Positions 1 through 64,000 of a stretch of 64,000 nt of DNA are shown piece by piece. The number at the start of each line of letters is the position of its first letter. The first letter of the stretch is position 1. The notes beneath the pieces are model-generated. The model was not told where the DNA came from and did not search any database. It was given only the letters and a program-made list of their open reading frames with translations. This DNA is from an uncultured Planctomycetaceae bacterium (lineage in GTDB: Bacteria > Planctomycetota > Planctomycetia > Isosphaerales > Isosphaeraceae). The stretch covers positions 5,504,001 to 5,568,000 of the forward strand of contig CAWIAD010000002.1 in the NCBI GenBank assembly GCA_963833985.1, in the 5' to 3' direction. The position numbers were made by a program, and so were the translations under genes.

Positions 1-45
1 TCTCTAGGACGGCTGCGGCCGCGCGTCAAACCCTTGCGCTGTCCA

Positions 46-112
46 CCGGTTCACGGCTTCCGGTTCACGCACCAGCCGGTTCACGGCTTCCGGTTCACGG
101 TTCACGCACCAG
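46..112. repeat. Short tandem repeat: two ~30-bp units containing five CGGTTCACG cores, overlapping the stop of the AAA gene
   Basis: ccggttcacggcttccggttcacgcaccag at 46-75 is repeated at 76-112 with an extra 7-nt duplication. Confidence 0.85.
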
Positions 113-1447
113 CACAGCCTGGTTGCGGTGTGCCGGATTCCCGACCTCGCGGAGCTGGTCGTCGAAATCGACCTCGTGGGCGGCCGCTTCGGGGGCACCC
201 CGATGCCGCAGCAAGTGCTCCTGGATGGCCGCCATGCAGATCTTCCCGGCAGGCACCTGCGCGGCGAAGCGATCGGCCAGGGCTTCCAGCCTGGGCGCGG
301 CCATCTCGGAGTCCTGGTAGAACCAGAGAAAGAGCCGCCGCGCCTGCTCGGGCAGCGCGTGCCCGAGCTCGACCCGGAGATCCACGCGCCCCGGGCGAAT
401 GAGCGCAGGGTCGAGCCGCTCGGGATGGTTCGTGGTGAGGAACAGCACCCGGCCCTCCCGCGAGCTCACTCCATCAAGGGCATTGAGCAATCCGCTCAAG
501 GTCACGCCCGTCTGCTCGTTGGTCAAGCGTTCGCTCTTGAACACGCAGTCCACGTCCTCGATGAGCAGCACGGTCGCCGGGGGCAAGGCATCGACGAGGC
601 TGCGCAATGCATCGTCCGAGAGCACCCGGTTGCTCAGGCTGAGCACGGCCACCGACAGGTTCAGCTCGCCCGCGACGGCCAGGACCAGGGTGGTCTTGCC
701 ATTTCCGGGTGCCCCGTGCAGCAGATACCCCCGGCGATGGGGAACCCCGCGCTGGACGTACCAGGCCCGGGAATCATAGAACGACCGCAGGTCCTTGAGC
801 AGCTCCTCGAGGATACCGTCGGCCAGCACCAGGGATTCGAGCGGCCGGCGCGGCTGCCATGACGTGGTTTCCCAGCTCTCATACCGCGCCGTGAGGATGT
901 TCACCCCGGGCGTTCCCGGGCAGGCCAGCGCTCGCGACTCGGTCAGAAGCTGCTCGACCAAGGCACGCGAGCCGCCGAAGACCTGGAGCGACAGGGTTTC
1001 CTGGAACGTTCGGGAATTACCGTTTTGCAGGTCGCGCCGGCTCCGGTGCAGCAGCACCAGGCGCCGCTGGTAGAACATCAGGTGCACGCCAGGCGCCGGC
1101 GAGAGCAGGAACTTGACGCGGGATGAGGGACCCGTCGCTGCGCTGTCTTCCGGATCGAACACGACGGCCGCGTCGGTTTCGGCATCCGCCGGAATCCACG
1201 TGGTCGCCAGGCTGAGATCCCTGGCCCGCCGCGCGTACGGCTGTGCGGCTAGCCAGACCTGGAGCCAGCGAAATGCCGGATCGCGGTCCGGGATCTCGAT
1301 CGTGATCGACAGCCGGCGCTGCAAGAACGTCCAGGCCTGTGCCGGTAGCTTGCGCAGCAGGGCCGCGACCGCGCCGATCACCATCAGCGACAGTCCACCA
1401 GAGAAAAAAGCGTTCTGGTTCAGCGTTTCAAGCAGATGTTGAATCAT
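95..1447 (-). CDS. Bcs1-like AAA+ ATPase (N-terminal TM helix, BCS1_N domain, AAA domain)
   Basis: ORF 95..1522, likely ATG 1447 (MIQHLL). Motifs RGVPHRRGYLLHGAPGNGKT (Walker A), LLIEDVD (Walker B), VTLSGLLNALDG and TTNHPERLDPALIRPGRVD; N-terminal NAFFSGGLSLMVIG. Confidence 0.85.
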   Translation of the reverse strand: MIQHLLETLNQNAFFSGGLSLMVIGAVAALLRKLPAQAWTFLQRRLSITIEIPDRDPAFRWLQVWLAAQPYARRARDLSLATTWIPADAETDAAVVFDPEDSAATGPSSRVKFLLSPAPGVHLMFYQRRLVLLHRSRRDLQNGNSRTFQETLSLQVFGGSRALVEQLLTESRALACPGTPGVNILTARYESWETTSWQPRRPLESLVLADGILEELLKDLRSFYDSRAWYVQRGVPHRRGYLLHGAPGNGKTTLVLAVAGELNLSVAVLSLSNRVLSDDALRSLVDALPPATVLLIEDVDCVFKSERLTNEQTGVTLSGLLNALDGVSSREGRVLFLTTNHPERLDPALIRPGRVDLRVELGHALPEQARRLFLWFYQDSEMAAPRLEALADRFAAQVPAGKICMAAIQEHLLRHRGAPEAAAHEVDFDDQLREVGNPAHRNQAVLVREP

Positions 1448-1621
1448 GTCAGGCCAGGACGCGCTGGCGTCCGATGCAAGCGCCCGGCGAAGCCGGGCCA
1501 GGAAAACCCACGACCACCCCAATCGGTCACAGGGAATAATAGCCAGGTTCGCGCGATTTCAAGTGAGGTTCCGCGGCCAGAAGCGGCACAGGTGACAGAA
1601 GACGGGGCACGGTCGACCCGG

Positions 1622-2908
1622 TCAGGGTCCGCGATGAATCACCCCGCCCTTCATCACCAGGCGCACCTTGCGCAGCGCGGAGATGTCGCGTGCGGGGTCG
1701 CCCTCCACCACAACCAGGTCCGCGAGCAGGCCGGCCTTGACGGCTCCCAGCCGGTGATCCAGGCGGAGCACGCGGGCCGCCGTTGCGGTGGCAGCCTGCA
1801 AGGCCTCCGCGGGCTTCATGCCGAAGGAGACCATGAGCTCCAGCTCCCGCGCTCCTTCACCATGTGCGAAGACGCCCATGTCGCTGCCGTTGACAATGGT
1901 CACGCCTGCCTCGCGAGCCTGCTGGAAGAGGTTCCGCAGCCTGGCAAGCGCCGGGGGTTCGGGATCGACGCCAATCCGCCGGGCGCGATAATGCGTGGCC
2001 GAGACCTCAGTCGCGGTCAAGGTCGGGCAGAGTGCCACGCCACGCCGGGCCATCAGGCGAAACACCTCGGGGTCGCCGCCGTAACCGTGTTCGATGGTTG
2101 CCACACCAGCCTCGGCGGCCCGGATCATCCCTTCGCGGGAGGAGGCGTGCGCCGCGACCGGAATACCGCTGGATTGTGCCGTCTCGACGATCAGCGCCAG
2201 CTCCTCGCGGGAGAACGAGGGCCACACTTCCTTGCCGCCCATGGCCGTATCCGCATAGACCTTGATCCAGTCTGCGCCACGGCCAATCTGGTCGCGGACC
2301 ACGCGGATCAGGGCGTCGTGCCCGTCGGCCTCCTCGGCGCCCTGCGGGATATGCCATTCGGGTGCGAACCCCTTGGGCGCATAGGACCCCGTCGCCACGA
2401 TCGCCCGCGTGGTGACAATCAGCCGCGGCCCCGGGATGATCCCCTGCTCGACGGCCTGCTTGAGTCCCACGTCCGCGTAACCGGCCCCTTCAGTGCCCAG
2501 GTCGCGGAGCGTGGTGAAACCCGACAGCAGGTTGCTTTTCAGGTGATTGACCGCCCGGCAGACCCGCAGCGCCTGGGGTTCCTTGAGCACCTGATCATTC
2601 CATACGGCCTCATTGTACGGATGCAGCAGCACGTGCGTATGCGCATCGATCAGCCCCGGCAGGAGTGTCGTTCCAGGCAGCTCGACAACCTTTGCTCCCT
2701 CCGGCGCTTTCAGCTCGTCCGCTGGCCCAACTGCCTCGATCTTCTGTCCCCGCACCAGTACCGCCCACTTCACATGGGGCTCCGCGTCCAGTCCGTCGAA
2801 GACCCGGTCCGGGCGCAGCAGAAAGTCGTGCGCGAAGCCAGTGATCTGACTGTTGAGCCCCGCGAGCAGTGTGATGATGAAGACAGCAAGCGGCAAGCGG
2901 CTTTGCAT
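1622..2908 (-). CDS. Metal-dependent amidohydrolase (Xaa-Pro dipeptidase-like subgroup), signal peptide
   Basis: [36 protein letters not shown] and GLLADLVVV motifs. Confidence 0.9.
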
Positions 2909-2978
2909 GGATATCGACCACCGAAGAAGGGTACGTTCGTGACCGGGCTCCTTACCTCAGATCTCATGCGGCGTCCGG

Positions 2979-7598
<4,620 letters not shown>

Positions 7599-7800
7599 GA
7601 GACGGCCGTCCTGATACTGGTGCGTGACCGAGATTCGTGCCGGGGCGGGCGCTGAGGATTCGATCCCCAGCGCGATCGAGGCCCATTGTGCAGGCTGTTC
7701 AACAAGAATTCAATCAGCGTCCTTACCTGCTGCCCGGGTTTCCGAGGAGGGTTTCGTGGTGCCGGCCGAGATTGCGGGAGACGCTTTGCATGCCCCTGCC

Positions 7801-9189
7801 TCACTCGGCCATGACACCCGCGAGCGTGAATTCGCCGCGGCCCAGCTCGGCCGCCTTGAGACGCCAGGCGCGCAGCAGGTAGAGGCCCGACGCGCCCAGG
7901 CCCAGGGCAAGGCCGATCCAGAGCCCCCTGATGCCGTAGCCGCCCGTGAACGCCAGTACGTACCCCAGGGGCAAGCCGATGACCCAGTGGGCCACCAGGT
8001 TGGCGGCCATCGGCGTACGGGTGTCTCCGGCGCCCCGCATCGTTCCCGTAGAAACTCCTTGAAGTCCATCGAAGAGCTGGAACGCCGCCGCCACGACCAT
8101 GAGCGACGCGGCCGTGCGGACGATCGCCGGATCGGTCGTGAACAGCGAGGCCAGTGGTGCCGGCATGGTGGCCATGATGGTGCCCGACGCCGCCATGAAG
8201 CTGACGCCCAGGGCCACAGCCATCCAGCCGGCGCGGCCCGCGGCATCCGGCTCGCCCTGCCCGAGCGCCTGGCCCACGCGGACGGCTCCGGCGGATGCAA
8301 GGCCCAGAGGAATCATGAACGTCACGCTCGACACGTCGAGCACGATGTGGTGCGCCGCCAGGTCAACCGGGTCGAGCATGCCCGCCAGTACGGTCGCCGC
8401 GGCGAATACGCCCACCTCCAGCGTCACGTGAACGGCAGCCGGCGTGCCCAGCACCAGAAGCTGATAGACCTGGCCGAGGTGAGGCCGCAGCGATGCGTGG
8501 AACAGGCCCGTTCTATAACGCCACTCGTGGTAAATGACGTAAACCACCAGGACCAGGGCCATGTAAACGCGCGCGATCGTGGTGGCCCAGCCCGTTCCCG
8601 TGACGCCCAGCGCTGGTACACCCAGGTGACCGTTCATCAAGATCCAGTCGCCGAGGATGTTGATGCCGTTTGCGGTCACCAGTGCGAACATGACCGGCTT
8701 GATGATCCCCATACCCTGCAAGTAGCGCCTCAGGGCGGCATAGATGAACAGCGGGATCGTGCCCCAGATCAGGGCCCGCAGGAATGGCACGGCCCGGGCG
8801 ACGACCGCGGGATGGACACCCAGGAGGCCGAGAGAGGGAATCCCCACCCAGAGCAGCAGCATGATCGGCGGTACGGTCAGCAAGCAGAGATAGAGTGCCT
8901 GCACAAGCCAGCGGTGGCAATCGTCCAGCCGACCGGCCCCATGAGCCTGTGAGACCAGCGTATCGAGCCCGAGCAGGAGGCCCAGGCCGAAGATCGTTAC
9001 CGAGAAGTACAGGGCGCTGCCCAGGCTCACAGCGCCGATGGCCTCCGCCCCGAGCCGGCCCACGAAGAGCGTGTCCACGATGCCCATGGCCATCCAGCCC
9101 AGCTCGGCCAGGATGACCGGACAGGCTAAAGTGATCATCGACTTCAGCTCGCCGCGGGCACCGTGGCATGAACGGTCCATGTCATCCAT
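7801..9189 (-). CDS. MATE-family multidrug efflux transporter (NorM-like)
   Basis: About 12 hydrophobic segments; MGIVDTLFVGRLG, FQLFDGLQ and RGAGDTRTPM motifs. Confidence 0.92.
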   Translation of the reverse strand: MDDMDRSCHGARGELKSMITLACPVILAELGWMAMGIVDTLFVGRLGAEAIGAVSLGSALYFSVTIFGLGLLLGLDTLVSQAHGAGRLDDCHRWLVQALYLCLLTVPPIMLLLWVGIPSLGLLGVHPAVVARAVPFLRALIWGTIPLFIYAALRRYLQGMGIIKPVMFALVTANGINILGDWILMNGHLGVPALGVTGTGWATTIARVYMALVLVVYVIYHEWRYRTGLFHASLRPHLGQVYQLLVLGTPAAVHVTLEVGVFAAATVLAGMLDPVDLAAHHIVLDVSSVTFMIPLGLASAGAVRVGQALGQGEPDAAGRAGWMAVALGVSFMAASGTIMATMPAPLASLFTTDPAIVRTAASLMVVAAAFQLFDGLQGVSTGTMRGAGDTRTPMAANLVAHWVIGLPLGYVLAFTGGYGIRGLWIGLALGLGASGLYLLRAWRLKAAELGRGEFTLAGVMAE

Positions 9190-9398
9190 TCCTCACACCA
9201 ACCGCAGCTAGCCAATCTGGACCTGGCTTCCAGCAGAAACGCCTGCGGACTCGGATTTCGCCTGATGTCGGAAACCGACTTGCATATAGTATAGGAATCC
9301 CGTTCTGCGGGAACGGATCCACCGTCTTGATGAGACGACCGCTGCATGATGGCGGTCCATCAACAGGGAACGAGCCAGAGAAACCGACAGGGCCGGCC

Positions 9399-9908
9399 AT
9401 GATGACGTCATTCCATAATAACCCGACTCCCGCTCAACCCGAGCCCCAGGTGGAAACTGACAGCCGTTTCCCCTCGGGACCCTGGTGCGGTTTCTTCCTG
9501 ATGTCTCACCTCCCCGGCCGGCACGCGATGGAGCTGCACCTGACGTTCCGCCAGGGGGTGATGACGGGTGAAGGCCGTGACCTGATCGGCCCCTTTCTGA
9601 TCCGTGGCCGATACCAGGTGGAGGACGGCCAGTGCTGGTGGAGCAAGCGGTATCTCGGCAAGCACGACGTCTCCTATCGCGGCTACAACGAAGGCAAAGG
9701 CATCTGGGGCCTCTGGGAGATTCCCCCAAGCTGGAAGGGGGGCTTCCACATCTGGCCAGAGGCCATGGGCGATCCCACGCGGCAGAAGCTCTCCGAGGCG
9801 ATTGACGAGCCGCTGGAGACGGACACGCAGGCGCAAGTCGAAGTGGAAGCCGGCACGGCCGTCGGGGTCGGTGCGGAGGCCGGTGAGCTGGCGACCGTTG
9901 GCGCCTGA
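9399..9908 (+). CDS. Conserved hypothetical protein (FPSGPWCGFF...YLGKHDVSYRG...GIWGLW...GGFHIWP), acidic tail
   Basis: Clean ORF with a protein-like aromatic/Gly pattern; start chosen at ATG 9399. Confidence 0.7.
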   Translation: MMTSFHNNPTPAQPEPQVETDSRFPSGPWCGFFLMSHLPGRHAMELHLTFRQGVMTGEGRDLIGPFLIRGRYQVEDGQCWWSKRYLGKHDVSYRGYNEGKGIWGLWEIPPSWKGGFHIWPEAMGDPTRQKLSEAIDEPLETDTQAQVEVEAGTAVGVGAEAGELATVGA

Positions 9909-9978
9909 GCGTACTGGAACCGCCGTCGGCGCCTGAGCCTGCTGGCACCCACGTCGGCGCCTGAGCCTGCTGAAACCG
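9895..9978. repeat. Three tandem imperfect 28-bp repeats duplicating the gene end and its stop codon
   Basis: Units at 9895-9922, 9923-9950 and 9951-9978 share the core GTYGGCGCCTGAGC. Confidence 0.85.
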
Positions 9979-10028
9979 CGGCTGTGTCGAAATCGCGGCG
10001 GTCCGGGTGTTTTGCGCCGGCCGATCCC

Positions 10029-10979
10029 TCACCGCTCGGCAGCGGCCTGGAGCCGTTTCCTCATGGTGATCGAGTTGCCGGCCGGGTTGAACGCAACCTC
10101 GTCCATGAACGTGCGGATCAGCAGCAGGCCGCGGCCGCCGATCTTGACCATGTCTTCATCCTCGACCGGCCTGTCGAACCGGGCCGTATCGAAACCGGGC
10201 CCCTCGTCGTCGACCACGAATGTCGCGGCCCGGTGATCGATACAGATGACCACATGGATGCGCCGCGATGCATAGGGCTCCTGCACGCGGCGGGCCTCCG
10301 CTTCCTGGAAGAATCGCTGCTCGTCCTCCTGCCGGAGTTCGGAGCTGACCTCCAGATTGCCGTGAAACAACGCATTGGTGAGCGCTTCCTGGAGGGCGAT
10401 GCTCAGCCGGATCCGTCCCATGTGATCCAGCAGACCCAGCCCGTCCAGCTCTTCCCGCACCAGGTCGAGCAGCGAGGCAATCAGGTTGGGGTCATTCTCC
10501 AGCGAAAAGGCGGATTCGCGGCGTTGCAAGCACTGCATGAGCTGCCGGCGCTGGCGGTCGCAGGCCGAGCAGCGCAGGACGCTTCTGACCGTCTCCGCCA
10601 GGTCGCGCGCCAGGTCTTTCTTGGGGATGTAGTTCGCGGCACCCGCCCGTAGTGCCCGCATTGCGGCTTCCTCGCTGCCGAATGCGGTCATGACGATCAT
10701 GGGGATGGACGGAAAGCGAGTGCGCACCTGATGCACCAGTTGCACGCCGTCCATGTCGGGCATGATCAGGTCGGTGACGATGACGTCCGGCACTTCACGG
10801 TCGAGCGTCCGCAGGGCTTCGGTGCCACTGCTGGCGAAGATCAGCCGTAATCCGGGTACGGCGTCGAGGAGTCGTCCGATGACCTGGTGATCAAATAATG
10901 AGTCGTCCACAACCAGCACGGTAGCCGGCAGTGTGTTCGCAACCACACCGGGGACTGGCGTCATGTCAGCCTGGATCAT
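10029..10979 (-). CDS. Response regulator with C-terminal anti-sigma-type HATPase domain
   Basis: Receiver domain VLVVDD...IVTDLIMPDMDG...MTAFG...YIPK; HATPase EALTNALFHGN, DEGPGFD, GGRGL. Confidence 0.88.
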   Translation of the reverse strand: MIQADMTPVPGVVANTLPATVLVVDDSLFDHQVIGRLLDAVPGLRLIFASSGTEALRTLDREVPDVIVTDLIMPDMDGVQLVHQVRTRFPSIPMIVMTAFGSEEAAMRALRAGAANYIPKKDLARDLAETVRSVLRCSACDRQRRQLMQCLQRRESAFSLENDPNLIASLLDLVREELDGLGLLDHMGRIRLSIALQEALTNALFHGNLEVSSELRQEDEQRFFQEAEARRVQEPYASRRIHVVICIDHRAATFVVDDEGPGFDTARFDRPVEDEDMVKIGGRGLLLIRTFMDEVAFNPAGNSITMRKRLQAAAER

Positions 10980-11115
10980 CGACGCTCGGGGAAGTACCGT
11001 CTTGCCAGCAATCCTCCCGCAAGGCGATCACCCTACCACAAACGCCCCCTGAACTTCATCGTCATTCTGCGGGGAAGCCCAGGGCCGCGGGGCAGCCCAC
11101 GGTGGCCATGGGCGT

Positions 11116-12541
11116 TCACCAGAGCAAGTGCGTCCAGTTCCGGCGACAGGCCGCCGGAGTCTCGCCGCGCAGCCAGCGCCTCAGGTCGTGGGCGAGCTCC
11201 TCGACACGACACGTAACGCTCGTCCGGCTGCTTGGCCATGGCCTTCCGGCAGATCGCGCTGAGGGGCCTGGGAATGCGCGGGTCCAGCGTTCGCGGCGAC
11301 GGCGGATCGTGATGAACGGCGTGCAGGAGCACGGACGAGGGTGTACCGAAGAACGGCGGCTGGCCGCAAAGCATCTCGTACAGCACGGTACCCAGGCTGT
11401 ACTGATCGCTGGACGGCAAGACCAGGGCGCTGCCACCATGGGCCAGCTCGGGAGCCAGATAGGCAGGCGTGCCCAGGATGGTTCCCGGTGGCGTGGGAAC
11501 TTCACCGGAATCGGGCAGGTAGGCAATCCCGAAGTCCATCAGGTAGGCTTCATCCAGCGGGTCGATCCGGACATTGGCCGGTTTCACGTCTCGGTGGATG
11601 ATGCCCATCCCGTGTGCATGAGCCAGCGCTTCGGCGAGCTCGGCGACGATCCTCGCGCTTTCCTCGAAGAGGAGGGGTTTCTCCGCAATGCGTTCCGCCA
11701 GGCTGCGGCCCTCGATCAGGGCCATCGCGATGTAATGGGAGTCTCCATCGCGGCCGGCTTCGAAGACCGGCACGATGCGCGGATGATGCAGCCGCGCCAG
11801 GGCGCGGGCCTCGCTGAGGAAGCGTTCCAGGGCCCGGGCGGAGGCACCGGCTCGCGGCCGGCGCAGCTTGAGTGCCACCTGACGCTCCAGGAAGGGATCG
11901 AACGCGCGGTAGACCGTGGCATGGTGCCCTTCGCCCAGCACGTCGAGGATTTCGAACCGGCTTAGCCTCCAGGCCGTGCGCCGTGCCAGTGCGTGCTGCT
12001 TGCCGCTCGGCTTGCCGCCTGTGCTCCGGGCCCTGGCCACTGATTCCGGCGCGCTGGGGGGTGGCGCCATCGCGTTGACCGGTGCATCGCAGTGTGAGAA
12101 ATCGTCCGGATCAAACGGCGCGACGTAGATCTCTCCACTTTCGGGAAGGTTGCAATCCGCCGGGACTGGCAAACTCCACGACTCTTCGGCAACTGAGTCA
12201 AATCCCGCGATGGCAAACTCACTGCTTTCCCCGATGGCGCTTCTCGACCCCCGCGAGATCACCCCGATCGCGGCTTCTGTGGTGCGGCTCCAGGTGAGCG
12301 ATGGCTCACTCTGCGGATGCGTGTGCAGTGCGCCGACACCAACCTCACCACGGGCCTGGGGGGTGTAGCGCCGGGGTAAAGGGCCAAGCACGCGGGTCCA
12401 GCCCGAGTCAACACCGCTCGCCTCGGTCGTGGGAAGCTTCGTCAGGCAACGCGGGCATCGGAAGACCCGGCCAAGCGGGTCCTCCCCAAATTGCGATGTC
12501 CGCCCGCATGAGGGGTTCGGGCATCGTATCACCCGTGCCAT
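11116..12541 (-). CDS. Ser/Thr protein kinase with N-terminal Zn-ribbon; frameshift near 11210
   Basis: CPNPSC...CPRC, LGEGHHATVY, VALK, HRDVKPAN, DFG, GTPAYLAPE. The C-terminus EELAHDLRRWLRGE continues in the frame of ORF 11116..11526. Confidence 0.85.
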
Positions 12542-12972
12542 CAGGAGCCTCCCTTATCGACCCTGCCTCCAGACCGCCACTCGGTACCTGTGCCGGACCG
12601 GCACACGTTGCAGGAACGGGTATTTATTTCTAACCATATCCTGGGAATTTATAGTGTGCTCGGACTCATCGCAAGAACAGATACCCACAGAATTCCCATC
12701 ACAGAAGACAACTCCTGGCATTCTCGACACGGACTGTGCAGTTCGCCTACAACAAGCAGCTTGACGCGAACGGCAAACTTTTCCTGGAAAGGAATTGTTT
12801 GATTCCTTGATGAAACGGATGCATGGCTGACAATCAGGAAGGGCCTGGCAAAGGGCGGCGGCGCCCGGGTTCAGGGGCAATCAAAGGGCTGCCTAGTGTT
12901 GCTCTCGCAACAGTTCCGCGCCCCGGGGTAAACTCGCTCCGCAGAATCATTCCCTTGGGTAGTCTCCAGGCC

Positions 12973-13761
12973 ATGAAGACAACCATACTCGACGAGATCG
13001 TTGCCGCAAAGCACCTGGAGGTCGCGGCGGCCAGCCGGCGGATGCCTCTGGAGGAACTGGAGGCCCAGGCGTCTCTTGCGGTGCCGGTCCGCGATTTTCG
13101 CGCGGCACTGGCCGGGCCAGGGCCAATCCAGCTCATTGCCGAGGTCAAGAAGGCCAGCCCGTCGGCCCAGGTCATCCGGACAGACTTCGACCCTGTCGCC
13201 ATCGCGCGGACCTACCAGCAGCATGGCGCAGCTTGCATCAGCGTCCTCACCGACGCACCTTATTTCCAGGGCCACCTGTCGCACCTGGCTCGTGTGCGGG
13301 CGTCCGTCGTGCTTCCCCTGCTCCGCAAGGACTTCCTGATCGACGAGTACCAGGTGGTCGAGGCCCGACTGGCCGGGGCCGATGCCATCTTGCTCATCGC
13401 CGAGATCCTCGATGACGCCATGATGACCGCACTGCTGGCGCGAGCGCGCGGCCTGGGCATGACGGCCCTGGTCGAGCTGCACGACCCGGAGAACCTGCCG
13501 CGCGTCCTCCGCGCGGGGGCCGACCTGGTGGGCGTCAATAATCGGGACCTCAGGCACTTCACCACCGATATCGAGCACACCCTCCGGCTGCGCGACCAGA
13601 TTCCGCCGGAGATTCTGCTCGTCAGCGAGAGCGGCATCCGGACCCGGAGGGACGTGGAGCGGCTCGAGGACGCGGGCGTCTCGGCCATCCTCGTGGGTGA
13701 GTCCCTGATGCGCGCCGGGGACGCCGGCCTGGCCATCGAGCAGCTTCTGGGCCTGGCGTGA
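12973..13761 (+). CDS. trpC: Indole-3-glycerol-phosphate synthase
   Basis: ILDEIVA, LIAEVKKASPS, SVLTD, LRKDF, GVNNRDL, VSESGI and LVGESLM motifs. Confidence 0.96.
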   Translation: MKTTILDEIVAAKHLEVAAASRRMPLEELEAQASLAVPVRDFRAALAGPGPIQLIAEVKKASPSAQVIRTDFDPVAIARTYQQHGAACISVLTDAPYFQGHLSHLARVRASVVLPLLRKDFLIDEYQVVEARLAGADAILLIAEILDDAMMTALLARARGLGMTALVELHDPENLPRVLRAGADLVGVNNRDLRHFTTDIEHTLRLRDQIPPEILLVSESGIRTRRDVERLEDAGVSAILVGESLMRAGDAGLAIEQLLGLA

Positions 13762-13797
13762 CCTGTGGTGGGCAGGATGGAGCCAGGGCTTGCCGCC

Positions 13798-16230
13798 TCA
13801 GGGATGTGCGGGGGCGGTTTCGGGCGGCAAAGGGATGACTGGTTTCTTGATCACCCGGATGGCGTCGTTCCCCTCGGTGATCTCGACCGCGGTGTCAATG
13901 GGGACGTCGCGGAAGGTCTGGCGCAGGCCGCTGGCCGGCCAGTGCACTTGCAGGCTGGCCACCGACCGGGCCTGTCCCAGGCCAATGGTCGTTGCCAGGC
14001 TATTACCGCCGAAGCTCGAACCGTTGCCGATGACCCGGTAGCGTGACTCGCTCTTGCCGTCGGGCATCCTCAGGTCCGCGCGCAGCTCGCTGCCGATGGC
14101 GGCGCGGTTCGATCTGGTGCCGACCAGCTTCACGTTCAGCCAGTGGTTCCCCTGCCCCGGGTTCTGGAAGAGTACGTTGTGCGCCTTGTCGCCGGGCGTG
14201 GCACCGCCGGCCGCCAGGAAGATATCGACGTCGCCGTCGCAATCCCAGTCTGCCAGCGAGATTCCATGCCCCTTTTGCAGGTGCCCGGTCCCGCTGGAAA
14301 GCGTCACGTCCTCGAAGCGCTTGCCGCCCACGTTCCGCATGAGGACGTTCGGCACCACGTAAAAGCACGCCGGTTCGCCGGTACCCAGGTACATGTCCAG
14401 ATAACCATCGTTGTCGATGTCGCCGAAGTTTGACCCCATGACCACCCAGACGCGGTCGAGGCCAGCTTCCCGCGTGACGTCGCGAAATCCGGCAGGCCCT
14501 TCGTTGTGGTAGAGGCGGGGCCGCTCGCCCCTGGTCGGCTCGCCCAGGTGGCTGCGCACAATGTCGCAGAGCGTCGCCGCGAAACCGGCCACGAAGATGT
14601 CTTGGCGGCCATCGTTGTCGTAGTCGAAGAACCAGCAGGAAAAACTCTTCAGGGGCTCGTTGACCTTCAGTTGCACTGCCACGTCGCTGAAGGTGCCGTC
14701 GCCATTGTTGTGGTACAGCCGGTTCTCCTGGCCGGAATTCGAGACGTACAGGTCCGGCCGGCCGTCGCCGTCGTAGTCGCCCCACGCCGCCCCCTTGGCG
14801 CGGCGATCGTTGCGCACACCCGCAGAATCTGCCACATCGCTGAAGGTGCCGTTGCCGTTGTTGTGGTACAGCCGGCACAGGTTGCGGGGATCGGCAGTCC
14901 CCTTGTAGCTGTAGGAGCCGGTGGCGGCCTCGCCATTCGGCACCGTGTATTCGCCGCACACGAAAACGTCCACGTACCCGTCCAGGTCGTAATCCACCCA
15001 TGCCGCGGACTGGCAGGCAATGGGCGTGTCCATGCCGCAGGCGGCCGTCACGTCCGTGAAGACTCCCTGGCCGTTGTTGCGCAGCAGCGACATCCGGAAC
15101 GGCTTCTCCCAGCCCCCGCGCACCAGCAGCACGTCCAGGTCGCCATCGTTGTCGTAGTCGGCCTGGTTGCAGTTCAGCGCGGCAACCTGGTTCTCCAGAC
15201 CGGCCTGTTTGGTGCGTTCCTCGAACAGACCGGTGCCCTTGTTCACGAACAGCCGGGCGCAGTCTTCCGGGTCGGACGTCGAGGTGAAAAGATCGATCAG
15301 GCCGTCACCGGTGAAGTCGTCGGTGATGCTGCCGCCGGCCATGTTCTCCATGGGATCCAGGCCCACACGCGCAGCCACGTTGGCGAACCGGCCCACTTCG
15401 GTCGCGGAACGGAACGGCTCCAGTGGAATCCGCAAGGCCGGGGGAACGCCCTGGGGGTACTCGCCCAGCGTCATCGCGGCGATGTTCAGGAGCCAGCGGA
15501 CCCCGATATCCTCGGGCCGGACTTCCAGGTACCTGGTGAATCGGGTCAGCGCCTCGCGCGAGCCGACGGTCCTCTGGTGAATGGCGGCTGCCCTGAGGGG
15601 GAAGATGCAGCTATCCTCGTTCCGGCAGGCCACGCAATTCTCGACCTCGCCCCGGCGCAGGGCCGTTACACCCAGCAGCGCCTCGTAGTTGGCGCGGAGC
15701 AGGGCGCTCGGGTTCACTTCCGCGTCGCGCGCCGCCTCGAACTCCCGCTTGGCGTCGTCGAACTTGCCGTCGTACATGTAGAGCCCGCCGATCGCCAGGT
15801 GCAACTGGGTGATCTGCAAGACGCTATCGGCATCGTCCGCGGGAACCCTGGCCAGGACCTGCTTGAGATACTGAATCCCCCGGCTGGCCCGTCTGCCGAC
15901 GTTGGAGCGCAGCTCCTGGAGCGAGCCCGGATCGCTCGGCTCGTTCGTGAACATGACTCCGAAGAAGTAGCCGCTGTCGTCAAACCAGCCATCGCCGTAG
16001 AGGATCGGCGTTCCGTCCTGGTTCACGTTCCAGGGCTGCCGCCCCGCTTTCTGCACACGTGGCTGGGCCTTGCGCGTGGCCGGGTTGCCTGCCGCTACGG
16101 TACGCGGCCTGCTCCCGGATCGCCCTCCACCGGCCAGGTCGGTCAGAAGGAATGAGATCCCGCCGGCCGCGGCCAGAATCACCAGCAGGACCGCGCCGGC
16201 CCTGGTCGCCAGCTTCACGCGGTTTGCCAT
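13798..16230 (-). CDS. CRTAC1-family FG-GAP/VCBS repeat protein with ASPIC/UnbV C-terminal domain and N-terminal TPR-like region
   Basis: Repeated DYDNDGxxD motifs, GHLQKGHG, SNRAAIG...GLG...VHWP; N-terminal TM; start at MANRVK. Confidence 0.88.
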   Translation of the reverse strand: MANRVKLATRAGAVLLVILAAAGGISFLLTDLAGGGRSGSRPRTVAAGNPATRKAQPRVQKAGRQPWNVNQDGTPILYGDGWFDDSGYFFGVMFTNEPSDPGSLQELRSNVGRRASRGIQYLKQVLARVPADDADSVLQITQLHLAIGGLYMYDGKFDDAKREFEAARDAEVNPSALLRANYEALLGVTALRRGEVENCVACRNEDSCIFPLRAAAIHQRTVGSREALTRFTRYLEVRPEDIGVRWLLNIAAMTLGEYPQGVPPALRIPLEPFRSATEVGRFANVAARVGLDPMENMAGGSITDDFTGDGLIDLFTSTSDPEDCARLFVNKGTGLFEERTKQAGLENQVAALNCNQADYDNDGDLDVLLVRGGWEKPFRMSLLRNNGQGVFTDVTAACGMDTPIACQSAAWVDYDLDGYVDVFVCGEYTVPNGEAATGSYSYKGTADPRNLCRLYHNNGNGTFSDVADSAGVRNDRRAKGAAWGDYDGDGRPDLYVSNSGQENRLYHNNGDGTFSDVAVQLKVNEPLKSFSCWFFDYDNDGRQDIFVAGFAATLCDIVRSHLGEPTRGERPRLYHNEGPAGFRDVTREAGLDRVWVVMGSNFGDIDNDGYLDMYLGTGEPACFYVVPNVLMRNVGGKRFEDVTLSSGTGHLQKGHGISLADWDCDGDVDIFLAAGGATPGDKAHNVLFQNPGQGNHWLNVKLVGTRSNRAAIGSELRADLRMPDGKSESRYRVIGNGSSFGGNSLATTIGLGQARSVASLQVHWPASGLRQTFRDVPIDTAVEITEGNDAIRVIKKPVIPLPPETAPAHP

Positions 16231-16366
16231 ATCGTCACCTCCGTCATCGAGGGCGCGAAATCGTTTCCCGGCACCGGCAAGCGGCCGGACCGTGAAACCT
16301 TGGCTGCTGCTTGCCATTCTTGCCTGTCCCGCAGAGCAGGACCAGACATCACTCGATCCTGGATGC

Positions 16367-18343
16367 TCATGGGCGCCCCGCATGGCCTGGCTCGCGGTGC
16401 ACCCGGATGAAATGATCGGTGAACGGCGAGTGGGGTACAACGCCCTGGACGCTGGGCATGTGGCAGGAGATGCAGCCGGTTTCCGGGTTCACAGGGCAGA
16501 CCGTGGCGTGCGGGGCGTCGGCCAGTGCCGATCGGCGCAGCCGCTTCCTGGCGGCCCGGGGAGCCTCTGCCTCCGCCGACGTTCCGCTGGAATGGCACAT
16601 GAGGCATTTCGACTCGTAGTGCGACATCGTCGTGGAAACGTTGCGGTGCGGGTCGTGGCAGGTGGCGCAATCGAGCTGGTCGCGGCTTTCGGTGTAACAC
16701 CGGCTCCAGGTGAGTGTGGTTCCCTGGAAGCGGACCGAGCCGGGATCTTCCGGCACGACGGCCTTGCCGCGTGGGCTGTGGCACTGGGCACAGATCTTCA
16801 CCACGCTGGCTCCGGTTGCCAGGGTGGGACGGGCGATCGCCAGGTCAGGCAGCTTGGCGGCCACGGCCAGCAGGTGGTTTCCGCCCGGCCCATGGCATTT
16901 CTCGCAGCCAATGCCGTGGTCGGCCGCCTCGGGGCCCGCGGTCTCAAGATGGGCCCGGGGATTGGTCACATGGCAGGTGAAGCAGCGCCTCACGCCATCA
17001 CCCGTCAAGGGCATGCCCAGGAACTCGTGGTCCCTGGCCGGATGCGGCGCATGCCCGCTGGTGACGTCCCAGGTGCACTCCGGCGTCTTCTCGTGGTAGA
17101 TCGACAGCCGCAGCTCGTACATCTGACCCGAGGAATCATGCCCGACCAGCGTCTTGCCCCGGTCACCCGAGCCGAAGGCGTAATCCACCACGGCCTCGTA
17201 AAGCCGCTTCGACGTACGCGTCTGCTGCTCGATCGCCGCGCCGGCCCGCTTGATCGTGTGCACAACCGCGGCGTCTACCGGGTCGGGCAGGCCGGGGGGC
17301 GGCGTGGCCAGGTCTCCCAGCTCGGAGACGCCATGATAGGTCCGTGCATGCCGTGAGTTCTGCTGCGCCTGGAACTGCTCGGCATGGCATGGCGCGCAGC
17401 GTTTCGCGCCCACGTACGGAGCAGGGTCCGCCAGCACCGGGTTCGCTTCAGCGAAGGCGGCCGCCTGTTTGGAGGCGGTGGCGGCCCCGGGGATGTTCCC
17501 TGCTTGCAGGAACGCACGGCTCAGGAGCCATGAGGCCTCGGCGTCCGGGCCGCCGGCGAGCAGGGCTTGCAACAGCTCGCGCGCCTCGTTAGGCCGCCGA
17601 GCCTGGAGCAAGGCGCGGGCAAGCTGCTTGCGGAGCGCAGCGGGCGACAGCGGGGGCAGCTCCTCACCCGGTGGTCCCTGGAGCTTTGCTTCCTGCTCGA
17701 GGGCGCGCTTCCACTCATCCGCGGCACCCGCGGGATCGTTCCGCGCAGACTGGATCCTGCCCAGGAGCTCGAAGGGCGCGGGCCTGCCATTCCGGTTGCC
17801 GGGCCAGCCGGAGCGCCAGATCGGTGGCCAGGACGAACCGCTCCAGCTTGAGATGCGCGGAGATCATCTCGTGGAGGATCCGCGGGTGGTCCGGATCGGC
17901 CTTCAGACCCTGCTGCCAGACCTCGGTGCTGCCCTTGTCATTGCCAGTGCGGGCCAGGGCCACACCCAGAAGGTAGAGATCGTCGGCCAGCATCGAGTGG
18001 CTGCCGAGGCGCTCAAAGAGCGACATCGCCGAGGCGTCGCGGCCGAGCTGGACGGATGACCGGGCCAGCAGCCGCACGGCGTTCAGGTCCTGCGGCAGCG
18101 CCTTGAGCCGCTCTCGCGCCAGGTTGGAGGCCGCCTCGTAGTCGCCTCGCGCGTAGGCCTGCGCGCTGCCGCCAAAGGGTCTGTGCCGTGGCCGCCGTGG
18201 AGATACCAGAGCCCGGCACCCGCCACGAGCAGGCCCAGCCCGAGGGCCGGCATGACCCACAGTGCCCAGCGCCACGAGTGTTGCCGCTGGTGCTCGATCG
18301 CAGTTGCCGGACCGGCCGGATTGGTTCCCCTTGCGCGGTTCAC
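16367..18343 (-). CDS. Membrane-anchored TPR + multiheme (7 CxxCH) c-type cytochrome; several frameshifts between ~17680 and ~18170
   Basis: CAPCH, CFTCH, CEKCH, CAQCH, CATCH, CLMCH and CISCH in ORF 16367..17611. TPR and TM pieces lie in ORFs 17715..18275 and 18083..18343. Confidence 0.8.
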
Positions 18344-18364
18344 CCCGCGTCCCCCTTTGTGCGT

Positions 18365-19672
18365 TTACAACCTGTCGGCAAGGCGGTTCCAGGCGTCCGC
18401 CAGGCGGGCCCAGCCCAGAGTGTCGCAGACCCCCGCCAATCGTCGCATGGCATGGGGCAGGTCCGGGTTGCTCGGTTTCTGGTTCTCACGCGCTTCCTGG
18501 GCCACGAGGAGCTCACCAAAGGCCGAGCGCAGCTCGCCCCGCGCCTCGCGCAGCTGATCGGCCTTCTTGCGGTGTTCGGCGGCCAGCGGACGGTGCCCGA
18601 GCCGTTCCTCCACCATCGCCAGCCGGTAATGTGAGGCCATCACGTACGGGTTTCGCTCCAGGGCCCGGCGATAGTCCTCGGCCGCGCCGGCCCAGTCACC
18701 GGCTTTCTCCTTGAGCAGCCCACGGAATCGCCAGACTTCTGACTCGCTCTCGGCCGCGACGGGAACCCTGGCCATGAGCGCCGCCCAGGCGTCCTGATCG
18801 CCCGAGTCATAGAGCATGGTCAGGTAGTCGCGCCAGACCCGTGGATCGTCGGGACGGCCGGCCAGACAGGCACGGTACTCACGCTCGGCCTCTTCCTTGT
18901 GGCCCAGGGCCAGCTGGGCGTGTGCCAGCGCCCGGCGCGCTTCCCAGTCCGTCGGATCCGCGGCGACATAGCTTTCCAGCTTGTCGATGGCCGCCTCCGG
19001 GGCAATTCGCTCCAGCTCGCTCTTGACGCGCATCCCCAGCAGGCCGAGATGGTCGGCCGGATCGACGCGCTCGTAGGTTTCCCAGATCACCGCTGCCGCG
19101 TCTTCCCAGCGGTTCTCCACCGCATAAAGGCCGAGAAGCTGCTGGCTTGACACGTTCATCACGTCGATCGGGCTGGGATGGAGCGGATCGTCCTTGACCA
19201 CGGCCAGCCAGCAGGCTTCAGCGTCCTTTGCCCGGTTGGCCATGAGGTACGCCTGCCCCTCATGAAACATGGCCTCGGCCTTGGTGAGCCACCATGAGGG
19301 AACCTCGTGCAACTCCCGCGCACAGCCCAGCATGTCACCCCTGGCACCCAGCGCCCGGGCCAGCAGCAGGCGGACCTCAGTGTCATGAGGGGAACGCCGC
19401 AGCCGTGCGCGAAGTGCCGCTTCGGCCTGATCGTACTGCTCACGGCCCATCATGGCCTCGATGGCCCGGTTGTCCGGAAGCGGCCGGGTGTCGTACCAGT
19501 ACCACCAGACATTGAAGCCGGCCAGGCCCGTGCAGCCGAGCAGGGACAGTGCGGAGATCCAGGACCAGAGGCGACGGCGACGACGCTGGTGCACAGAGAC
19601 CCTGGTGGTCTCGGCTGGCACAGGGTTCGCGGTGTGGGATGACGGAGTGTCGTGAGGAGCTTCGGTGATCAT
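18365..19672 (-). CDS. TPR-repeat protein with N-terminal TM anchor
   Basis: Helical repeats (AAEDYRRALERNP...HYRLA); hydrophobic segment follows RRRRR. Confidence 0.82.
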   Translation of the reverse strand: MITEAPHDTPSSHTANPVPAETTRVSVHQRRRRRLWSWISALSLLGCTGLAGFNVWWYWYDTRPLPDNRAIEAMMGREQYDQAEAALRARLRRSPHDTEVRLLLARALGARGDMLGCARELHEVPSWWLTKAEAMFHEGQAYLMANRAKDAEACWLAVVKDDPLHPSPIDVMNVSSQQLLGLYAVENRWEDAAAVIWETYERVDPADHLGLLGMRVKSELERIAPEAAIDKLESYVAADPTDWEARRALAHAQLALGHKEEAEREYRACLAGRPDDPRVWRDYLTMLYDSGDQDAWAALMARVPVAAESESEVWRFRGLLKEKAGDWAGAAEDYRRALERNPYVMASHYRLAMVEERLGHRPLAAEHRKKADQLREARGELRSAFGELLVAQEARENQKPSNPDLPHAMRRLAGVCDTLGWARLADAWNRLADRL

Positions 19673-19735
19673 GACGGATCGATCGCGGAGATTGGAAACC
19701 GGCCGCTGGCCCCTGTGCACGACCCTCTTTTCATG

Positions 19736-20979
19736 TTACTTGAGCCGCGCCAGGGCAGCAAGGCTGAGCGCATCGTCGGGGTTGTCGCGCAGCACCAGGC
19801 GATGCCAGGCCCGCGCCTCGTCATACCGGCCCAGCTGCTCCCTGAGCGTGGCGATCTCCTGGTACAGCTCCGGGTGCGGCTCGATCCCCAGCGTTCTGGT
19901 TTCCTTCGCCTTGTTGTAAGCGGCCCGCATTGCCTTGAACGCGGTCTGAAACGTTGTCAGCGTCGCGTCCACCGCGCGGAAATCGGCGTTCTCGCCCAGT
20001 GGCGCAGGGCCATCCGCAGCCGGTAAAGCACCACGCCGTTGTACGGCTCGAAAGCGACGGCGCGGCGGTAGGCCGCGATCGCCCTGGGCCACTCGCGCCG
20101 GCCCTGGGCAACCGTCCCTTCATGCTTGGCAAACCGGGGGTCGGCACGCAACGACTGGGGCAACCGCTGGAACTCCTCGCGCAACTGGTCGGGCCGAAAG
20201 CCGTCGTCCAGGCCGGTCAGCCAGCTATCCCAGGCAATTGCCGAGCCGGGGTGGTGATCCAGTACCGTGCGCAGGACCTCGAGCCCCTGGTCGGCCTGGC
20301 TGTCGTGAATGAACGCCAGGCCCAGCGCCGCTCCCAGCGGCAGGTTGTCGGGATGCTCCCTCCAGACCGGCTCGAACACCTGAACCTGCGACCCCGGCGC
20401 GATCTTGTCGATGTCGATCCGTGTCATCTCCAGGAGCAGCCGCGCCTGGTCGCGCGGGTCCGGCTCGTGCTCGTAGAGCCGCATTCCCAGCCGGTGGGCC
20501 TCCTCTTGCCGGCCCTCGAAATCAAGCAGGTCCAGCAGCGCCCAGCCAGCCTCTGGAACCGCCGGGTCAAGCTTCAGGGCCTCGTTCCAGGACTGCTCGG
20601 CAAGGTCGTAGCGCTTTTGCTGGTAGTGCGCCTTGCCCTCCGAGAACTGCACAATGGCTGCTTCCTGGGGCGATCGGGGCTGAATGCGCCGCAGGTGGTC
20701 GAGGGCGAGCTCAGGCTTGGGATCAGGGCGGTCCATCGCGAACTGGGCCATCAGCAGATGACCGCGCTGGTCCTCGGGAAGCGCCCGCAGGTAGCGGGAG
20801 AGCAGCTTCTCGGCCTCGTCGAACTCGTGTTTCCGCGCCAGAGCGCAAATCACATCCAGATCCGGTATCGATTGCGGCCCGCGCCAGAGTGCCACAGCGC
20901 CCGCGGCTACCAGCAGGAACAAGCCCGTGAGAATGACCCAGAATGGACTGAAGAATCGCCGCATCATTGCCGTCACCAT
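19736..20979 (-). CDS. TPR-repeat protein with N-terminal anchor; frameshift near 20000
   Basis: ORF 19957..20979 continues in ORF 19736..20092 (LGRYDEARAWHRLVL). Confidence 0.78.
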
Positions 20980-21098
20980 GCCAGCGCCAGCGGGCTGGCC
21001 AATGTTCCTGTGATATCTGACGGCTCTTGCCGCCGGTCAAGAAAAACGCGATCTTCAACCTTGAGCCTGCACTCGCCGCAGAACCCCCGGAATCTCCG

Positions 21099-22430
21099 AT
21101 GGACCTGATCTCCCGACCGCGTGCTCGCACCGCGCTGTGGAACCGACGCAGCCTCATGGCCGCCCTTTGCTTGATTGTAACCTTTGCCGTGGCGGCTGCG
21201 GCTGCCTTCTGGCTTTTTTCGCGATATCAGGATCAGCGTGACGCCGCGGCCGTGCGCCGGGCGCTCGCGGAAAAGCGGCTCGACGAGGCCGAACACCTGC
21301 TCGAGCGCTGGATCCAGCGTCGGCCTGGAGCTGCTCAGGCATACAGCCTGAAGGCGCGGCTGGCCTGGGCCCGCCAGGACTTTCCCGCGGTCCAGGAGGC
21401 CCTGACCCGGGCACGGGCGCTGGGCATTCCCCTGAAGGAGCTCGGCGGCCTGCGCGGCCTCTTGATGGCCAAGGCCAATCAGAATGCCGAGGCTGAGCCC
21501 CTGCTGCTGGAAGCCGCCGAGACCTCGGCACGAATTGACCCTGATGTGGCCCTGGCATTGACCCGCCTTTACCTGGGCGAGTTCCGCCTCGGGGGAGCGG
21601 CCATGATCATCGACCGCTGGATGCGCGACTGGCCCGACGATGCCCGGCCCTATTTCCTGAAAACCGAGATCGATTCCCGCAACGGTGGCACGGCAGAAGA
21701 GCTCATCGTGCTCTACCAGGCCGCGCTGGAGCGTGATCCTGATTACGACGAGGCCCGGCTGCGGCTTGCCGACACGCTGCGGTTGAACCACCGCAACGAA
21801 GAGGCGGCCAGGGAATACGCCCGTTACCTGGAGCATAGACCCGACGACGCGATGGCTCACCTGGGTGCGGGCCAGAACGCGCTGGACCTGCAAGACCCGG
21901 TGGCCGCCATGACTCACCTGGACCGGGCACTGGCACTGGCACCGCGCGATCCCGTGATCCTGGGCGCCAGAGCCGCCGTGGAGATTCGCCTGGGACACCT
22001 GGACGCCGCGCTGCACGACCTGAACCAGGCCGTTGCGGCCGACCCGTTCGATTATGGCAACCGCTACCAGCGCATGCTGCTCCTGGGCCGGCTGGGCAAG
22101 CCGGCCGAGGCCGAGACCGAACGGCAAGCAATCGACCAGATCCGCCGCGACGTCTCCGAGTTTGCGGACCTTGGCCGCAAGCTCGAGCACGACCCCAAGA
22201 ACATGCAGCTCCGCAGCAAGGCGGCCCGCTGGCTGATGGACCATGGACACGAGGGCGAGGCCGTGGACTGGGCCAAACTGGTGCTCCGCACCGTTCCGTC
22301 CGACCCCGCGATGAACCGGATGCTCGCGGATTACTATCGCCGGCAGGGCAACTTCGGCCTGGCCAACTTTCATGAGGCCCACGCGGCGTCCGCACTCATC
22401 CAGAAGAATCAGGCCCCGTCGGTTCCTTGA
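21099..22430 (+). CDS. TPR-repeat protein with N-terminal TM anchor
   Basis: Multiple TPR-like helices (LYQAALERDPDYDEARLRLA, HLDRALALAPRDP). Confidence 0.83.
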   Translation: MDLISRPRARTALWNRRSLMAALCLIVTFAVAAAAAFWLFSRYQDQRDAAAVRRALAEKRLDEAEHLLERWIQRRPGAAQAYSLKARLAWARQDFPAVQEALTRARALGIPLKELGGLRGLLMAKANQNAEAEPLLLEAAETSARIDPDVALALTRLYLGEFRLGGAAMIIDRWMRDWPDDARPYFLKTEIDSRNGGTAEELIVLYQAALERDPDYDEARLRLADTLRLNHRNEEAAREYARYLEHRPDDAMAHLGAGQNALDLQDPVAAMTHLDRALALAPRDPVILGARAAVEIRLGHLDAALHDLNQAVAADPFDYGNRYQRMLLLGRLGKPAEAETERQAIDQIRRDVSEFADLGRKLEHDPKNMQLRSKAARWLMDHGHEGEAVDWAKLVLRTVPSDPAMNRMLADYYRRQGNFGLANFHEAHAASALIQKNQAPSVP

Positions 22431-22452
22431 CGCGCCGGACCCTGTCTCTCTG

Positions 22453-22558
22453 CTAAATAGATCCTCGCCTCTTGGAATGTGGGCCAGCCGCCCTCGGCTG
22501 GCTCAGGACGGCCGAGGGCGGCCGTTCCACACTTTCCCTCTTACGGGGAGCTATTTAG
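22453..22558. repeat. REP-doublet (REPIN)-like palindromic element between convergent genes
   Basis: TGTGGGCCAGCCGCCCTCGGCTGGC...ACGGCCGAGGGCGGCCGTTCCACA at 22478-22531, inside imperfect 15-bp inverted arms at 22453-22467 and 22544-22558. Confidence 0.65.
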
Positions 22559-23643
22559 AGTGCGTAAGCAGGCCAGGGGTCCTTGGGGTTGCGGGCGGGA
22601 CGGATGCGCTCGCGCAGTTCGCTGATGGTTCGGTCCACCCGGTCCGCGTTGTCGCGCTGGCCCAGCAGCCGGTAGGCGGTGACCAGGGCATGCAGGACGT
22701 CGAGCTGGCGGGGAGCGAGCTGGCGGGCCCTTTCCAGGTGTTGCCGCGCGGCATCCAGCCTGTGCCGCTGAAGCTCGATCTTGCCAAGGTTGTAATGCGG
22801 CAGGTAACTGCCGGGTTCCCACTCGGCGGCCTGGCGAAAGCAGCGCTCGGCGTCATCGAGCGACCCTTGCTGCATGTAGGCTCTGCCCAGCGTATTGATC
22901 AGCGGGGCGTTCGGGTTCTCGCTCAGGACCCGGTTCAGGTAGCGGCCCGCTTCCTCGGTACGGCCCATCTTGATCAGGTCTTCCGCCAGGTAGCTCCAGA
23001 AGACATCCTGCGGCAGTGGCATCTCCTTCAGGCTAGGATCCACCTCCAGCACATGCTCAAAGGCGGCGATGGCGCCCTCCCGGTTCTTGTCGTTGTGGGC
23101 CACCACCCCGCGGAGCGTGTAGCCGAGCGAAGCCCCGCCCGGACTCTGGATCAGCCGCTCGGCCAGGGCCTCGAGCTGCGGAAAATTGTTCTCGGTGAGC
23201 ATGACTGCGGCGAGCCGGCGCAGGGCCGTCACGTTCTCGGGCCAGCGCGCGAGAATTTGTTCATAAGCCTGGATGGCCTGCTGGCGATGGTTGCCTCGCA
23301 CCAGTCCATAGGCGCGAATCTGCTGGGCCGTCAGGTCCAGCGCCCGGCGCGGCGGTAATAGGGCTCAGCGTCGGCAGCAAAATCCAGGCGGCTGAGGCAC
23401 TGGGCCGACAGGAGCGCGGCGTCGCGGCTCCAGGGTCTGCGTCCCAGGTGGTCCAGAGAATCACGCAGGCAGGAGGTCAGCTCCCCGCGCATAGGCGTGC
23501 TGTGCCTGGGCCAGCAGGTCGGAACGGGTCACGTTCCATGCCGTCAGGGCCAGCAGTCCCACAAGCAGCACCAGGCCGCTGAAGAGGACGCCTGCCCGCC
23601 CTGGTCCGGATCGCCGCGGGAAAGGTGCAGGAATTTGCGTCAT
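22555..23643 (-). CDS. TPR-repeat protein with N-terminal anchor; frameshift(s) between ~23300 and ~23480
   Basis: ORF 22555..23301 has clear TPRs (LGRAYMQQGSLDDAERCFRQA); the TM-bearing N-terminus is in ORF 23461..23643. Confidence 0.78.
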
Positions 23644-23756
23644 GAAGGTTCTATCATGTCAAAGAGGGCCGAGAGACGCGGTACAGGCCCGGGCGGCATC
23701 CGCATTTGCAACGGGCTTGAAAGTGACATGGGCATGGGCATGGGCATGGAACGCCA

Positions 23757-23791
23757 AGAGCCTCCGGCGGGAGGACCCGGCCGGAGGCTCT
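23757..23791 (-). terminator. GC-rich hairpin downstream of the DUF1559 gene (terminator or mRNA stabiliser)
   Basis: 12-bp stem agagcctccggc/gccggaggctct with only a weak U tract. Confidence 0.45.
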
Positions 23792-23833
23792 GCTGCGGGA
23801 ACAACGAGAAAGCGTAACCGGTCCGGTGCACAC

Positions 23834-24982
23834 TCAGTAAGAGTCCGCACTGACCACTTCGCCATAGTTCGGCGTGGCGACGGCATACCAGGCCTGGTAG
23901 CTCACCGAGCTCTTGATGAACCGGACCGAGCCGTCCATGAACAGCACGTTCACGCCGCCCGGATGGTTCGAGCTGGCGGCAACCGCCGTGAGGGTCGCGC
24001 GGCTATCCTGACCGACGTCACTATAGACGCACGAAGTGCGGTTCGGGGTCTCGGTGTGCGAGTAGATCGAGGTGCCGCCGTAGCCCCACCATTCACCCTT
24101 CCAGCCCCAGTTGTAGTTTGCCGAGAGGATGGGCGTCTGGTCGCAGACCTGCTTGATCTGAAGGTCCGTCGGGTAGCCGTTGGAGGCCGTTGACGGGACG
24201 AAGTTGTAACAGATCGGCAGGCCCTGCTTGGGCGGCGGGCTGCCGGTCGCGGTCCCCTGGACCCACTCGCTGAAGATGGCCGTGTTGCTGGTGCCGTCCT
24301 GGAACGTGGTCAGGCTGGTGGTTCCGTTGACGGCGTTATCCCAGCTGCTGGCCACGTAGTTGGGGCCGTTCAGCTTCCAGCTTGAATCGGTCGGGGTCAT
24401 GCCCAGCGTGTTGCCGGTGATCCGCCGGTTCAGCCCGATGTTCGCGGGGTAGCTGAGGCTGCCCACGAACCGGTTGATGCCGCCGACGGAGAACTGCCCG
24501 GACGAGCCGCGGTTGCTGTCCGAGGGGCAGAGGAACGAACTGATCTGTGAGACCAGCACGGTTCCCTGCGGAATGCTGTCGTTGCCGCCCGAGGCGTTGT
24601 CGGGCGGATTGCTGTCGGTGTACACGGCGTCGCCATCGCTCCAGCGGGCACCGAAGTACCAGTTGATGCTGTTGTAGAGCGTGGTCTGCTCCATGAACGG
24701 CAAGAGCCGTGCATGCTGCGACCAGTTCTGGTGCGGCTGCTGGAGCGCGGTGCCTGCGCTGTTCCACTGCTGGTCCACGGAAACCGGCGGCAAGGCGTCG
24801 TTGGCGCTCACATAGTTGTGCATCGCCAGACCGATCTGCTTGAGGTTGTTGGTGCACTGCGCGCGCCGGGCTGCTTCACGCGCGGACTGAACAGCCGGCA
24901 GAAGTAGCGAAATAAGAACGGCGATGATAGCAATCACCACGAGCAGCTCGATCAGGGTAAAACCGCGAACTCTTCGACTCAT
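23834..24982 (-). CDS. DUF1559 prepilin-type N-terminal cleavage/methylation protein with H-X9-DG C-terminus
   Basis: [48 protein letters not shown] and [16 protein letters not shown]. Confidence 0.95.
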
Positions 24983-25139
24983 GTCCAAGGCCCTCAAGAA
25001 TTGGATGAGACAAGACCAGAAAGCCCAGAGCGACCCACAGACTTCTCCGGACAACATTCAACGAACAAATACGGCGTGGTGCCAGATCTCTGGGCTGGCA
25101 GATCTGGCACCCGACCGTCACGGAGAAAGTGACTCAAAT

Positions 25140-25217
25140 AGCATTTCGTAAACCAGGGCGCAAAGGCGAAGCGCGATGAGCATTTCGTCATCCAGAGCGC
25201 GAAGGCGAAGCACGATC
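25140..25217. repeat. Two tandem imperfect 39-bp direct repeats upstream of the DUF1559 gene
   Basis: agcatttcgtaaaccagggcgcaaaggcgaagcgcgatg followed by agcatttcgtcatccagagcgcgaaggcgaagcacgatc. Confidence 0.8.
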
Positions 25218-25264
25218 ATCCAGCGAACGTGCCAGAGCCCGTGCCGCCTGGGAGGATCCCGTCA

Positions 25265-25531
25265 TCACTTCTTCGCAGGAGCAGGAGGCGTCGTCCCCAC
25301 CTTGCCCTTGGGGGCTCCACCAGAGCCGGCACCCGCCATTCCCGGATTCCGCTTCGCGTACTCTTCCATCGAGTTGATCGGAGGGGTGCGCTGTTCCGGC
25401 GGAATGTCGGATTCCTTCGACTTGGCGATCATCTCGTTGCTAGCCGCCTCGTTGTCTTCCGCGCAACCGGTCAAGCCCAGGCAGCAGAAGCTCAGCAGGG
25501 CCACGCTCAACCCACAGGTGAACAATCTCAT
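25265..25531 (-). CDS. Small lipoprotein accompanying DUF1559
   Basis: Lipobox LGLTGC after a hydrophobic stretch; low-complexity Pro/Gly tail. Confidence 0.7.
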   Translation of the reverse strand: MRLFTCGLSVALLSFCCLGLTGCAEDNEAASNEMIAKSKESDIPPEQRTPPINSMEEYAKRNPGMAGAGSGGAPKGKVGTTPPAPAKK

Positions 25532-26269
25532 GATGAGTCTGACGCTCCTCACAAAAGTACGACGGATGAAATTGATGCACGAGGTTCAATGACGCTTTCG
25601 CTGGACCGTTGCACGCGCAGCGCCCGCTCTTGGTCAGGAAACAGCCACAGCCCGCGAGTTCCCAGCTGCCATGCCGAAACAAACATCCGCGTGATATCTT
25701 CGCTAATGCTCGGCCAGATGGCCCAGAACGCACGCACGACCTTGTTGAACGTTCAACCGGTGACATTCCGGTCGATCGCTACAAATCACGAACCGAATGA
25801 TCGAATGCACGATGCAAGCGAAAGGTCAGAGGCCAAACCACTTTTGATCTCGTCACTCTAGCGTGGTGCGGCCATTCTGCCAAGAATCCACCCGGTTTAT
25901 CGTGAAATTTCATACCCGAGTCAACAAAAAAACCATGAATTTGGGATGTTCGGGGTCCCGAATCGTTTTTGATCGTCCAGTCCTGCCTGATCACTCAGGC
26001 GTTTTGACCCTGGCAAATGGCTGCAAAATCAAGGCCGGAGCCCGAAAATGCTCGGCCTACACGATCTGACCACTCGCGTCGCTCTCGAGGTCCGAAACCG
26101 CCGGAACCGGCCGGTGGTCAATCCTGACCACGTCCGGATGGCATGGGCACGGTGCACTTTCACCGGGACGGGACGGCTCGCGGCTGTGCCAGGAATTCTA
26201 CCTGGCTTACAAATGCCAGCTCGAATGCACGCTTGCCCGGGTGGACCAGCAGCATGGCCTCGGCACCGA

Positions 26270-26646
26270 CGTTTTTTCCCGCTGGCCGGTAGCCAGCAGA
26301 TTGCGGCCAGCCATAACGGGCAGTGACGGTCACGAGCCGTCAGGGTCACCAGCAGTGTCGTCGCACTCAGGGGTGCGGCCAGATGAATGGCGCCGGTAAT
26401 TACTCCCAGTGCGAACGTGGCTGCCAGGCTAAGCTGAAAGAGCCAGTGCAGGTCGATCCAGGGCCGATCGGCAGACGTGAAAGTGAACGGGTCGTGCGAT
26501 GGGACTCTTCCCTGGGTCCAGATTCACTGGCCCGATTTCAGGTGCCACCAGATGCCGGAGTCGTATAATTCCTGGCAGCCCAGCGCACAGGCGCACGCGA
26601 CCAACAGGAACAGCAGAACACGATTACCAATCGGGCGTTGCAGCAT
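26270..26646 (-). pseudogene. Truncated remnant of a DxDxWWHL-type (GT-C-like) membrane protein gene
   Basis: Manual translation from ATG 26646: MLQRPIGNRVLLFLLVACACALGCQELYDSGIWWHLKSGQ*IWTQGRVPSHDPFTFTSADRPWIDLHWLFQ... In-frame TGA at 26524-26526; resemblance fades near 26280. Confidence 0.7.
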
Positions 26647-26721
26647 TCGACATGGATGTCAAGGACCTGCAATATTGATTGCCCGTGACTTTATTGGAAC
26701 TTTGCTCGATGAGCGGATCAA

Positions 26722-28533
26722 GTGAAAGATTCGTGGCTGCCGGGCCGCGGACGGGGCTGTCCCATCGTGAAGCCTGAGCGATGGGACACGAAGTGCTGGG
26801 GTGCCGGGAGATTCGCGCTCTGCCTGGGATCGCTTTTACTCCTTGCCGCGGGCTGTCCGCGTCGCACCGACAAGCCAGCGGCTTTACCACTTCCAGCAGG
26901 GTCAGGGTCTACAACCGGTTCAGAACACACGCCAGGAAAGAAGCCTCAGAGCCAGCCCGTGGCGCCCGTGCTCCAGTTCCGCACCCAGGAACTTCCTTTT
27001 CGCTATGAGCGCGGCGAGACGGGAAAGGCCTGGCCGAGCGAGACGACAGGGGGTGGCGTTGCGCTCATCGACTATGACGACGACGGCCGCCTGGACCTCT
27101 TCTTTGCCCAGGGAGGTCCACTCATCGCCGGTAAAGACCACCCGCCGCTTGCGGATGTCTTGCTCCGCAACCTGGGCAACGGCCAGTTTGAAGAGGTTTC
27201 CCGCCAGGTTGGATTTGTCCCCCGAGGCTACGGCCAAGGCGTGACGGCAGCCGACTACGACGGTGACGGCGACGTTGACGTCTACGTCACGCGCTACGGC
27301 CGCAACACGCTCTGGCGTAACGACCGCGGCCATTTCACCGACGTGACCGACCAGGCCGGCGTGGGATGCCCACTCTGGAGCCTGGGGGCCGCGTTCCTGG
27401 ATTATGATCGCGATGGCGACCTGGACCTCTTCGTGGCCAACTATTTTGCTTTCGACCCGAAGGATGCACCGTTTGGCCGCGACCCACAGACCGGCGCTGT
27501 GCGCTATGGAATGCCCGCCGAGTTTGACGGGCTGCCGGATGTGCTTTACCGCAACAACGCAGACGGCACGTTCACGGACGTGACTGAACGGGCGGGCGTG
27601 GGCGGCAAGGGTCGGGGCATGGGCTGCCTGGCCGCGGACTTTGACGGCGATGGCTGGTCCGACATCCTCGTCGCGAACGATGCCGAGCCTAACGCCCTCT
27701 GGCACAACCAGCACGATGGCACATTTCGAAACGTGGCCGCAGACTGGGGCATCGCCGTCAACGCCGAGGGCCAGGTAGAGGCCAACATGGGCATCGCCCA
27801 CGGGGACCACAATCGTGATGGCTTCGCGGACGTGATCATCTCGCACTTCTTCGGCGAGCATGCCACGCTCTGGCGCAAGGAGCGGCTGGCCGACGGCAGT
27901 ACCTTCTTTGAGGATCGCACACAGGAAGCGGGCCTGGCCATGGACACGCAGGCCATGACCGGTTGGGGCGTCGTCCTGGCTGACTTCGACCAGGACGGCT
28001 GGCTCGACCTGATCATGACCAATGGCCACATCCGCCCCGAGCCGTCCCAGACGTATCGTTACGAGAACCCCCCCCTTCTGTGGCGTAACTCAGGCGAGCG
28101 GGGCCGATTCCTCAACGTCTCGGCAAGCGCCGGGCCCTATTTCCGGGCGAACCATCTGGGCCGTGGGCTTGCCGCCGGCGACCTTGACGGCGACGGTGAC
28201 CTGGACGTGGTGATCGTCCACCACCATGCACCAAGCGTGGTTCTGTGGAACGAGACGCAGCCTCAGGGCAACTCCCTGATCCTCGAGCTCCGGGCTCGGG
28301 GAAAGAACCCTGACGCTCTGGGGGCCCGGATCGTCGCCCGGGTTGGCAGCCAGACCCTGGTCCGGTCCATCGACGGCGGAGGCTCCTACATCTCCACGCA
28401 CGACCGGCGCGTGCACCTGGGCCTGGGCTCAGCGGCACAGGTGGACCGCATCGACGTGACCTGGCCGGATGGCCGGGTGGAGACCCGCGAGCATCTTGCG
28501 GCACGAACGGTCATTCGATGGGAGCAAGAGTGA
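26722..28533 (+). CDS. CRTAC1-family FG-GAP/ASPIC-UnbV lipoprotein
   Basis: LLLLAAGC lipobox, ETTGGGVALIDYDDDG, repeated DxDGDG motifs, GGGSYISTHDRRVHLGLG; start uncertain. Confidence 0.88.
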   Translation: MKDSWLPGRGRGCPIVKPERWDTKCWGAGRFALCLGSLLLLAAGCPRRTDKPAALPLPAGSGSTTGSEHTPGKKPQSQPVAPVLQFRTQELPFRYERGETGKAWPSETTGGGVALIDYDDDGRLDLFFAQGGPLIAGKDHPPLADVLLRNLGNGQFEEVSRQVGFVPRGYGQGVTAADYDGDGDVDVYVTRYGRNTLWRNDRGHFTDVTDQAGVGCPLWSLGAAFLDYDRDGDLDLFVANYFAFDPKDAPFGRDPQTGAVRYGMPAEFDGLPDVLYRNNADGTFTDVTERAGVGGKGRGMGCLAADFDGDGWSDILVANDAEPNALWHNQHDGTFRNVAADWGIAVNAEGQVEANMGIAHGDHNRDGFADVIISHFFGEHATLWRKERLADGSTFFEDRTQEAGLAMDTQAMTGWGVVLADFDQDGWLDLIMTNGHIRPEPSQTYRYENPPLLWRNSGERGRFLNVSASAGPYFRANHLGRGLAAGDLDGDGDLDVVIVHHHAPSVVLWNETQPQGNSLILELRARGKNPDALGARIVARVGSQTLVRSIDGGGSYISTHDRRVHLGLGSAAQVDRIDVTWPDGRVETREHLAARTVIRWEQE

Positions 28534-28840
28534 GCCCTGGACGCTGCTCGCTTTGCCTGCCCGATCCCCGTCCGGCCTGCCGATTGTTACCAGCAACCAG
28601 CATCAGGTTCCGGACGTATACGACCAGTCCCAGAGCCTGACCTGTGATGATCACCGGGTCGCGCCGCCCGATTGCGTAAATGAGCAAGGCGCTTCCACCC
28701 AGCAAACTCAGCCACCAGAAAGCCACGGGGACCACGGAGTCGCGCCGTTGCTCGGAAACCACCCACTGAATCATGAAGCGTGCGGTGAACAACGCCTGAC
28801 CCAGAAACCCGACGAGCAGCCAGAAGCCCTGCGCGCTCAT
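28511..28840 (-). CDS. Lipid-A-disaccharide synthase N-terminal (LAB_N) domain protein
   Basis: GFLGQALFTARFMIQWVVSE...SVVPVAFWWLSLLG...RDPVIITGQ...YVRNL; ATGA overlap with the upstream GT2 gene. Confidence 0.9.
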   Translation of the reverse strand: MSAQGFWLLVGFLGQALFTARFMIQWVVSEQRRDSVVPVAFWWLSLLGGSALLIYAIGRRDPVIITGQALGLVVYVRNLMLVAGNNRQAGRGSGRQSEQRPGLTLAPIE

Positions 28841-29821
28841 GGTTGAGCAAGCCTCCCCTTGGCCCATGTATTGAACCGAGACTGCGTTCGGAAAAGTGCC
28901 ATCTCGGGCTCATCAGCAACCGCTGGCGGCACGGCTCCGTTACCCACGACCTGGTACCCGATGGGACGGTGTAGTAGCCACAGAACGCCGAGCAGATCCA
29001 CGATCACGCGGAGGGATCGATTCCACAGTGTGTAGTGAGAACGCCCCTGTCTGCGTGGCCTGTGGCTGACCGGAACCTGGATGATGCGGCAGTGCTCGCG
29101 CAGCAAGAGCGGCCCCAGAAACCGGTGCACGCCGTGAAAGCACGGAAGCTGGAGCGCCAGTTCACGAGGAAAGATTCGCACCGAGCAGCCCGTGTCGCGG
29201 ATGGACTGGCCAAGCACGAAGTTGCGCGTCCTGTTGGCGAGCCGGCTGATGACGCGCCGGTGCCATGAGTCTGCGCGCTTGACCCGCCACCCAAGCACAG
29301 CATCATGGCCTGGAAGAGCGTTCCAGAGCGTGACCAGGTCGGCCGGGTCGTTTTGCAGATCGCCATCCAACGTGCCAATCCACTCACCCTGTGCGTTGCG
29401 AAAGCCTGCAAAGGTTGCCGCGGATTGCCCCGACGGGAGTGCCAGCCGGAGTGGGCGGAGCTCCCTGGTAGCGCTCTGCCAGGTCACGGAGGACCTCGGG
29501 GGTAGCATCCTCGGACCCGTCATCCACCACGATGATCTCGAACCCAGATAACCGGCGGAGCGGCGGCGCCGTTGATTCCGTGCAGACAGGGCGGAGTGCC
29601 CGCACGATCTCTGAAACCAGGGAAGGCAAGTTGAACGCCTCGTTCCGGGCCGGAATGATGACCGAGAGGAAGTCACTTTGACTCTGGCTCGGCCCGGGTC
29701 CCATTGCCGAGGATCGCCAGCCGGGCCACTGATCAGCAACCGCTGGCGCGTGGCGTGCCCTGATATGGGCACCTTCCATCACTTCCGTTCGCTGAGCGCG
29801 ATCAAACCGACGATATGACAT
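28837..29821 (-). CDS. GT2 glycosyltransferase (polyprenol-phosphate glycosyltransferase type); frameshift near 29465
   Basis: SVIIPARNE and VVDDGSED in ORF 29384..29836; GQSAA, DGDLQNDP, DTGCS and HRFL in ORF 28837..29772. Confidence 0.85.
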
Positions 29822-30051
29822 GACCGGCCTCCACACCCTGCCCGGGAGAATCAGGCAAGTCCGTCTTCAGCCCCGGAAAGATCATCCACGCGGCCCTCCG
29901 TCCGTCAAGGACTCAGGGCTGGAACACTGTCACGGCAGGTTCCGCAATGTGGATGCAGCGCAGGAAGACTGACAGGATGTTGCGAGATGAGCCGGGGATT
30001 CTGCATACTGCCGGCCTTTTGTCCATGCCAACTGCCGGCACTCTATCGCTC

Positions 30052-30891
30052 TTATCGCTTCCCCAGGTATGCCACTAGCCCCATCCCGAAGAGAATGAAT
30101 GCAAAGCCGATGAAGAGCGCGCTCACAATCAGCAGCGCCGGTTCGCGAGCGAAGATCCACCACCCGAAACACCCAATCGCCAGGGCCCCCGGCATCAGGC
30201 AGAGAAGGAGAAATAGCTTCAGCGGATTGTAGGTGACAATCACCTCGATCAGGTACTGCAAGGTGCGCAGTGAGTCGCGGATGATGTGCACCTTCGACCG
30301 GCCAATCCGCCGGTGATACTCGATCGGCATGTACACGACGAACTTGCCCGTCAGCTTGTAAATGAGCGTGAGCGTCGTCGTGAAACTGAAGCCCTGGCAA
30401 AGGTCTGGAAATAAAGGCAAAACCTGTGATTTGCGAAACGTACGCAAGCCTGAATTGATATCCGGGATCCGTGCCCCGGAGGTGAATTCGACCAGGAATT
30501 TGAAGAGCAGCCGCGCTGGTGCTCTGAGCAGCGAGTCATGCTTCCAGATGGCTTCGCGTGTGCCAACCGCCATATCGAAACCTTGCTCGAGCTTCTCGAC
30601 CAGACTGTTGATCTTTTCGACAGGGTAGGTGCCGTCGGCGTCGGTGATGGCAATGATGTCATGTTGTGCGGTGCGGATCCCATCCATCAGGCTACGCCCG
30701 TAGCCGCCATTTGTGGGATGACGGATGACGGTAGCACCCGCGGCTGCGGCCATCTCTGCGGTCTGATCCGTGGATCCATCATCCACCACCACGATCTCGC
30801 ATGTGGGGTTGTGCGTGCGGATTGCCTGAATAACTCGCGCAATGCCGCGCTCCTCGTTGAATGCGGGAATGACGACGGAAAAGGGACTCAT
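30052..30891 (-). CDS. GT2 glycosyltransferase with C-terminal TM helices
   Basis: SVVIPAFNEE, VVDDGSTD, TDADGTY, DINSGLR and RIGRSK motifs. Confidence 0.92.
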   Translation of the reverse strand: MSPFSVVIPAFNEERGIARVIQAIRTHNPTCEIVVVDDGSTDQTAEMAAAAGATVIRHPTNGGYGRSLMDGIRTAQHDIIAITDADGTYPVEKINSLVEKLEQGFDMAVGTREAIWKHDSLLRAPARLLFKFLVEFTSGARIPDINSGLRTFRKSQVLPLFPDLCQGFSFTTTLTLIYKLTGKFVVYMPIEYHRRIGRSKVHIIRDSLRTLQYLIEVIVTYNPLKLFLLLCLMPGALAIGCFGWWIFAREPALLIVSALFIGFAFILFGMGLVAYLGKR

Positions 30892-30913
30892 GGAACGGTG
30901 CCCGCTGAAGAGG

Positions 30914-32895
30914 TTAGCGCTGTGCCGGTGCGGGGACCTCTCCTGAACGCACGACTTCGGCTGGCTTCAAGGGACGGCTTGTAAGGATAGCATGCGCCAG
31001 GCGAAGTCGTTCCGGTGAACAACTGGGTGGCGGCTCGAGCAATCGAGGGTCGGCTGTCAGCAACGCGAGTGTGACCCGGGTTGAGGGATCCTTCAGAGCA
31101 TGTCTGTAGGCATCCACGGCAAACCGTCGCGCATCGGGGTTTGCATCCTGCGTACTCAGCCACCAGCCGCCTCGCTCATGCCAGGCTGCCTGGCTTTCAG
31201 GGTCCCGACGGGTGGCTTCATCGAGCAACCGGCCGGCCAGCTCGTGCATCTGGGGCAGGTTGCGGATCAGGCGAGCCTGGGCCACGGTCGTCGCTGGCTC
31301 CTTCACCATGGCAGCCCAGTGGCGGGCCACCGCGGCTTTCCAGAGCTCATGCACTGGCCCGGGTTCGCGGATCGCCTCCGACACTTCTGTACGCATACGC
31401 ACCGCACGTGCATCGTCAACAACGTTGATGGCAGCATCGAGATCATCGGCCTGAACATGGGCAACGAAGAGTGCAAGCTGAAAATAACCCCAACGGTCGG
31501 GATCAGGGTCGATGCCCGGCGCCACGAGAGAACGGCCACCGGCAGGGCGACGAAGACAACCCGCCAGGCAACCTGTTTCCAGTGGCCAGCAACCACCTGC
31601 CGTGCCAGCTCTACCACCCCGGCTGCGGCAAGCAGGGCAAAGCCTGGCGCCCATGGAACGCGATAGCGGCCCAGCACCAGGAAGAGCGCCGTGGAGCCGA
31701 TGCCGATCAGCGTGGATAGGACCAGAAACCACCAGAACGGCGTGCGCTGACGACGCGTTAGCCCCAGAGCGGACCAGGGTGCAAGCCAGCCAAAACTGAG
31801 GAAGGACAGTTGCAAGTGGGGAGCAGCCACCAGGCGGACCCAATCCAGGCTCTGGCTGTCCGGGACTTCCAGGTCATTCAGCAGCAATCCCAGCTTGAAC
31901 ACCAAGAACCGTAGCGACGAAAAAGGCGCGGTGCGCCATTGCTTTAACCCCTCGCTCATCCAGAAGGCAGAGACCTCACCGCGCGTGAGTGGCCGACCGG
32001 TTCGTCGTTCCGCCTCGTCCGCAAAATCCAGGGCCTCGACGTGCGGATCACGGCGGATGAATGACGGCTCTCCGACGCCACTCACGTCCGGGCCATTGCC
32101 CGTGTAGAACATGGCGCCGCCCTGCCAGGTGGTCAGGATGAACTCGTGCGGCCGTGAAGTGGCATAATTCACCAGCGTCACGGGCGCGAGTGCCAGCACG
32201 AAACCCATTGCAAAAGCAACTGCCCGGATGCATCTGCCCACCCGGGTCAGGGCCAGGCCCGGGCAGATCAGCCACCAGATCGCGCCGATGGGAGCTATCA
32301 GCAAGGCATTACCCCTCAGGAGCGTGACCATACCCCAGGGGTAACCAGCGAGAGCCGCCCATAACACCCTCCGGTTTGCCTCTGAACCGTAAGCCATCGC
32401 AGTGAGCGCCAGGGCTGTACCAAGGGCCCCTGCCCCTTCCTTCTCAAGCTGCGCATCGGTGAAGACGAGGGGGCTATACATGGCGAGTGCCAGGCCCGCA
32501 AGCACCCCTTCCACCCGCCCGAGGGCGCGGCGCCCCACCCAGTAGACGACCAGTGGTGTGAGCGTGCCTGCACAGGCGAGTGCCATACGGACGGCTGCCA
32601 CACCGGTCCCGACCAGGTGCATCACGCCTGCAAGGATGTATTGAATCAGGGGATCCTGAAAGAACGGCTGGTCCGGCAGCCATTGACCGCCAAGGATCTC
32701 GCAGGCACGTTCCCAGTAGACAACCTCATCCACCCACAGCAGCCGCCCCAGGGGATGCCTCGTATACTCCGTCACGTAGAGGAGTCGCAGACCGAGCGCC
32801 ACCATGCCGATCACGAGCATCCAGCAGGCGTCCGCATGCGACCGCAGGAATGACCAGGAAGCCGATGTGTGAGGTTTGGATGTACATTCAACCAT
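30914..32895 (-). CDS. GT-C/GT39 (PMT/ArnT-like) membrane glycosyltransferase with C-terminal helical region; frameshift near 31520
   Basis: WVDEVVY...PFFQDP, many TM segments, GAMFYTGNGP, LGRYRVP; tail continues in ORF 30914..31843. Confidence 0.75.
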
Positions 32896-32987
32896 GGCAA
32901 AGACTTCCTGGACAACCCTGGCCAGGTTTGCTACTGTCCGGGCGCTGCAAGGTCTCGCTGTCTTTTCAGGACAAGGATGTCCGACCC

Positions 32988-34496
32988 ATGCCTGCGATCC
33001 ATCGGCCCTCACAGCTGGCGCCAGCGCGCAGCAAGGTGCCAGTTGCTCCCCGATCGGCCTGGCTCAGCACCGCCAGCTTGCGGCCCAGCCCTCTGAGCAT
33101 CTCACTCTATGGCGAGCCGACTGGCAATATCGAGGGGCTGAAGGCGAGTATTCAGGCCCAGGGAATTCTGGTTCCCCTGGTCGTAGCGGCAGGTGATGAA
33201 CCAGGTACCTGGGAAATCCTCTCCGGTCATCGGCGGTGGGCATGCGCTCAGGCCCTCAGCATCGCCCAGATTTTTTGCGAGATCCGCGATGAGTGTTCCG
33301 AGGATTCCCGCCAGCGCCTTATCCTGGAGTATAACCGGCAACGGCGCAAGACGTTCAGTCAGCTCATGCGTGAGGCGGATGTGCTGGAGACGATCCTGAC
33401 CGAGGAGGCCCGCCACCGGCGGCTTGCCAATCTTCGCCATCCAGCCCAGGCAACTACAGCTCATGTGGCGGCCACGCTGAACGTGGTCGACGGTCGAGAT
33501 TCCGACGATCCAGGGCTTGATGTGCCCGGCATGGTTGACACGCTGCATAAACCGAGGCGTCAGGGCCGCACGGACACGGCCATCAGCGACCATCTGGGAC
33601 TTGGCGGCAAGGATCTGTACCGGCAAGCCCGCGCGGTCTGGCGGACGGCTCAGACGGGTGATGTTCGGGCCCAGAGCAGCATTCTCCAGCTGGACGCGGA
33701 AACGAAGACCATCCATGCTGCCTACAAGGACTTGCGCCGACGCACACGGTTCACGGCCGACTTCTCTCCTACCCCTTATGATGTCTGGTCGTTCCGCCAT
33801 GACCGGGCCTTCGGCATTCCCTACCCTGGCTCCATTCCACCAGCAATCGTTGCCCATGCGATCCATTACTTCTGTCCGCCGGGCGGTCTTGTGGTTGACC
33901 CCATGGCGGGAGGCGGGACCACTCTGGACGTGTGTGCATCCATGGATCGGCGGTGTCTGGCCTATGACCTGGAGCCAGCCCGTCCTGATATTCTCCGCCA
34001 CGATATCCAGACGGGGTTTCCGGCCGACGTCCAGGAGTGTGACCTGATCTTTTGCGACCCCCCCTACCACACCATGCTGGCCAGCGCTTATGTACCAGAG
34101 AGTATCTCGACGGCCACATGGTCAACCTGGGCCACGTTTCTCACGCGGCTTACGCGCCTTTCCTTCCAGGTCCTGCGGCCTGGCGGCTACCTGGCCTTGC
34201 TCCTGGCGGCTCAAACCGAAAAGGATCTTCCCGCCGGATATGGGTACCTCGATCACGCATTCCTGGGCTACACCGCAGCGCTACAGGCAGGTTTCTATCC
34301 GGAGCGGCGGGTGAGCTGTCCGATGAGTGCCGGCTACTTACCTCAGCACGTCCGACGAGCCCGCGTCGAAGGTCGGATGCTCGGACAGGTACGGGACCTG
34401 ATCGTGGTCCGACGTCCGCTAGACACTGGGGAAGGAAACGCCCGGAATATCCCATTATTGCAATTAGCTGCCAGCACACAACTCCCCGATGTTTGA
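32988..34496 (+). CDS. ParB/Srx N-terminal domain fused to an amino (N6A/N4C-type) methyltransferase
   Basis: LKASIQAQGILVPLVV...ILSGHRRW...EYNRQR (ParB-like); VVDPMAGGGTT (motif I) and IFCDPPY (motif IV). Confidence 0.82.
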   Translation: MPAIHRPSQLAPARSKVPVAPRSAWLSTASLRPSPLSISLYGEPTGNIEGLKASIQAQGILVPLVVAAGDEPGTWEILSGHRRWACAQALSIAQIFCEIRDECSEDSRQRLILEYNRQRRKTFSQLMREADVLETILTEEARHRRLANLRHPAQATTAHVAATLNVVDGRDSDDPGLDVPGMVDTLHKPRRQGRTDTAISDHLGLGGKDLYRQARAVWRTAQTGDVRAQSSILQLDAETKTIHAAYKDLRRRTRFTADFSPTPYDVWSFRHDRAFGIPYPGSIPPAIVAHAIHYFCPPGGLVVDPMAGGGTTLDVCASMDRRCLAYDLEPARPDILRHDIQTGFPADVQECDLIFCDPPYHTMLASAYVPESISTATWSTWATFLTRLTRLSFQVLRPGGYLALLLAAQTEKDLPAGYGYLDHAFLGYTAALQAGFYPERRVSCPMSAGYLPQHVRRARVEGRMLGQVRDLIVVRRPLDTGEGNARNIPLLQLAASTQLPDV

Positions 34497-34602
34497 GCAT
34501 CCAGGATTTCTGCACGGGGCCAGGGAAAAATCAAGCCATAGATGGCGATAGCCCACTCCTACGAACTGCCACAATGACAGGTGCCACTTTGACAGGAGCA
34601 GT

Positions 34603-35728
34603 TTATTCGAGGGGGTCGCCGCAGGCGAGCTCGTAGACCTTACCCCGCACGAAAGGATTGGAGAGCGTGGGGTTGCGTCGCGTCAATGGTGCTGGCAGTT
34701 CAGCTACCGCCTGGGCAACCAGGTGTTCGAGCTCGGCGGGGCCGAGTCGTTCCAGGACATAGGCGATGGCTGCGTCTTCAGAGGCTTGTTCCTGGGCCTT
34801 TTGACTTTGCGCTGCTTGAACCTGAACCGCGTGGAGCTGGCTCTGGAGCTGGCGGCGGCGATCCTCCAGGCGACTGGCAACCTGCGGAAGCAGGTCATAC
34901 CCATCCTCGATACCGGCCCGGATATAGCCAGGAGCATTTTGCAGTTTGCCTTGCCCTTGCAGGTAAAAAGCGTTTAGCAGCACCTTGGCCACAGCTTCAG
35001 GGTCCTTCTGCCGCCAGGAGCCGGCGGGCCAGCGTCCGGGATAATCCCTGATTCGTCAACAGTTCCTGCAAATCCACAGCAACCTCGAGGCGGCCCTCCG
35101 CCGTGAGCCGGAACGGCGTTCCCGGAACCGGGATGGTCGCTGTGTCTGAATCTTTCGAATCTGTCTCTTGTTCGGGCCTAGCTCTCGGGCCGCACGCGTC
35201 CAGGAACTGGACCACTTCCTGTAAAGAATTTTGACCAGTTGGCAGGGGGTCAAGTAAAGTTTTTTGACCAGTTTCGGGAGTTACCGCTGAAGAGTCTGGA
35301 CCGGTTCCGGGGGGCGTGGAGAGGTCTGGTTTCATGCTCTTACGACGGCTCGGCCGCTGCGTCGGTACCGGCTGGCGGAGGACCCGGTATGCCGTGGACC
35401 GGCCCCTGGCCCGACTGGCGACCAGCAGCCCGGCGCGCACCAGCTCCTCGACGGCCGTGATCACGGTTTGCCGGCTCAATCCCGCCTGCTGGGCAATCGT
35501 CCGCACGCTCGGGTAGGCCCAGTCGGTACCGAAATCGGAGTACAGGCCGATGACGAGGTAGACCTTGATCGCGGAGCCGCCCAGAGTCTTGAACGCCTCG
35601 GATCGGAGCAAATCGTGCTCGACACGGAAGAAATAAGATCCCACGGCTGACCACGACCCCGGCTTGAGATGAATCCACGCAAGTGTGATATCGAAATACC
35701 GAGTGGTCCCCCGCTGCAAGCCTGGCAT
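34603..35728 (-). CDS. Putative replication initiator: N-terminal wHTH, repeat-containing linker, NxPGYI-type C-terminal domain; +1 frameshift near 35011
   Basis: AIKVYLVI...WAYPSVRTIAQQAGLSRQTVITAVEELVRAGLL. Shifting frame gives QKDPEAVAKVLLNAF, joining ORF 34603..34992 (LQNAPGYIRAGIEDGY). The true start may be GTG near 35644. Confidence 0.6.
35208..35306. repeat. Iteron-like direct repeats inside the putative initiator gene
   Basis: tggaccactt at 35208, ttgaccagtt at 35231 and 35264, tggaccggtt at 35297 (spacing 23/33/33). The 20-mers at 35221 and 35254 match at 18/20. Confidence 0.55.
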
Positions 35729-35758
35729 GGCGTACAGCCGCTGGGCAAGTCGAACGCG

Positions 35759-36169
35759 TCAGGTCGCGGGCGCTGGATCGGGGACGTAGTACGTCTTGAC
35801 CTTGCCGCGCTCGTGCGTGGTGGAGACAACCAGCCCGAGCTCCTCGAGCCGGACCAGGCTCTCGATCACGGTGGGGCAGGAAAGCTGTGTGCGCCTCGTC
35901 AGCTCGTTGAGGCTGATCCTCACGCTGCGGTCGGGCAGGCCACCACAGGCGTCGATGACCACCAGGTAGACCTTGATGGCCTCGCCGCGGATCCGCGCGA
36001 GATAGCCGCGGTCAAAGAGCACCGTCTTGACCCAGTCGACCTGGGTCGACACAGGAGCCATCACAGGCATGTGCGGTTCAACTCCGGTACGGAACTTCTG
36101 AACGCGGCATTGCTCCGGCGATTCTCTCGACATGGTCCGTGCTTGAAAGAGAAGGTCGCAAGCGAGCAT
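35759..36169 (-). CDS. Small winged-HTH protein, paralogous to the N-terminus of the downstream initiator-like gene
   Basis: GEAIKVYLVV...ISLNELTRRTQLSCPTVIESLVRLEELGLV...KVKTYYV; start uncertain and possibly further downstream. Confidence 0.7.
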   Translation of the reverse strand: MLACDLLFQARTMSRESPEQCRVQKFRTGVEPHMPVMAPVSTQVDWVKTVLFDRGYLARIRGEAIKVYLVVIDACGGLPDRSVRISLNELTRRTQLSCPTVIESLVRLEELGLVVSTTHERGKVKTYYVPDPAPAT

Positions 36170-36193
36170 ACCACGAAATTTGCCTCCAGGGTG

Positions 36194-36221
36194 TTGACCA
36201 GCGTAAATTTTGGGTTAAGAT
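36194..36221 (+). promoter_or_regulatory. Probable sigma70 rrn promoter
   Basis: TTGACC-N16-TAAGAT; a 16-bp spacer is typical of rrn P1 promoters. Confidence 0.55.
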
Positions 36222-36354
36222 TGCCTTTGCGTCACCCAGTTCTCGATTGACTGAGACGGCCGGGGCGAGATGCCAACAGGCAGCTTGCACCGGCCGATGG
36301 CATCGGCGGAACTCGGTGAACAACGCGGCCGGTTGCGGCGTACCACTTGGGTTG

Positions 36355-36382
36355 CCGGAACCCGGCATGGCTCTTTGACAAT
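36355..36382 (+). promoter_or_regulatory. rrn leader antitermination boxB-boxA
   Basis: Hairpin tgccggaacccggca followed by GGCTCTTTGACAAT. Confidence 0.7.
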
Positions 36383-36711
36383 CCGGTTGATTGCACTCGT
36401 CAGCCAGAAAACGAGAACGCAAGAGAATTGCAAGCACACGATGGATGAGATTCATCCGTTCTGTGGTGAGAAACCCTTGAGGGGAGCCGGCGTGCGGCCG
36501 CAGCCTCGGGGCGGCCCGGCCTTCGTGGTCCGAAGCGCCTGGGCTGCCGTGGGATGGCCTGCACAGGACCGGCAGCAAGTTCCCGGCAGAACGGTTGTGA
36601 AACCGCCTTGCCAGGGGCTTGATGCGACCAGTTTTTTTTCCTCAACCTTTCGAGGTGAGGGTTGATCCGCGGCCGGGGCTCTCGGGCTCTGCGAAGCGGG
36701 TTGACATCATT

Positions 36712-38222
<1,511 letters not shown>

Positions 38223-38397
38223 CTAAGGACAACCTTGGAAAACCGGCCTGAGAGTTCACCCAGGAAGTGTTGCCGCCAGGCTTCGCTTCCCGAACTCGAT
38301 AAGGCCACGTCGGCACCATCCCCGGACCTCGATCCCGCGGCACGCCCGCCGGCTCCCCTTGGGGGTTTGCACCACAGTTGGCTTGTGACGTTTCGTG

Positions 38398-38688
38398 ATG
38401 GCTCTGAAATTCGAGTGGGACCCCGTCAAGGCCGCCTCCAACCTGACCAGGCATGGAGTCGGTTTCGACGAGGCGTCCACCGTCTTCGATGATCCGCTGG
38501 CCAGGATCTTTTATGATGAGGACCATTCGATCGAGGAGACGCGCGAGATCCTTGTGGGCCACTCGATTCTCCGCCGGCTGCTGCTCGTGAACTTTACCGA
38601 GCGAGGCCCCGGCCTCGTGCGGATCATCAGTGCCCGGCCGGCGACGCGGAAAGAACGTACAGCCCATGAAGAAGACCAAGGTGGGTGA
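38398..38688 (+). CDS. brnT: BrnT-family ribonuclease toxin, inside the 16S-23S ITS
   Basis: MALKFEWDPVKAASNLTRHGVGFDEASTVFDDP...DEDHSIEETREILVGHS...LLLVNFTERG..VRIISARPATRKER matches the BrnT pattern FEWD..K...N..KHG..F...RIISAR. Confidence 0.92.
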   Translation: MALKFEWDPVKAASNLTRHGVGFDEASTVFDDPLARIFYDEDHSIEETREILVGHSILRRLLLVNFTERGPGLVRIISARPATRKERTAHEEDQGG

Positions 38689-38902
38689 CCGCCCGCTGGA
38701 GCCATCGGACGAGCTTCGTTCCGAGTATGCGTTTGACTACACGCAAGCCCGGCCGAATCGGTTTGCGAGCCCGAGCGATCGAGATCGGCTGGTGGTGGCC
38801 CTTGACCCGGATGTGAGCAAGGTGTTCACCACCGCGGAGTCGGTCAACAGCCTGCTCCGGGCCCTGATCGAGACGATGCCCAAGAGTTCTGGACGACCGT
38901 AG
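38666..38902 (+). CDS. Cognate antitoxin (BrnA-like, C-terminal RHH-type region)
   Basis: DELRSEYAFDYTQARPNRFA...VVALDPDVSKVFTTAESVNSLLRALI; overlaps the toxin by 23 nt. Confidence 0.82.
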   Translation: MKKTKVGDRPLEPSDELRSEYAFDYTQARPNRFASPSDRDRLVVALDPDVSKVFTTAESVNSLLRALIETMPKSSGRP

Positions 38903-38996
38903 CAATCAACCGAGATTTCTTTCCCCTCGCCTCTGGGCGCGGGGCGGTGCCCTTGTCGCAGGGCCTCGCCCCCTGGCCAGCAGCTTGGCCGGGAGT

Positions 38997-39029
38997 GGCG
39001 GAGCAATCCGCCGCGTGTTCCTTGACAAT
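38997..39029 (+). promoter_or_regulatory. Spacer boxB-boxA before 23S
   Basis: GCAA-tetraloop hairpin ggcggagcaatccgcc, then TGTTCCTTGACAAT at 39016-39029, matching the leader boxA. Confidence 0.65.
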
Positions 39030-39421
39030 TCGGTGGTTGGTCACACACGAATCAGCCAGGTCCGCGCGTGGGGCAAGATTCCGATCTTGTCGCTGCGTGC
39101 CTTGTGTTCCTACATGGACCTGGTGGAATTCACACACACCCGCGTGATCGGCGGCAGGCTTTGGCCGTGCCGGCGAGACGCGAGGGTGAGTGGCACTCTC
39201 CAACGAACAGTTTCACGGCTCTGGCCGGTGGGAAGGGGCGACGTCAGTCCAACCATCCGCGTCGGTCGGGGCTCTGAAGAAGATAACGAACCCTTACGGA
39301 TCGAATCGATGGGTCTGGCACCGGCCGTCGCGTCGCGAGACGCCGCGGCCGCACGGTCCGGACCCGAGTGAGCCCGCTGTCGGCCTGCGTCTTCTCCGGA
39401 AGCCGGAGGTCCGATCGGCGT

Positions 39422-42222
<2,801 letters not shown>

Positions 42223-42464
42223 CCCCGATCGGCCCCCCATCCCGGGAACGCCGCGGAGGTGGACTCACCGGACTCGATCCGAACAAGGGTCAGGTCCCAT
42301 CGGACTGGTGACGCCGCGTGCCCCACGCGGGCCGCGAACCCGCCACCGGTCCCTGTTCCGCGAACGTGCCCCTCACCCGGTGTGCGTGCACCCTGAAACC
42401 CAATCCGCGTGTGACCGACCATCCGCAAAGCGGCCGGCGCGCAGAAATGCGCGCCGGCCGGTTT

Positions 42465-42572
42465 TCCGGCGACCATACCGGCGGGGTCACACCCGTTCCC
42501 ATTCCGAACACGGCCGTTAAGCCCGCCGGGCCCATGATAGTGCTCAGGCGCGAAAGTCGGTGATCGCCGGAA
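42465..42572 (+). rRNA. rrf: 5S rRNA (short, ~108 nt)
   Basis: TCCGGCGACCATA...CACCCGTTCCCATTCCGAACACGG...GAAAGTCGGTGATCGCCGGA. Confidence 0.96.
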
Positions 42573-42581
42573 TCTTTTCAC

Positions 42582-42624
42582 AACGCCGCCCCGGATCTCC
42601 TTCAGATCCCGGGCGGCGTTTTTT
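42582..42624 (+). terminator. Intrinsic terminator of the rrn operon
   Basis: aacgccgccccggatct...agatcccgggcggcgtt stem followed by a T run. Confidence 0.85.
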
Positions 42625-42653
42625 GGTTTCGAATGCGACCCACGAGCAGCCAC

Positions 42654-44036
42654 CTACTTCTTCGCGAGCTCCCTCCAGGTCTCGGTGAGGCACCGCGAAA
42701 GCTCGTTGTCACGCCAGTTCCAGAGCCGATCATGCTGGACGTCCACATTGACAGGCTCGAAGTTCCAGGTGCTCGGGTAACAGTAGGCGCCGACGGTCTG
42801 AACGGCGATCCCCAGCACGATCGCGATCGCCAGCAGGCCTGTCACGAGGCGCGAGCGGTCGATCGCCCAGTCGATCGCGAACGCGAGCATGATGGCAAAG
42901 AGCGGCATCACGTCGGTCCAGTAGCGCGGGCCAAAGCAGTGGCCACCCCACCAGACGGCGTACTTGGAAAGGAGCAGAAAGTATGGAACCAGTCCCAGCA
43001 GCAGCCAGACAACCAGGTGGCGGAAACCGAGCCGGGAGACAACAAGGGGCATGGCAGGAAGGACCAAGGCGACCCACGGAGTGTAGACGAACAGACCACG
43101 CCCTGGACTGAAGAGCGTTCCCAGTGCACCTTCCGCGAGGTTGCCCGACCAGGGGCCGGGCAGGTGATGTATCCCCCGATGAATCTGCTCCAGCTCCGCC
43201 TGACCACCGCTCAGCTCACCGAAGTAGTAGATGTTGTAAGCAAGCAGCAGCAGAACGCCGGCCAACAGTACTGGCAGGAACCAGAAAAGATTCCTGGGTC
43301 GCGCCTGCACCAGCCAGAGCACGATCATCACCGCGAAGACACCGTCGATCAACCGGCAGGCGATCAGTAGTGCCGTCACGAAGCCAGCCAGGATGAGCCG
43401 CCAGCGTGGAACATTGGCTGGCTGGAGCAGTGCAATAGCAGCAACCAGCAAGAACGCCGCTGGCCCGTGCTGCCACAGGGCCTGGCTGCCAATGGTCCAG
43501 ACGTTTGATCCCAGGGCCATGGCCAGAGTCGCCGGCAGAGCTGCACGGCGCAGGCCAAGGGTGATGAGTACCTGGTGCAGGAGGACGGCCGTGAGTGCCA
43601 TGAGCATGGCAAGTGAGTACCTTGCCATCTGCGCACACTGATCTCTAGCTCTTGCCGGGTTGCGATCCCAGTCAGGCTGAAGCCAGTCCAGGAGTGCGAT
43701 CTGAGGCGCCACCAGTGGCTCAACCAGGAGAGCGGGGGCAACGGGGTAGCGTGAAAGAATGTGGTTCTTCCACGGTCTGACAAAGACGGGCATGACACGA
43801 TTCGTATCGCGCAGCATGATACGAAACCGGTCAAGGAAAACCCCCTCGCCGCGGGCAAAGGTAAGCACCATCATCGTGGCTGGTTCAGTATCGTAGCTGC
43901 CCAGGTTTCGGTAGTTCGCCGCATAGATGGCCGCCAAGCCAAGGCCAAGTGCCAGCGGGGTGATTGCCCTGCGCCAGAGTGGCTTACGGGCGGGTCCAGC
44001 GGGTCCGTCATGGTGGGATCCGGACATCGCTGCCAT
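42654..44036 (-). CDS. Multi-pass GT-C-like membrane protein (putative glycosyltransferase)
   Basis: SQALWQH, GTLFSPGRGLFVYTP and WWGGHCFGPRYW motifs; many TM segments. Confidence 0.72.
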   Translation of the reverse strand: MAAMSGSHHDGPAGPARKPLWRRAITPLALGLGLAAIYAANYRNLGSYDTEPATMMVLTFARGEGVFLDRFRIMLRDTNRVMPVFVRPWKNHILSRYPVAPALLVEPLVAPQIALLDWLQPDWDRNPARARDQCAQMARYSLAMLMALTAVLLHQVLITLGLRRAALPATLAMALGSNVWTIGSQALWQHGPAAFLLVAAIALLQPANVPRWRLILAGFVTALLIACRLIDGVFAVMIVLWLVQARPRNLFWFLPVLLAGVLLLLAYNIYYFGELSGGQAELEQIHRGIHHLPGPWSGNLAEGALGTLFSPGRGLFVYTPWVALVLPAMPLVVSRLGFRHLVVWLLLGLVPYFLLLSKYAVWWGGHCFGPRYWTDVMPLFAIMLAFAIDWAIDRSRLVTGLLAIAIVLGIAVQTVGAYCYPSTWNFEPVNVDVQHDRLWNWRDNELSRCLTETWRELAKK

Positions 44037-44086
44037 GCCCTGCTCGAGGGTGTTTCGAGGTCAACCGACACGACCACCTGCGCGGA

Positions 44087-45451
44087 TCAGACCAGCTCGG
44101 GAATCACCGCGGATGTGGGTGGTAGGATGCTGACAGGACGGTTTGACGAGTCGTGAACAATCGTCAGTGGACTGATGCCAAGGTTGTGGTAGGTGGTTGC
44201 CAGGACATCGCGGAAATGGATCGGTCGGCTGGCGGCTGCGGCACCCAGTTTATCCGTGGAGCCAATCACCTGGCCCACCTTCATGCCCCCGCCTGCCAGC
44301 AGTGCCGAATTCACGGCGGCCCAGTGGTCGCGGCCGGCATTCTTGTTGATTTTTGGCGTGCGGCCGAACTCACCCCAGACCACCACGGTCACCTCACGAT
44401 CAAGACCGCGGGCATGGAGATCCTCGACGAGCGCCGAGATTCCCTGGTCCATGAGCGGCAGATACTGTCGGAGGTGGGAGAAGTTCCCGCCATGCGTATC
44501 CCAGAAACCATAGCCCAGCGAAACGCAACGTGCCCCGGCCTCCACCAACCTCCGGGCAATCAGGAGCTGGTCATTCCACATCGGTGCACCATCGCCCAGA
44601 TGGCGTGGCGATCCAATGCCGTATCGAGCACGTAATCGGGGGTCCTCACGTTCCACGTCCAGAGCCCTGGCTAGCTTGTCCGAGGTCAGTACGGTGAACG
44701 CCTGCTGATAGAACGCACTCATACCGTCAAGCGAAGGGCTCTCGGCCGATCGGCGAAAGCCATCGAACTGGTCGAGGAGCCGTTTACGGCCAGAGAATCG
44801 CTGAGTGGTGACACCCACGGGTGGACGCAAGAGGGCGAGGTCATCTCCTTCCATCCGGGCGGCCTGAAAGGCCTGACCCAGGATACCCGGTCCGGGTGTA
44901 TTGTAAGGCCGGTGCTGCATCACCGGAGAAAGATCCACAAAGGGCGGTACCACAGGGTCCACGGGTCCTTGCAGCCTCGCGATCACCGAGCCGAAATGGG
45001 GTCTTCCCTCACGGCGTGCCAGCCCCATGGGGAAGCCTGTCATGCTCTGGAAACTGGAGTGTTCATCCACCTGGCCGACCAGCGACCGGATCACTGCCAG
45101 TTTATCCATGACGGCGGCGGTTCGGGGCAGCAGCTCACAAATCTGGACTCCGGGCAGGGACGTGGGAATGGGCTGGAATTCACCGCGAATTCCCGCCGGT
45201 GCGTCCATCTTGAGGTCAAAGGTATCCTGGTGTGCCAACCCGCCTGTGAGATAGACCATGATCACCGACCGGTGCGATCCGTGCCGTGCCGGTGGCGCAT
45301 GATCTGGTTTCACGGCTGCCGCGGCTTCGGCCTCGAGCAAACCGGGGAGGTTCAAGCCTCCCATGACCAGCCCGCCGATCTTCAGAAAAGATCGCCGAGA
45401 GAGGCCATCGCAGTAGCCGCGCCGCGCTTCCGAACTCCAGAGCATCAACAT
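44087..45451 (-). CDS. DUF1501 domain protein (Tat-like SRRSFL)
   Basis: CDGLSRRSFLKIG, GGLAHQDTFDLK, ARRLVEAG, WDTH, GEFGRTP, GRDHW; GGAGG RBS before ATG 45451. Confidence 0.92.
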   Translation of the reverse strand: MLMLWSSEARRGYCDGLSRRSFLKIGGLVMGGLNLPGLLEAEAAAAVKPDHAPPARHGSHRSVIMVYLTGGLAHQDTFDLKMDAPAGIRGEFQPIPTSLPGVQICELLPRTAAVMDKLAVIRSLVGQVDEHSSFQSMTGFPMGLARREGRPHFGSVIARLQGPVDPVVPPFVDLSPVMQHRPYNTPGPGILGQAFQAARMEGDDLALLRPPVGVTTQRFSGRKRLLDQFDGFRRSAESPSLDGMSAFYQQAFTVLTSDKLARALDVEREDPRLRARYGIGSPRHLGDGAPMWNDQLLIARRLVEAGARCVSLGYGFWDTHGGNFSHLRQYLPLMDQGISALVEDLHARGLDREVTVVVWGEFGRTPKINKNAGRDHWAAVNSALLAGGGMKVGQVIGSTDKLGAAAASRPIHFRDVLATTYHNLGISPLTIVHDSSNRPVSILPPTSAVIPELV

Positions 45452-45593
45452 GCGATCCATCCTCCGGCATCCAATGTTCCGCTCCCGGCCGCGCCGGCAA
45501 TACGCCGATCCACGTGTTGAACAATAATCTAACAAGATCAGCCAGCGGGCGCGAAGTGGCAGCCCGCGGTTTCCTGGCGTAACACGCACGCGT

Positions 45594-46498
45594 TCAATAC
45601 CCACGCAATGCGCAGTAGACCAGGCACAGGTTTCCTTGCAGAATGGATAGTTCATAAGGCAACGCCGTGCATATTTTCGGGCGACCTGGACATGGCCGGA
45701 GTCGAGTGCCCACCAGCCCCAGGTCAGAGGAAGAACCTGGGAGCTCAACGCACGCTGGCCTGATCGATCAGGCCAGGGCAGGTTCCTGCGCGCTCGGGCC
45801 TCCTCAAGGATGCGCCTTGCTTCTTCCCATTGCTGTTCTCTTCGATGCTGCGACATTCCTGCCAGGTGTACGCGGTAATGAAGCAGGACGTCCGGCAGAT
45901 TGGCAAGGCGGTAGCCGTGCTCCGTCAGCCGCAAGCAGAGTTCCAGGTCATGGGCGGTTGGATAGCCTTCGCGGTAGTGTCCCACCGCGTCCAGCGCCTT
46001 GCGCCGGATCATCAGTGACGGGTGGCACATGGATAGCCCGCGTCCAGCAAGAATGGCAGCCTCGATCTCGGCGTGGCGCGCTGGCCAGCGAAAGCGACAG
46101 AGGGGATCTCCCTCATCATCAATGGCCATCACCTGACTGCCCAGGACAGCAATCTCCGGATGGTCGGCCAGGCAGGCAACCTGGCGTTCAAAGCGCTCAG
46201 GTAAGGCGACATCGTCAGCGTCCATGACGGCGATGAATTCACCGCGGGCAAGCTGGTGCAAGGCATTCCGCGCAGCAACAACGCCCCGGTTTGGACCAGA
46301 GCTCAGTTTGATCCGGCCATCGAGCTGGGCGTAGTGCTCAAGGATAACGCGCGATCCATCGGTTGATCCGTCATCAATCACAAGGAGTTCGAAAAGTTCA
46401 TATGACTGGCGTAAGATGCTTTCAACCGCTTCCGCGACAAAGCGTTCTGCGTTGAAAACCGGCATGATGGCCGAGACAAACGGACGGCTGGAAACCAT
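45594..46498 (-). CDS. GT2 glycosyltransferase; a frameshift near 45626 falsely fuses it to DUF1501 in the ORF track
   Basis: SAIMPVFNAE, IDDGSTD, MDADD, HPS, HDLEL; the alternative frame ends LVYCALRGY* at 45594. Confidence 0.85.
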
Positions 46499-46598
46499 GA
46501 ACGCTGATCACCCTGTGTTCAATACTCGCGAGGAATCTTCCAGAGAAACCTAGCACTCATCAAGCACGTTGTGAAACGAGGGGCGTGTACAAGGGCCT

Positions 46599-49085
46599 TC
46601 AAAGCCCATGTCCGCGCCCTTCTTCAGCGGCAGGCTGCGTGAGCTTCTGAAAATCTGGACGCCCGCGCAGCGAGTCCAGGTCTGGGGCTGACCGGCAGGT
46701 CTCGAGGCTGGTGAAGCCGCGCTTGACGGCGCTCTCCAGTGCTGAGACAGCACGTGCGCCATAAACCTGGCGTCGCAGCCGGTCGGCAGGACTCAGCTCA
46801 GCCTCATCATCGGGTGCCGGTTCTGATGGTCCGGCACCGATCAGAGAGACGCAGAGCGCAAGGTTCACAGCAAGCTCATAGCTCTCCGCGGGACCTGGCC
46901 GGGGAAGGCTTTCCAGCAGGTCCACCGCGCGTTGGAATGAGTGAAAGGCTTCGGTGAAATGCCGGTCCTGGTAATGCAGCCGGCCCACGAAGCTGTGGCA
47001 CTGCGCCAGGTGGATCGAGAAGAGAGGGTCGTTGGGGTGGTCAGCAGCCAGGGGCTCAAGTATCCCACGCACTTTCCCCGCCAGCTCCAGAGCCGTCTTT
47101 CGCTCCCCGCGCTGTGCCTGTAGCCGGCTCATCCGGTCGTAGGCGAGATACTGTTCTCGGAGGTAAGGAACCGCATCGGGAAACCTGCCGACTAGCCGCT
47201 CAAGCAGCGCAACCGCCTGGTTCTGATCCTCCAGGGCCGCATCCAGGCGTTCAGCCTTCTGCTCCAGGCTTGCCAGTTCTTCCAGATCCAGTGCCTGCTC
47301 GTGAAGCTGGTCGAGACGATCAGGGTGATCATGGGCAATGATCTGGCGCAGCTTGATGCCCTTGCTGAATTCTTCAACGGCCTGGTCGTGGACCTCCGGG
47401 CGGTCCCCCAGCAAACGTCCCAGGGCCACGTGATCTGCGGCCAGGTTCACCCGATCCGCCACATCAGGTGGTTTCGCCGTGTTCATCTTGTTCAGAATAC
47501 GGATCGCGCGGACCAGGTTACTCTGGGCACGCTCGGGTTGATTCGCCTGGCGCTGCGCCTCGGCAAGGTTTCCCAGAACTCTGGCCAGCTCACGCTGATG
47601 AGCGCTCGACTCACGGCTGCCAGAAGGCTTCGCCTCCAGGAACCCCAGAGCCCGTTCCAGGACGGTCAGGGCACGACCACTCTGGCCCTCCATCGAGAGC
47701 AAGGTCTCGCCCAGCTCGTCCAGCGCAATGGTCAAGCTCGCCTGGAAACGCATCTCGCCGGGGTATCGAGTGATGAGATCATCATACCGGCTGATGGCCT
47801 GCTCCATCTGCCAGGCAGCGACGTCGAGAAGCCCGATCCGGCGATCGATGCGGGCAATCCGTTCCTGAGCCACGGCAGCCAGCTCGAGCGCATCGAGAGT
47901 GCCGCCGTGAAGGTCGAGGATGTTTTCGTAGTAATGGAGCAGGTTCTCCAGTAGGGCGGAACGGACAGGCTGAAGCCCCGGCCTCTCGAACTGAGGTTCC
48001 TGATCGATGAGCGTGAACAGATCATCTGCTGCCCGGTGCGCGATCTGGAACGACGTCTCAGCATGCTTGTACTCCTGCTCAACGCGCTTCAAGGCGAGGG
48101 TTGAGGTGATGAAACCAACGGTCACGGCAATGGCCGTGAAGCATCCCAGGGTTGTGAGCAGCGGATGACGCGCGATGAACTTACGGACGCGGTAGGAACG
48201 GCTCTGCCGATGTGCCACCACAGGCCGGCCCTGGAAATACCTGTCTACGTCCTCCGCGAATTGTGCTGTTGTGGCATAGCGCCGCTCAGGCTCCTTGTGC
48301 AGCGCGTGAAGCACGATGGATTCCAGATCGCCCGTGATCCGGCCATACGTCCCGCCCCCGGTAGACGTCCTCACGGTGCTGGGACGTTCCGGGGCTTGCT
48401 CGGAGATGGTCTTGCAGATCTCGTTGGTATCCAAGGCATCAAGCCGGTAAGGGCCGCGTCCGGTGAGCAACTGGTAGAGTAAGAGGCCAAGCTGGTAGAC
48501 GTCCGTCGCCACCGTGGGAGGCTCACCAAGCACCTGTTCCGGACTGGCATAGCCACGCTTCAAGAGGTCGGTCAACGGCTCGCTTGAGGGTTCAGGCGCC
48601 GACACATGAATGGCACCGTCTTCGCGCACACGAACCCGCTCCGGCGTCAGGGCGCCGTGAATGAAGCCGCGGCGGTGGTCCTGATCAACCACGTGGCAGA
48701 CCCGCTGAAACAGCCGCAGCCGCTCGGGAATGCTCAAACGCTGCTGCGTACAGGAGACGATGATGGTGAGATCATCGGATTCCTCGCTGGCTTGCCCGGC
48801 CAGTCCGCCGGGGCGCAGGTCCGGGCTCTGGAGGAGGGCATCCAGGGCAATTGCCTCGATGGATCCGCGCTCCAGGTCTGGAGGCTCGTTCGCGTTCGCT
48901 GCAAGGGGCTGACCCATGCTGGTGTCACACTCCGGCACGGTGCTGAGTCTGGCTTCAACCCTGGCACGCAGCTCGGCATCAGTGCCGCAGGATGCGTCGA
49001 GAAACCGCCCCCGGCGCTCGTTCATCATGGTTCTGGCCAGTGCTGCGATCATCTCGATAGAGTCATCCTTCGCGGCATCGCTCAT
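46599..49085 (-). CDS. Degenerate Ser/Thr kinase (C-lobe only) + TM + TPR repeats
   Basis: RLRLFQRVC, YASPEQ, DVYQLGLLLYQLLTG and ALHKEPERRY are present; HRD is replaced by HGA; no GxGxxG, VAIK or DFG. Confidence 0.8.
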   Translation of the reverse strand: MSDAAKDDSIEMIAALARTMMNERRGRFLDASCGTDAELRARVEARLSTVPECDTSMGQPLAANANEPPDLERGSIEAIALDALLQSPDLRPGGLAGQASEESDDLTIIVSCTQQRLSIPERLRLFQRVCHVVDQDHRRGFIHGALTPERVRVREDGAIHVSAPEPSSEPLTDLLKRGYASPEQVLGEPPTVATDVYQLGLLLYQLLTGRGPYRLDALDTNEICKTISEQAPERPSTVRTSTGGGTYGRITGDLESIVLHALHKEPERRYATTAQFAEDVDRYFQGRPVVAHRQSRSYRVRKFIARHPLLTTLGCFTAIAVTVGFITSTLALKRVEQEYKHAETSFQIAHRAADDLFTLIDQEPQFERPGLQPVRSALLENLLHYYENILDLHGGTLDALELAAVAQERIARIDRRIGLLDVAAWQMEQAISRYDDLITRYPGEMRFQASLTIALDELGETLLSMEGQSGRALTVLERALGFLEAKPSGSRESSAHQRELARVLGNLAEAQRQANQPERAQSNLVRAIRILNKMNTAKPPDVADRVNLAADHVALGRLLGDRPEVHDQAVEEFSKGIKLRQIIAHDHPDRLDQLHEQALDLEELASLEQKAERLDAALEDQNQAVALLERLVGRFPDAVPYLREQYLAYDRMSRLQAQRGERKTALELAGKVRGILEPLAADHPNDPLFSIHLAQCHSFVGRLHYQDRHFTEAFHSFQRAVDLLESLPRPGPAESYELAVNLALCVSLIGAGPSEPAPDDEAELSPADRLRRQVYGARAVSALESAVKRGFTSLETCRSAPDLDSLRGRPDFQKLTQPAAEEGRGHGL

Positions 49086-49245
49086 GAACAGTGCTCCCTG
49101 GATATGCCCAGATGCGGGCAAGATTCCAATCTGGCTACCGGGAGGGCGGATGACAAGAGCATACGAGCACTGTACACTTGGGTAGATACCGTGGAGTTCG
49201 GTCGCTGGCAGCTTATGGGTGTTTCACCAGGTCTGGTACTGATTC

Positions 49246-50493
49246 ATGTTCCGGTTCCTGCATGCCGCCGACATCCACCTCGACAGTCCCCAGCGCGGGC
49301 TTGATCGCTATGAGGGAGCGCCGGTAAGCGAATGCCGTGGCGCCACGCGGCAAGCCCTCGAGAAACTGGTAGAGCTGGCGATCGTGGAGAAGGTCGCTTT
49401 CGTGGTGATCGTGGGGGATCTCTACGACGGCGATTGGCCCGATTACAACACGGGTCTATTCTTCGGCAAGCAGATGATGAAGCTGCGCGATGCAGGTATT
49501 CCGGTCTTCATGATCCGGGGCAACCACGATGCCGCGAACAAGATGACCAACGACCTGAAGCTTGTGGACAATGTCCGCGTGCTCTCCAGCCAGCAGGCGG
49601 AGACGGTGCTGTTCGAGGATTGCGGGGTTGCCATCCACGGGCAGAGCTTTCCCACCCAGGCCGTCGTGACCAACCTGGCCAGGTCTTACCCTGCACGGCG
49701 GAAGGGCTACTTCAATCTCGGTCTGCTGCATACCTGCGTGACGGGCCGGGAGGGGCACGAAGATTATGCCCCCTGCTCGCTCGACGATCTCCGGGGCCGC
49801 GAGTACGGCTACTGGGCGCTGGGGCATATCCATACCAGGGAGCTGCTATTCCAGGAAGATCCCTGGATCGTGTTTCCGGGTAACCTCCAGGGACGGCACG
49901 CGCGCGAGACCGGGCCCAAGGGCTGCATGCTGATCTCGGTTAACGACCACCACGAAGTGGTTGCCGCGGAGCCGCGCTGGCTGGACGTCATGCGCTGGGA
50001 AACATGCCTGCTGGATGCCCGGGGCGCACAGGATGGAGACGAGGTAGTGGCCCGGTTCCGGGAACGCCTGAGCCAGCTTGTCTCGGCCTGTGACGGTCGG
50101 CTGCTGGCACTACGGGTGGACGTGCAGGGTGCCACCCGGGCGCATGCTTCGCTCACGTCCCATACCTTGCACTGGACCAGCGAACTTCGCCAGGCCGGAA
50201 TGGACTGCGGCTCGTGCCGGGTCTGGATCGAGAAGGTGCTGTTGCGGACCACGCCCGAGCGGACCCTGGAGGAAACCATCCAGGCTGACACCCCGCTGGC
50301 AGAGCTTGCGGCGCTGATCGACGAGCTGCGCGGCGATAGCACCCGGCTCACCGCTCTGGCGATGCGCACGCTGGGTGATCTGACGCGCAGGCTGCCGCCC
50401 GGCCTTGCCGACGGCCTGGTCACCCCGGAGCGGCTGCAAGGAGTACTCGAGCACGTGGGTCCGCTGCTGCTCGAGCGACTGATCAAACGGTAA
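49246..50493 (+). CDS. Mre11/SbcD-family metallophosphoesterase (YhaO-like)
   Basis: HAADIHLD, GDLYD, RGNHD, LGHIH and FPGNLQGR motifs. Confidence 0.92.
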   Translation: MFRFLHAADIHLDSPQRGLDRYEGAPVSECRGATRQALEKLVELAIVEKVAFVVIVGDLYDGDWPDYNTGLFFGKQMMKLRDAGIPVFMIRGNHDAANKMTNDLKLVDNVRVLSSQQAETVLFEDCGVAIHGQSFPTQAVVTNLARSYPARRKGYFNLGLLHTCVTGREGHEDYAPCSLDDLRGREYGYWALGHIHTRELLFQEDPWIVFPGNLQGRHARETGPKGCMLISVNDHHEVVAAEPRWLDVMRWETCLLDARGAQDGDEVVARFRERLSQLVSACDGRLLALRVDVQGATRAHASLTSHTLHWTSELRQAGMDCGSCRVWIEKVLLRTTPERTLEETIQADTPLAELAALIDELRGDSTRLTALAMRTLGDLTRRLPPGLADGLVTPERLQGVLEHVGPLLLERLIKR

Positions 50494-50610
50494 CCGACGG
50501 CTGGCGGCAGTTGTCAGGCTTGTCAGCCCGGTTTATGCTCGGTACCACCGCGGCCGGCCGGCAGATCCATTCCGGCGCGGCAGCCGGGGAGACGGCATGA
50601 AGGTCGAGGG

Positions 50611-52267
50611 ATGATACCCATGAGAAGAAGACGTTCGTTCTGTCTCATTGCCGCAGTTCTTGCGGCCGGCTCCACCCTGGGAATGGTCACCGCCCGGGCG
50701 TGCACCAGCATCATCGTCAGTCGGGGAGCGTCGAAGGACGGCTCGGTGATGGTGACCTATTCCGCCGATGCCCCGTTCATGCCCCGCCTGCTGCGCATCG
50801 CCGGCGGCACGCATGCGCCAGGAACCATGATTGACGTGCGCGGCTGGGAGGATGACCAGGTGCGCGGGCAGGTACGCCAGGTCGAGCGCACCTACACGGT
50901 GGTGGGCCTGATGAATGAGCACCAGCTCTCGCTCGGGGAGACCACCACCGGTGGCCGGCGCGAGCTGGTCGACCGCAAGGGCCAGCTTGATTACGACGGT
51001 CTGATGCTGCTGGTCCTGGAGCGCGCCACGACGGCCCGAGAGGCCATTTCCATGATCGACGCGCTGTGCAAGGAGTATGGCTACGGCAGCTCCGGCGAGA
51101 CCTTCTCCATCGCCGATAAGAACGAAGCCTGGATCATGGAGCTGATCGGCAAGGGACCGGGCCAGAAGGGTATTGTCTGGGTGGCCGCGCGCGTGCCGGA
51201 GGGCTGTATCACCGCGCATGCGAACATGAGCCGGATCACCACCTTTCCACTCAACGATCCGGAAAACTGGCTGTACAGTCCGGACGTCATTTCCTTCGCC
51301 ATCGACAAGGGTTACTACAAGACCGAGGCGGGCAAGCCGTTCAGCTTTCGCGACGCTTACCATCCCCACCAGGGCCCCGACCAGAAACGGGCCTGCGCCG
51401 GGCGGGTCTGGAGCATCTACCGCCGCGCCGCCGCCCAGCAGAACTTCTCCGACGCGTATTTCCGGGGGGTGGAAGGCACCGAGGACTACCCGCTGTTCAT
51501 CAGGCCTGAGATGCCTCTCTCGGTTCACGACGTGATGAAGCTGATGCGCGATCACTACGAGGGGACGCCCTACGATATGACCAAAGGCGTTGACGCCGGC
51601 CCGTTTGGCAGTCCCTTACGGTTACGCGATCTGGCGTTCACGGTGGACGGCCACAAGTACATGTGGGAACGGCCGATCTCCACGCAGCAGGCGGGCTTCG
51701 TGGTCGTGACCCAGAGCCGTAAAGAGCTGCCCGACGCGATTGGCGGCGTGACCTGGTTCACACCCGACGAGGCTTCGACGTCCTGCTTCACGCCGCTCTA
51801 CTGCGGTATTGGAGCGCTCCCCGAGGCGTATACCCGGGGCGACTACAAGAAGTTTTCCTGGGATTCGGCCTGGTGGGTCACGAACCTGGTGTCAAACCTT
51901 GCTTATGACCGCTGGTCCCGCGTGATTCCCGACATCCGGCAGGCGCAGGCTGAGCAGGAGGGAGCGCTGCTGAAGATGCAGCCGGTGATCGAGGAGACCG
52001 CGGCCAAGCTTGCTGCCAGCGACCCGGCGCTCGATGAAGACGTTCCTGACCAGCTATTCCGTCGCGTCGGGCGACACGGTTTTCCACCGCTGGCAGGATC
52101 TGGCGTCCGCAATCCTGACGCGGCATGTTGACGGCTACCTGAAGGATTCCAGGGGACGGCCCGGGGCGCCCGGCTACGCGCCGGACTGGCTCCACGAGGT
52201 GGTCAACCGGCGGCCCGATCAGTTCAAGCTGCCGGCGCAACACGAGCCCGCCGAGACCGACCACTGA
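50611..52267 (+). CDS. C69-family dipeptidase (Ntn hydrolase), secreted; frameshift near 52030
   Basis: Signal peptide followed by CTSIIV (catalytic Cys), MNEHQLSLGETT, ERPIS; tail continues in ORF 52010..52267. Confidence 0.88.
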
Positions 52268-52298
52268 CCCGGACGGTCGTCCTGACTGCTGCATCGCC

Positions 52299-55200
52299 AT
52301 GAAGATCCTCGAGCTTGCCCTGCATGCATTTGGCCCGTTTACCGACACGCTGCTCGATCTTTCAGCGGGGCGCGAGGGGCTCCACCTGATCCACGGGCCC
52401 AACGAGGCCGGCAAGTCGTCGGCCTTGCGGGCCCTGCGCCAGGTGCTCTTCGGCATCCCCGCGCAGTCGGCCGACAGCTTTGTGCATGCTTACCCGAAGC
52501 TGCGTATCGGGCTGACCCTGCGTGCCGGCGACGGCCGGGTCGTCAAGCTGGTTCGCCGCAAAGGTAACCGTAACACGCTGCTGAGCGGCGACGGGGAAAC
52601 CCCCCTCGCCGAGGCAACGGTGGACCGATTCCTGGGCGGCCTGACCGAGGCGGATTTCAGGAGCCGGTTCGCACTTGACCATGAGGACTTGGTCCAGGGC
52701 GGCAAGGCCATTCTTCAGGGCAGTGGCGAGCTGGGCACGGTGCTCTTTCAGGCTGGAGGCGGGCTCAAGAACCTGGTGGCCGTGGAACGACAGCTCGATC
52801 ACGAGCTTGAGGGCCTGTTCAAGTCGGGCGCCCGCGCCTCAGGGCCCCGCATCAATGCCGCTCTGGCAGAGCTAAAAGAAGCCGAGAAGACCACACGCGA
52901 AACAGCGCTGCGTAGTAGTGACTGGCTGGGACACGAGAACAACCGGAAGGAGGCTCACTCCGAGCTTCAGCAACTGGAGCAAGGTCTCCAGGAGAAGCGC
53001 GCCGAGAAACACCGGCTGGAGCGGCGGCGGGATGCCCTGCCGCTGGTCGCACGCCAGCGCCTCTGCGAACAGGAACTGGCCCAGCTTGGGGACGTGGTGC
53101 TGCTCTCACAGCAGTTCCAGAAGTCGCGCCTGGATGCTCAGCTTGCCAGGGACACGGCACTGGCCGCGCGGCAGAATGCCCTGGACACGATCACTGAGCT
53201 GGAACGCCAGCTCATGTCGCTGACCGTACCCGAGGGACTGCTGGCCGAGGCCGACGCCATCGAACGCTTGCAAGAAGGAATGACAGCCGAGCGGAAGGCA
53301 CGCAAGGCGCTCCCCGGCGAGGAGGCCAACCTGCGGCAAGCACTCGCCGGTGCGCTGGACCTGCTAGCGGAATCATGGCCCCATCTCCTGCCCGAAGCAG
53401 CCGTTCAGAGCCGGCCAGTTGCCGGTGATGCAGACGTTGAGTGCACCCTCGACCACGTACTGCGGGCCGCTGAGCCGCTTCGCTTCACCCGCGCCCAGCG
53501 ATCGGCGATCACAAACCTGGCCGGTGAAAGAACGAAACTTGATGCCGAACTCGAGCAGGCCGATTGCAGAATCCACGAGCTGACCAAATCGCTCGATGAC
53601 GCCAGCGCCGAGCTGGAGGAACTTCCATCTCCCCGCGACATAACCAGGCTGGAAGCCGCACTCGCGCAGGCCCGCGAGCAGGGAGACCTTGACGGGGCCG
53701 TCGAGGCTGCTCGAGAGCAGCTCGTAGCTGCGGCGAGCGCAGCGGACCTGGCGCATGCCCGGCTTCCACTGTGGACCGGAACCCTCCAGGAGCTGGAGTC
53801 CGCGCCGGTTGCGACGACCGAGACAATCGACCGCTTCGAGTCTGAGTTCGCACGGCTTGCAATCGAGCGCGAACGGCTCTTGACCGAGCGCCGTAAGACG
53901 ATCGAGGAGCGGACGGAGACGGAAAGCGCGCTGGAGGAGCTGCGTCAGATCGCGGGCGTGGTGCCAACGGAAGCTGACCTGACCCGGGCACGCGAACACC
54001 GTGACGGGCTCTGGTGGCTCATCCGCGGCGCCTGGGAAAGCGGCTCGCTGCCCGGGCTTGAGGAAGTCCGCACGCTGCTTGCGAGCTGGGACAGCTCGGC
54101 ATTATCGCGCCCTGCGCTGGCGGATGGCTTCGAGCGGCTGATGAACGAGGCCGACCAGCAGGCCGATCGACTGCGCCGGGAAGCCGCTGATGTCACTCGG
54201 CAAGCGGCGCTACGAGCCAGCTTGCTGAAGACCGCACAGCGGCTCGAGTTCCTGAATGTCCAGGAACAAGAGGCGACCCAGCGTGGCGATGAGCTGGGCG
54301 CCCGCTGGACGGGCGCCTGGTCATTCCTGAGCGCTGCTCCGCTCTCTCCGCGCGAGATGCGCGGGTGGCTTCAGGAACGCCAGGAGCTGGTTCGCCAGGC
54401 GGACCAGTTGCGGCACTTGCAGGCAAAGCTGCAAAGCGTGGAGACCAGGCACCGCCGGCACGTCGAGCAGATGCACCAGTGTCTGCGCGATCTCGAACTG
54501 GAGTCTTGCCCTCCCGCCGAATTCCTGAGCCCGTTGCGCGACCGATCCGAGGCGGAACGCAAGCGACTGGCCGAGGTGGAGCAGAAGCGCAGCACGCTGC
54601 ACGAGTCCGTCAGCAAGCTGAGCCGCCAGCGAGAGGCGGCACGCATCCAGGCGCAGGCCCTGGAGCAACGGCTGGAGATATGGGGCAAGGCGTGGGCGGC
54701 CGCCGTCACCCCGCTCCACCTGGGCCCGAACATCCCGGCCAGGGACGCAATGGAGCTTGTCAACCAGGTGATGGATCTGCAAATGAAGGTCAAGGCGGCG
54801 CACGAAGGACAGGGGCGAATCGCGGGGCTGCGACGCGATGTCGTACAGCTTGCAGGCGAGGTGGTCACCCTCTGCATGCGTGTTGCACCGGACCTTAACC
54901 CAGGCCCAGCCCCCGCTGCCCCTGCCGTGGAGTATGCCGCAACCGAACTGCGGCGCCGTTTCCATGCCGCCCGGGAAGCTCAGACTGCCCGAGAGGCACT
55001 CATCACACAGCGCGAAGCGGAGCTGGCGAAGGTCCGCAGTGCCGAGGAATCGCTTCAGGAAGCGAACCTGTGGTTCGCGGCACTCTGCCAGGAGGCACGA
55101 TGCGCCGCGGTCGACGACCTGCCCACCGCCGAGCAACGTTCGAGGGAAGCGTTCGATCTCCGCGACCGGCTCCGATCGCTCGATGAGCAAATTGGGCTAC

Positions 55201-55978
55201 TAGGTGCGGGTGAGCCGCCAGACCTCTTCCGGGAAGCCGTCCTTGCCCTCGACCCGGACCGCTTACCCGCCCAGATTGACACGCTCGGTGAGGAGATTTC
55301 CAGGCTTGACGCGTTGCGCGGTGAGCTCAACCAGACGCTCGGCCGTGAGCAAGAAGCCCTGCGGCGAATGGATGGGGTCTCCCACTCCGCCGACGCTGCT
55401 GAAATGGCCGAGGTTCTCAAGGCCCGACTGGTATTCGATGTCGAGGAATATACCCGCATCCGGCTGGCTGCCGCCCTACTTCACGAGGCCGTTGACCGTT
55501 ACCGCCAGCGCAGTCAAGGACCGATTCTTGATCGTGCCTCGGCCCTCTTCTCCCGTCTCACCCTCGGCTCGTTCCAGGGCCTGAAGGTTGACTACGACGA
55601 CCAGGATCGGGCCGTGCTGCAAGCCGTTCGCCCAGGCGGCGACGTGACGGTGGGGATCGCGGGCCTGAGCGAAGGATCGGCCGATCAGCTTTACCTCGCG
55701 CTGCGGATCGCCAGCCTGGAAACCTATCTCGACCATCACGAACCCATCCCGCTTGTCGTTGATGACGTCCTGGTCCAGTTCGATGACGATCGTGCCACGG
55801 TTGCCCTGCGCCACTCGCCGACCTGTCGCACCGCACGCAGGTCGTTGTCTTCACGCACCACGAGCACCTGGTGCGCCTGGCGCAGAGCGTTGCCGATCCA
55901 GATGTACTCATCGTCCACCGGCTGAACGCACGGGGCCAAGCCAGGGCTGCCAGCAACACCACTGCGCAGGGTTCTTGA
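52299..55978 (+). CDS. YhaN-like SMC/SbcC-type coiled-coil ATPase; frameshift near 55810
   Basis: GPNEAGKSS (Walker A), long coiled coil, LSEGSADQLYLALR, LVVDD; the shifted frame restores QVVVFTHH and stops at 55978. Confidence 0.9.
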
Positions 55979-56312
55979 AGCACGGCTCACGGCACTCGTT
56001 CGCAGCGCGACAAGATTGGAGTCTTATCTCACGTGAAAAGAGTGAGGGATGATCGATTAGTCTCACTCCAGGAACTTCTCATTGCGGCCTTGCCCTTTTG
56101 CCGCGTGCTCGCTATGCTGCCGACGCTGAACTCTCACATCTCCGTTCGGCTCTGCGTAAAATCATTCATATCAGGCAATTACGGCGAAATCCCCGGCATG
56201 CCCTCGGTGCCCGGCAGCGTATTCCAGATGGAGTATCGACAGGATGTCGAGCGCCTTCTTGCAGCTCCGGGCGGTCATTCCTTTCTGCCGCAATACAACT
56301 GTCCCTCGCACC

Positions 56313-57884
56313 ATGCGCCATCGCGTGGTCTCGTTCACCACCGGTCAACTGGAAGGGCTGGAGCAACGGCTGGCGATGAGTGCGCTGGGAAGCCCGGCGC
56401 CCGCCATCCAGATGATTTCGGCAACGACGACCAATTCGAAGAGTGTCACGATCGACTACCAGATCAACCAGGTCCCTGCTCCGAACTTAACGAAGCCCAT
56501 CCAGTTTGGCATCTATCGTTCAAGCACCGGACAGTCCAGCGCGAGTGACTCCCTGGTTGGAACCGTGACCGTCGCCGCACCCGGGACATCGACACCCGGC
56601 GCAATCACGCTGGATCAGAACGGCCAGTCCGCGCTGGCTGTTGGAACCCACCAGGTGACACTCCCCCTGCCCCAGGGACTGCCTCCCTTTCCGGATAAGC
56701 CCTACGTGCTGGTCGTTGCCAACCCGGGGTCCGCAACCGCGGCCTCCTTCTCTGTCCAGTCGGCATCATTTCGCGTCTATACCATCGGCATTGTGACCCA
56801 CGGCGGCATCCAGAACACAAGCTGGAAGAACGGACCACCATGGCAGATGGATACGGCATACATGATGCGGCGGGAAGGTTATGACTCGGTGATCGCATAC
56901 AACTGGGTCGCGCAGAGCAGCACACCCGGCGCGGCAATCCAGCAGTCGCCCAGGCTGGCGCAGATGATCCTGAACGCCGCCAGCACCTTCCCGCCCAACG
57001 CACCGATTGACCTGCAATTCATCGGCCACAGCGAGGGAACCGTCGTCAACGCCTATGCCTTGATGGCGCTGCAAACCCGGATGACGCCACAGCTCCAGGC
57101 CGGCTACATTCAGGATATCCTGCTCGACCCTCACGCTGCGAATAACAATGTTCCCGGGCAGCAAATGAGCTTTGCGGGTGCACTCGGCGGGCTGGGAAAT
57201 ACCATCGTGAAGGGCTATCAGACCCAGGCCAAGGATCCCCCTGCCTACATTCCCTCCATCGTTGATTCGGCCAGCGTCTTCTTCCAGCACAGCCAGGCAA
57301 AGCCAGCCGCGATCTATAACCTCTGGGGGCAGGTACCCGTCAAGAGCGATGGTCCGGTGGTGCATTACTACAACCTCACCGCCATGGGCGCCACGCATTC
57401 GGGCAAGACGGGTGTGAATTACTGGTTCCGGGACTTCATCGCACCCACACTGGGCAACCAGGCACCGGTGATCCAGGAGCTTCAGCTCAACGGGCAGATT
57501 GATCAGGCCCAGGCACCGACAGCCAGCTCGGTGAGCCAGGACCCCCTGGTTCAGCAGGCAGACAACGCGTGGGCGAACCGGGTCTACGGCCCAGCGCAGG
57601 TGGTGCAAAGCCATCAGCCCATGTTCTCCGGCACGTCGGCGCCGGGATCGATCATCCGGCTGGCCATCAGCCCGGCAACGAAGCCGATGGAGGTCAAGCT
57701 CGCGGGCTTGACCACCGCTAGCAATACCGGGCAGTGGTCGCTGAGTACGTTCCACCCGCTCCAGAATGGCCAGTACCGCGTGCTTGTCACCGCGTTCTCA
57801 CGGTCGTTCACCACCCAGCCGGCCCTGAAGATGGTACCCACCCAGCCGCTGGGACGTATGGTGGTGGCTGCCCCGCCCGCATGA
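56313..57884 (+). CDS. Secreted protein with planctomycete export motif, alpha/beta-hydrolase-like core and Ig-like tail
   Basis: EGLEQRLAMS leader motif; VTHG...FIGHSEG...LLDP...THSG; C-terminal FSGTSAPGS...GQWSL...LQNGQY. Confidence 0.65.
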   Translation: MRHRVVSFTTGQLEGLEQRLAMSALGSPAPAIQMISATTTNSKSVTIDYQINQVPAPNLTKPIQFGIYRSSTGQSSASDSLVGTVTVAAPGTSTPGAITLDQNGQSALAVGTHQVTLPLPQGLPPFPDKPYVLVVANPGSATAASFSVQSASFRVYTIGIVTHGGIQNTSWKNGPPWQMDTAYMMRREGYDSVIAYNWVAQSSTPGAAIQQSPRLAQMILNAASTFPPNAPIDLQFIGHSEGTVVNAYALMALQTRMTPQLQAGYIQDILLDPHAANNNVPGQQMSFAGALGGLGNTIVKGYQTQAKDPPAYIPSIVDSASVFFQHSQAKPAAIYNLWGQVPVKSDGPVVHYYNLTAMGATHSGKTGVNYWFRDFIAPTLGNQAPVIQELQLNGQIDQAQAPTASSVSQDPLVQQADNAWANRVYGPAQVVQSHQPMFSGTSAPGSIIRLAISPATKPMEVKLAGLTTASNTGQWSLSTFHPLQNGQYRVLVTAFSRSFTTQPALKMVPTQPLGRMVVAAPPA

Positions 57885-57896
57885 TCGCACTCTGAC

Positions 57897-59338
57897 CTAC
57901 TCGAAGAGCTGGTGGATCGGCTGACCGCTGGCCAGGCTGTAAGGCCGGCCGGTAAGGTCGAATATTTCCTTGTGAGGATCAATTCCGAACCGCCAGAAGA
58001 GCGTTGCGGCCAGGTCGCCCGGCGTGACTGGGTCGGTCTCGGGACGGGCCCCGAACCTATCGCTGGAACCGAATACGGATCCTCCGCGAACGCCGCCGCC
58101 GGCCAACACAATGCTGTAGCAATGCGGCCAGTGGTCGCGCCCGGCTGTGCCGTTGATCCGCGGGGTCCGGCCGAACTCACCCATGGCGATGACCAGGGTT
58201 GAGTCGAGCAAGCCCCGCGCGGTCAGGTCGCCGATGAGAGCCGCGAGTGCCTGATCAGCCGGCGGCAGGAGCGCTGTTTTGAGCCGGTTGAAGACGTCGG
58301 CATGCGCATCCCAGTTGGCAAGCTGGCCGTTGTACTGGCCATCATGGACGGTGACGAACCGCACGCCCGCCTCGACCAGCCGGCGTGCCAGCACGAGTGA
58401 TTGCCCATGCTTCGTCCGGCCGTAACGGTCGCGCACCCTGGGATCCTCGGCGTCGAGGTGAAACGCTTTCCGGACCGCCTGGGAGCGGAGCAGCCGGAAT
58501 GCCTTCTCTGTATAGGCATCACGCCTATCCGGTGCTGGAGGAGACGAGCCCGCCCCACCGGGCCCACGGACCAACCCATCTTGCCGGCGAAACTGAGCTT
58601 CGAGAGTTTGAAGCAGCGCCTCGCGGTGATCGAGCCGTGCTCGTGTCACGTCGCCCGGCAATTCCAGCTCACCGAGGCGGAAGTCAACCGCGTTCGGGTC
58701 GGCATTCACCTGAAACGCATCGTTGTTGGAGCCGAGGAAGCCCGCGACTTGCCCGGGAAGTTGAACCACGTTGTACATCACGTGCGGCAGGGCCACGAAT
58801 GTAGGCAACTGTGCAACTTGTGGTAAGTTCGCGCTGAGGATGGATCCATAGCAGGGCGGATCGTTGCGATCATTACCCAGCAGCTCCTGGTCTCCCTTGA
58901 GCGGATCGCGCCCGCACAGGACGGAGAATGCCGCGGCGTTGTGATTGGTCATCGGGTGGTGCATTGACCGTACGATCGCAAGCCGGTCCATCACCTGTGC
59001 GGCATGGGGCATGTGCTCGCTGATTCGCAGGCCGGGCACCGCCGTGGCAATCGAGCCGAACTCTCCACGCAGCTCGCGCGGAGCGTGAGGTTTCATGTCC
59101 CAGGTGTCCAGATGGCTGGGACCGCCGTAGTAGAAGATAAGAATGCACGACCGGATGGGTCTGGCCGGAATCACGCGGTTTGTTGCCAGGGCGCCAGGCG
59201 CTGTTTCGCGGTCTTCGGCCCGTAGCAGCCCGGGCAGTGTAAGGCCGAATGCGCCAGACTGCCGATACGCAAAAGGGCGCGTCGGGTCGATGGAAGCGAA
59301 CCCGGGCCAGCATGATCCCTGATTGAGCCGGGATCCAT
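57897..59338 (-). CDS. DUF1501 domain protein; frameshift near 59254
   Basis: TRRALLRIG, then YGGPSHLDTWDMKP, ARRLVEAG, WDAH, GEFGRTP, GRDHW. Confidence 0.9.
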
Positions 59339-59584
59339 GAGCGTCTCCTCGATGACCTCTCGCTTGACCAGAGCCGCCAGTATCCCCTTCACCGGCGCCT
59401 CGAGAGCCACGGTTGCAGGTTATGCCGTCTTGCGGGGAACATCAAGCAGTCCGGCTGCTTGTGTGGGCAACAATTGCGACGCATCGTTGACGGTCGACTC
59501 CTCTGGAACGAAGAATATCGGCGCCAGATTTGCACACAGCCTCACGGTTCAGTTCTCCGCTTGTCTCATCTTCCTGGTTCACGC

Positions 59585-60400
59585 ATGACGCATCATTTTT
59601 CCATCAATCCGCGTTCCATCCTGGGAGTGACCGTGAACGCCTCTCTGGAGGAGATTCAGCAGGCCTTCCGCGAGAAGTCGAAGAAACATCATCCGGACCT
59701 GGGAGGCGACGAATGGGCCTTTCGGCTGGTGGTACGGGCCTATGAGGTGCTCAAGGCGACGCGTGATATCGAGCCGCAGCCAGTGAGTGCCACTGCCACG
59801 GCGGCAGGTACCACGGGCTTCCACGCAGGCTCCTGGTCCAGCGAAGCCCATGAACCTTCGAGCGGTCCTTCCGGGTTTTCGAATGGCAGGCCTTCGGGCT
59901 CCAGTCCGCCGTTCGGAGATGGCAGTGCCACCGGGCCGCAGCCAACCACGGGCTATGGCGGTCCGTTTCAAGCAAGCAGCTCCATACCTACCGCGGCCGA
60001 GTTCCACACGCTCGACGCCGAGCTGGTATGGATTCGCTTCGAGCTGGCAGACCGTGCACCGGAACTCCATGAGGAGCCTGCCGCAACCACGCTGAGCGTC
60101 TGCCTGGTCATCACCTGGCCGCGCACGGCCCTGGTGCGGCACGCACCTGGGTTTCCCGATGCGGCCGAGAAGCTGCGACTGGTGATCGAGACCTTCGGAG
60201 AGCTGCGCGGCCAGGAACGTGCTCTCAGCTCCCGGTCGCGCATCGAGGACGGCCAGTTCGTGGGCTGGCTGAGCTACCCCAACGTTCTTCAGGCAGAAAC
60301 CGCGTTCCAGCACCTTCAGAAATCGCTCGAAGCCCACGCCATGCGCGTCACCCTGCACACGCGCGACGAGCCGCTGCCCATGGAGTGGATGGACCGCTGA
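59585..60400 (+). CDS. J-domain (DnaJ-like) protein with an unknown C-terminal domain
   Basis: ILGV..NASLEEIQQAFREKSKKHHPDLGGD...AYEVL. Confidence 0.85.
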   Translation: MTHHFSINPRSILGVTVNASLEEIQQAFREKSKKHHPDLGGDEWAFRLVVRAYEVLKATRDIEPQPVSATATAAGTTGFHAGSWSSEAHEPSSGPSGFSNGRPSGSSPPFGDGSATGPQPTTGYGGPFQASSSIPTAAEFHTLDAELVWIRFELADRAPELHEEPAATTLSVCLVITWPRTALVRHAPGFPDAAEKLRLVIETFGELRGQERALSSRSRIEDGQFVGWLSYPNVLQAETAFQHLQKSLEAHAMRVTLHTRDEPLPMEWMDR

Positions 60401-60848
60401 CAGCCAATCTTGCGTGGTCGAGAACCATCGGCCCGTGCGCGCAGGCTGCAACAGCTCGATAGCTGTTCGATAGCCCGTTGAAGTGCGGGCTGCCCCGGAG
60501 GCGGAACTCGTCATGACCGGGGCATTCGCCGCATTGCCCCAGGGTGATCAGGCACAGTGGCCCCAGCCAGCGGGAGTCCCCGTCCGCGAGCTGGTTCGTA
60601 AAGTCGAGAAACTCGTGTTTTCGTCTGGCCGATGATCGCTATACTGACCCCCGACTCGCAACCCGTCACGTCCATCACGTCCAGAATCCGTTCGCTTCTC
60701 CCGCGGCGAATCTTCAGGTTGGCAGGGGTGGACCGCGTTGGCCCACAGCCCCGGCATTCCAGGCCATGAGATTGGCTCAACCTGGCTGAACGCCATCAGC
60801 TATTCGGGGCATCGTCGAGTTCCCCCATCTGGCACGCAGGACAAATCC

Positions 60849-61664
60849 ATGAAGAAACGTCATTCCCGGCCTGCGCCGGGCCGTTGCCTCGAAATGGAAA
60901 GCCTGGAAGCACGCATCGTCCTTTCGAGCATCCGGCTCGGCAGTGTGTACTCGGCAAGTAGCGGGCATTATGCCCTGCCCTCGATGCGGATCGCGCCCAC
61001 GCATACCTCGCTTGGCATCAGTGCCGGGACGCTGGCACAGCCGGTTACTTTCAGTGTGACCGTGCGTGCGCCGGCTGCGGCCGGATCGCCGGTGGGCACC
61101 GTGAACCTTTCTGTTCACGGTAACATCGTTCAAACGCTCACGCTCACACCGGCTACCTCCACCGACCACAGGTACGCGATCAGCCAGGCCACGCTCACCG
61201 TCACACCCCAGCCCGGCGGACCCTCAAACTTCTTCGGCAAGTACTCGGTCAAGGCCACGTTCGTTCCCGGCGACCTCTTCACCAGAAGCAGCGCCACCAG
61301 GAACTTCACCATCAGCCAGCCGCAGTACACTACCCTCTCGAACGGCGTCAGTATTGCCACGGTGGTGCCTGGCTCGGGCCCGAAGATCCAGAACGGCCAG
61401 ACCGCGGGCGTGCTCTACACCGGTTACCTTGCCAATGGGCAGGTCTTCGACAGCTCCTTGAGCCACGGCGGCACGCCGCTCACGTTCACCCTGGGCGCCG
61501 GCCAGCTCATTCCTGGCTTTGACACCGGCACGGCCGGCATGCAGGTGGGGGAGACGCGGATCATCATGATTCCGCCGTCCCAGGGCTACGGCTCGGTGGC
61601 CAACGGCACCATCCCGGCCAACTCCACGCTCATCTTCGTGGTGACGCTGGCGTCGATCTCCTGA
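60849..61664 (+). CDS. FKBP-type peptidyl-prolyl isomerase with planctomycete export motif and Ig-like domain
   Basis: ESLEARIVLS leader; YTGYLANGQVFDSS, LIPGFDTG, MQVGE, IPPSQGYG, IPANSTLIFVV. Confidence 0.88.
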   Translation: MKKRHSRPAPGRCLEMESLEARIVLSSIRLGSVYSASSGHYALPSMRIAPTHTSLGISAGTLAQPVTFSVTVRAPAAAGSPVGTVNLSVHGNIVQTLTLTPATSTDHRYAISQATLTVTPQPGGPSNFFGKYSVKATFVPGDLFTRSSATRNFTISQPQYTTLSNGVSIATVVPGSGPKIQNGQTAGVLYTGYLANGQVFDSSLSHGGTPLTFTLGAGQLIPGFDTGTAGMQVGETRIIMIPPSQGYGSVANGTIPANSTLIFVVTLASIS

Positions 61665-62780
61665 TCACGAACCGGCGACGCCTTGGCTCCACGCTCTGCC
61701 GAGCGCATCGGCGGCGAGGATGGCGTCGGCGACCATCTCGGGCGTGACGTCGAACGGCTCGTTATGGATCGTCTCGCTGGGCGCGGTGGCGCGGCGAGCG
61801 ATCTGGGTCAGTAATTCGCGCGGTAGTTCGGCAAGGCCAATCTGGGCGAGACTGACGGGCAGGCCGACCTCCGAACAGAACGTAAGGACCTGAGCCATGG
61901 TTCCCCGCGGGGCGCCTTCAAGCACAAGCTGCACAAGAAGACCGAAGGCGACCTTCTCGCCGTGCAGGTAATGATGCGTTCCGGCCGCCACGGTCAGGCC
62001 GTTGTGCACGGCATGGGCGGCTGCCAGGCCCGAGGACTCGAAGCCCAGGCCGGAAAGCAGGGTGTTCGCCTCGATGAGCCGCTCCAGTGCAGGCGTGACC
62101 ACTTTGGATTCGACAGCCCGCAGCGCCGCGGTGCCGTCTCCGATGAGAGTCTTGTAGCAAAGCTCGGCCAGGACTTCCGCCGAGCGTGTCGATGCGCCAC
62201 CGCGCATGTTCTTGACGTGCCCCGCAACACAGGTCCTGGCCTCGAACCAGGTGGCCAGCGCATCGCCCATGCCGGCCACCAGCAGCCGGGGCGGCGCCTG
62301 GGCAATCACCGCGGTATCCACCAGCACAAGGTCCGGGTTCTTGCGGTAGAAGCGGTACTCCTGGAAGACCCCCTCCTGGCTGTATATCACCGAGAGCGCA
62401 CTGCATGGGGCATCGCTGGAGGCCACGGTCGGGCAGTTGACGACGGGGAGATCAAGGTCTGTCGCAACGGCGCGGGCCGTGTCGAGTACCTTGCCACCCC
62501 CTGCACCAACAATCGTCTGCGCCTCCAGGGCTCGTGCGGCCGCCTTCACCCGTTCGATCTCGGCCAGGGAGCATTCTCCACCAAACCGATGAACGGCGAA
62601 CGCCAGGCCGGACTCGCCCAGGCTCTGCTTCCAGACCGCGCTCAGTAGCCCGAGGGCGGACTTGCCGGCGAGGATGAGGACGGGACCTTCAAGGCCCAGC
62701 GCGGTCATCTCCTGCCCCAGGGCAGCCGTGGCGTCTCGCCCCTGGGTGTAGCGGCTCGGCGAGCTGAAGACGGCAAGCAT
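61665..62780 (-). CDS. gldA: Glycerol dehydrogenase
   Basis: SPSRYTQG, FGGECS, GGGKVLD, PTVASSDAPCSALSV, GDALATWFEA, GLGFESSGLAAAHAVHNG, HGEKVAFG. Confidence 0.92.
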   Translation of the reverse strand: MLAVFSSPSRYTQGRDATAALGQEMTALGLEGPVLILAGKSALGLLSAVWKQSLGESGLAFAVHRFGGECSLAEIERVKAAARALEAQTIVGAGGGKVLDTARAVATDLDLPVVNCPTVASSDAPCSALSVIYSQEGVFQEYRFYRKNPDLVLVDTAVIAQAPPRLLVAGMGDALATWFEARTCVAGHVKNMRGGASTRSAEVLAELCYKTLIGDGTAALRAVESKVVTPALERLIEANTLLSGLGFESSGLAAAHAVHNGLTVAAGTHHYLHGEKVAFGLLVQLVLEGAPRGTMAQVLTFCSEVGLPVSLAQIGLAELPRELLTQIARRATAPSETIHNEPFDVTPEMVADAILAADALGRAWSQGVAGS

Positions 62781-63105
62781 GAGAGGGCTATCCCTCCTTT
62801 GCGACTGCTGGATCGACCAGACGGGCGTACACGACCTTGGAGAAGTCCAGCTTACGCCCGTGAGACTTTGCGGGGCAACCAGGATCTCAAGCGTGGTAAG
62901 GATTCGGGAGTAAAGGAAAGCACGGATATCTGGGACGGACTGGTTGAGCCGTGAAAATGAGTGGGACTTGGCGGTGGGGTTCTCTGAGGCCGGCTGCATG
63001 TCGGCTATAATCAGAACGTCGAGTTTTCGGGCTGGAGCGCAGAGATCGCGGCGCGGTTGGGGTCATCTGCTCGCACGGTCTGAGCATGCCAACGGGAATC
63101 ATGGG

Positions 63106-64000
63106 ATGAAACAGGGGTGGGTGGTACTGGGGGTGGTGGTCGCGGCGATTGCAGGCTGGTTCGCCTGGACGTACTACTGGCGCGTCGAGATGCCGATCCT
63201 CGTTGGCATCGTACACTCGCGGTCCGGGCCGCTGAAGATCAGCGAGGAATCGATGATCCAGGCCGAGCTACTGGCAATCGAGGAGATCAACAAGCAGGGC
63301 GGCCTGCTGGGACGTCAGATCAAGCCAGTTGTGGCCGACGGCCGCTCCGACCCGAAGGTGTTCGCGCAGGAAGCCCAGCGGCTGATCGAGACGGACAAGG
63401 TGTGCGTGATCTTTGGCGGCTGGAGCTCACCAAGCCGGCGGAGCATGAAAGCCGTGGTCGAGGCCAGTGACCACCTGCTCTTCTTTCCCTCCAACTACGA
63501 GGGAATGGATATCTCGCCGAACGTTGTGTGTACCGGCCCGATACCCAACCAGCAGGTGATCCCCGCCGTCAACTGGTGTTACGAGACGCTCAAGGCCCGA
63601 AAGTTCTTCCTGGCCAGCTCCGTGGACATCCAGGCGTATGCATCGAATGAGCTGATCAAGGATCAGCTCAAAGCCCTGGGTGCCCAGCTCGTGGGCGAAA
63701 AGTACATCTCGCTGGATGGAACAACCGGTGTCCCGGAGATGATCTCGGCCATCAAGGCGGCCGGCGCCGACGTGATCTTGAGCACGGTGATCGGCGATGG
63801 GAACAAGCCGTTCTACGAGCAGCTCGCCAGGAACGGCCTGAACCCGGAGCAGTTGCCAGTCCTCTCGTTCACCATTGGCGAGGACGAACTGAGCGGTCTG
63901 CCCGTGCAGCAGATGGTCGGTGATTACGCGGCATGGAGCTACTTCCAGGCGATCGACAACCCGGTCAACAAGGCGTTTGTGGAGCGATTCCGGGCGCGCT
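63106..64000 (+). CDS. Urea/short-chain amide ABC transporter substrate-binding protein (UrtA/AmiC-like); runs off the window end and is absent from the ORF track
   Basis: Manual translation: MKQGWVVLG...VGIVHSRSGPLKISE...AIEEINKQGGLLGRQI...DGRSD...FGGWSSPSRR...NYEG...PNQQVIPA. Confidence 0.85.
   Translation, partial: MKQGWVVLGVVVAAIAGWFAWTYYWRVEMPILVGIVHSRSGPLKISEESMIQAELLAIEEINKQGGLLGRQIKPVVADGRSDPKVFAQEAQRLIETDKVCVIFGGWSSPSRRSMKAVVEASDHLLFFPSNYEGMDISPNVVCTGPIPNQQVIPAVNWCYETLKARKFFLASSVDIQAYASNELIKDQLKALGAQLVGEKYISLDGTTGVPEMISAIKAAGADVILSTVIGDGNKPFYEQLARNGLNPEQLPVLSFTIGEDELSGLPVQQMVGDYAAWSYFQAIDNPVNKAFVERFRAR

Follow-up and report, generated by a model that had tools for sequence, protein, structure and literature searches.

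What is a toxin gene doing between the genes for 16S and 23S rRNA? The 64-kb window, that is, the whole stretch of DNA analyzed here, contains an rRNA (rrn) operon whose 16S–23S spacer, 1199 nt long, carries two small overlapping genes on the rRNA sense strand. An earlier reading, made from the letters of the window (here, the sequence-only reading), took them for an intact BrnT/BrnA-type toxin–antitoxin (TA) pair riding on a stringently controlled rrn transcript, and proposed a dormancy switch or an addiction module that protects this rrn copy. The pair is real, intact, and under selection. The explanation toward which we lean is that it is a promoterless, self-maintaining passenger, lodged in a tolerant slot of the 16S processing stalk and spread by gene conversion. 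The slot is the loop between two leader–spacer helices, called A and B. The features are as follows, in window coordinates.

36194-36221, + strand: sigma-70-type rrn promoter, TTGACC-16-TAAGAT, the sole promoter-like site in 36000-39500
36370-36381, + strand: leader boxA-like element, present in 41/41 leaders examined with up to 4 mismatches allowed
36385-36395, + strand: helix B leader arm, just behind the leader boxA; pairs with 38901-38911
36472-36491, + strand: helix A leader arm, a probable RNase III stem; pairs with 38348-38367
36709-38222, + strand: 16S rRNA (Rfam RF00177)
38348-38367, + strand: helix A spacer arm, left edge of the slot; pairing runs on to about 38374
38398-38688, + strand: brnT, 96 aa from ATG, predicted RelE/BECR-fold ribonuclease toxin (PF04365)
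38666-38902, + strand: BrnA-like antitoxin candidate, 78 aa, with a short RHH-like C-terminus (hhalign to a Pfam-positive BrnA set)
38901-38911, + strand: helix B spacer arm, right edge of the slot
38941-38973, + strand: G+C-rich hairpin between helix B and boxB
38997-39012, + strand: spacer boxB hairpin
39017-39028, + strand: spacer boxA-like element, mirroring the leader boxA
39380-39430, + strand: 5' arm of the 23S processing stem; pairs with 42212-42264 (-63 kcal/mol)
39422-42223, + strand: 23S rRNA (Rfam RF02541)
42465-42572, + strand: 5S rRNA (Rfam RF00001)

The operon fits a linked rrn unit with antitermination. It has a promoter, both boxA elements, 16S and 23S stems, and a spacer below 1500 nt, the limit for linked operons given in the relevant part of 10.1101/705046, and rnc, nusB, and rho are all present in the genome. 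The description of the spacer as about 1.2 kb long and free of tRNA, with boxB and boxA intact, is borne out. Indeed, the entire window contains no tRNA gene; in the source genome, G000 (10.16 Mb, 2 contigs, 96% complete), tRNA-Ile(GAT) and tRNA-Ala(TGC) lie as free-standing genes on the other contig. This genome has three rrn copies. Their spacers are 100% identical, so the pair belongs to all three copies and not, as had been supposed, to this one alone. The promoters, leaders, and 23S–5S trailers differ among the three, and similar -35/-10 pairs lie upstream of the other two.

Assignment of the first gene as a BrnT toxin is secure at the profile level: it matches PF04365 (BrnT_toxin) over model positions 1-77 of 77 with 87.2 bits (cut-off 34.5) and E 9e-25. 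The product aligns with PDB entry 7vd7_A (E 4e-13) and weakly with Brucella abortus BrnT, 3u97_A (E 0.1). A review reports, in the part that treats the B. abortus enzyme, that D6, E7, K9, R41, and E78 are needed for its RNase activity (PMC5086665). Through the weak 3u97_A alignment, D8, K11, R49, and E86 of the window protein correspond to D6, K9, R41, and E78, and all four are the same in 12/12 aligned spacer copies. At the E7-equivalent position the window BrnT has P; the residue varies in the family and is A in 7vd7_A. The ribosome dependence of BrnT is given as unknown in the pertinent section of PMC11980606. The three spacer genes are the only full-length brnT found in the source genome. 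Elsewhere in the genome lies a broken free-standing brnT fragment (G000:C2:137100-137560), behind which a partner gene of the related subfamily begins.

The second gene overlaps brnT by 23 nt, and its stop codon touches helix B. Thus, the two display a trait of type II TA modules, namely two small, co-oriented, overlapping genes found together, and a tblastn relative of the partner occurs at 79 of 169 brnT loci, across many phyla. The window partner has no Pfam, NCBIfam, or PADLOC match above cut-off, and one of 36 members of its family matches PF14384, weakly (E 0.017). When the family is compared with profiles of Pfam-positive BrnA, hhalign returns 96.6% (E 5.4e-10, 53 columns). The target comprised 17 BrnA partners, of which 13 of the 13 scanned pass PF14384, and as a set these match CopG. 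The window's family has about 9 fewer residues between the two helices. A monomer model places helices at 48-53 and 57-70 with pTM 0.35 and no fold match; the partner has no sequence match in the PDB, and its atlas matches are limited to unnamed clusters. The sequence-only reading called this gene the usual small partner of BrnT. The BrnA likeness stands by profile match; membership in the Pfam BrnA family does not. From its sequence relationships, the protein probably acts like BrnA.

Where in the spacer does the pair lie? The strongest duplex between leader and spacer joins 36465-36519 with 38323-38374 (-82 kcal/mol) and is helix A in extended form. At least 17 of the 20 helix A pairs form in 40/40 leader/spacer pairs (1 of 41 being without the anchor), and the bases are mostly invariant. 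Helix B has at least 10 of 11 pairs in 38/41 leader/spacer pairs versus 6/41 in a control window, a count inflated by picking the partners as best matches and drawn from kin that are not independent. Columns 4, 8, 10, and 11 of helix B change on both sides, and its mean number of Watson–Crick pairs is 10.3 with own partners versus 8.4 with swapped ones. Both are conserved leader–spacer helices, and helix B clearly covaries. The loop between them measures 9-164 nt when it holds no genes and 533-688 nt when it does. Just outside this slot, the G+C-rich hairpin at 38941-38973 is kept in much of the family and is perhaps a processing signal.

The same slot accepts other cargo. In genomes G069 and G070 it holds an unrelated pair of genes encoding 107 and 94 aa, with omega values of 0.087 and 0.143, and in other lineages it holds palindromic fillers, one of which matches the source genome 34 times. 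Because brnTA, an unrelated pair, or palindromes can occupy the loop, the slot is a tolerant insertion site and is not specific to the BrnT toxin. The G069/G070-type pair also exists away from rrn operons, with both genes kept at 3 of 4 non-rrn loci (L027-L029, e.g., L029:1775-2392). Its 107-aa product is zinc-ribbon-like by weak matches; the pair has no PADLOC match, the second gene has no usable atlas match, and the 21 homologs of the first gene are mostly unnamed. It is possibly an undescribed TA-like module. Two ideas about the slot edges were discarded. A TCAC-N9-GTGA-like motif upstream of brnT was considered as an antitoxin operator; this was dropped, since the half of the motif that is conserved forms pairs with the leader and is also present in empty spacers. 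Integron attC sites or target-site duplications were rejected by eye: the "boundary motifs" are helix arms.

How widespread is the arrangement? From relatives in the family, Isosphaeraceae, we took 80 of 139 full 16S ends (60 genomes), which together with the source genome give 61 genomes and 81 spacers, of median length 713 nt and with a tRNA in none. Five genomes have an intact pair, one a frameshifted toxin, four relics, and one a possible remnant (G025, judged by eye alone); 50 show no trace. The intact pair lies at the same spot in 3/3 copies of the source genome, in 2/3 copies of G010, and in 2/2 copies of G071, which belongs to another genus (56% identical). G011 carries it in 2/2 copies, one antitoxin having a compensated frameshift, and G012 in 1/2 copies; the two G012 16S genes differ by 1.25%, and therefore this bin may be mixed. 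In G009 brnT is frameshifted and the partner intact. Among the relics, G013 has an internal deletion that fuses the first two brnT codons to the end of the partner, G024 and G044 retain partner fragments, and G046 retains a broken toxin and no antitoxin. Within the window's genus, whose members have 16S 96.7-97.8% identical to that of the source genome, eight genomes have an assembled rrn operon: five carry the pair, one a relic, and two nothing. A 16S tree puts the carriers and the relics together in a single clade of 36 rows; the exception is the relic of G044, whose 16S is 89% identical. This relic (L074, spacer on G044:C15) is a decayed partner gene that sits in the same slot in one of the three copies. 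Over 41 nt it is 90% identical to the G010 copy, and it may have been transferred by recombination acting through the helix arms, which are conserved.

Metagenomes extend the pattern. Of 80 metagenomic homologs, the 7 closest, at 74-81% identity, all lie next to spacer sequence. The other 73 have no rRNA in their flanks. The same holds for 10/10 other family loci and for 78 of 79 genome loci, the odd one out being a duplicate of a stretch counted before. Beyond the family, 16S genes were sampled from other families of Planctomycetia: in 40/40, neither a 23S gene within about 2.8 kb nor a brnT was present; these were picked from 150 of 357 matches listed, and one stretch ends at a contig end. 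In this respect the 81 family spacers, all linked and without tRNA, differ from every one of the sampled relatives. Unlinked rRNA genes are reported for the phylum (10.1101/705046) and linked operons are described for Isosphaeraceae (PMC12603096), in the portions of those papers that concern rRNA operons. Linkage of 16S and 23S in the family could be secondary.

Selection has acted on both genes. In codon models, brnT has an omega of 0.074 (11 sequences, 87 codons), 150 log-likelihood units above the model with omega=1; the partner, with 12 sequences and 64 codons, has an omega of 0.137, 79 units above it. These models omit the overlap codons, G071, the near-duplicate G010 copy, frameshifted copies, and the cut brnT of L176. 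Pairwise dS between brnT of the source genome and genus-level copies is 0.9-1.8, and the close pair L170/L172 has dS 0.25 and dN 0.005. Because close pairs are constrained, selection acted in place and not solely before insertion. The protein trees neither prove nor exclude one insertion. A BrnT tree (72 distinct rows of 79; non-spacer rows with at least 54% identity over at least 85 aligned residues) has four changes of the spacer label and three non-spacer rows, on long branches, inside the group. A concatenated tree of 33 chosen modules groups all nine spacer modules, with weak support (60.7/78). With respect to copy dynamics, G010 has two filled copies and one empty copy, and the 16S genes of the filled and empty copies compared are identical.

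How might the pair be expressed? Upstream of brnT in the source genome we found neither an own operator nor a sigma-70 -10 element. Specifically, there is no TAnnnT -10 hexamer from the 16S end to the brnT ATG in the source genome, G010, or G012, and none in the 72 nt tested upstream at 5 further spacer loci. Among GC-rich free-standing homologs, the hexamer occurs in 14/44 sense sequences, 3/44 antisense sequences, and 8/44 coding controls; among all 133 free-standing homologs it occurs in 74, versus 58 expected from shuffles and 52 in antisense. The contrast between free-standing and spacer homologs is thus modest, which makes for a weak promoter test, and the search covers promoters of the sigma-70 type alone. 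The claim that no terminator separates the pair from 23S survives. Scanning 36000-39500 gave two sites versus 3.3 expected from shuffles, one inside brnT and the other the boxB hairpin itself, and we see no convincing terminator in the spacer. With no sigma-70 -10 element before the ATG and no convincing terminator, brnTA is likely expressed by read-through from the rrn promoter, much as the sequence-only reading proposed. No clear Shine–Dalgarno sequence precedes brnT (-3.2 kcal/mol). Its absence says little, since the motif is rare among constrained starts of this genome (23% of 132, versus 14% in shuffles). Matching two DNA contig sets to the locus gave short pieces alone, one of them, of 243 nt, over the genes; as DNA, these have no bearing on expression.

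The favored account, a self-maintaining passenger, combines these elements. A type II brnT–brnA module would have settled on the 3' strand of the 16S processing stalk, in a loop that tolerates changes in size. Because no own promoter was found, we infer that the pair is transcribed within the pre-rRNA. By the established course of rRNA processing, RNase III would then cut helix A and the 23S stem and free a fragment of the spacer, about 1 kb long, that would begin a few tens of nucleotides before the brnT AUG. This fragment would serve as a bicistronic mRNA in which brnA is translationally coupled through the 23-nt overlap, and the antitoxin would hold the RNase neutralized. Gene conversion between rrn copies would spread the module and keep the copies alike. 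Loss of the antitoxin alone would be toxic, and the escape routes would be decay that strikes the toxin first, or an event that deletes or replaces the slot as a whole. In E. coli, conversion of spacers from one rrn copy to another has been measured, according to the relevant results of PMC8022953. For a passenger that is nothing but selfish, constraint persisting to a dS of 1-2 is long-lived, and it may reflect a gain for the host. The notion of an addiction module guarding this particular rrn copy fares poorly because 3/3 copies are filled here, G010 mixes filled and empty copies, and several lineages have lost the pair.

An alternative, which we regard as unlikely, is that the pair is a domesticated sensor of rRNA synthesis. 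Here, the pair would have given up both promoter and autoregulation and so depend on transcription of the rrn operon: once this ceases, on starvation or phage shut-off, the short-lived spacer mRNA would vanish, antitoxin would fall, and BrnT would halt translation or abort infection. This is the dormancy switch of the sequence-only reading minus ppGpp. Stringent control, which that reading invoked, fails because no ppGpp synthetase was found. PF04607 (RelA/SpoT synthetase) has no match in the source genome, while a control search was positive in 11/14 genomes; the TIGR00691 cut-off is reached in 0/14 genus genomes; and the HD-domain ORFs of the source genome are short ones alone, with no synthetase. 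Bacteria of the PVC group are reported to be without long RSH enzymes in the passages of PMC3153485 that treat them. Stand-alone HD_4 ORFs resembling small alarmone hydrolases do occur, at G000:C2:221267-221650 and 2031728-2031928 (L337 and L338). In a lineage with no ppGpp synthetase, some other coupling device is conceivable, and the strong, lasting constraint on the toxin, the fixation of the pair in all assembled copies of the source genome, G011, and G071, and the lack of a -10 element of its own would all suit a sensor. There is also precedent in the type III systems AvcID and ToxIN, which transcription shut-off activates, as the pertinent experiments in PMC10511110 describe. Against the sensor stand its absence without trace from 50 of 61 family genomes, its loss or decay in G013, whose 16S is 99.8% identical to that of the carrier G010, and the readiness of the slot to accept unrelated cargo. 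Moreover, type II antitoxins are reported to withstand degradation while in complex, and the toxin is often not released under stress, in the account given in the relevant section of PMC10643148; PADLOC has no model for BrnT. In its broadest and equally improbable form, the proposal is that, in a lineage without ppGpp, the stalk loop is a promoter-free expression slot whose mRNA is released by processing and whose content is copied by gene conversion, with the BrnT pair as the sensor of rRNA synthesis that frees an RNase. If so, a translation-blocking RNase would be released whenever ribosome production stops, be it through starvation or phage takeover.

It is also quite unlikely, in our judgment, that the pair is driven by a promoter of its own, either cryptic or of an alternative-sigma type, that overlaps the arm of helix A, and that it is autoregulated like other brnTA modules, the rRNA site being incidental. 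Canonical BrnA represses its own promoter, as stated in the parts of PMC11980606 and PMC5086665 on regulation, and -10-like hexamers do precede brnT in G011 (TAAACT) and G071 (TAGAGT). At one metagenomic locus (L170:1-304), what stands ahead of the pair and the 3' spacer bears no relation to the 5' spacer; an insertion sequence may have landed just before brnT. In the source genome, by contrast, just 24 nt separate the base of helix A from the brnT ATG, and the sole conserved upstream motif, CTCAC/CACC, belongs to helix A and pairs with leader GTGAG. The lack of a -10 hexamer there, in G010 and G012, and at the five further loci likewise speaks against a private promoter.

We consider it very unlikely that the locus serves as an anti-addiction device, in which a steady, high supply of antitoxin neutralizes the BrnT toxins of incoming mobile elements. 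In its favor, free-standing brnT matches occur in 56/121 family genomes, and G009, G024, and G044 possess antitoxin sequence with no intact toxin. This proposal predicts poorly that the toxin is the more constrained of the two genes, that the relic of G046 is a toxin without antitoxin, and that the antitoxin relic of G044 has three stops.

Finally, an assembly artefact or dead pseudogenes can be dismissed as extremely improbable. Collapsed-repeat polishing could in principle yield three identical spacers, and sequencing errors or decay may account for the frameshifts seen in brnT of G009 and in one brnA copy of G011. But metagenome contigs L172 and L175 span 16S–TA–23S, L171, L174, and L176 join TA to 23S, and L173 joins 16S to TA. 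The proteins of these metagenome copies differ by 19-26%, omega being far less than 1, and the three copies of the source genome have distinct promoters, leaders, and trailers.

How does this locus compare with known systems? It resembles canonical BrnTA in its toxin-first order, in four of the five reported RNase residues, and in a small partner homologous to RHH BrnA; it differs in that the partner belongs to a shorter subfamily outside Pfam, in that no own promoter or operator was found, and in its location inside an rRNA precursor. Protein genes between 16S and 23S are known from Campylobacter, in which operons for using glucose and for an oligopeptide transporter are inserted in the spacer. 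In the account that the relevant text of PMC6371046 gives, those genes occupy some copies and were horizontally acquired, and they are multi-gene metabolic operons said to disrupt the rrn operon. In the source genome, a 0.5-kb toxin pair sits in the stalk loop of all copies, with boxA and both stems intact. Small selfish-type genes on the same strand are also found in rRNA spacers of CPR bacteria, whose rRNA loci include homing endonucleases (PMC8172020, in the sections on those loci); the window has no homing nuclease, and its rrn operon is multi-copy where theirs is single-copy. The spacer tRNA genes of E. coli, swapped between rrn operons by gene conversion according to the same part of PMC8022953, which cites Harvey and Hill 1990, are a further parallel. 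Like them, the pair lies upstream of the spacer boxA, would be cut from the precursor, and would spread between copies; unlike them, it is protein-coding, in a family with tRNA in 0/81 spacers. As for AvcID and ToxIN, they offer a model for how transcription loss can free a toxin, but in the description consulted (PMC10511110) they are type III systems with an RNA antitoxin and their own promoter, whereas the window pair is type II-like. Among the listed titles and abstracts of a literature search, made largely in open-access papers, we found no TA pair in a 16S–23S spacer. BrnTA modules and protein genes in spacers are known; this case is set apart by the toxin cargo, its stalk-loop position, and its fixation in all copies.

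With this arrangement a toxin gene comes under the promoter that is usually the strongest in the cell, inside an RNA that is normally untranslated, and selection has preserved it there across several species. It offers two natural tests: whether excised bacterial pre-rRNA spacers serve as mRNAs, and whether a chromosomal type II TA module without autoregulation persists by selfishness or by benefit. More broadly, a two-helix slot with varied cargo suggests a route by which small genes enter every rrn copy and perhaps cross lineages by recombination in the conserved flanks. Existing 16S–ITS–23S amplicon data can be screened for such cargo. The spacer also has a second site of small insertions: a short palindromic repeat at window positions 39068-39095, beyond boxA in the spacer's 3' portion, has 7-26 matches genome-wide at 3-5 mismatches.
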